From: Piromyces finnis finn
Lineage: Eukaryota; Fungi; Neocallimastigomycota
NCBI GenBank assembly: GCA_002104945.1
Contig: MCFH01000004.1
Coordinates: 1,116,001 to 1,180,000 of the forward strand
DNA: 64,000 nt
Direction: 5' to 3'
In this document: piece by piece, positions 1 through 64,000 of the stretch
Layout: the number at the start of each line of letters is the position of its first letter
Numbering within the stretch: position 1 is the first letter of the stretch
Translations under genes and position numbers: made by a program
Notes under the pieces: model-generated
Told to the model about the DNA's origin: nothing
The model's input: only the letters and a program-made list of their open reading frames with translations
Database searches by the model: none

Positions 1-530
1 TTACAGCAAACTTTAAATTAACATTATTGATTATTATTTATATTTATACTAATTAATTCCATTTTCATTTTAATAGTATTATTATTTATAATTGATAAAA
101 ACTTTTAACATTCCAATTATTATTCTTTTTTTTTTTTTTTTTCATTTTCAATTTTATAATACTATCCCAACTTTTTTTTTTATTTATTCATTAGAAAATT
201 TTATTAAAATAGATATATCGAAATATATAAAATTATTGACAAACTATATATACCACTATTATACCATTATTATATTATATTTATTATATATATATTTTAT
301 TTTTTATTTTTTTTGTTACAAGAGGGTTAATTTTTTATTATTAATTAATATAGATTAAAAATTAAATAAAAATAAAGTTTTGTGAATATTTAAATTATTT
401 TTTAAGATTTGTTTATTTAATAATAAAAATATTTTTTTTCGATGTTTAAAAAAAAAAAATATACTACTTTTTAAAAAAGAGTTATTTAGATTAAAATTTT
501 TTTATATAAAAATTAAAAGATCTATTAAAA

Positions 531-5138
<4,608 letters not shown>

Positions 5139-6244
5139 ATTTTTAAATTTTAAGTGATTTGAGTAATATAAATATGAAGAGTATTATAATTTTAATATAC
5201 CTAAAATACTAATTAAATAAATTATGAAATTTGAATAGTATATAAAATTTCAATAATAGCATATTATTTATAGCTAAATAAAAGTTCTTTTTTTTGAACA
5301 TTTAATACTTGTTGATTTCTATTGTCTATTAATTTAAAGTCAAAATAAAATAAATATATTAAATTTAAGGTTTTTAAAGTTTTATGGATGAAATTTGAAA
5401 TTATTAAGCCATAAAATGTTTTGATAATAATAATTATACCAATTTATTAATTTATTGTTACCAATTTATGGCTTGATTTTAACAAAAAAAGACAAAAAAA
5501 AAAAAACGTTAATAGTTTTACACATTTAAAAAGAAAAATAACATTAATATTCATTCTATAAAAATGATTATTAATTTTAATATAAGCATCATTATATAAA
5601 TTTTATAAATGTTATAGTTGTTTTTTTTAAAAAAATAATATTTAAATACTAAGATATAATTTACTTTTTATCTTTCTTTAATTCTATTTAACTATTTATT
5701 AGTTACTGCTCATCTTTTTTTAATTCTATTTAAAATTTAACTATTTATATTGTTTACTCAATTACTGCTCATCTTTAACTATAATATATATAGTTTAGTA
5801 TATTTAAAAACATTTTTTTTTTTTTACTTATAAAGCTTGATTTATTATATATAAAATAAACTTATTTTTTTTTTACTACAATTATAGGTTAATATATTAT
5901 ATATAGTTTTTGATAATAAAAATTGTAATTACTATTTTTATATGTCATTTTTAATATAAATAATTTCAAATAATTTTGTTAAATGATTAAAACTTAATAT
6001 AACAATTTAATATATTAATATACATTCTAATATATAAATATTATCAATCAATATATATTTAATATATTATAGCTACTTTCAACTTATTACTCGTTGAAAT
6101 AAATAAACAATAAATTCAATTATATACTATAATATAATTTTCTTATTTTGTTAACCTATTTTTAATATATAATAATATATACTGCGAAGCAATAATATAT
6201 TAGAAAATAAATAATTTAATTTAATACTATTTAAAATTATGATT

Positions 6245-6299
6245 GAATAAATAAATGAATAAATGAATAAATGAATAAATGAATGAATGAATAAATGAA

Positions 6300-6367
<68 letters not shown>

Positions 6368-6368
6368 A
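6245..6368. repeat. (TAAA/TGAA)n microsatellite
   Basis: Tandem tetranucleotide array, intergenic. Confidence 0.95.
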
Positions 6369-6431
6369 AAGGCCTTTAATATTTAATAGAATTTAAACTA
6401 TTTATACTAGAGAAGTTTTTAATTTTTTAAA

Positions 6432-6465
<34 letters not shown>

Positions 6466-7011
6466 AAAAGAAAAAATTTATTAAAATAAATTTAAAATAA
6501 AAAAGTAGTAATAAGAAAATATAACATATAAGAATATGTTAATTATTTAATATTGATAATAATTACAATACAGTGTTAAATAAATATTTCATATTTTAAA
6601 TAATAGAATATCTTATTTCAGTTTTTTTAAAGAAAAAATATCCACACACAAATATATAATATGCTTTTGGAGTTAATATATATTTGAAAAATATAATAAT
6701 TATTACAACTATAATACTTACTATTTGACAAATTCCTTAAAAGGCTAGGTTTACTTACAGTATTAGAATATAAAATAATACAACAAAAGCGACTTACAAA
6801 TTTAATAATAATAATAAAAAAAAGAAAATAATAAAAATATAATATTTAAGTAAAAATATAATAATATTTACTAATAGAAACATATTAGCAAACAAACAGT
6901 AAAAAAAAAAAAAACTTTAATAATAAGTAAAAACAATTAATAATAAAATACAAAAATTCAAGTACTATATTACTAAATATCTTATAAACAACTAGATAAG
7001 AATAATTAAAA

Positions 7012-10000
7012 ATGTGGTGCACAAAATGTCATAATCACGTTTCTTTAATTAACAATGTTTACCCTTCACAACCAGGGGAAACTGGAGCAAAGGCTAATAA
7101 TCTATCATTTCTAGTATTTTATGCTGAATCAAGACCACAAAAGTTAACAAAGATTGGTGCTTATTTGGAAAAAAGAACAGCAAAGGACATATATTATTCT
7201 AGAATAGAGTAAATTTATATTAAATTTTTATTAAAATAAATTTCATATAATATATTCTTTTTATATTTATTATGCTAATTTATTTTTATGTAATATATAT
7301 TTAAAAAAATAAAATGAAATAAAATAAAAAAATACTTTTAAAGAAATTTAAAGGTTACCTTAACCATTTTAACAGTTTTAGTTGGTTCAAAATGTAAACA
7401 AAATTTAGATTTGTTTTTAATATCTGTTGTTAATATTTTAGCTAAAATGCTCGAAAGTCCAATAAATTTAGAAATCATTGAACAAATTTCTTCAACTGTA
7501 AGTTACACTTCTAATTAATATTTTAAAATATAAAATATTCTATTTAAAATATTAAATAAATTAAAAAATTAATATTATTTATTTATATAAATTTTCATAA
7601 TAAAGATTGTATCATTTTCCTCACACCACAATCATGTTATTCTTGATGTAGATTCATCATTTGTTACTCCTTACATGAAGATAATAAATATTCTTTGCAA
7701 ATATGTCCAAGATAATGAAAGTAATCCAGAAATTCAAAATAAAAAGAAAGTAGCATCGCTTAGAGCTATAAATGCTATTGTTTCAAACGATACATTTTTA
7801 AAATCGCCAAAAATTGATGAATTCTTAGAATACATCATTCCAGCTTTATTAGCTAATATTCAAGAAAGTAAAACAACAGGAATTAAGCTTTATCGTTCAC
7901 TATCTAACACTGATATTAGTGATGTAGATATTGATAATTTAGCTATTCAAAGTATAAATGAAATTATGCAACGAATTAACCCAGCTACATTTGATAAAGT
8001 ATTCAACCCAATTTATAAGTAAGTTAATTGAGATTTAATTAAATCATTGGATGTCGTTATTTCATTTTATTAATAAAAAATGAAGATTTATTTAATTATC
8101 ATAATTAATAATGTAATTTTTTATATTATAATATATATATATAGATATTTGGAAACAAATAATTACATGTTAAACAATAAGTATTTGATAAAGATTTTTA
8201 AGATATTTACAAAGGCTATGAATCCACAATACAGATATTTATTAGTTTTATATTCATTAAAACATTTAAAGGATTATACCACAGATATTGCTGTCCAAAC
8301 AAACATTATTTATGTATTATCAAATATTATTAAAAATGGTGGAGGTTCCGTTATTACTCATATTGAAGTATTAGATGTTCTTTCTGATTGTTTATTTGAA
8401 ACATTACAAAATAGTTCAAAGTATGATCCAAAAGATGTTGAAAATTTAGAAAATGCATATATTGATTGCATCAGTTCATTCTCTTCAAATGTTTCATATC
8501 CAGAACAAATGAATGATATAATGCAATTTTTAGTAAATCATTTAAAACTTGAAACTGCAAATAATGAAGTTATTTTAAAATGTAGAATATTTATTATTCG
8601 CTCATTACGATTTATTCTTGAACAAAGAATATCTTTTATTGAAAAGAATCCTACTTTCAATTCGCCATTACCAATTGAATTGTTTATTCCAACATTAGTT
8701 CTATTGAAGGATAACTCATTCAATTTACGTTTACAATATTATTTCTTCTTACTTTTATTAATGGATCAAATTAGTTCTAGTAATAATATACAAGAAGATA
8801 ATAAATATCATATTAGCAAATATAAATTTATGCAAAATGTTCATTCAATCTTATATGAATATACTCAAAAGAAGTTGAATCAACCGATTGATTTTATTAT
8901 GATTATCAATGTTTTCATTAAGAATATTCAAGTATTCTCACATGATGCTATCGTTGAAGCTGTTCCATTAATATTTGCATTAGAGGTATATATATCAGCA
9001 TATAAATGATGCTTTTTAATATATTAATATTTGTACTTGATAGCAATATTTTATAATTATTTTGATATATATTTTTTATTAAATTTAAATATTATTTTTA
9101 TTTAATATATAGGAAATTACAAAGGAAAAATATAAAAGTAAGGATGAAATAATGCTCCAATATGCAATTAATACAATGTTAGTTGAATTCTTCGACTACT
9201 TATCTGAATATTTGGGTAATGAATCATTAGGTAATTATATCGGTAAAATTAAGCAAAGTAAAGTTGAAAATAATGAATGGTGTAATGTTAATTTCACCAA
9301 TGCTGTAGTTTCTCAATGGTTAAATAAATCATTCAACGAAATAGAATGGAAGACTGATGATTTTAAAGAAACTTCTGTTTTCTTGGATCACGAATATATA
9401 ATATCAATTCTTAGTGATCATGAAGATTTAAAATCACATTTTGAAGATGAATTACAAGAATTATTAAATAAAAAATATACTTCAAATGGTTTCTTGTTAT
9501 ACAATAAGGATGATATTAATAACAGTAAAAGAATGAGTTATCATTCTATAGTAGATCCAAAATTAGTTAGAAATTCCATTCCACCACAAAGTCTTGTATG
9601 TATTTATATTGATCCTGTAAATTAATTTTTTCATTTTTTATAAATTTATGATTGATTAATTAATAATTTTAAAATATAATATTAAAATATTAGCGACGTG
9701 ACATAACTCATGCTTCCATTCATATTGAAGATTTGAAGGAAGTATTGGGTTCATATGAACAATTAGAAAGCCTTCATGATGAAAATATATTAGATTTTGA
9801 AGAAGATGAAGATGTAAGTTTAATTATATAATGCTATAAAATTATATAATTTAAAAAAGTTAATAGGTGAGTAGAGACTAATTTATAAAAACATTTATAT
9901 TTTAAATAAAAGAATGTTAAATTGACAGATGAAGTTAATGGTTTGTTAGACGAAATTACAAGGTAATAATTGTTTTTCATTTATATATGAAAAATATTAT

Positions 10001-10369
10001 TTATTCATTATCGGTATTATTTTGTTACAATAATACTAATTTAATATATAAAAATCAAAAATTTTAATAATATGTAGTCAATCAAGAATTAACGCTACTG
10101 AAAATAAAAATTCATCAGCAACATTAAGTAATCAACCAGTAATTTCGACATATGAAAATGTATTCAATAGTCCTGCAAAAAAGAATAATAAAACTATAAC
10201 AACTCAAGAAGAATATCCAATGACTAATATGGACAATCATATATTATATGCTCAAGACTCTTTTATAAATAATGACTATTCTTTACATTATGTAAGATCA
10301 ACAGAAAATCTTTTAAATGTATCGGTTGAAAAGAAAAAGAAAAAATATTCTAATATATCGAACTATTAG
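7012..10369 (+). CDS. EFR3: EFR3, plasma-membrane PI4-kinase scaffold, multi-exon
   Basis: The N-terminus HVSLINNVYP...LSFLVFYAESRPQKLTKIGAYLEKR is the EFR3 signature, followed by helical-repeat exons. The last exon 10078-10369 is in frame with the preceding donor. The 3' end is less certain. Confidence 0.85.
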
Positions 10370-11940
10370 TCTATTAATTTTTATTTTTTTTTTTTTTCTT
10401 TTTCAATCCTACATTTAATCAATTATTTATTATTATTATTATTACATTTTTTTTTTAATGTTAGTCAAAAAAAAAAAAAAAATTAGTATATTTTGGAGAA
10501 GAGAATAGAAAGAGAATGAAATATTATATAGTCATTATATAGCAAAAATAGAATTATTATTTGGACATGGAAAATGGAAATAATATGTGTTTGATATATA
10601 CAAAAAAAAAAAAAAAAAAAAATCAGAGAATTTAATTTTAATGCAACAAAAGAAATATATAGCAATTTTTTTAAATGAATATATAATACAGTAGTGAAGA
10701 TGAAAATGAATAGAAAAAATTGACCTACAATAACAAATAATAATAACAACAACCACACATATCATATCATAATATTCAGGAATCACCTTTTTTATAACTA
10801 TAATTTGAATAATTTGAAATTAATATAGTAAATATTATATATTTATTCAACATCAATTATTATGAAATATCTTCATTTCATGAGAATAGTAAATAAGCTT
10901 ATGTTAAATATTTGTTTATAATTTCATTGATAATTAAAAATCAAATAATACAGATATACATTGTTATTTATAAAAACAACTACTTTTTTTTTTAATTATA
11001 TAGTATCAATATATATAGTATCAATATTATTTATTATAATTGAAATGTAATCCTTTTCAACAAATATTTTATAAACATCTTTTTAAATATTATAATCTAT
11101 TATTATATTATTATATTAAATATATATAGCGTTATATTAATATAATAAATAAATATTTCAATAAATTACATAATTAAAATATATACTATATAAATTTTTT
11201 TTTTCAATAATTATTGTTGACATATTATTTCCATTTTTCACTTTATATTATAAAATGAGTATAAATTATTGTTTTTTTCTTTTTTCAATTTTATCATATT
11301 AAATTTTAAAATTAATTGTATTATTTACTCAATTTATATATATATATAATATTAACTCTACATTTTATTTTTTATATTTATTTTCCACCCTATCAACAAC
11401 AATATGCATATTAATTCCTATTCACATTATTTTATTAAAGAAATAATTATTTGAATGTTTAGCTTAAATATATATAAATGTCTATTCAGTAAATAATAGC
11501 TTATTAAACATTCAAAATATCAATATATAAACTATTCATTTTTTGATATTAATTCCTATACAATAAATATAATTATTTATTTTTTTTTATATTAGTATAT
11601 AAATGGATGCCAATAATTATATATTAGGATTTAAAATGAATGATAATAATATCTAAAAATACTATTTTTCTTTTTATTTATTTTACCTTCACAAAAAATT
11701 ATAATCGAAATATTTACTGTTATTATTTAAGAAAGTCAATTTTTAAATATTTATATTAATCAATAAAATATTAAAAAATAGTACATAATAATAATAAATG
11801 AATAATAATGAAGTTATTAAAAAAAAAAGTAAACTTAATAAAAATAAGTATATATTAAGTCAAAAATAAAAATAGTTTTTTATATGTTAAAAAATAGATT
11901 ATAAACTATACTAAACCTTTTATTTATGTAATAAATTTAT

Positions 11941-12118
<178 letters not shown>

Positions 12119-13046
12119 ATTAATATATCTATATGTTATACCATTTTTAAAATGTTAAAATTGAAAATTTTTATATTGATATTACTCAGCCACATATAAA
12201 ATTATAATCAATTATATTAATTTTATATAAATATGGCTGGTGTATATAAAATATAATATTTATTGAAATTGAAATAATATATAATATTAAAAATCATGGC
12301 TTTATATTATAAAAATAAGGTGAATAATAATGTAAAAAAATATATATAATAATTTATTTTAAATTTTTATATTTTATTGGTAGAATAATCCAATCACGCT
12401 ATTTAAGAAAATTTAAGAAAGAGTAATAATTCAAACTCTTTTTATTATAAATCTTGTTATTATATGGGTAATAATCATAATAAGAAATAACTATTTATAT
12501 TTTAAGATATTGTACATATTGCATGTTACTAATATTCGTTAACTATTTGTGATGTAATAATGATAAACAATAAATAACTATATTTTACTAGGAAAAACTT
12601 AAGGTTTTTTAAAGATTTTCTAAAACCAATAGTGATAAAATATGATTTAATAATGAATATATTATTTTATATTAAGTTCCTTTATACCAATTTTAAAATC
12701 GCAATAAGATATTGAAAAAAATTTTGTTTTTAAAATTGAGATTAAAATAAAAAGGTATAATATATTGTAATATATTATAATAAATTATTTAATATAATTA
12801 ATTTATTTTTCAAAAATATTTTTTTTTTTTTTTTTTAAAATAGATAAATATTTAATCTAAAGAAAAAAAAAATTTTTTTTTCTTATTCTTAATATTATAA
12901 AGGATAAAATAGATTAAAAAAAAATATAAAGTTATTATCATAACTAAACACATAAATATAACAAAATCAATACCATAAATATTACAATTCTTTCATATTT
13001 TATTTTATAACTAAGTATTTAGTAAATTAATATACCAATTAAAAAA

Positions 13047-14827
13047 ATGTCCAACTATAGATTATCTCCTTTTGGTAATGATTTCATATATAAGCTTTAA
13101 TATTTATAATTTATAGTATATGATTTTTATGTTATTAGAAAATTAATATTAATAAGCATTTTATATACATAAATATATTAAATACACACAATTATTTTTA
13201 TTTTGTAATCATTATAATAATTAAATGAATAATGTTAATAATATTAATAAATTTCTCGGAAATAGAAAATGCTATTGCTGGTTCAGTCAGTTCAGCTTTT
13301 GCTAACACCATTACTTATCCACTTGATATGTAAATATCAATGATTTTATTCTATAATATTTTCTTTTTATATTATTAATGTTGTTATTTATTGTATTATA
13401 GTTTTTGGAAAAAATTGAGAAAAAAAATAAAATATTAATAAAATTATAAATTATAATTCAAAAAATCAGTGCTAAAACTCGTCTTCAAGTTCAAACTCAT
13501 TCAAATGATTTAAATGATGAAAAACTTTACAAAGGTACTATTGATTGTTTAAGACGTATGATTAAGGAAGAAGGTATTGACGGTCTTTATTCCGGTCTTT
13601 TCTCTTCTCTTTTTGGTACAGTTGCAAGTTCTTTTGCCTACTTCTTTTGGTACTCCCTTGTTAAAAAGGGTTATTATAAGCAAAGACCACAAGCTCTTGA
13701 AAAGCCACTTTCTATGAAAGTTGAATTAACTTTAGGTGGTATTGCTGGTATTGTTTCTCATTTATGTACTTTACCAATTTCAGTTGTTACTACTAGGTAA
13801 TTATTATTATTTTTTCTTGGAGTATTTAAGCATTAGAGAAAATGATATATATACAAAAGTTTGATTTTTAATTTTTTATTTTAATATTGCATTTATTATG
13901 AATTAATAAAAAATATATAATGCAACTAATATATATATATATATTGTTTTTAAAAACTTTATAATTAATTTTTTTTATTTAATATTCAAGACAACAAACT
14001 ACTGCTCCAGAAAACCGTAAGAACTTTTTCAGTACTATCTCTGAAGTTGTCAAGGATGATGGTATTACTGGTCTCTGGAAAGGTAAATAAAAAATAAAAG
14101 AAAAAAAATAATTTTAAAAGTTTATTTAGTAAATAAAGAAATTTTTATATTAAATATATTATATTTTATTTTTCTATTAAAAAGGTCTTAAGCCATCTGT
14201 TATGCTTACTATAAATCCAGCTGTTACTTACAGTGTTTTCGAACGCTGTAAGTCTGGTTTATTAGAAAGCCGTAAAAACAAGGGAAAAAAGATGGAACTT
14301 AGTTCTGGTGAAGTTTTCCTTATCGGTGCTTTTGCCAAAACTGTTGCTACTATTGTTACTTATCCATTAATTATGGCTAAGATTAAGTTACAATGGAAGC
14401 CAATAAAGAAAGAAAATGAAACCGAAGAAGAACGTAAAGAGAGAGAACAAAAGACTTATAACGGTATTATTGATGTTATTAAGAAGTCATATAAGTCTGA
14501 TGGTATTCCAGGATTATACCAAGTAAGTTAAATAATTTTATAAAAGCTTAAAAGAACAATATAAATAATGATAATTGTTAATATTCTTTTTATAATATAT
14601 TTAAATTTATAACATCTTTAAATATTTTATTATTATTCAAATAACAATAGGGTATGCAAGCTCAAATTTTAAAGGCTGTTCTTACCCAAGCTATATTATT
14701 TGTTAGTAAGGAAAAATTAAACTTATACACATACATCGCTATCTGTTACTTAAAGAATCATGTTAAGCTTCAAAAGCCAAAAAATGAATCTGTTCATCCA
14801 TTATATAACGTTGAAACAAAACTTTAA
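13047..14827 (+). CDS. ANT1: Mitochondrial-carrier-family protein, peroxisomal adenine nucleotide transporter (Ant1/PMP34) type
   Basis: Three PxD/xxKxR-type repeats (YPLDIAKTRLQ, LPISVVTTRQQ, YPLIMAKIKLQ). AYFFWY and LTINPAVTY are typical of Ant1. Canonical introns, ends ...VETKL*. Confidence 0.8.
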
Positions 14828-15101
14828 GTTCGTTCCATAATATAATTAAAAAAACAAAAAAAACAAAATCAAATACAGAAAGTAAAAAAAATCATATTAT
14901 TTTTAATTTCATTAGATGCAACAAATAGCAATAAAATTTTAAATATATTTATTTAAATAAAAAAAAATATAAAACAAAAAATTAAAAAGTAATCTTATAG
15001 TTATATCTTGAATTAATTATAAAATAATTTTTAATACATAAACAAGCATGATAAAATAATAATCTAATTGAATTTTACAAAAGGAGGTTTATAATTATTG
15101 A

Positions 15102-15358
15102 CAATATAAAAAAATTAGTAAATTAAAACAAAAAGATTATAAATTTAATTTTTACAATAAGTTTTATTTATATGTTTATTAAATATATAGTATAGAATAT
15201 TATTATTATTATTATTATTTTTTTTTATAATGAAAAAAAAAAAAAATATTTAAAAAAAAGTAATAATAAGTAATTACATAATTATTAGCAATACAAAAAA
15301 TTAGTAAATTAAAACAACAAAATTATAAATTTAATTTTTATAATAAATTTTATTTATA
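15102..15358. repeat. About 70-bp imperfect direct repeat (15102-15172 and 15289-15358) between convergent genes
   Basis: AAAAAATTAGTAAATTAAAACAA..ATTATAAATTTAATTTTTA.AATAA.TTTTATTTATA occurs twice. Confidence 0.75.
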
Positions 15359-15582
15359 GTTTATTAATAGAAATATGATTGAAAAATTGTTAGTTTTTTT
15401 TTTTTATAATAATTAATAAAAAGTAACAAAGAGTTATTTAAAAAATAAAATTAAAAAAAAAAAAAAATAATTGTGTAAATTTGAGTGTAAAACTTTTTTT
15501 TTTTGACATGAAATTAAAGTTAACCAAAAAAAAATTTTTTTTTTTTTTTTTTAAAATTAAATATTTTTATTATTTTTCTTTT

Positions 15583-16602
15583 TTAGTTATCATCAGTAAT
15601 AATATTTTCTTTCAATTTAGAACTCTTAATTTTTGATTTAGAATGATGTCCACTACTGCTACCTTCGGTACTATGATTACTTGTTTTTGAAAGTTTACGT
15701 GATTCACGGCGTGATGATGTATGTGATTGTAATTCTGATGCTATATCAGTAAGATTATTGTCTTCATCTTTAATAGATTTCTTACTATGATGTCTTGAGG
15801 TTATATTATTAACATCTAATAAAGAGGAGGTATTTGAACTTGATTTATTAATTTTAATACTAGAACTACTATCAATATTTTGACGTACCAAAATTTTATC
15901 TTTACTTTCTTCACTTATTTTATGATCACTCTTTGTTTTTAGTTTTGAAGTCTTTTCTTTTGTTGGTTCCAATATAGGATCACCAGTAACATTTAATTTA
16001 TGAACAGTAATGAAATCTGCATAACCTTTTTTAAAGATGAATTTTAAGTATTTTGCTTTAGTGTCAGGTGGTATAGAAAATGAAGTAGTTTGAATAGTTC
16101 CATCTTGTATTTCTATTATATGTATAATATTTATTAAGGGAGAAAAAAAATTATTATTATTATTATTTTATTATTTTTTTTTAAATATTTATATTATATT
16201 ATTTTATTATGTGTTGGAAATGTAGGAGAATATATAAAAACGAAGCAATTATAAAACACATAATTATTATTATATATTTAAAATATTATACCTTGAGAGT
16301 TTAAAGTTTTAAATTCTTTAATATTAGTATTTGAACTTTCTAAAATTACATGATTCACTTATATAATGGAATATATATACGGAACTAATAGTTAATATGA
16401 TGATTATATCCAGAAAAAAAAGAATAAACATAATTATCCTATATACCTTTCATTGTTGTTAATGTAACAGTTTTTAATAGAACACTTGAAGAAAGAGCTA
16501 TGATAATTTCTTGTGGGAATAGTCCAGTTGAAATCCAAAAAGTATTTATACGTCTATATTCATTTATTATTTTCCATTATATTTTTTTTAATTTTTATAT
16601 GA

Positions 16603-16639
<37 letters not shown>

Positions 16640-16827
16640 TAAATACTATTTCATATTTTTATTTCACAATAAATAAATAATTATATATCTAAAATTTACC
16701 CATCTACTATATTTTCCATTCCATGTCTACTGTCAAGAGATGTTGCCATAAGTACTTTCATCTTAAATTGTTTTCCCTCATTTACTGAACTAGTGATTGT
16801 GTCTGTTTCAATTTCAGTTGAAATCAT
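15583..16827 (-). CDS. IFT25: Intraflagellar transport protein 25 (HSPB11) with long Ser/Lys-rich C-terminal extension
   Basis: Four exons give LMATSLDSRHGMENIVDGRINTFWISTGLFPQEIII...QDGTIQT...AKYLKFIFKKGYADFITVHKLNVTG, which aligns with IFT25 motifs. Confidence 0.85.
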
Positions 16828-17745
16828 TTTTAACTTTTATTTTTCTTTAAAACAAACATAAAAACATTTTAAAAATAATATAATAATCTTAATAATTTAT
16901 TTCGTTTATATATATATATATATACAATTTATTATATATTATTAAATGAATACAAACCAATTAATGCTTTTTTTTTTAATCTTACTGTTCTTCTTCTTCT
17001 TCTTCTTCTTATTTTTTCTTTTTGTAAAAAAGTATTTAATATTATTATTAATTATTAAATCAATATTTTTATTAATAATTGATAGCACTAAATATTTAAG
17101 TATTTATGTAATATCTGTAAATTAAAAAATTAAAAGTGAATTTAATTTTATTTTTCAAATTAAATTAATATAAAATTACTAAAACTTTAATTTATAATAT
17201 TTTATTAAATATCAATTAATTCTCAAAAGTTAAAGTAAATAAATAATTGTTAGATTATGTAAAATGTAAAATATATATATAAAGCGTAGTAAAGTTTAAT
17301 TATAGTAGTCATATTATTTTAACACGTAGCTTTTGATTATAAAATAATTTGGAATATATTAACTCTTATAGTATTTCAAAAAGAATCTTTTGAAATAAAA
17401 CCTCTTCAGAATAAAATATTATATCATTATATAATGGAGTGTAATGTTCATTTTAAAAATAACATTATAATTATTTTGGAGAAATTTTAAAAATTAAGTA
17501 AAAAACGTAGAAAACAAAAGATGAATTAATAATGATAAAATATTTTAAAATAATAAGACATTGGAAAATCTACTAATATTAAGTAAGTTTTAAAAGTAAT
17601 AGTAATCATATATATATTATACAAGAGTAAAATTTGAGTTTATTTTTATTTTTTATTTTTTTTATTAATTTTATTATTTCTATTATTTAGAAAAAGTATA
17701 TTTATATATTTTGTTTTATCCACATATATAACAGATAACAGACTA

Positions 17746-17917
17746 TTAATAATCAAGATTTCTTTCACTTATCTCTCTTTTAATAATTCTCATTTGATTA
17801 ATTTCATCTTCAAGCGATTTTACAAAATCAGAAAATTGTTTTATGTATGGAGCAATGGCTGTATTATTTTGTAAATCTAATTATATTTTTTATATAATTT
17901 TTATGTTTAATTAAAAT

Positions 17918-17962
<45 letters not shown>

Positions 17963-20261
17963 ATATTACTAAAATATTACCATTTGGTGATGGTGATATT
18001 CCATTTTCTCTTCGACTATCAATTTCTTCACATAATTCATTTAAAGTAGGAACATCAAATGGATTAAAATCATCGCAATTTTCGGGATTTATTGGAACAC
18101 ATACACGACCTTTATAGAAAAAATGATTAAATATTAAGATAAATGATTCTAGAAATGAATGATGGTTCAATATATTTAATAAAGTCACTAAATTAAAATA
18201 CCTGTTCCTGGGTGAATACAGAATGGACTCTTAAGTAAGTGATTCAAATGTAATGAAACGTTAAAATCAAGACGAGGATAGGTATATTGAAAAATAATAT
18301 CACGTTCTAAATTTTCTAGTTCATTTTTTTTTGGCTTTCTCTAAAGTTCAATAATAGATTTATAAAATTTGTTATATTAAATATATATGATTATTATCAT
18401 TATTTTTTTCTTTTTATAATTAATATATAAAATTTTTATTTTATTTATTTAATGATAATAATAAAGTATACTAACTGCTTTAGATTTTTCTCTTTCAATT
18501 TCTTTTACAAATTCATTCCATTTATTTTGTGGTGAATGTATTGAATTTTTCCAAGAGTTTCTTAAATTATTTCTTATATCTTCATATGGTATTATAGATA
18601 AAAGGTTTTCGTAATATTCTTCTTTATTAAATATATCCATATCTTCTAATATCAATTTTGGGAAATACTGTTTTATTATATCATATGCATAACTACGTTA
18701 TAATTCATAAAAATAAAAAAAATATTAATTAATCAATAAGCTGATATTGATGCTTATATTGATATATTTATTATTTGCTAAAAGAAATTGTAAAGATTAT
18801 ATATATATATTGGTTAGCTATATACTTTAATGATGGATGAAGAATTTTTGGTAATTTAACTTTTCTTGATTGTTGTTCACCACCTTTAATAATTTCTAAA
18901 TAACTAACAATAGCTTTTCTTGCACTTTCACTTAATTTTCTAGCTCTGTTGTCACATACCCAACAGTGAACACCACGACGACCACTATATACCCAAAGAA
19001 TTTTCTTAAAGCCGAAATCATCTTTTTATAATTATTATTATTATATAATTAAAAAATAATATTAATATATTTTACTTTTAAAAATGACATATATATAGGT
19101 TATTTAAAATTATTTTGAATTATTTTGTGTTCAACCTCTTAATGCTCTGTCGATGATTTTGATTGAAATAGTCATAAATGTCCAGCATTTTTTACATATA
19201 TTTCCACCAGTACAACAAGTTCTAATATCATCATAATCGGTCATATCAATATCAAAAACTAATTCTTTTTCTTTTGGCTTAAAACGGTTCATTATAGTTT
19301 TCCTTGTTTTTGGCTATTTATCCATATATATATAAAACAAAAATTTATTATTTAATTATATAAAAAAAAATATAATAATTACATAAAAAAAAAAAAAAAA
19401 AAAAAAAAAATTACCTTAGAATTATAAACAGCTCCAATATCAATTTTCTTTGGGATATATTCTAAAAGTTTTTCTTTAAATTCTTTCTCGGTTTCAAAAG
19501 ATTGAAATCTCAAATAAACTTCTGGATGAAGTGTAAAACTGAATTCCCTATGAGTAAAGTAATCTTTATCAACTATTTATTCATTATGAATTTTAATAAT
19601 GTATAAAAAGAATTCAATTGAATATTGTTTCATTGTTATTAGTAAATAATTTCATCTATCTCTTTAATAATAATCTTTATTTCTTTAAAATTTACCATTT
19701 CCATAACTTAACCATTTATAGTATTTTTTAATTGGGAAAAAGAACTCATAATAGTTTTTTAAGTTATCAAGAAATTTTTTATCTTCAATACTGTTATTAA
19801 ATAAATATAAATAAATAAATAAAAAAGTGACAATATTTATTTAACATTGCAATATTATTATGCTAATTAAAAAATAATTTAAAAAATTATACTATAACAA
19901 TAATAATAAAGAAAAATTAATATATATACCTTAAATTTAAAAATTTTTGACTAACAGAACTATTTATAGAAGTCACACGGGTATTTGAATTAATGATAGA
20001 ATTTTGTGTTGAATTGAAATTTAAATTTGTTGAATTAGATTGTGTTGACATTTTCATTGTTTTTCCAGGTTGTGGAGACATTAGGAACTTTATATCATCT
20101 TCATCAATATCAATATCATCTAAATTATCATCTCCAAATTCATCGTCATCTTTTAGTTGTTCAGTATTTTCTGAAATATTTAAATTATTAACATCCTCTG
20201 TTGCATCTTTTATTAATGCATCTTGAATTTCAACTTCATCAACATCCATAGAATTATCCAT
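17746..20261 (-). CDS. PRI1: DNA primase small (catalytic) subunit with acidic N-terminal extension
   Basis: [53 protein letters not shown] and [20 protein letters not shown] motifs, with canonical GT-AG introns. Confidence 0.95.
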
Positions 20262-21091
20262 TTTAGTCAATATATATTATTAATTATTGAATTATATTCT
20301 AATTATTTTTGAATTTTTAAAAATATAAAAGTACCATTTGAAAAATAATTCATATTACATATTATCAAATTAAATTTTAATATACATATTTTATTTTTAT
20401 ATTTAAGAAGGAAAGAATTAATAAATTTAAAATAATAAATATATATATATATACATTTCATTATATGCTTATGTATTATAAATAATTAGGTTATTTGATT
20501 AACTTACTATATAAGTAGTTAATAATTATTAGTATATATTTAATACAATAAAGAAGTAAGTTTTAAGATTTTGTTATAAATTACAAAAAAATTATAATGT
20601 AAATTAAAAAATATAAAATAAAATTATTTTTATTGGTTAAAATCTTGGACAACATTGAAATTAATCATTTTAGTAATTTATACCAATTTTTTAATTAATA
20701 TTTGAAAAATATACTATGTTTTGTTAATTAAAAATAAATAAATAAATATAAAATATCTCAATATATAAGCGGTTTGATTCATATATATTTTCTCTATTTA
20801 TTTTATTATTTTTTATTTTAAAAAGAAAGGATAGTTTAAAATATATATATTTGGAAAAAATTATATTGCAACTATTATATAATGTTATTATTTCTTTGAT
20901 AATTAATAGGAATTTTATTTATAATTTTAATTTATTTTTCTTTTTAAAAAACTAATTTTAATATATTATTTAAACTACAATTTTTTTATTTATTTTATTT
21001 TTTTAAGATATTCGCTATAAATATAGATTAATTGATTATTGTATCTTTTTAAATAACTAGATAAAACAATTGGTATTAATTAATTAAATAC

Positions 21092-25015
<3,924 letters not shown>

Positions 25016-26119
25016 CTTGTTAGAATATGATTCTTTTTTATGATTTTTTTTTTTATATATATATATATAAATATAATTATTGTTATGTTCTTATGAATTT
25101 TATTTTATTTTTTTTAGTAAGTTTATTATATTTAGTATTTTGCTTTAATTAACTAAATTTTATTTAAATGTACGCATATAAATATATCTATAATTTATTA
25201 AGATAATAATATATATAATAAATATATACAAAGGATTTTAACATAAATATTGTGTAGAATTCTTAAGTATTATATAAAATTAAATGGTTAATAATATATA
25301 TATATTTCTTTTATTTTTATTACACAGTTATTTTTCTTATTTTATTATTTATTATTTTATTAATTAAATAATAAAACGATACAATGAATAAAAAGGAAAG
25401 AAAAATAAAATTATAGATTCAGCAGTAAATTAATTAGAGAAATACTTATTTATAAATAGAATTCAAATAAAAAAATGATAATTAATTATTACTTTTTTAA
25501 TTGTTATTTTTGTTATATTTTTTTTTCTTATTAAAATAATAAAAGGTTCCAAAATTTTAAAATGAAGGATTTCAATTATTTAATAATAACTAAGAAAACT
25601 TTTTTATTATTATTTATTTATTACTTTTGATATTTCCTTTTTAAAATACGATTTTCACTTTTAATTATTTTATTAATTAAATTATTTTAAAAAAAAATTT
25701 AATTAAAATAAATTATTTTTTTTAAAAAAAATAATATATAAAACCTTTTATTCTAATATATGATTATTATAATTCAATAAAATGGAATAATTAATTTTTG
25801 ATTAAATTTTAAAATAAAAAACTTTCAATTTCGATATATAGTACAATATATACAATAATTTTATTTAAATACGAATATTAAAAAATACGTATTAATAATT
25901 TTTATAGAAAGTTAATAGATAAAAAATTGATTTTTTTTTTGGTATGTTACATGTTAAAGTGTATATAATTATTAATAATTTAAAGCTATAATGATATATG
26001 AAATTTAACGTTTTTAAATAATAAATGTATAAATGGTATCTTTTTTTAAAAAAAATTAAAAAAATTTTTTTCGCAATAATAAATAAAAAATATATAAATA
26101 ATTACTATCAATAATAATA

Positions 26120-29100
26120 TTATTTATTTTTAAAATATGATTTTTGAACAAAATTTGGAATTGATTCTGAGAAAGTAACAATTTCAGATATATCTAATAC
26201 TTTTGATTGTTGATTTCTCATAAACTGTTTAGCATTCATAAGATTAAGTAATAATGAGGAATAAGACGGGACAGGATGATCAGGATTATTTTCTTGTAAA
26301 AAGGTATGTCCATCTTCTGTAATATAATCAGAAAAATAAGGTTTCTCTAACGGATTATCTTTTAATTTTAAAGAAGTTTCAGTTATAAATTCAACTTCAT
26401 TATTCTCTCCTATTCCATTACTAAAATTTTTTTTAAAAAAAAAAAAATAAATAAATAAAAATACATATTATATAATTATATATTATGGATAAAAGTATGA
26501 AAAATACTTACATTTCTTCAATTGTAGGGGGTTTTATTTCTAGAGATGCTAACCAATTCTTATTTATAACTTTTTTTGCCCTTGGAATATAACTTGTTCC
26601 TGATACAACTTTAATATTCTTATCTTGTGGTAATTCTATCGGATCTTGAAGAGAAACTAAATTTTTATATTGTGTTTCAGAATTGTGAACAGTGGTCACT
26701 TTATTCGCAACACGATTACTAATATTTTTAACAGCTTTCTTTGTTTGGGATGTATTAATATCTCCATTTTTATTAATATTAATCTTTATTCCATTGACTG
26801 AAAATTCATTGTTATTTAATTCTTGATTTAATTTATGTTTATATTGGTCTAAATGATTTTGAATTAAATGCTGACGATCTTCACCAAAAGTTTCTGTCAA
26901 GTAATTTTTATAATAATATTCTTTTTTTTTAGTATTTTCTTTAATAATTTGATCAATAAAGGTTTTTCTTCCTGTCGATGATGAATCATTCACCCCATCT
27001 TTAATTTGCTTTGCTAATTGTTCAAAATTAGCTTTATTTTCACAAAGGTTATACCAATTTTTTTTTATATAACCATTGGTAGAATTTAAAGTAGGGTTTT
27101 CTAAAATATTTTTTTTTGTATTATATTTATACTGTAAATATGGTTCAGAAAAAGATTTTTTGAAATGCTTATTATCACCGTTAAAATTAATGATATTATA
27201 ATTACTTGAATAGGACACAATAGAATCGTTTTCTTCTTCTCTTTCACTTTGATTATCATTATAAAAGTCATTTTCTTTATTATTATTATAAGAAAAATCA
27301 TGATCAAAATTAAAATTTTCATGTAATAAGGAAGGTGGTTTTGGTGGTGGAGAATGAGGATGAGGAGGTGGATTTTGTTGTAATGGATTATCATTTGAAC
27401 GATCTTTTCGATCTGCTTTATTCACTAAAACGGGTAAACTTGATGATTGACTAATTTTCTTTTTTTTTATGTTTAGATTATCTAAAGTATATGAGTGATC
27501 TAATTTTTTATTAGCATTATTATCTAAAGATTCAAGTATGTAAGAAGATGGGAGTGCTTTGATTTCCAGTGATTTATTACTTATTTTGTTGATTTCATAC
27601 TTTTTTAATTCATTCTGAGCAAGGGAACTGTTGGGCTTATCATTTAATTTTTCAACTATTCGAGGATCTACAATTAATATTTCATTTTCCTTCGCTTCTG
27701 GTACGTGTTTCATCGTTAATTTTTCAAAGTTATTAATAAGCTTTTCCTGATTTTTTTTATCAACTTTTTTTGCTATTGGTAAAGAATTCACAATTTTTTT
27801 TGTGATAATTTTTTTAAAACGATTTTCTCTTTGTTTCTTCCTTATATTATAAAAATTTCCACTTTTCATTTCCAATTGTTTCCAATATCTATCAGAAAGC
27901 TTAGGTTTTGTTTTTTGAATTAAACTTTGTTTTGAAGATAATTGTAATCCTTGATGAATTGCTAATCCAGTAGATGTTTTTTCACCCACAAAATTATTTT
28001 CATTTTTGTAATTGTAATTATTACTTGGGTATTGTATATGCTTTATGGGTCTTATAGGAGATTGACTCCTCCTCCTAGATTCACTAAAATTGTCATTCTG
28101 CTCTTCTTGAGGATAAGGACCATTCACATCTTGATAAAACTTAACATTTTTTTTATAAAAATATGGTAAATTACTACTAGAACTTTCTAAGAAATTATCG
28201 TAATCATGATGATCTTTTTTATTACTGTTATTGCTATTTTCAGTTGATATTTTAATGTGATTTATAGGAATATGATTTTTTATCTTACGTGGAGAGGAAG
28301 GAGATCGATGTTTAGGTGAACTGTTATATAAATTATTATTATCAGGATGAGATTTATGATTTGATATCTGTGAGGTTGCAGTTGATGATTCATTGAATTT
28401 ATATTTCATCAATGGTTTTTGAAATAATCCATTAGGTGATTTATTATTAACTGAATTTTTAGTGTAAGGATGATGATTATTACGACTTATACTAATAAAG
28501 CTACTATTATCATTCCAGGATAAATTATTAAAACTTAATGATGATATAAATGGACTTTCGGTAGTATCGTTTTTAAATTTCATATCATTAATTATATTTG
28601 TAGAGGTATTTGTAGTAGCAAATTCTTCAATAATATCATTCTCATCTGAATTATAATCTTTTAGAGTTTCAATAGGTATATCACTAAAACTTGAATCAAC
28701 CATAGTATCATTATTGTTAATTAAATTACTATTATCAATTGTTTCGTCAATATTATCTTTATTCGGATCAGCATTGTTTTTGTTATCGCTAATATTGTTA
28801 TTGCTACTTTTATAATTATTATCATTACTATCATTATTATAAAACGTATTTACTTCTGGTTTATCAAAATATAAAACATTAGTATTATTATTATTATTTT
28901 CGTTCGAATTATCGTCAATGGTTATTTTAAAATGACTTTGGTCCGCAATATTTTCAAATGACAAATTTGAAATTTTCGGATTAGTATTATCAATTTTTTT
29001 GTGGTAATGTATACTTGTTTTAAGAATGCTAGGCTTTCTAGCAGGAGTAGGACTAATGTTATTTAAAAGAATTGGTTTTTCACTACCACTTTCATTTATA

Positions 29101-29633
29101 TTATAAGAAATAGGAGAAGGATCATAAGAATTAAAACCGCTGTTAAATAGCGAAGGAGGTGATGATTGTAATATAGATTCATATTTAGTATTTCCTGAAA
29201 AATTTTTATTAAAATTTCTTTCAAGTGTTAATGAAAATGAGGTTTCATCATTGAGAAATTCATCAACTTCATCTTTAAAAATTACACTTTTTTTTTTTGA
29301 CTTTTGAGTTTTTAAATTAAATGCATTATTGGTGTTTATATTATTTTCATTAATAACATTGCTATCAACAATATTATTATAGCTGACATTATTATTATTA
29401 AAATTTGAATAATTTTCACTAGCACTATTAAATAAAGAATGGTTCAATGATTCAAGTGGTATAAAAGGTGAAGCAGCCTTTGGGGGTATTCTTGTTTCAA
29501 TTAATTCACTATTATCAGTATCATCGATTTTATTTTGATAATAATTTTTATGTTCTTTATCATCGACATAGTTTAAATTTTCATATGAGGTGGAAAAAGG
29601 GGAAGAACATTCTTTCCATGATTTTATTTCCAT
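26120..29633 (-). CDS. Hypothetical low-complexity protein of about 1140 aa, two exons
   Basis: 1041-codon ORF ends at the donor GAA AT|GTAAG. The second exon (about 26423-26120) continues in frame to TAA. No family recognised. Confidence 0.7.
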
Positions 29634-30747
29634 AATGTTAATTACTTTTAATAGAAGAAAAGGAAAAGTAATTTAAATAATATTTAATTTATTAGATTTT
29701 ATATTTAGCTATTTTTAATTATTTGAATTATAAAATAGCTGTTTGTAAAGATAATAATGGTGTTTTGTTGACATTATTAAAATATATTTATATATTAGTC
29801 TATTTTGTTTTTGTTTTAATTAATTTAATTTTAATTTTCTTTTTTTTTTTTAATTTTACATTTTAAATATTATATTATAAAAAGATAATTTTTTTTTTTC
29901 GATTGATTTTTTAATTATTTTAATAATTAATTATTATTATTATTATTATTATTAATTAATTAATTAAAAATACAAATTATTTTATAATTAAAACTATTTT
30001 ATTTAAATTAAAAATAAAAAATTTTAGATTTTATTAATTTTTAATGAAACATAATATTTTTGGAAATGTAAAATTTTTATAAATGAACAAATAATGAAAT
30101 AATGAAATAAATATTAAAAAAAAAAGAATATATAAAATTGTTATTTAAGAATCCTTTTTTTTTTTTTTACCAAATAAATTTCAATATTACCATTTCAAAA
30201 TACACAATGTCATTAAAAATAAATAAGTAAATAAATAGCAATTTTTTTTTTTATTGTTTAATGATTTTATTAATTTTGCTTTATGGTAAGTCCTCAAAAA
30301 AGAAAAAAAAAATAATAATAATAATAAATTTGATTAAATAAGTATATAAATTAATGGAAATGTTAAAGAAATAAAAATTTAATTCATTATAAGAATTTAT
30401 TTTTATTTTTATGATAAAAAATTATATTACTATATTGATATTTTAAAATGATATATTTTTTTTAATATTTTTTTATATATTTCATGGGGGTTTTTTTTTT
30501 TTTTTCTTATTTTAATTTCATTTTTTCTTTTTGTTTCTTTTTTTTTTTTTTTTTTTTTTTTGATTATTTATTTTTTGTTGTTATTATTGTTTTATTATTT
30601 TATGTTTTGGTTTATTTTAATATTTTAGTTAAAAAAAAAAATTTAATTATTAGTATTATATTATTATATTATATTAAGATTTTATTATTATTATAATTAT
30701 TATTATTATTATTATAGCTATTTTATATTATATATATTAATTAAATA

Positions 30748-33700
30748 TTATTGATTTTGTTGGTTCTTTTTTTGTAATAATAATTCATTCTCTTGCTTTA
30801 ATGAAATTAATTTTTGATTTAATTGTCCATTTATTTTATTCGTCTTTTCAATATTTTGTTTTAAAATTTTATTCTCCATTTTTAGATAATCTAGTTCTTT
30901 CAATACATCATTTAGTTTTTTCATCAATGATTCGGCGGTTTTTATTACTTCATTTGATTCCTCGCTTGTATTATATATTGTATTGCTTGTTAATATTTTT
31001 TTCTGACTAATATTAGTTTGTATAAGTTCTAATAGTTTATTCTGATGTTCAGAGTTCTGCATTAACATTTCAATCTTCCTATTAATTCCTTTCATTCCAG
31101 TAATGTCTGATTCACTATTTATTAAATTATTATATGAATTTGAATTAATCGAATTATTACTTGATGAAATTGAACCATTAGAAGAATGACGACTTGGTGG
31201 TTCTGAAGTTACTTCAATGACTCTTGATCTTCTACCTTCTATTATAAACACGCAATAAAAAAAAATTTATTTAATTAAATATATTTAATAGTATAATTGG
31301 TTTTTTTTTAAAAAAAATTATAGCATTTAATGAAAGTTAGTTAAATATTTATTTTAAAAATACCTGTAAAAGTACTATTGTTTCCTTCTGTTATAATAAA
31401 GCGGCTTGGTTTAGGTTCAATTGCACTTGATGAAGATGGATGAGAAACTTCAAAACGACTTCTTTTTTCAATTATTAAATTATCATTACTATATGAACCA
31501 CACTTTTCAGCTAAACTTAAGTGACGACCCAACATTGCTTTAGTTCCATTTGGAAACTTCATTGGGGTAGTATTGTCAAAAGCATTATTGTTACCAATGG
31601 TACTATTACTATAAAGAGAATTGCCTCTATTTAAACTTTTAATTGAACTAGTGTTAATAGACGATGGAGATTCACAATGTAAGGCGCTATCTCCAGTATC
31701 AATAATAAATCGACCTTTACTTCTTGGCAATGAATGAAAACCAAGTTCTGATGACGAATTTTTTTGCATATAATATTTTGGAGGTGATTGTATGTTTGAA
31801 TTATTAATATTATCTGAAGGTAATGTTGATTGATTATTCTTGATAGTATTATTTAAATTTAAATTTGAATTTGAATTTGTGTTAGCATTAATGTTATTAA
31901 TAGATAACTCAGTATTTTTTGTAGAAGAACTATCTTCTTTTATTGGAGTTAAAGGTGGTGCTTCAGATGCAATACTACAACTTGATGATGCATGAAGACT
32001 ACTCGATGAAGAAATTGGAGGAATATTATTAATACTACTTGAAGAAGTAGTTGAAGCAAATTTTACCACCTTATTTGTCTTTTCATCTTCATCATCAGAA
32101 TCAAAGTTCCATGATATACCTTCATTTTCTACTTCTTTTGGTTTTACAACTATATATATATTATTTAAATATCATTAGTATTTTTAATAATTTAATATAT
32201 TATATCTTTCTTTTTGCTGTTAAAAGGTATTAGTAATTGTTATATACCTTTTAATGGTCTCATTTGAATGGATGGAACATTATGAAGAATTGTTTGAGCT
32301 AAATATGACTTTTTTTTGGCTTGCTTAAAGAAAGGATGTTGTAATAATTTTTCTGCTGAAGGTCTAAAATATAAATAATAAATGTTAATATCTTCCTGTT
32401 TTAGGTATTCATCGTTAATAATTTTTTTTTTTACTATTTCATTAATTATCTTATTATTTGTCTATATTCACATTATGCACATATTTTATGTATTTTTTAT
32501 ATTCATTTTTAATAAATTACCTTTTTGACGGGTCCTTATTTAAACATAAATCGATCATTTCCTTAAAAGTTCTAGAATATTTATGGCGACATTGATCTCT
32601 ATCCAATGTTGGTGGTTCATTTTCAATAGTAAGCATTAAAACTTTTATTGGTGGATATTTAGCAAATGGAGCTCTTCCTGTTGCCATTTCCAATGCTGTA
32701 ATACCGAAACTCCAAATATCTGCTTTATAATCATAACCAGATTGTTCCATAACTTCAGGAGCCATCCAACATGGTGTACCTACAAAAGTTTTTCTTAATC
32801 CTTTTCTCTCACCTGTTTCCATAAGAGATGAACTAACACCAAAATCAGCTAATTGAACTAAACCTTCTTCTGACATTAATAAATTGCCAGCTTTTACATC
32901 ACGATGGATTAATCCATTTTTATGCAAATATTCTAAACCTAAAAGTGCTTGTTTTAAAATAGTTGCAATAACCACTTCTTCAAAACCATCTGGATAGGCA
33001 TATTTCATGATATTTAAACATGAACCAGCTGAAAGAAGTGGAGTAACAATATATAATTTGGATTCATAAACAAATGATCCATATACTGTCAATAAATTTG
33101 GATGCTTACAAAGAGACATGATTTGAATTTCTTTTCTTAAACCATCAATTTGATTTCTTTCAAACATATCTAAATCAATAACTTTTAAGCATACTGTCTT
33201 CTGAGATGGTATATATTTAGCAACATATACAACAGCTGATGATCCATTACCAATTTGAGCACCAATTTCATAGTCATCAATACTCATTCCCATGGGTATT
33301 GGAGAACTAGAATTATAATCATCTTTGGTAGATGATTTATTATAAGGCATATTTATAGTTGTACGACTAGATGCTTTTCTTAACATTTCTGGATTATTTG
33401 ATATAGAAGAAGACAAGGTTGAATTTGAATTATTTTGATTTTTTATTTGTGATAAGGAAGAAGAATGTGGTGGTGGAATAGCTAAGGAGGGATTATAATT
33501 AGAATTATTTATAGATGGATTTGAATTTATTGAAGATTGACGTGAATGGTGTCTATCTAATGAAAAGAATAAATGATGATGATGATGATGTGATGATAAA
33601 GATTGTTGCGATGACCCAGGTGTTAATAAATTTAAATGACTTTCACTCTTATTTGGTCGTAGACTATTAGTACTTAATTCACTTCGTAAAGGTTGACTAT

Positions 33701-34304
33701 TGATAATACTCTCTGGACAAAGTGAAGGCTCTGATCTTTGTATTGCTTGTTTAGCACTAAGTATAGAACTTGAAGATACACTAACTGATGATGAAAGAGA
33801 TGAAAGATTATTTAAACTACTTGAATGATTTGGAGAATTATTTAATTGGCTAAGTGATGATGAAGATAAATTAGGCGATGTATTATTTAGTTTTGAATTT
33901 GAGTTGTGCTTTAATGATAATGAAAATGATCTAGGTTTATTTCTACCTGACTTATGTTGAAACAAAAGTGTCCGTTTTTTATCTGTAATTGATGTAGTAG
34001 ATGAAGTTTCTGATGAAGCAATTTTTGGACTACTGGAGGAAGGTGTTGGGGATTTTTGTTGTTGATTATTAATATTTGACACTGATGATAAGTTGGACAA
34101 TTCGTTATTTATATTCAACGTTTTTGAAGTTGGAGTCGTTAATTCGTTATTACTTAATGAAGTATTATTATTTATGAAATGAATATCAGATGAATCTACT
34201 GGAAGTCCTGTATTTGTTTTAATAACTAATGTTTCTTCTAGATTATTATCTATAGAATAATCGTTAGTTACCGCTTTACTTAATGGAGAACTATTGGTTG
34301 ACAT
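30748..34304 (-). CDS. STE20-family OSR1/SPAK (GCK-VI)-like Ser/Thr kinase with long disordered N- and C-termini and a terminal coiled coil
   Basis: GNGSSAVVY, HRDVKAGNLL, DFGVS, RKTFVGTPCWMAPEVMEQ and KYPPIKVLMLT motifs, plus a SWNFD motif after the kinase domain. Four exons. Confidence 0.9.
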
Positions 34305-36055
34305 TTTTAAAAATAATATAATATAATATAATTGTAAATGGTTTAATTAATAGAATATTTATAAAAAAAATAGTATTATTGTATATATTAATGATTAAAT
34401 TATAATAATAAAGATAAATATTGTATATAAACTAATTTAAATCTTAATTTATTCAATAATATAAATTAATATTAAATAATTAATGATTTTCAAAGTGTCT
34501 AAACTTTTTATGTTTTAAAGTTTAATAAATTTTATTGAATGCCTTTTTTATTTAATAATAATTATTGAAATATATTTATATTTTTTTTGACATTTTATAT
34601 ATTGTATATTCTTCATAATTTATATTTCAACGGTTGATTTTAAATTCTACTTAATATTCTATGATGCAAAAAAATTATTATTTTTTCTAATTAATGTTAA
34701 AAATCTAAATCATTATCCTTTTAAATAACAATTTTATAACAGCAATTATAAAATAAATAGATAAAATATCAAAATAATATTTTGGAATTAAAATATTTAA
34801 AGTTTTTTTAAAAAAAAATATTATATATAAATTAACGTTTTTAAAAATATATATTTATATAGTTTTAAAAATAGACTTTTTAAACTTTATTATAATTATA
34901 TTTTTATAAATTTAAAGATATATACTTTTGATATTCTTTATTATTTTTATATCAATATATTAACTAATTTGTATTTATATTTTGTAATATATTTTTAAAA
35001 ATACTTAATAGATAATGCACTATTTATGTATTTTTACTTGATTAATTTTGAATCATATATAAAATATAAATAGTAATTTTTTTTTTTTTTTTTTACCTTA
35101 ATTCTGCTTTTTGTTTTTTTTAAGATTTTTAAATTTGTATAGTTGTTGTTATAGTAATAAAATGAAAAATTCTTATATTTACAAAAATTTTTATACAAAA
35201 TGTCTAATTAATTGAATTTTGATATATTAACAAATTAAAAATTAAATTTTTTTCGAAGTTTGTGATATTATTTTTTCATATTTGAATTAATAGTACATAA
35301 TAAATATTTTTATTTAATATGTATTTTATATAAAACTATAAAAAGAATGAATAAATAAAGAAAAACATTACTTATATGATTTCGAAAAATATTATACATT
35401 ATATATTATAAAACATAATTAAAAAAAAAACTTTTAATTGATATCTTTCTTGTTGATATATATTATATTATTCATTATTCATTATTAATTAAATGGATAT
35501 CAAAATATATATATATATTAAAATTTCGATTATGATTAAATAAATTGTTAATAATTACTGACATTGAATAAATGAAATATAAAATCTATTTCTGAATTTG
35601 TATATATTTTATATTGGATTGATAGTTTGGATTAAATGTTTAATTAGCATAATAAATTATAAAAATGATTTATATAAAAATTACCTTTTAATAAAGAAAA
35701 TATGATAATTATATATATATTACAATATTTATTTCTTATTAATAGAAATAAATCGAGATTTCATATACAATATACAATAATTAGTTTCGGTTTTACAAAA
35801 AGAATATATATATATATAAATAATAAAAGGTAAAAAAATAATAATTTATACCAAATTATTAGGTAATTTATTCGTTTTTAATAATATTAATATTTTTTTA
35901 AAAGAATAAAACATTAAAATAAATTTAATTTATTTATTTCATACATTTAGTTATATATTATCAATAATAATTAATTTTAATAAATTATTATTCATTTATA
36001 TTATATAAATATTATATAATATAAAAGAAATATCTATTTATTTATTAAGTTTTTA

Positions 36056-36076
36056 CTTATTTATTTATTTATTTAC

Positions 36077-36147
<71 letters not shown>
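36056..36147. repeat. (TTTA)n microsatellite
   Basis: Tandem array. Confidence 0.95.
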
Positions 36148-38382
36148 CAATGTTTAATATTCAATACTTTTATATAATATATTAATTATTAACTAACTCA
36201 TTCATTTATATATTACTATTTTATGGGGAAAATTAATTATTAGTATATTAGGATTACTATTGAAAATAATATCGTTTTTATTACAAATTTAGTAAATATA
36301 ATCACTCTTTTTTAATATATTTAATTATATATGAAAAAAAATATAAAAGTTAATATATTGTGAAATAAATTTTACTATATGAAATATTAATATATTATAA
36401 AATCTCTAATATATTATTTTTAATAGTTTATATTAATATATTTACTTTAATATTAAACTATTAACTTAATAATATAATAAAATATAATCTAATATATTTA
36501 TTTATATTATTTAATTAAATTACTTTATCCTTTCATTAATAAATAATATTAAACAATAAAAATATTATACTACCTTTTTTATAAAAAAAAGATAACGAAA
36601 AAAATAATAAATATAAAATATTATTAATATTTTATTATTTAAATCCTTTAAAGAATTTCATATTAAAAATAACAAGAATATTTATATAAAAATGAAAAGA
36701 AATTAAAGGTTTTACATTAGCAATATATATATAAACTATTATACTTTTTAAATATAAAATGTAATAATGCAATTTATAATATTATTTTATAATTCAAATA
36801 AATGAAATTTTTATGGTTTGTAAACTCCAAAAACATATATGATTGTAAAAAAAAATATGTATTTCTTTATCTACAAATAACCTATTAAATATAAATTTTG
36901 TAAACATAATGTAAACAATAAAAACATTTATGAGGATAACTTTCAAGATATATAACCTAATTCAATAATATTATTATTACCCATATTTGTATAAATTTTG
37001 TAGACAAAGTATATTTAATAATAAATAGTAAAATATATTGATAAATTTATTTTTTATAAATTGAAATTGTTTTAAAAAAGGATTTATTATTTACTTTTTC
37101 ATCCTTTTCATTTTGAATAATATTTATAATTAAATGTTACATCAACTTTCATAATTTACCCAAAACAATATGAGAAATTTATATTAGATAGCCTTTATGA
37201 AAATAAGCGCCCAGGTCTTATAGAGCAATATTATGAACTAAAATACTAAATTGTTTATCTTAATTTTAATAATAGTTAACAAAAAATATTCTAATAAATA
37301 GAATGACAATAATATATTTTTATTTCTTTTATATTTATGGTTTTTTTAATAATTGTGAATAAATGGTGGTGAATTGAGTAATATTAAATATATGAAATGA
37401 AATACCTATCCATTACTTCTTTACATAAATACTCTATTATTTTAATATAATTATTAGAATGTATGATAATTTTAGTATTTTAATCTACTTTTACTTCATT
37501 TTAAAAAAATTTTATATATAAATTAGGCAATCTTCTACACTATTAAAAAGTTGCAATGGTTACTGAAAAAAGTTTAACACAAAAAAACAAATATACAAAA
37601 TTACATAAAGAAAATTAGTATGAATATGTAAAAACATTAATTATTTCTAATGCTAATTGTAAATAAATAAATAATTTATTTTTTAAAGTTTTTTTGATCA
37701 ATCAAATTAATTGGTTAACTATAATTTCATTACACTTTATTGATTGGCTGTTATGATTGGCATCCATCCATATTTGGAACTGTCCTCCAAATAAATTATT
37801 TGGTAAATTATTGGAAATAATTTCTTAATTGAAATTATAATAAATAGAAATTAATAACCGCTAAATTTTTCGAATTATTTAACAGTTATTATTCACCCAT
37901 ATAATTTCACAACATTTATTTATAAAAAGGACTTTATTTTCTTTCTTAATATCTAACATTTAATAAATCAATAATAAAAGTATTAGGATTTTTAGTAATA
38001 TTTCTATTTTTATTAATAATAGCTAATTGAATATATATATATATAAAAAATTTCCGTATATCTGTATAAATATAAATAAAAATGCTTTTTTTTTTCTTAG
38101 ATTAAAATAGTGATAATAGTTTTTATATATATTAATAATTAATAATACAAATGTATATAATTAAAATAAAAAAAATTAAAAAAACTACTTTTTCTTTAGG
38201 ATTATGTATTAAAAAAATGTTATTAAAATTAAAAAAAAAATTATAATTTTTAAGTTTTTAATACTTTTAAATTTTACATATTTTATATATTTATTAATTA
38301 AATCATAAAATAAAAATAAAAGTGATAAATTCATTGGTAAATAATAAAATAAAAATTATTTTTTATCCTTTTATGCAGTTAT

Positions 38383-38644
38383 TATTCCTTAATCAATTTA
38401 AGTGTAAACATTAGGGGGCGGTTGACACGTGATCAAATTGACTATAAGAGGCTTAGCATTGTAGTTGTGAAATATCGTACAACGACATGCATCTAATGTA
38501 CATGGATTAAGTGAGCGTCGAAGCTGAAGAAACAGTATGACAGACCAGGAGGGTCACAACCACCTAGCAATAGGAATGAGCCAACGTTTCTCTAAGAACC
38601 ACCATTGGAGCTAACTCTGATCGATGGGAGAAATGCACTCGGAA

Positions 38645-38686
<42 letters not shown>
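38383..38686 (+). mobile_element. Short non-coding poly(A) retroelement (SINE-like or 5'-truncated LINE relative)
   Basis: GC-richer island ending GTT(A)39, with a 13-bp TSD TTTATGCAGTTAT at 38370-38382 and 38687-38699. It has 38/43 identity to LINE 56010-56052. Confidence 0.8.
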
Positions 38687-38689
<3 letters not shown>

Positions 38690-39364
38690 ATGCAGTTATG
38701 CAGCTAAAAAAAAAAGGATAATAAAATTTTTAAATAATCAATAATTTAATAAATAATATTTATTTTTTTATAGAAAATATTTTAAAACTTTATTTAAAGT
38801 TCGTAATAAAAAAAATAACCAAGATTTTTTTTTTATCATTATTATTAAAAAGTATCTTAAAATATAATTAAAAAAAAATATAGTTTATTAATGTAGAATT
38901 AACCAAAAATTTTAAAATCAAAATATATATTAAAATAAAAAAAAATGTATTTTTTTTTTAATTTAAAATGAAATATTTTAATATAAATTATGAATTATTA
39001 TTATTTAAAAACAAAACTCTAATATTATATAACTATATTTATATAATATATGTTGTTGTACAATTACTATAATTAAATTGTTTATTAAAATAACATTTTT
39101 ACATATCCAATAAAAAAAAAAATGAAATTATTGTTTAATATTACAATAATTTATAATTTAATGTTTGGTAGACCTTAAACATTCCATTCTATTTTAAGAT
39201 TAAATTAAATATTGAGATATTATATAATTTATTAGTAATAATAATAAAATTAAATTACATTTTTTTGAAGAATATTTAAACCAAATAAATTTCTATACTT
39301 TCTTACTCATTATAAAATATAAAATATTATATTTTAATAATTGAATTGTAAATATTATTTAAAA

Positions 39365-40774
39365 ATGAAATTCTTACAAGCTCTTCCAATTGTATTATCT
39401 TTAGCTACTTCAACTTTAGCTCAGAGTTTCTGTAGTTCAGCTAGTCACTCTGGTACTAGCGTTAAAGAAACTGCTAACAAAGTTGGAACAGTCGGTAGTG
39501 TTGGCTATGAAATGTGGGCTGATAGTGGTAATAACAGTGCTACATTCTATTCAGATGGTTCTTTTTCATGTACTTTCCAAAACGCTAAGGATTATTTATG
39601 TCGTTCTGGTCTTTCATTTGATAGTACTCAAAGTCATTCCCAAATTGGTCATATGTATGCTGATTTTAAACTTGTCAAACAAAATATCTCAAATGTAGAT
39701 TATTCTTATGTTGGTATATACGGTTGGACTAGAAATCCACTTGTAGAATATTATATTGTTGATAATTGGCTTAGTCAATACCGCCCAGGTGATTGGGTAG
39801 GTAATAAGAAACATGGTGATTTTACTATTGATGGTGCTGAATATACAGTATTCGAAAACACTCGTACTGGACCATCTATTGATGGTGATACCACATTCAA
39901 ACAATACTTCAGTATTCGTAAAACTGAACGTGACTGTGGTACTATTGATATATCAGCACATTTTGCTCAATGGGAAAAACTTGGTATGACCATGGGTAAA
40001 ATGCATGAAGCTAAAGTTTTAGGTGAAGCTGGTAGTAATGGAGCTGGTACCAGTGGTACAGCTGATTTCCCATATGCTAAGGTTTACATTGGTCAAGGTA
40101 ATGGAGGAAACGGAGGTAATGGAGGAAATGTAGTAGCTCCTCCAGCAAATGATACTCCAAATACAGATACCAATACTCCAGGATTTGACTTTGATAACAA
40201 CAACAACAACAACAACAATGGTTGGAACAACAACAACAACAATGGTTGGAACAACAACAACAACAATGGTTGGAACAACAACAACAACAATGGTTGGAAC
40301 AACAACAACAACAATGGTTGGAATAACAACAACAACAATGGTTGGAACAACAACAACAACAATGGTTGGAATAATAATAATAATAATGGTTGGAATAATA
40401 ACAATGGTTGGAACAACAACAACGGTTGGGATAATAACAACGGTTGGAACAACAACAACAACAACAATGGTTGGAACAACAATAATAACAACAATGGTTG
40501 GAATAATAACAACAACGGCTGGGATAATAACAATGGTTGGAATAATAATAATAATAATGGTTGGAATAATAACAACAACGGTTGGAACAATAACAACGGT
40601 TGGAATAATGCTGCCTCAAATAATGCAGCTTCTAATAATGCAGCTGCAGGTAACAATGGTAATTGTTCATCACTTTGGGCTCAATGTGGTGGTCAAGGAT
40701 TCAATGGACCCTCATGTTGTAAAGAAGGTGCTTGTGTTGTCATTAACGAATACTTCTCTCAATGTCAACAATAA
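39365..40774 (+). CDS. Secreted GH11 endo-1,4-beta-xylanase + (N)nGW linker + CBM1, intronless
   Basis: Signal peptide MKFLQALPIVLSLATSTLA, catalytic Glu motifs PLVEYYIVD and AKVLGEAG, and C-terminal [35 protein letters not shown]. Confidence 0.95.
   Translation: MKFLQALPIVLSLATSTLAQSFCSSASHSGTSVKETANKVGTVGSVGYEMWADSGNNSATFYSDGSFSCTFQNAKDYLCRSGLSFDSTQSHSQIGHMYADFKLVKQNISNVDYSYVGIYGWTRNPLVEYYIVDNWLSQYRPGDWVGNKKHGDFTIDGAEYTVFENTRTGPSIDGDTTFKQYFSIRKTERDCGTIDISAHFAQWEKLGMTMGKMHEAKVLGEAGSNGAGTSGTADFPYAKVYIGQGNGGNGGNGGNVVAPPANDTPNTDTNTPGFDFDNNNNNNNNGWNNNNNNGWNNNNNNGWNNNNNNGWNNNNNNGWNNNNNNGWNNNNNNGWNNNNNNGWNNNNGWNNNNGWDNNNGWNNNNNNNGWNNNNNNNGWNNNNNGWDNNNGWNNNNNNGWNNNNNGWNNNNGWNNAASNNAASNNAAAGNNGNCSSLWAQCGGQGFNGPSCCKEGACVVINEYFSQCQQ
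40195..40608 (+). repeat. 18 x (N4-8 or DN3)GW coding repeat in the GH11 linker
   Basis: Counted from the DNA: AAC/AAT runs punctuated by GGT/GGC TGG. Confidence 0.95.
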
Positions 40775-43700
40775 AAACTTAAAAAAGAATTATTCAATTA
40801 TGAGAAAATAAATTTATAAATATTTAAAAAAGAAAATATTTAATCAGCAATATATATTAATTATTTATATTTATATAATATATTATTATAATTAATACTA
40901 AATAATGGATAATACTCATTCAATTATTTGGTATATAATCTAAAAACTTATTTATTAATATTGATAATTTAATCCTAAAAACTAATTATATTAATAATAT
41001 AATCTACAAAAAATATCAAATATTATTTATATTAATAATGTAATAATTTTATTATTTATTAAATAAAAATTTCTTAAAATTGATATAAAAAAAAAAAATA
41101 AATGTGACTTGAACATATTATTATATTAATAATTTTTCCTAATATTAAATTTATATAGTTTTATTATAATATTAATTGTTCCTACATTGTACAAGAATAT
41201 AATGTAAATGCATGACAAATGTAATATCATGTAATGTAAAAGAATAATGTAAATGAATGATCCATATAGTTCCAGCCTTATAATAATTTAGTTATTAAGT
41301 AAGCCTCATTAGTATAAATAGACTAGAATAAAATTGTTTAAAAAGGGCTTCTTGTTTTAGTTGGAATTTTCAATATTTGACAACGACAGAACGTTTTAGT
41401 ATTTAGAATAGAAATATTGGAACGCAATAAATAAAGTTATTAATAAAACATTTATTATTTAAAATTTAATTCTTTCTACATAAAATTAACCCGTATCAAA
41501 ATATAATATTATTTAATGAATTTAAATATTATAAATAAGGGTTTATTATATAAATGAAAATTTATATAATATTATAATAGTAATATTGTTTTGCTTCTTA
41601 TAAAATTTAAAAATGTGTCTAAATGTTAATAGTAGTTATATAATATTAGCTTCTTCTATTAGTTTTATTAATTGATACACAATATAAACAATTTAATCAT
41701 ATATATTTTATTTATTAGGTATATTACTCAACACATTTATTTACATGTTAATGATTTTTAATTTATTAGTATAATATATTTTAAGTACAATATAGTAAAT
41801 AATTATACTTATTTTATTCATATTACCCTTTTAATTAAGCATATTAAATAAAAATAATATGAAGGTAATAAATATTATTAAAACATATAATAAATATATT
41901 GATTAAAATTGGGTTACAATATACAATTTAAGTAATTTGTTATATTATATAGTAAATTATTTTTTTTTTTTTAAAGAAATATCTTTTATTTAAAAAATAA
42001 TAACAAATAATAATAAAACATTTCTATATGCCAATTTATGAAATTTAATAATTAAAAAATGTGTAATGTTAATATTAAAAATATATCAAATTATTTTTAT
42101 TATAAAATTATTATTCTTTCAATTGTATTATTCTTAATAATATAAATTAGATTTAAAGCAAAATATAAAACTCTTTAAATCTAATAAAAAAATTAATTTT
42201 TATTATAAAGAATTTTAAGATAGTAAAGATAATAAATAATAATTATCTTATTTCTTAGTAGCAATAAAAGTAATCCTCATTAAAAAATAAAAAATATAAT
42301 TAATTAGAGTTTATAGGTTACATTTTATGTAAAAAAAAAATATTTATTTAATATAACATAAGAATAAAAATGTTTTTAATATAAATTTCAATGTCAAAAG
42401 TTAGTATGTATATACAACAATACAATAGTAATTTATTATAAATTAAGTGTTAATGAAAGTCAACAATAGTAATGATAATTACAATAATTATTTTGTAGGA
42501 GAAAAAATCTACATTTTTATAAATGATATTTTAAATTAGTATTAAATAAATAACATATAAAGATTCATTATTGTTTTAATAATTCATTTTAATAAGTAAT
42601 AAATTAAACATATATGACTCAATATTTTTAATATAACTAAAATTAAATAAAACTTTGTTTCAATGGGAAACTAATTATTAAAACTCATTAAATTTACTAT
42701 CATAATAATAATATGAGATTTATTAAAAAAAATAATGGAAATAATAATCATATATATATGAGTGTTAGATTTTCAAATTTTTATTTTTTATAATATTTAA
42801 ATTTTTTTTTTTAACATACTAGAAGTAAATAGCTAAAAAAAAATATTTTTTTTAATAATGAATAAAATTTATAATAGAAAAATTTAAATTATAAAATTTA
42901 AATGTATTTTTATAAGTTTTTTTCCAAGATTTAAAAAAAACATTTATTTAATTAAATAAATACTGAATAAATTAAAAACATTTTTTATTAAAATAAAAAT
43001 AGCTGAAAATCCCTATTGTTATTATTTTAAAAAAAAAAAAATTATTAATCAATATATTAAATTATCACTATTATCACTGTATATAATTATAAATCTATTA
43101 ATTATTTTTTGTATATATCGATCAGTTATTGTTATGAGTAACACATATGATTATTTTTTTAATTAATATCTTAAAGAAAAAGATGGAAATTGTTGACCAT
43201 ACCGTCTTTCAAGTATATATTTCTTTTTATCCAACTTATTAAATAAATGATTATATTATTTATTCAAATATTGTTAATGAAATATTAAAGCATATTAAAA
43301 ATATATTAAAAATGGAAATATGAATAATATCTTAAATAAATAAAAATATTAAATATTAATATTTAATATACATTAAATACAGTAATAATAATAACGGAAA
43401 AAAAAATATAATATCTCCTATTTATAATTTATATGGTAAATTGAGTTATATGATCCTTCATAGTATAATATATCTTTTAGAATTTATTGCCTTTCGTAGT
43501 ATTTTATATTAAACTTTAAACCTAATAAACTATTTTTTAATCTCTTTAAATAAAAGAATAATGATATGACTAATAAGCTTATTGTAATTTATTGCACATT
43601 TTAATTAAATAAGTATAAGTTTAATAATAAATACAAACAATAATAGATAATAATTTTTAGCAATAAAAAATATAAAAAGAAATGAATTTCCTAAAGTCTT

Positions 43701-43841
43701 TATAATCCATTAATTATTTTAATATTAAAAAATAATTAAAAGAAATTTGTTATCACTACTTTTTTTCACTGGTTGAAAAAAAATTATTATTATTGTAATA
43801 TATTAAACTTATAGAATAAGCAAAAAAAAAAGAAAAGAAAA

Positions 43842-44786
43842 ATGAAATTCACAAAAGTTGTTTCTGTTGTTTTATCTTTAGCTTCTACTACTCTTGCTCA
43901 AAGTTTTTGCAGTTCTGCTAGACACTCTGGTACTAGTGTTAGAGAAACAAGTAACAAGGTTGGTTCAATTGGTGGAATTGGTTACGAATTATGGGCTGAT
44001 AGTGGTAATAATAGTGCCACTTTCTACTCTGATGGTTCTTTCTCTTGTTCCTTCCAAAATGCTAAGGATTATTTATGTCGTTCAGGTCTTTCCTTTGACA
44101 GCACAAAGACTCATTCACAAATTGGTCACTTATATGCTGATTTCAAGCTTGTTAAACAAAATATCTCTAATGTCGACTACTCCTTCGTTGGTATCTATGG
44201 TTGGAGTAGAAGTCCTTTAGTTGAATTCTACGTTGTTGATAACTGGCTTAGTCCATATCGTCCAGGTGATTGGGTTGGTAATGTTAAGAAGGGTGATTAC
44301 ACTATTGATGGCGCAGTTTACACTGTTTATCAAAATACTCGTACTGGTCCATCTATTGATGGTAATACTACATTCAAGCAATACTTTAGTGTTCGTAAGA
44401 ATGCCCGTGATTGTGGTACTATTGATATCACTGCTCACTTCCAACAATGGGAAAAACTTGGAATGACCTTAGGTAAATTACATGAAGCTAAAGTATTAGG
44501 AGAAGCTGGTAGTAATGGATCTGGTACCAGTGGTACAGCTGATTTCCCATATGCTAAAGTTTACATTGGAAATGGTGGTAATAACAACAATAATAACAAT
44601 AATAATAACAACAACAACAACAATTGGAATAATAATAATAATAATAATAATAACGGAGGATCTTCTGCAACAGGAAACTGTGCTCCAAGATGGGCCCAAT
44701 GTGGTGGTAATGGTTTTAATGGAGCTAAATGTTGTCAACAAGGCACTTGTGTTAGAATGAATGAATGGTATTCTCAATGTCAATAA
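43842..44786 (+). CDS. Second secreted GH11 xylanase + short poly-Asn linker + CBM1 (tandem paralog)
   Basis: PLVEFYVVD and AKVLGEAG motifs, nearly collinear with the first GH11. CBM1 is CAPRWAQCGG...YSQCQ. Confidence 0.95.
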   Translation: MKFTKVVSVVLSLASTTLAQSFCSSARHSGTSVRETSNKVGSIGGIGYELWADSGNNSATFYSDGSFSCSFQNAKDYLCRSGLSFDSTKTHSQIGHLYADFKLVKQNISNVDYSFVGIYGWSRSPLVEFYVVDNWLSPYRPGDWVGNVKKGDYTIDGAVYTVYQNTRTGPSIDGNTTFKQYFSVRKNARDCGTIDITAHFQQWEKLGMTLGKLHEAKVLGEAGSNGSGTSGTADFPYAKVYIGNGGNNNNNNNNNNNNNNNWNNNNNNNNNGGSSATGNCAPRWAQCGGNGFNGAKCCQQGTCVRMNEWYSQCQ

Positions 44787-46240
44787 ATTCTAAATAAATA
44801 GAATTATACTGATATTAAAGTTTTAAGTTTTATATTATAAAATTAATAAAAAGAATAGCTACTTTTTTTTATTTCTATATATAAAATTAGTACTATTGTA
44901 ATTTTATATATAATTCTTTTATTCATTATTATGTATTATATTTCCTTTAATATTCTAAAAATTAATAAAAACTACAAATATTTTATTAAAATATAGTATA
45001 TTTTAATATCAATAACTAGGAGAATAAATAAATAAAATAAAAAATATAATAAAAAGGTGTAAAGATTTAAAAATATAAAATAATAATAAATAAATAAATA
45101 AAAATATCATTGATTAAAATGAAAATTATTATATATCTTCCATCATTTTAAAATTTCAAATTGAATACTTTAAAGATTTTTATATTTTAATTTGATGAAT
45201 TAGTAATTGTCCTGGATTTTTGGCGATTTTAGTTAGAATTTTTGGCCAGAAGAAATTCGACCTCTTATTATAATAAAGTTAACTTTTTTTAGTAATTTTC
45301 TTATATTTTTGTAGGAAAAAAACAAAAAAAAAAAAAAAAAAAAAAAAAGATGATATTTAAATATCAAACTTTATGGAACATGATATGACTCATTTAATAT
45401 ATATTTATTAAGTACTATAAAAAATTGTTTTTTTTTATTATTATTAAATAAAAAGCAATATTTAAATTATATTCAAATTATTTATTTTTTATTTTATAAT
45501 TATTGGCCTTTTATTTTATATGTAGTATATTTTCCATAGAATATTTCAATAATTAAAAAATTAGAAATCACTATATTTTCAATTGCTTAATAAATTATTT
45601 CTATTTACCATATAAATATTTTTAATTTAAATGATATCTATTAAAGTTCATTAATATAATAGAAATTAATATATATCTTTGATTTCATTGGTTTAAAATG
45701 ATTTCATTTTTTGGGATGTTTTTTTTTTTTTTTTTTTAAAAAAAAAACTTTAAATAATAATTTATTTCATTCTTTTAGTATTAGTTTTTTAGGGATACAA
45801 ATAGCTTTTACTGTATAAATTAAATAGAAATATTATTTTATAATTATTTATATTGCCATTTTTATTAATATTTATGTAATCTTTATTTTAATCTTTAAAT
45901 AAAAAAAAATTTTATAAAACAAGCGGAACTATATATAGAAAATTTTATTTTTAAAAGCATTTTAAAAAATGAATATAAATTATGTTATTAATAATTATAA
46001 TGTAACAATTCACATTAAATAGTTAAAAGATTATATAAGAGTTATGTATTTAATGTAGTTATACTCAGTATATAATTATCAAATTAACATATAGTAATCC
46101 TATTATTACTATGTCTTTATAATTTTTAATTTTTTAATTGTTAATATGTTTATGTTTAAATTATTACAAATAATTATTGCATGACTAATAACAAGATGAA
46201 AAAAAATATTGTTTTTAAAAAAAATTAATATATGATTGGG

Positions 46241-46312
46241 TTGGTAATGGTAAGAAGAGTTAAATGTTGTCAACAAGGCACGTGTGTTAGAATGGATGAA
46301 TGGTATTCTCAA
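46241..46312 (+). pseudogene. Degenerate CBM1-coding remnant copied from the GH11 at 43842
   Basis: TAAATGTTGTCAACAAGGCAC.TGTGTTAGAATG.ATGAATGGTATTCTCAA matches about 44726-44777, with no upstream ORF. Confidence 0.8.
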
Positions 46313-47590
46313 ATTCTCAATTCTCAATATCATTAGACTTCATGTTAGGAATCTAAAAGATTCCTAGTCAATTCGAGATTTTCTAAATCTCTAAATCTTG
46401 ACTTCACCTATTGAATTTTGCCTTTGAAATCTCTAATTTTTAAAAATTCTTGCTTGAGTTTCTGCATGAGGTCAATTTTCTTCTGGCTAAAAATTCTTGC
46501 TAAATTCTTCCAAAATCTAGAATATATACTAATTCATCGTGTTAGTCAATGGTATTCTCAAGTTCTCAATTCTTAATATCATTAAACTTAATTAAAGTAC
46601 TAAATTTTTTAATATACATAATTTTTAGATAATCTTCATTAATTAAAAAATAAACACAAAATAAATAAATTAATAAATAGAAAAGAGCTCTACAGTTTTT
46701 ATTTTCTTCAAATAAATTTTCTATTAAACATAACAAATACTATTACTTATATATTTTTTGAATGGTTTTGTCTTTTTGTTATGATCTTTTAATAAATATT
46801 ATTATTTTTTTTATTTTTATAAAGATGTGAATTATATATATAATAATAAGATAATATATGTATGTATGTATGTATGTATGTATATATTAAAAAAAAAAAA
46901 GAGGGATTAAATATTGTATAATAATAGTTTGATTTTATAAAATGGGCATTATTATTATTTTTTTTTTTTTTTTTGGTGTTAAGAAAAAAGCGGTTCAATG
47001 AGTAGTTTATTTGATAAGTTTAGTAATATTAAGAATGTATACTGATATGGCAAAAGAATATTTTAAGATGTTATTTACACAAATTGTTAATAATTTAATA
47101 AATGAAATCATTAAGAATTCATGGAGAAATTTAGTGAGCTATCAAATTATTATTATTACACCTAACAATTAGTTTTTTTTTTATTACATTTCATTTACTT
47201 TATAAGAATATACTCTTTACAAAATATATTATATGGTTAAACAACTTTTTTTTTTTGGTGCGTATTTGTATAAATTTGTAACTAAAACCATAACTAAGGT
47301 TATTAATTAATAATAGTTAATGTTCATAAAAGTTGTAAAGTAAAAAGTAAAAAGATGAATATTGAAAAAAAAAAAACTGTAGGAGAGTCAAAGCAACCAA
47401 TGACTCTTATACATTTGATCTTTAATTTTTAGTACGCATAGTATAATAATACATATGTAATAATAATTCAATAAAAATACAGATATTGTATATAAAAATA
47501 TATAATGAAAAAAATATAAATAAGTTATAAATTAATACTAATAAATATATAAAACAAGTATTTACCTTTTTGTACAATTTTTAATTTTAA

Positions 47591-47596
<6 letters not shown>

Positions 47597-47624
<28 letters not shown>

Positions 47625-47697
47625 TTCGTTCATTCATTCATTTATGTATTATTTATTTATTTATTCGTTCATTTATTTATTTGTTTATTTGTTTATT
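47597..47697. repeat. (TTTA/TTCA)n degenerate microsatellite
   Basis: Tandem array. Confidence 0.85.
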
Positions 47698-48670
47698 GAA
47701 ACTATCACTAATAATAAAATAGTAAATATATAATTAATATAATACTAAATTGACCAATATTTAAGATTAATAATATAATTAAATAAATTTATATAATTAA
47801 AAAAGACATATTGAATAAATAATAATAGAAGTATATAAAAATTTTAAATATTACTGAAATATAATTCTCATTTTCTATTTCATTTTTTCGAAATATGAAA
47901 CAATTTTTAATACTAATATTTTCATTATTTTCCTTAAAAAAAAAAAAAAAATCCATAAACTTTCCATTTAATATTATTTCATCCTATCAAATTCTATGAT
48001 AAATTTTTTAAAGCATTTTTTATAATATTTTAATAAATTAAATAATGTTTTACCAGATTTTTATTAGTTAAAAATAGTGATAAAAAAATATATAAATATA
48101 TAAAAAGTTTCATTAAAATTTAAATTTACCATGCATTAACCAATATTTATCCTTTTTTTCATATTATTCAATAAAAACTTACAAAATAAAAAGTTTAAAA
48201 AATATTATAAAAATGAAATTATATTTAAATTATTCAATATTTTTATTATAATTTAAACTTTTTAATTAACATAATTATATATATTAAAATTATATTTTAT
48301 AAAACGGCTAATTGATATACTAATAATATAGAAATGATCTACAAAAAAATAAATTATTTAATATAGAATAATTTTAAATATTATATAATTTATTATATAT
48401 ATTATTTTTAACCAAAATTTTATATAAAATTAATATATTGCTTTAAATAGTATTAATATAAGTTTAATGTTACACTAATCACAATAAAACTAATAATAAC
48501 GGTAATTTCATATATATATAAGCATGTAAAAATCTTTTTTTTTTTATTTATTTATTATAAAAAAATATAATTGTAAAATAGTTTTTAATATTTGTAAATT
48601 TATATAATTGTTATTAATTCTTTTTTTAATTGTATAAAGTATTTTAAATTTATAACATAAAATAATTAAA

Positions 48671-50173
48671 ATGAAATTTAATTCAATTTTAAAGTTAACT
48701 ACAGCTGTTATTGCTGCTTCTTCAGTTAATGCCTATGAATCTCTTAAGTCAAAGGCCGGTAATTTCAGAATTGGTGTAGCTACTAGTTCTAATAAATTCA
48801 ATAACGCTGGTTACTCTCAAGCTATGGCTAATTTCAACTATATGGTTGCTGAAAATGCATGTAAAATGGTTGGTATTCAACCACAACAAGGAAAGTACGA
48901 TTTTAGCCAATGTGATGCTCACTACAATAAAGCCAAAGAATTAGGAATGGCTTTCCGTGGTCATTGTTTAGTTTGGCACTCTATGCCACCAAGTTGGTTT
49001 GAAAATTTAAAGGGTGATGCATTAAAGAATGCAATGGTAGATCACATTAACAAGACTTTAAAGTATTATGAAGGTAAGATTGATTCCTGGGATGTTGTAA
49101 ATGAAGCTATTGATGATTCTTCCAATGGTCCACAATGGAAGATGCGCCCATCCTTCCTTTATCAAAATATTCCAGATTTCGTTGATCTTGCCTTTAAGAC
49201 AGCTCGTGCTGCTTCTTCAACTACCAAACTTTTCTACAATGATTATAATACTGAAGGTATTTATGGTAAATCTGAAGCTGTATTTAACTTTGTTAAGGAT
49301 ATGAAATCTCGTAATATTCCAATCGATGGTGTTGGTCTTCAATACCACGTTTCTACTCAATCTTTCCCACAATATGAAAAGATTAATGATTTAATTGGTC
49401 GCTACTGTCAACTTGGTTTAGAAGTTCACATTACTGAAATGGATGTTAAGTCTGGAGGTAATGCTAGTGGACAAGCCAAGGTTTACTCTGAAGCCCTTAA
49501 AGCTTGTTTAAGCAACTCATGTTGTAAGGCTTTCTTAGTTTGGGGTGTTGGTGATAACGATAGTTGGTTAGGTGCTAATGAAGCTGGTTTACTTTTCGAT
49601 AGCAATTATCAACCAAAGGCTGCATACAATGCTTTAATTGAAACTTTAGGTGGTGGTGTTCCAGCTGGTAATACTAATTCAGCTCCAGTAATTAATAATA
49701 CACCATCAAATGATGCTCCAGCTAACAATAATCAAGGTGCTAACTTTGATCAAGGTAATCAAGGCGGTAATCCATGGGGTGGTAACCAAGGCGGTAATCC
49801 ATGGGATCAAGGTAACCAAGGCGGTAATCCATGGGGTGGTAACCAAGGTGGTAATCCATGGGGTGGTAACCAAGGTGGTAATCCATGGGATCAAGGTAAC
49901 CAAGGTGGTAATCCATGGGGTGGCAACCAAGGTGGTAATCCATGGGGTGGTAACCAAGGTGGTAATCCATGGGATCAAGGAAACCAAGGTGGTAATCCAT
50001 GGGGTCAATGGGCTGCTCCACCATCTAATTCAGCAGTTGCTTCACCAGATGCCAATAATGGTAATTGTGCTGGACCATGGGCTCAATGCGGTGGTCAAGG
50101 ATTCAATGGTCCAACTTGTTGCCAACAAGGTTCCTGTAAGAAAATCAATGAATACTATTCTCAATGTCAATAA
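48671..50173 (+). CDS. Secreted GH10 endo-xylanase + GGNPW-repeat linker + CBM1, intronless
   Basis: [15 protein letters not shown] (acid/base Glu), [16 protein letters not shown] and VHITEMDV (nucleophile Glu) motifs, plus a C-terminal CBM1. Confidence 0.95.
49748..50002 (+). repeat. 9 x (GGNQ or DQGNQ)GGNPW coding repeat
   Basis: Counted from the translation. Confidence 0.95.
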
Positions 50174-50287
50174 ATTGAGAGAAGAGTATTTTAAATAATT
50201 CTTTTTTTAATCTCACTAATATATTAATAATATATGTATAATATTTTTATTGAACTTATTATAATTTAATAGTTGTATACAATAGTT

Positions 50288-50635
50288 GTAATATGTATAC
50301 ATAAAACTAAAATTATTATTTTTTACTATCTTTTTAATAAAATTATTAATGATTTAAAAAAAATGACAATGGAGTGTTTAAATACTATTATTTATGTTGT
50401 AAGATTTAGAATTGTGTGATTTGGGATTACTCATTTGAGAGATATGTGTAAGTTTATGAAAAATTTTTTAATGAAATATAAGGATAAGAATTAAAAGAAT
50501 TAAAAAAATATAGCATGGTATGTATACAGTAATATGTATACATAAAACTAAAATTATTATTTTTTACTATCTTTTTAATAAAATTATTAATGATTTAAAA
50601 AAAATGACAATGGAGTGTTTAAATACTATTATTTA
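50288..50635. repeat. Tandem duplication of the LINE target region (A-B-A, with the second B after the LINE at 56382-56511)
   Basis: A = 50288-50394 = 50529-50635 and B = 50395-50524 = 56382-56511. Copies appear identical by eye. Confidence 0.9.
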
Positions 50636-50881
50636 CCTCTTGGGAACGTGCCTTCATTTATTTAATAAATGTAGTTTCTCAAGGGGGTCTACTCATGCTC
50701 ATGGTACTGAGAGAGTAGAAAGAATTAAATCCAAGTATTGCGCAATGGATGCTTGGTGCCCTCTTAGGAATGTGCCTTCATTTATTTAATAAATGTAATT
50801 TCTCAAGGGGGTCTACTCATGCTCATGGTACTGAGAGAGTAGAAAGAATTAAATCCAAGCATTGCGCAATGGATGCTTGGT
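50636..50881 (+). repeat. Two tandem 124-bp-period structured monomers at the LINE 5' end
   Basis: Units start at 50636 and 50760 and differ at 4 positions. Each folds into three hairpins. Confidence 0.9.
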
Positions 50882-51534
50882 TAGTCTTCAAGGGAAAATT
50901 ATTAGGACTAAGCTCATGGTACTGAGCGATTAAAAAACATTTTATTCATCAAATTTAAGTATTTGATGAATAAGTGAATGTTTGATTTTTCAGGTAAGTT
51001 TGTATAGTATTTAATTAGAAGAGTAATACATTTTGTTGCTGTATTTTTTCTTTTATTCATGTATTCATGTAGTACTACTCTTCTCTTGTAAGAATCCAAT
51101 GTAGTCAACTTTAGCATTTGCATTGTACTTTTATATTCATGTAGCTATTGTTGTATTGTTTCTTGTAAGAGACTGATTCACTCTACATCATGTAAAAATA
51201 CTATTCACAAGCTTTCTGGTGTCAACATTCTTGATTCAAATTTTTTACCAATTTAAATATTTAATGAAAAGTAAAGTCAAACAAGTTTAGTGTCAAAAAG
51301 CGATTCGAATTTACTAACAACAAACCAAACTAGAATTTTTAAAGAAAATTTACAACTAGAATTCAAAAAAAGAAACTTTAAACTTTAAACAAAGCATCGT
51401 AACAATTTTTGTACTATCCAGAACTTTTAAGAAGAAAGAGAGAGACAGATTTTTTTTTTTCCATATACGTTATATTTATAATTTTTATTAGTATTTATTT
51501 TATATTCAATATTTTTTAATTAGAATTAATTATC

Positions 51535-54500
51535 ATGTCAGTCCTTTATATTAAAGATAAGAATTATATCAGACGTGGTACCCGGTCTTATGGTATCCCC
51601 TTAGATGATATTCGCTCCTTCTTTATCCGTGGTATTCGATCATGGTCAGTAAATATGCTATGGGAAAAACTTGAGGTTATTCTAGAAGATAAATTTAATT
51701 CAGTTATTAGTGTTAAATATTTTCAAACTTTCAATGATCACTTTTTCTTAGTCAAGGTTCATGGTTCATCAAAAGATTGTATTAAAATCTTACACTTGTT
51801 AAAGAAGAAACTTTCAGTTACCTCAGTTTCCTTTTCAGCTCGTAGTAGAAGGAATCACAAATACACTTTTTCCACTCTCAAACGTAAAATTTTAGTTTCT
51901 AATAAACATCAACATTCTATTCAACAATCATTTCAACAATCAGTTCAACAATCAGTTCAACAATCTCATCAACAATCCGATCTTCAACAAGATCTTCAAC
52001 AAGTTTTCCATCATGAAAATATTCCAGATCTACAGCAAACACAATTTCAATCTCAACATTCAACAATTAATTCTAATAGTTCTATCAACTCTGATAACAG
52101 TTCAATAGTTGATAGTTCTTCAGTTTCACAGCCATCTAGTAATAGTTCTACTTATTCCTCTGATGCATCATCCATTAATAACGATGACTTTAATAATAAT
52201 AATAATAGCAACGATTCTTCCTCATCCAACAAGCCTGATAACTTTTCTTTTTGTCTTAGTTGGAACACCAATGGGTGGAATCACGAAAAGAGAGATAGTA
52301 TCAGCTATTTCACAGCTATTTTCAAACCATTATTTTTATGTTTCCAAGAAACTGGTAATGGTTCTGGATCGAATACAGATTATCCTTGTCGTGTTACTTT
52401 GCGAAACTATAGACACTTTTTCAAGAAAGCTGACGAATCAGTTCCTGGAATGAGAGGTTTATATTTAGGTTTTCACAATTCATGTCAAGCCTCACTTGAA
52501 AACTTCTCTGGAAAGTATATTATTTCTATTTATACTTTTAGTCTCTGGAATAGATTCAAATGCTCGATTGGAAATGTTTATATGCCTCATAGTCATCACA
52601 ACATCTATGTTGATCATGCAAAGTTAGAAGTTCGCTTGTGGTTACAAACTCATTCATCCCATCCATCGATTCTTGTTGGTGATTTTAATATGTCTAAAGT
52701 AAAATTATCCAACTGGTTATCAACTAATGGATTAGGAGATTGGGAAATTCTTCCGCTTAGAGGGTCGACTATCTCTTGGACTCGAGGTGATCAATCTTCC
52801 GACATTGACCATGCTCTTATCAATTCGAAGATGAAAGATCTTATTCACTCAGGATCATTTATAAATAATTTTTATCCAGTATCAGACCATAAGCCACTTC
52901 TTATTAATGGTAAAATTATTCCTATGGAAGATTTTTCTAATGACTTTAATGTTCCTAAGAAAATTCTGAAATGGAATAGAGTAAAATGTATTGAGGAAAA
53001 GGAATCTATTCTCAGTCATAATAAATTCCAAATACTTTCAGCAAAATTCAACGATCCTAATGTTTCAACAGATGAACTTTCCAAAGAGTTTACTTCAACT
53101 GCTTTTTCAATTGCAGACGAGCTCAGTATTACCTCAGCAAATAATGTTATAAAGTCTTCATTTCATATTTCACAACAAATTTTTAATCTTCAAAAAATCA
53201 AAATGAAGTTGTATAAGAGATTTAAAAAAGAAAGAATTTATGATATAGATGAATTTATTAAACGAATTAAAATCTACCGTAAGCTCATTGATTACATCCA
53301 CAAAAGATGTAATGAATTTAGGAAACAAGAATATCTTCATTGGATTAAAACAGGATGTGAGTATATGAAGAGTCATAATCCTAAGAAGGCCTGGAAATGG
53401 ATCAAGAAAACTGCAAAAATTGGAAAAGATTCTTTCTTTATTGCTCAACCAATTAAAAATAAAAATGGAGAATTAGTTGTTGCTACGGAAGAACAACTAG
53501 ATGTGTGGCATGATCATTTCGAAAATCTTGCATCAGACCCAAGTGGTGTAAGTCTTGATTTGGAGCATTGGTATGAAGAACCAACGAATAAACGTTTTTC
53601 ACTTCCTATGCTTGATGAGTGGGATATCAACCAAAATATTAGTATTGATGAAGTCAAGTCAGCTATCCTCACTACTCCAAATTATAAAGCATCAGGTCCG
53701 GATGGTATTCCAATTGAATTTTACAAAGCATTAGTTCCATCAAGTAATGATTCTAATAATGCTACAGATAATAATTCTTCTGGTAATACTACTTCAGATA
53801 ATGATGCTCATGGTTTAAATTTTATTCTTAAATTATTCAACCGTATTTGGGATGGAGATTTCCCCAACTCATGGAATGAATCCAGTATTGTTTCTATTCC
53901 TAAGAAGGGTGATTTGACAGATTGTGATAACTATCGAGGTATATCACTTATCAATAATGGTATTAAGTTGATTTCCAAAATTGTCACCACTAGAATCTCA
54001 GAATATGGTTTAAAGAATAATTTCATTAGACCTGAACAATTTGGTTTTCGAAAAAAGGAAGAAAGTATCAGTCTTTTCATCTCAATCCAAGAAATATGCC
54101 GTAGACGTCAATTAGATAATAAAGAGACATATTTGGCCTTTTTAGATCTCAGGAAAGCATACGATTCAGTCCCAATCGGTAATATTCTCCATAAATTAGA
54201 TTGTTTAGGAATCCGAGGTAAGAGTTTACAATTCATCAAAAATTTATATTTAACATCTAAGGCTAATGTCAAATTAGATGGACAATTCTCGAAATCTTTT
54301 GATGTGAAGAAAGGAGTCCGTCAAGGATGCCCTCTTTCTCCTATTCTCTTTAATCTCTTTATTAATGATATATTTAGAGAGTGCGAAGATCTAGGAGTCA
54401 GTTTAGGTGACACTCGATGCTGTGGTGGACTTTTTGCAGATGATATAGTTATTTGTGCTCCAACAAGAGGATGCTTAAAAAAGATGCTTAGAAGAGTTAA

Positions 54501-56088
54501 TGAATGGGCCTTGTATAATGAAATGGAATTTGGTATCCAGAAATGTTCAACGATGGTGATTCGTCCTGAATCAATAGAAAATCAGATCAAGAGAGATCCA
54601 ACATTTTACTTAGCAGGACAACCCATTCCAACTACTGATTGTTATACTTATCTTGGTGTTCCATTTGATAAGAATCTGTCCCTTAAACCAGTAATTAAAG
54701 TTCTTAATAACAAGGTTTTGAAAGGACTTTTTTCAGTCAGTAAATTCTTAAGAAATCCTAATATTCCTATTCCCTTCAAAAAGCTAGTACTTAACTCACA
54801 AGTGATTAGCAGAGTTTCATACTTTGCACCATTACTTGGATCCAACAAAGCTAGGTCTAGGATTGCTCAGAAGCATGTTAACAAAGGAATACGATGGGTT
54901 GCCGGAGTTCATAAAGCTGTATCGTTTATATCTTTATACTCTATCTCAAAAGATTTGAATATTCCTCCATTGTCAGCCAAATGTGCTTTAGCTCAGGTTA
55001 GATGTTTTAACAAATGGAAAAACTCAAATTGTATTATCTCACACCTTGTCAATTACATTCCTAAATTTAGAAAATACACGTGGTGCAAATCAAGTAGGAC
55101 ACTTGATAAAAAACTAAAGAAACATGGAGATGTTAAAGCAGTTAAAAACTTTTATTGGAAAGATCTCAAAGGGAATTCAATCAAAGCGCAATATTATGAT
55201 GATAATAAATTTAGTGAAACTAAAGATTTTATTAAATTATGTTATGAGTACCCAGAGTTTGCCTATGGCTTCTACTGGCTATTGAAAGCAAGAAGCGGAT
55301 ACAAGTTGGATGCTAGAGTTGCCAAAGCTGCTAAATTTGTTGATCCAGTTTGTCCTAACTACTGTCCATGTTGCAAGTGTGGAGATCAAAGTATTAAACA
55401 TTGGTTATTAGATTGTCCAACATTTAGAGATATCCGTATTAAACATTATGATTCCATAGTCCAGCTATTAAATTTTTTCAGTCAACGTAATTTCAATAGT
55501 CCTATCAATAATAATGAAATTGATAATGTCAGTAGAGATAGCAATAACAGTAATAGTAATAGTAACAATAATAATAATAACAATAGTAATAATAACAATA
55601 GTAATAATAACAATAGTAGTAATAGTAATAATAGAAATAGTAATAATAACAATAGTAGTAATAGAAATAATAATATTAATAATGATAGAAATAGTGAAGA
55701 TAATAATTCTAATTTAGATAGTAATTTAGTTAATGATAGTAATAGTTCTAATAATCCGGTGAATATTAATGTGTATGATTATTCTAGTGTGTGCAGTAAA
55801 ATATTTAAATTCCTTCTTGGGGGAAGAAGTTTTAACAATATTAATTACAATTCAAGGGAATGGAAAGAACTTTGTAAGCGTCAGATTCAATCTGGTACTA
55901 ATGAAGGAGCACCATTCTTGACGGTAAACGCGGAACTTCTAACCAAAATCATGCCTTTTGCTATTGGCCAGCAATGGTCAATGTTCAAAAGGTTTGAAGC
56001 AACATCCAAGAGCGTCAATGCTGAAGAAACAGTAAGACAGGCCAGGAGGGCCAGCGCAACCAATGGAGATCATAATTTTGTTCCATGA
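51535..56088 (+). CDS. LINE polyprotein: putative RRM-like N-terminus, APE endonuclease, reverse transcriptase, CCHC zinc finger
   Basis: APE motifs SWNTNG, FQET, VGDFN, DIDH, SDH. RT motifs GPDGIP, YRGISL, FLDLRKAYDSV, GVRQGCPLSP, LFADD, YLG. Zinc finger C-x2-C-x8-H-x4-C. No stops. Confidence 0.95.
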   Translation: MSVLYIKDKNYIRRGTRSYGIPLDDIRSFFIRGIRSWSVNMLWEKLEVILEDKFNSVISVKYFQTFNDHFFLVKVHGSSKDCIKILHLLKKKLSVTSVSFSARSRRNHKYTFSTLKRKILVSNKHQHSIQQSFQQSVQQSVQQSHQQSDLQQDLQQVFHHENIPDLQQTQFQSQHSTINSNSSINSDNSSIVDSSSVSQPSSNSSTYSSDASSINNDDFNNNNNSNDSSSSNKPDNFSFCLSWNTNGWNHEKRDSISYFTAIFKPLFLCFQETGNGSGSNTDYPCRVTLRNYRHFFKKADESVPGMRGLYLGFHNSCQASLENFSGKYIISIYTFSLWNRFKCSIGNVYMPHSHHNIYVDHAKLEVRLWLQTHSSHPSILVGDFNMSKVKLSNWLSTNGLGDWEILPLRGSTISWTRGDQSSDIDHALINSKMKDLIHSGSFINNFYPVSDHKPLLINGKIIPMEDFSNDFNVPKKILKWNRVKCIEEKESILSHNKFQILSAKFNDPNVSTDELSKEFTSTAFSIADELSITSANNVIKSSFHISQQIFNLQKIKMKLYKRFKKERIYDIDEFIKRIKIYRKLIDYIHKRCNEFRKQEYLHWIKTGCEYMKSHNPKKAWKWIKKTAKIGKDSFFIAQPIKNKNGELVVATEEQLDVWHDHFENLASDPSGVSLDLEHWYEEPTNKRFSLPMLDEWDINQNISIDEVKSAILTTPNYKASGPDGIPIEFYKALVPSSNDSNNATDNNSSGNTTSDNDAHGLNFILKLFNRIWDGDFPNSWNESSIVSIPKKGDLTDCDNYRGISLINNGIKLISKIVTTRISEYGLKNNFIRPEQFGFRKKEESISLFISIQEICRRRQLDNKETYLAFLDLRKAYDSVPIGNILHKLDCLGIRGKSLQFIKNLYLTSKANVKLDGQFSKSFDVKKGVRQGCPLSPILFNLFINDIFRECEDLGVSLGDTRCCGGLFADDIVICAPTRGCLKKMLRRVNEWALYNEMEFGIQKCSTMVIRPESIENQIKRDPTFYLAGQPIPTTDCYTYLGVPFDKNLSLKPVIKVLNNKVLKGLFSVSKFLRNPNIPIPFKKLVLNSQVISRVSYFAPLLGSNKARSRIAQKHVNKGIRWVAGVHKAVSFISLYSISKDLNIPPLSAKCALAQVRCFNKWKNSNCIISHLVNYIPKFRKYTWCKSSRTLDKKLKKHGDVKAVKNFYWKDLKGNSIKAQYYDDNKFSETKDFIKLCYEYPEFAYGFYWLLKARSGYKLDARVAKAAKFVDPVCPNYCPCCKCGDQSIKHWLLDCPTFRDIRIKHYDSIVQLLNFFSQRNFNSPINNNEIDNVSRDSNNSNSNSNNNNNNNSNNNNSNNNNSSNSNNRNSNNNNSSNRNNNINNDRNSEDNNSNLDSNLVNDSNSSNNPVNINVYDYSSVCSKIFKFLLGGRSFNNINYNSREWKELCKRQIQSGTNEGAPFLTVNAELLTKIMPFAIGQQWSMFKRFEATSKSVNAEETVRQARRASATNGDHNFVP

Positions 56089-56324
56089 CAAAATTTTGAT
56101 CTTTGGCTCGGTGTCCCATTGGAAGTCAAATACAATTATTATACTTTAGTATGATAGTGGCTTTCTTACTTTAATTAAAATTACTAGAATACATTATACC
56201 CAATTTTTATTCATTTGTGTTTATTTAAACATATTTTTTTTTTATTTTTATTTATTTTTAATTTTTTATTACATGTATTATAATTTTAATTAAATTAATA
56301 ATAAAGTTTAAAATATTTGATGCC

Positions 56325-56372
<48 letters not shown>

Positions 56373-56536
56373 TATTATTTATGTTGTAAGATTTAGAATT
56401 GTGTGATTTGGGATTACTCATTTGAGAGATATGTGTAAGTTTATGAAAAATTTTTTAATGAAATATAAGGATAAGAATTAAAAGAATTAAAAAAATATAG
56501 CATGGTATGTAATATTTAGAAAAAATATAAAAATAA

Positions 56537-56537
56537 T

Positions 56538-56592
<55 letters not shown>

Positions 56593-56593
56593 T
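56537..56593. repeat. (TTTA)n microsatellite
   Basis: Tandem array. Confidence 0.9.
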
Positions 56594-57889
56594 TGATAGA
56601 ATATGAGGAATTACTAATACATGTAATATATTAATGTATGTTTGTGTGAAATGGTGCAAGCCACGCTATATTATATAAATATTACCTGCATCGCAATAAG
56701 CTTTTTTAATATTAAATGAAGTTTATATAATTAATTAAGATCACAAACAAGTACTAGATTCTAATATTTATTTATTTTTTTATTCATTCTTCATTTATTT
56801 CAACTTTGAAATAAAAAATACTATAATCAAAAATTTATTTATAGTTCTAAATAAAATTGTTAAAAATAATATATATTAAATAAAGTTTTAAATAAATTTT
56901 CTTTTTCTCCTTTTTTTTTTTTGCTTGTGTAGCTTAAGCAAATAGTAATAAATAATCAAAATATTGATTTGCATAATTTCAAAAAGCCGTTTATAAAATA
57001 ATAATAATATATTTATATCTAAAATTTTAATACATATTTAAGAATGAAATGATTATATAATTTTCTTTATTTCATTGAATACTTATATATTCAACTTTGT
57101 TATAGTAAAATAAAAGTAACTTAATCTTCAAATTTTATTATTTAAAAGGGTGTAGTATTTAATGTTGATATGTAAAAAGATTTTTCATTTACCACTATCA
57201 AATTTTTAAAATTTTTCTCCACTTATTACCAAACATAAATATATATATATAAACTATTAGATAATTGGATGATTTAATGGATTTATTGGCAATTGTATCA
57301 ACATTTTATGAGAAAAATAAATTAAATAGAAAAATGAAATATGAATTTTTTAAAAAAAGTTTTATCTTTTAATGTAATTTTATTCTATTTAAAATTAATT
57401 CAATCACTAATGGAGTATTAAAAGAGAAAAGAGAAAAAAGAAAAAAATTGATAAAATTATTATAATATATTATAAAATATAAGTTTGGTAAAATGGTTAT
57501 ATTTCATAATAATATAATATATAAATTTCCCATTTTTATAATTAACAATAATTTTTAAAATTTTTCGTATAATTTATACCTACTAAAATGAAAAAAAAAA
57601 TTTTAAAATTGTTTTTGTGTAAATTTAATAAAAAAAATTTTTTTTTTCTAGAACTTTATATGTTATTAAATTTCATGACTATCATAAAATTCATATCCTC
57701 CCCAATAAGTTAATAAATGAATAATTTATATATTTTAAGAGAAGAAGAAATATAAATAAATCTTGAATTTCTTTTTTTATATCTTCCATCTTGTTTTTTT
57801 TTTTTTTTTTTGTTTTTTTTTTGTTCTTGCTAAATATAATAATATAAAATTTATTTTTATATTAATACATTTTAGTTAAAGATAAAAAA

Positions 57890-59629
57890 ATGTTAAAAAA
57901 ACTTATAACAGTATTATTAGCAGGTAATATAAAATTTAATATTAAAAGTATCAAAAAATATTATATTAATAAAAAAAATAAAAAAGAAAGATAATATAAT
58001 AATATAAATCCAAATTTATATATACTTTAATTGATTTAATTTTATAATATAATATGTATATACATTTACATTTTATATATGATATTATTATAGTTTACTG
58101 CGTATCCGCAAAGAGTGACTTCATAGGCTCTGGAAGAAAAAGACCAGAACTTTTCGAATTGACTGATAATGAAGTTGCTGAATTTAGATTGACTATTCCT
58201 GAAGTTGAATTCGATGATTTAAAAGAACAATCTAAGTAGGGAATGGGAGGTCCACAAGATAATTTTAAAGTAAAACGTCAAGAAGGTGGGTTCCCAGGGG
58301 ATGGTGAATTTCAAGGTGAATTTGGTGACGATTTTGTATTTGACTTTGGTTCAAATATGTCTTCTTTCAAGACAAAAAATGGTAAATTAACCGTAAAATT
58401 AAATGGTAAAGAAAAAAATTTTAATAAAATTACTTTTTCTAGAGGAGGTACTTCTTCCCGTGAATTCGGTAAGCAAGGTTACAATTTCAAAATTCGTGGT
58501 GATAAAAATTTATATGGTCGTACTCAATTTAGACTCCGTCCAGACGCTCGTGAAGCTACCTTTTTAAGATCAAAATTAATGTGTGATATGCACAATCGTT
58601 TAGGTATTCCTTCAATTTCTGCTAATTATGCTACATTCTATATTAACGAAGAATTTATGGGATTCTATGTTTTAATGGATTCAATTAAATTATCATGGAT
58701 TGAAAGTGAATTTAATGATCCAGAAACTACCTCTTTATATGAATGTGGCAAAATGAATAATGATTTAACTGAAAAAGTATCTTCAAAGGGATGCACAAAT
58801 GAAAATGAGGATTATACTGATAAAACTGAATGGATTAATTTCTTAAGACGTTTAGATGCTGCACAAACCCCAGAAGATATTGAAGATATTTTTGATATTG
58901 ATTTATTTTTAAAGGAAATGGCTTTTGAATATTTGTCTGGTTCATGGGATCATTACCTTAACTTTGGTCATAACTTCTTTATGTACAAATCAAAGAATAA
59001 TAATAAATGGATGTATTTAACCTACGATTTTGATGCTGAACTTGGTCAAGATATTGCTATGGGTATTAAGGGTATGGATTTCACTGGTCAAAAAGAAATC
59101 ACCAATAGAGATTTTCCAACTTATACTATGGAAGAAATGATGAGATCCCGTCATCTTGTTGATATCTTAATTTTAAATAACTCTACCAGATACGATAATA
59201 TTCTTAAAGGTATGGTTACTGAAGTTTTTAATCCAGCTACCCTTTTCCCACATATTGATAAGTTGAAAGGATTTATTCGCCCATATGTTGAATTAGATAA
59301 ATCCAAATGAAAATGGTAAATATCCAGGAAGATTATGTGAAAAATTAGGTGACTATAGTTTAGCTCAATGGGATGCTAATTGTGAATTTACTAGAGTCAA
59401 AAGTACTCAAGGTAGTTCTGGTTATGGTTTAAAGTATTGGATTCTTGCCAAGTACAGAATTATTTGTAAAAAATACAACATGGAATGTGATGCAAAATAT
59501 ATGGATGAAAATTATCAATACCCTATTAATGAAGAAATTCATGTTTTAAATGATGATGACTTCTTTAAACCATTTATCCCAGAAGAATCCGTAACTTCCA
59601 TTATTGAAGATACTATCATTACCACTACC

Positions 59630-59663
<34 letters not shown>

Positions 59664-59977
59664 TTAATTTACAACCAACTAATACTAATCAATATAAATG
59701 TATGGCTGAATTAGTCAATTTATCATGTTGTCCATCAAATACACAAGTTTTCTATCATGATATGTATGGTGACTGGGGTTATGACTTTAATAAGAATCAA
59801 TGGTGTGGTATTACATCATATGAAGAAAAAGAAAATGACAATAACTGTTGGTCTGAGGCTTACGGTTTTAAATGTTGTAAGGATTGTGTTGTTTATTCAA
59901 CAGATGGTAGAGGACAATGGGGTTATGACTTTATTAAAAATCAATGGTGTGGTATTCCATCTTTTTGTTTCAAATAA
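57890..59977 (+). pseudogene. cotH: CotH kinase-family protein with two C-terminal fungal dockerin (CBM10-like) domains, disrupted by an in-frame TAG and a frameshift
   Basis: Signal-peptide exon 57890-57923, exon 2 from 58094, TAG at 58237-58239. CotH motifs FRLRPD, YVLMDSIK, SWDHY, NFFMY and YDFD. Frameshift near 59302 (DK|T-PNENGKYPGR). Thr-rich linker, then two C..CC...WG....WCGI modules. Confidence 0.85.
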
Positions 59978-60771
59978 TAAATTGAAAGATTTTTATCACA
60001 CAATTTTCTATTACTATTATAGTATATTTAAATCAATATTATTAATTATTAATTATTATTTACAATATTTTTTTATATCAAAATGTTTAAAATATAGATA
60101 AAATTAGATATAGCCTAAAAAATATAATTAAAACCATTTAATAGAAATATAAACTTAACTTTATTATTAGAAATATATATACTTTAAAATAATTTAAAAT
60201 AAAAAATAAAATTACATTTTAAATCATAATACATATGTATCATTAAAAACTAAATAATATATTATTTCTTAGAATTTTTATATGATAAACTTTGTGTAAC
60301 TAAAAATAATAATAATTACTATTATTATAATATAAAAATGAAAAAACTTTATATGAAACTTTTGTTTTGAACACTTAAAAATTCATTGCGGTATAAAATA
60401 ATAATAAATAAAAACATGTTTTTAATTTTTATATTAATATTAAAAAAAAAAAAAGACATTCTATTTGAATATGTAAGTAATAAAAAGATATTATTATTTA
60501 ATTAGTATCTCATTAATAATCCAAAAAATTAAATAAAATTAAAAAAAATCATTTATATTTATTAGAATTTATTTATTAAGAGTACTTTTTTTACGATCTT
60601 AATTATATCAACTTTATTTAGTATTAAAAGAGTATCTAAAAGCATCATCGCTTATAAGTGAGTGATATAGGATATCTACATATAATGTAATATGGCTAGT
60701 ATTATTACATATAGTGTTATATTGTTCTATTATATGTATTACTTAATGTCTCATATTACAACATTTATATT

Positions 60772-60892
<121 letters not shown>

Positions 60893-61660
60893 TAACACTA
60901 TGAGTTAATATAAAAAATAAAAATTTATATGTTACACTAATTATAAAATGTTTTATCTCAATGTTTTATATTATAATTTTTAATACACAATTTATGAGCC
61001 GCAACAAATAACTACTTATTTTAAAAAAAAAAAATCATTGATTGATTAAATTACATAATAGTTTATTAATTATTGTTATAATTTTCATTTTTTTATGATA
61101 AATAATGGTTGTTACTTTTTTTTTTATGTATATTTTATATTGTTATTATTTTTAATAAATAATAATAAAAAAAAAAAAAAAAAAAAAGAGGGTGTAAAAA
61201 AAGAAAAAGAAAATATAAAAATAATTTAAATACAAAATATATAACATAGAAAAACTAATCATTAATAATTATTAAATATATACTAGGTGTAATAAGATAT
61301 ATTTTCTTTCCTGTATTTTGATTGTTTAAAATGAAAATTATCTTTTAATTATATATTATTCACTTAATATAAAAAGAAAATAAAGATTATTATGATACTG
61401 TATAGAATTATTTTCTATCAATTATTTATATTATTAATATGGTTTGATTTATATCAAAATGATCATATTTAAAATTTATATAATTAATGATAAAAATAAT
61501 ATATATTATAATTATCATTTTGTAAAATATCTATAAATGATATTGTACAAAAGTGTATTATTTTATTTTTACTTTAATGAGTTTCGCTTTTAATTAATGG
61601 TATTATTAATAGTTTTATATTTTTATTTAATAAAATAGCTTATATAAAATTTATAACGTA

Positions 61661-64000
<2,340 letters not shown>

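Follow-up and report, generated by a model that had tools for sequence, protein, structure and literature searches.

The 64,000-nucleotide stretch of the Piromyces genome that we analysed (the window) carries a recent, truncated SINE insertion that was probably copied by an L1-like LINE, and a small RNA module common to the two elements is most likely a mark by which the LINE protein binds its template. The evidence comes from the structure of the insertion and its family, from a full-length LINE in the same window and from the evolution of the shared module.

A truncated copy of a young SINE

The insertion occupies 38370-38699. An earlier note on this DNA had described it as 265 nt plus (A)39 with a 13-bp target-site duplication, which direct reading bears out:

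38370..38382, plus strand: left target-site duplication TTTATGCAGTTAT, 13 bp, read directly
38383..38647, plus strand: SINE copy, 5′-truncated, 265 nt, corresponding to consensus nt 271-535 of the 535-nt family
38648..38686, plus strand: SINE poly(A), 39 A, read directly
38687..38699, plus strand: right target-site duplication TTTATGCAGTTAT, 13 bp, read directly

Consensus numbering follows a full reference copy (L002:1231-1765). When the full SINE is compared with the window by BLASTN, the alignment begins at 38380, and the last 2-3 bases of the left duplication also match SINE nt 268-270, which places microhomology at the truncation point. A 13-bp target duplication, an A tail and 5′ truncation with microhomology are marks of target-primed reverse transcription.

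The 265-nt unit had been taken for the element itself. It is instead the 3′ half of a longer element, a non-coding poly(A) SINE of 535 nt. In 25 of the 30 copies read, homology extends 270 nt further upstream to a single uniform 5′ end at consensus nt 1-2; the other five start later, at nt 12, 19, 61, 187 and 271, the last being the window copy. The uniform 5′ ends that the earlier note had proposed to look for are found in most copies, and the ragged starts of the remaining five are ordinary SINE truncations, none of which extends into a coding LINE. Viewed alone, the window copy has clean target duplications and no head, and it might be read as a complete, headless non-autonomous element or, as had also been suggested, as the 3′ end of a sister LINE. 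We find either reading scarcely credible. The 29 other copies go on upstream with identical sequence, there is no group of many copies beginning exactly at consensus nt 271, and the additional upstream part is non-coding, carries a B box and stops at the fixed terminus.

The family is very young and comprises roughly 200 or more near-identical copies on many contigs. Exact-word searches of the genome returned 193 matches to a 26-mer and 146 to a 36-mer from the SINE head, and 225 to a 33-mer from the module. Because the head 36-mer matched fewer sites than the family-specific 26-mer, this comparison gave no sign of a second SINE family with the same head. The part present in the window is 100% identical in at least 40 genomic copies, that is, in all 40 scored from among 843 first-look candidates. 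Target duplications of ~8-17 bp, identified with a lenient matcher, flank 27 of the 30 copies read, and their A tails are between 8 and 132 A long. The longest ORF contained entirely within the 535 nt is 38 aa. Short, non-coding, present in many dispersed copies with a defined 5′ end and bearing the hallmarks of target-primed reverse transcription, the element is a SINE.

The head, which is absent from the window copy, contains a perfect B box (GGTTCGACCCC, nt 59-69); the B-box consensus has 0 matches in the 64-kb window, where none is expected by chance. The best A-box match (nt 15-25) agrees at 6 of 9 specified bases, and RNA polymerase III could be stopped by the T runs at nt 11-15 (T5) and nt 91-94 (T4). 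The head may drive transcription by this polymerase. Public runs that hold the SINE are contigs of unrecorded library type, in which RNA and repeat DNA are not separable; the same limit applies to one run in which word depth is very high across the SINE but zero in the L002 flanks.

A tRNA-derived SINE was considered and rejected on the results of ARAGORN and Rfam. ARAGORN called no tRNA in the head at its default and 80-90% thresholds and gave only a poor, shifted cloverleaf at 70%; Rfam returned no tRNA match up to E = 10, even for the 85-nt head alone, and nothing relevant for the window copy, the full copy or the head. The claim that there is no tRNA head was true of the window copy, though only because that copy is 5′-truncated. 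Since the head matches no known progenitor class (tRNA, 5S, 7SL or snRNA) in Rfam, one could also suppose that the family arose as processed pseudogenes from some unknown small RNA of the cell and is not a SINE in the strict sense. We regard this as very unlikely, given about 200 or more identical copies with a LINE-derived block and a templated A tail, and given the lack of any Rfam match along the element; in practice, such a family would differ from a SINE only by the existence of a functional source gene.

A full-length L1-like LINE in the same window

Some 12 kb downstream of the SINE copy lies a LINE with a single long ORF:

50636..56369, plus strand: full-length L1-like LINE, boundaries from a 14-bp duplication and an empty-site paralogue
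51535..56088, plus strand: single LINE ORF, 1517 aa, with endonuclease (aa 241-452), reverse transcriptase (aa 788-1043) and a C-terminal CCHC motif

The duplication, AATACTATTATTTA, is found at 50622-50635 and 56368-56381, and the empty-site paralogue at 50295-50535. The 5′ UTR consists of two monomers of ~123 nt (50636-50881), the 3′ UTR contains AATAAAG, and the poly(A) spans 56328-56369. Pfam identified Exo_endo_phos (2.7e-6) and RVT_1 (1.4e-35) in the ORF, with a weak zf-RVT match; the CCHC motif was read from the sequence. At the N terminus, 240 uncharacterised residues stand where a separate ORF1 would be. The best solved relative of the protein is human LINE-1 ORF2p (1.5e-33). With its APE-type endonuclease, reverse transcriptase, CCHC motif, A tail and target duplications, the LINE has L1-clade features, an assignment made from domains and the nearest solved structure rather than from phylogeny, with solved structures offering only L1 and R2. 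At least 131 copies are present at 91-100% amino-acid identity, many of them intact with ORFs of 1512-1527 aa. With identical SINE copies and many intact LINE ORFs, both elements look currently active.

A double hairpin is the only sequence shared by the SINE and the LINE

The two elements have in common a module that is predicted to form two hairpins:

38513..38555, plus strand: LINE-like RNA module in the SINE, hairpin 1 at 38517-38541 and hairpin 2 at 38543-38555
56010..56052, plus strand: RNA module in the LINE, hairpin 1 at 56014-56038 and hairpin 2 at 56040-56052

Both the 38/43 match between these segments and the double-hairpin fold had been noticed earlier, and both hold: each 43-mer folds alone into the two hairpins, with z values against shuffles of -2.1 (SINE) and -2.9 (LINE). 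Against the 6-kb LINE, BLASTN gives a wider match of 45/53 that includes a single 3-nt gap (E = 5e-10) and runs through CAACCA, which the earlier note had named as the only flanking sequence alignable by eye. No other part of the SINE aligns to the LINE by BLASTN, leaving the ~50-nt module as the sole significant similarity.

In the LINE, the module falls among the final 26 codons of the ORF, with 275 nt between it and the poly(A); in the SINE, it lies 92 nt upstream of the A tail. Read in the LINE frame, the SINE copy carries a TGA, which agrees with the stops reported previously. All base pairs are nonetheless kept in the non-coding SINE module, one of them through a compensatory change: the A-U pair of the SINE, against G-C in the LINE, is real and lies in hairpin 2.

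The earlier note had also argued that the shared part is internal and not a terminal tail, and our comparison agrees, as in none of 11 LINE lineages do the final 91 nt of the SINE find a match (p = 0.25 to 0.98 against shuffles). Both elements do end in GTT(A)n, as stated there, but this resemblance is trivial; other LINE lineages end differently. With respect to the features of stringent-type pairs, there is no shared 3′-terminal sequence up to the tail, and there is a conserved stem-loop. Two other origins for SINE sequence were rejected. Derivation of the last 91 nt from the LINE 3′ UTR rested on a by-eye GGGAGA..AAAT resemblance that proved no better than shuffles in the 11 lineages, and a RIME-like deletion derivative, joining LINE 5′ and 3′ sequence, is at odds with a SINE that has no similarity to the LINE 5′ region.

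The earlier proposal that the rest of the element is also structured is not supported. The other helices named in the earlier note do appear in the minimum-energy fold of 38500-38647, but that fold is no better than shuffles (z = -0.40), and the whole SINE is no more stable than its own shuffles (z = +0.26). The same fold predicts a small hairpin just beyond the shared block:

38563..38574, plus strand: predicted CCTA-GCAA-TAGG mini-hairpin, which follows the CAACCA spacer in the fold of 38500-38647

A CC..GG-based hairpin occupies the equivalent position in LINE lineages, and the mini-hairpin may correspond to this third hairpin of the LINE; the sequence similarity between the two is not significant.

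The module is conserved as RNA structure

The 50 LINE copies examined within this genome carry essentially one form of the module, apart from two single substitutions, and are therefore uninformative on covariation. The sample for covariation comprised 22 distinct sequences, from the window plus other assemblies and metagenomes, and pairing is retained in 93-95% of cells. For 14 sequences, 95.2% of pair cells are paired, double changes occur at 3 pairs, and covariation is 0.170, compared with 0.093 in shuffles (0/500 reach the observed value) and at most 0.082 in slid controls. Hairpin 2, which the search pattern left unconstrained, could be scored in all 22 distinct sequences; here 93.2% of cells are paired and covariation is 0.464 versus 0.268 (0/500). 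Its pair 33-41 occurs as CG, AU, UA and UG, and its pair 32-42 as GC, AU and GU. The double changes fall in separate clades of a tree made from the 80 aa upstream, implying at least 5 compensatory events. The covarying structure first inferred from two sequences thus persists in a larger alignment.

Could the block instead be conserved for the peptide that it encodes (KSVNAE.TVRQ...), with the hairpins incidental? This peptide is indeed the best conserved stretch of the C-terminal region. However, paired positions change jointly by non-synonymous substitutions, and most double changes alter the encoded amino acid (Ala to Thr/Val, Ala to Asp/Ser). Stem codons are 100% codon-identical, synonymous sites included, across 13 lineages in which protein identity with the window LINE along this C-terminal stretch is no more than 31-58%, whereas loop codons vary freely and change amino acid. 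The SINE copy, out of frame and with a stop, still keeps the pairing. Conservation for the peptide is accordingly very improbable in our estimation, and the pattern of substitution points to RNA-level constraint, with the module conserved as RNA structure rather than as peptide. All SINE copies read are identical, and nothing in them shows selection on the module within the SINE.

A possible route of mobilisation

We propose that the resident L1-like LINE copies the SINE into the genome by target-primed reverse transcription, the family of the LINE at 50636-56369 being the presumed mobiliser. The module would most likely be a binding site of the LINE protein, a template-recognition handle that marks an RNA for copying, and the SINE, having gained a copy of it, would compete for the LINE enzyme. 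The earlier description of the element as a non-autonomous, non-coding poly(A) partner of the LINE is supported by our analysis.

The module lies at a distance from the A tail (92 nt in the SINE, 275 nt in the LINE), unlike classical 3′-terminal recognition stems. A normal polyadenylation signal and an A tail are present in the LINE, and mammalian L1-type enzymes need only the A tail, so the module may be dispensable for mobilisation.

It is also conceivable, if in our judgment unlikely, that the SINE module is a passive relic, for example of template switching, and that the SINE moves by its A tail alone, as Alu does with human L1. The LINE hairpins would then serve another purpose, for instance translation termination, RNA stability or export. 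Such a relic would suit an L1-like LINE with a poly(A) tail and signal, a module far from the 3′ end, a SINE whose final 91 nt match no LINE lineage, and SINE copies so uniform that selection within the SINE is not evidenced. It fits less well with the module being the one LINE-like stretch kept in a currently very successful SINE, or with the retention of every base pair, one of them by a compensatory change that disrupts the reading frame as well. In addition, plants and a green alga provide documented cases of L1-clade LINEs that have a structured element in common with SINEs (PMC3472496).

If the module is a recognition handle, its position suggests how it might act. As a tentative model, which we hold possible rather than probable, the double hairpin, perhaps together with the third hairpin of the LINE, which spans the stop codon, would be a candidate loading site at which the LINE protein seizes its own RNA as translation finishes, giving cis preference; from there the enzyme would extend to the distant A tail and prime reverse transcription. 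The SINE would present the same site in a non-coding RNA. Were this model true, an L1-type LINE with a poly(A) tail would choose its template stringently, by both sequence and structure, at an internal site that overlaps coding sequence, and it would be the first such case in fungi.

SINE/LINE partnerships built on shared RNA structure are well known. Our literature search found no description of this SINE or of the SINE/LINE module, and no paper on SINEs in Neocallimastigomycota, the anaerobic gut fungi. The candidate recognition element is small, sharply defined and backed by natural compensatory changes, and it opens an old question to direct testing, namely whether the A tail alone or a specific RNA handle guides an L1-type enzyme to its template, and what gives rise to cis preference. 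Between them, the SINE and the LINE have supplied a large number of recent insertions to this genome, and both should be masked or annotated when genes are modelled in these fungi, which are used in biotechnology.

Comparison with known systems

Among fungi, SINEs have been described in Ascomycota, including Mg-SINE (Magnaporthe), Foxy (Fusarium) and EGH24-1/Eg-R1 (Blumeria). Like the Piromyces element, these are short non-coding retroposons, some with A-rich tails. They belong to a different phylum, and we know of none among them that is reported to have a covarying module in common with the end of its partner LINE's ORF.

The pairing of Alu with human L1 offers a second parallel, as it too involves a non-coding SINE with a templated A tail, target duplications of ~13-15 bp and mobilisation in trans by an L1-type enzyme, which for the Piromyces SINE is our inference. 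In contrast, Alu has no sequence in common with L1 and derives from 7SL RNA, whereas the Piromyces SINE has a LINE-derived structured block and a head of unknown origin.

The eel elements UnaL2 and UnaSINE1 reportedly form a stringent-type pair, described by Kajikawa and Okada in 2002. Zebrafish ZfL2 is a further stringent-type system for comparison (Hayashi et al. 2014, PMC4176376). As in these systems, a conserved LINE stem-loop that is copied by a SINE serves, or is here proposed to serve, as a recognition element for the LINE protein. The eel and zebrafish LINEs differ in being of the L2 clade, with 3′-terminal stems followed by short repeats and not by an A tail; moreover, their function was shown experimentally, while the Piromyces module is known from sequence alone.

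The closest parallels are the maize LINE1-1_ZM with ZmSINE2/ZmSINE3 and a green-algal pair, in which an L1-clade LINE and a SINE share a structured 3′-end sequence (Ohshima 2012, PMC3472496). The segment shared in Piromyces is, by contrast, non-terminal (92 nt upstream of the A tail in the SINE, 275 nt in the LINE), the sequences between it and the A tail do not align, it overlaps the last codons of the LINE ORF, and the host is an early-diverging fungus. As in maize and the green alga, an A-tailed L1-type LINE is accompanied by a non-coding SINE with a short, stably structured LINE-derived segment, and, as there, the arrangement suggests 'stringent' template recognition in a clade that is usually held to be relaxed.

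The window copy is the 3′ half of a longer SINE

Direct reading bears out the earlier note's description of a poly(A) element between target-site duplications, set in surrounding DNA of approximately 18–22% G+C.

Window element (window positions, forward strand)
38370-38382 and 38687-38699: perfect 13-bp target duplication, TTTATGCAGTTAT
38383-38647: GC-richer 265 nt, read directly
38648-38686: poly(A) tail, 39 A

The 265 nt had been taken for the whole element, but are only the 3′ half of a 535-nt unit, as other copies continue 270 nt upstream. A search of the genome (56,455,805 bases, 232 contigs) gave 843 first-look candidates, and all 40 that were scored were 100% identical. In 29 of 29 other fetched copies, the sequence directly preceding the window element is also identical, and in most of them homology runs 270 nt further up, to a common 5′ end starting GTCGTTCCAG. 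The full family unit thus measures 535 nt, followed by poly(A) (reference full copy, L002:1231-1765). Copies had been proposed to be searched for uniform 5′ ends; within this genome, 30 copies reveal one shared end, with 25 starting at consensus nucleotide 1 or 2 and five 5′-truncated at nt 12, 19, 61, 187, and 271, the last being the window copy. Target-site duplications of roughly 8–17 bp flank 27 of the 30, and A tails are 8–132 A long. Counted as exact words, a head 26-mer occurs 193 times in the genome, a head 36-mer 146 times, and a 33-nt module word 225 times. The unit is 41.7% G+C, with no internal ORF above 38 amino acids and no AATAAA. This anatomy is that of a SINE. The window copy is its 3′ half, cut short during reverse transcription, with 2–3 bases of microhomology at the truncation junction.

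Several features of the family were seen in passing. SINE nt 133-185 (L002:1363-1415) form an AT-rich stretch of ~50 nt, bounded by GTAAGT and CTAG, that looks intron-like; no joint across it was seen in sequencing-run contigs. At G000:C150:542357-542602 (G000 being the window's own genome), three words from the head recur on the same strand at 110-nt intervals, which points to a tandem array of heads at this locus. In one sequencing run, the SINE had very high word depth and the L002 flanks had none; a sequencing-run contig also links the SINE to the flank of another genomic copy, L021; in both cases RNA and repeat DNA are inseparable.

The SINE head carries a B box

The head, absent from the window copy, contains the following motif.

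SINE nt 59-69: perfect B-box consensus, GGTTCGACCCC

This consensus has zero matches in the 64-kb window, where zero are expected by chance. To our eye, the head stretch TGGTTGTTAAGGCG recalls the D-loop of long-arm tRNAs. ARAGORN called no tRNA in the head at default or 80–90% thresholds; Rfam matched no tRNA, 5S, 7SL, or snRNA family at E values up to 10, the search of the 85-nt head alone included; and the head has no good A box. It also contains T5 (nt 11-15) and T4 (nt 91-94) runs that could terminate polymerase III. On these grounds, we describe the head as B-box-bearing and assign it no origin. Transcription of the SINE by polymerase III is plausible.

A young L1-like LINE as the candidate partner

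LINE and its parts (window positions, forward strand, or ORF residues)
50636-56369: LINE, ends set by a 14-bp duplication, AATACTATTATTTA, and an empty-site paralogue lying 241 nt upstream
50636-50881: 5′ UTR, two tandem monomers of ~123 nt, ~97% identity
51535-56088: single ORF, 1517 aa
aa 241-452: APE-type endonuclease (Pfam, 2.7e-6)
aa 788-1043: reverse transcriptase (Pfam, 1.4e-35)
C-terminal part of the ORF: CCHC motif and weak zf-RVT match

The LINE lies in the second unit of a 241-nt tandem duplication (50295-50635 and 56368-56508). Since the first unit (50295-50535) preserves the LINE's target site intact and without an insertion, the LINE ends and the 14-bp duplication are fixed exactly. 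The tandem 5′ monomers are reminiscent of mouse L1 promoter monomers, and the closest solved relatives of the protein are human LINE-1 ORF2p structures (1.5e-33), with R2 proteins far behind. AATAAAG occurs ~25 nt ahead of the A tail in the 3′ UTR, as it does in relatives from elsewhere. The genome holds 1391 first-look LINE candidates; all 131 that were scored are 91–100% identical over the last 300 aa, and many copies have intact ORFs of 1512–1527 aa. The family is thus very large and young. Given the co-occurrence of the two elements, their shared insertion hallmarks, and a shared module, this LINE would most obviously have supplied the enzymes behind SINE insertion.

Two further arrangements were also noted. 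A separate ORF of 500 aa (48671-50173), encoding a GH10 xylanase domain plus a CBM_1-type module, lies ~460 nt upstream of the LINE. In a LINE copy elsewhere (L030, G000:C13:749020-752284), a full-length SINE sits ~180 nt upstream of that LINE's module, with no clear target duplication around it by a simple test.

The SINE and LINE share a double hairpin

The 38/43 match noted earlier between SINE positions 38513-38555 and LINE positions 56010-56052 is confirmed, and grows to 45/53 through CAACCA with one 3-nt gap (BLASTN against the 6-kb LINE region, E = 5e-10). As had been judged by eye, nothing alignable lies beyond CAACCA: BLASTN gave no further alignment between the rest of the window element and any part of the LINE, its 5′ end included. 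On its own, each 43-mer folds into two hairpins (SINE, -10.0 kcal/mol, z = -2.1; LINE, -12.4 kcal/mol, z = -2.9), and the A-U (SINE) versus G-C (LINE) difference in hairpin 2 is real. In the LINE-equivalent frame, the SINE copy is interrupted by a stop, as had been reported, yet it keeps every pair. The rest of the element had also been described as structured, which is not supported: the named helices are present in the minimum-energy fold, but stability is no better than that of shuffles for the 148-nt tail part (z = -0.40) or the whole SINE (z = +0.26).

Covariation points to selection on RNA pairing

Across 50 LINE copies and all SINE copies of this genome, the module shows essentially no variation. 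As such invariance gives no power to test for covariation, further sequences were sought outside the genome. Searching by words of the C-terminal 468 aa brought up 15 LINE proteins (40–64% identity) in other assemblies and metagenomes, and DNA was taken for 12; 20 metagenome stretches were added using a pattern that constrained hairpin 1 only.

Covariation of the module (500 shuffles; slid partners as control)
Both hairpins, 14 sequences: 95.2% of pair cells standard; both sides changed in three pairs; score 0.170; shuffles 0.093 ± 0.016; slid at most 0.082
Hairpin 2 alone, 22 distinct sequences, no pattern bias: 93.2% of cells paired; score 0.464; shuffles 0.268 ± 0.037; slid at most 0.222
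Pair 32-42 (22 sequences): GC 16, AU 4, GU 1
Pair 33-41 (22 sequences): CG 16, AU 3, UA 2, UG 1

The covariation suggested by the single A-U/G-C difference thus holds in a larger alignment, with 0/500 shuffles reaching either observed score. In a tree built from the 80 aa preceding the module, which was itself left out, GC changes to AU at pair 32-42 in L087/L088 and separately in L105/L117; at 33-41, CG changes to AU in L094/L108 (and L090) and to UA in L102/L104; and at 6-28, in hairpin 1, UA changes to CG in L093/L095/L097. As these double changes fall in separate clades, they represent at least five events, a count that is approximate because the tree is short with many weak forks.

Could the module be kept for the peptide it encodes? 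Within the LINE C-terminal region, no stretch is better conserved than this peptide. However, with most double changes the encoded residue differs on each side (Ala to Thr and Val; Ala to Asp and Ser); only UA to CG at 6-28 departs from this, its 3′ side, AGA to AGG, being synonymous. Moreover, wherever a stem residue is retained, its codon is identical (ACC AAG AGC GTC AAT GCT; ACA GTA), while the two loop codons vary freely and conserved upstream residues use several synonymous codons. Selection on the peptide does not fit these observations; the pattern of codons and pairing, as read from these alignments, fits selection on RNA pairing. Comparative analysis thus shows the module, by its predicted pairing, to be a structurally constrained RNA at the end of the LINE ORF and the sole LINE-like block of the SINE.

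A third, longer hairpin follows the module and a GCAACC spacer (window 56053-56130) in nearly every LINE lineage (L087-L098). Its base is CC..../....GG, it encloses or abuts the LINE stop codon, and its arms differ by lineage in an apparently compensatory way (for example, CCAATGG/CCATTGG, CCAATGA/TCATTGG, CCAGTAG/CTACTTGG). The SINE hairpin CCTA-GCAA-TAGG (38563-38574) occupies the same relative place.

A possible handle for template choice

The SINE family is young, the L1-like LINE looks active, and the insertion marks of both elements are hallmarks of target-primed reverse transcription. The LINE protein probably binds the module to choose its template, in which case the SINE, having gained the module, would compete for the LINE enzyme. 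We speculate that the position of the module at the ORF end allows newly made LINE protein to load onto its own RNA. The main alternative, which is somewhat unlikely, is that the A tail alone suffices for mobilization and the SINE module is a relic. Mobilization of Alu by human L1 needs only the A tail, and because the SINE copies are identical, they fit this account and binding through the module equally. The module lies 92 nt from the A tail in the SINE and 275 nt in the LINE, and the intervening sequences are unrelated.

Comparison with known SINE/LINE pairs

In the literature searched, with subscription journals and Repbase outside its coverage, we found no description of SINEs or of this LINE in Neocallimastigomycota, which is no proof of novelty. 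The classical stringent type comprises SINEs whose structured 3′ segment was taken from their LINE (PMC4176376; review, PMC3747384), but such pairs are rare for L1-clade LINEs. Ohshima has proposed that ancestral plant L1s recognized a specific structured 3′ end (PMC3472496). The present pair is alike in principle to the L1-clade pairs of that study, but here the module is internal and overlaps coding sequence, and the host belongs to another phylum. As classical shared 3′ tails are terminal, an internal module is unusual.
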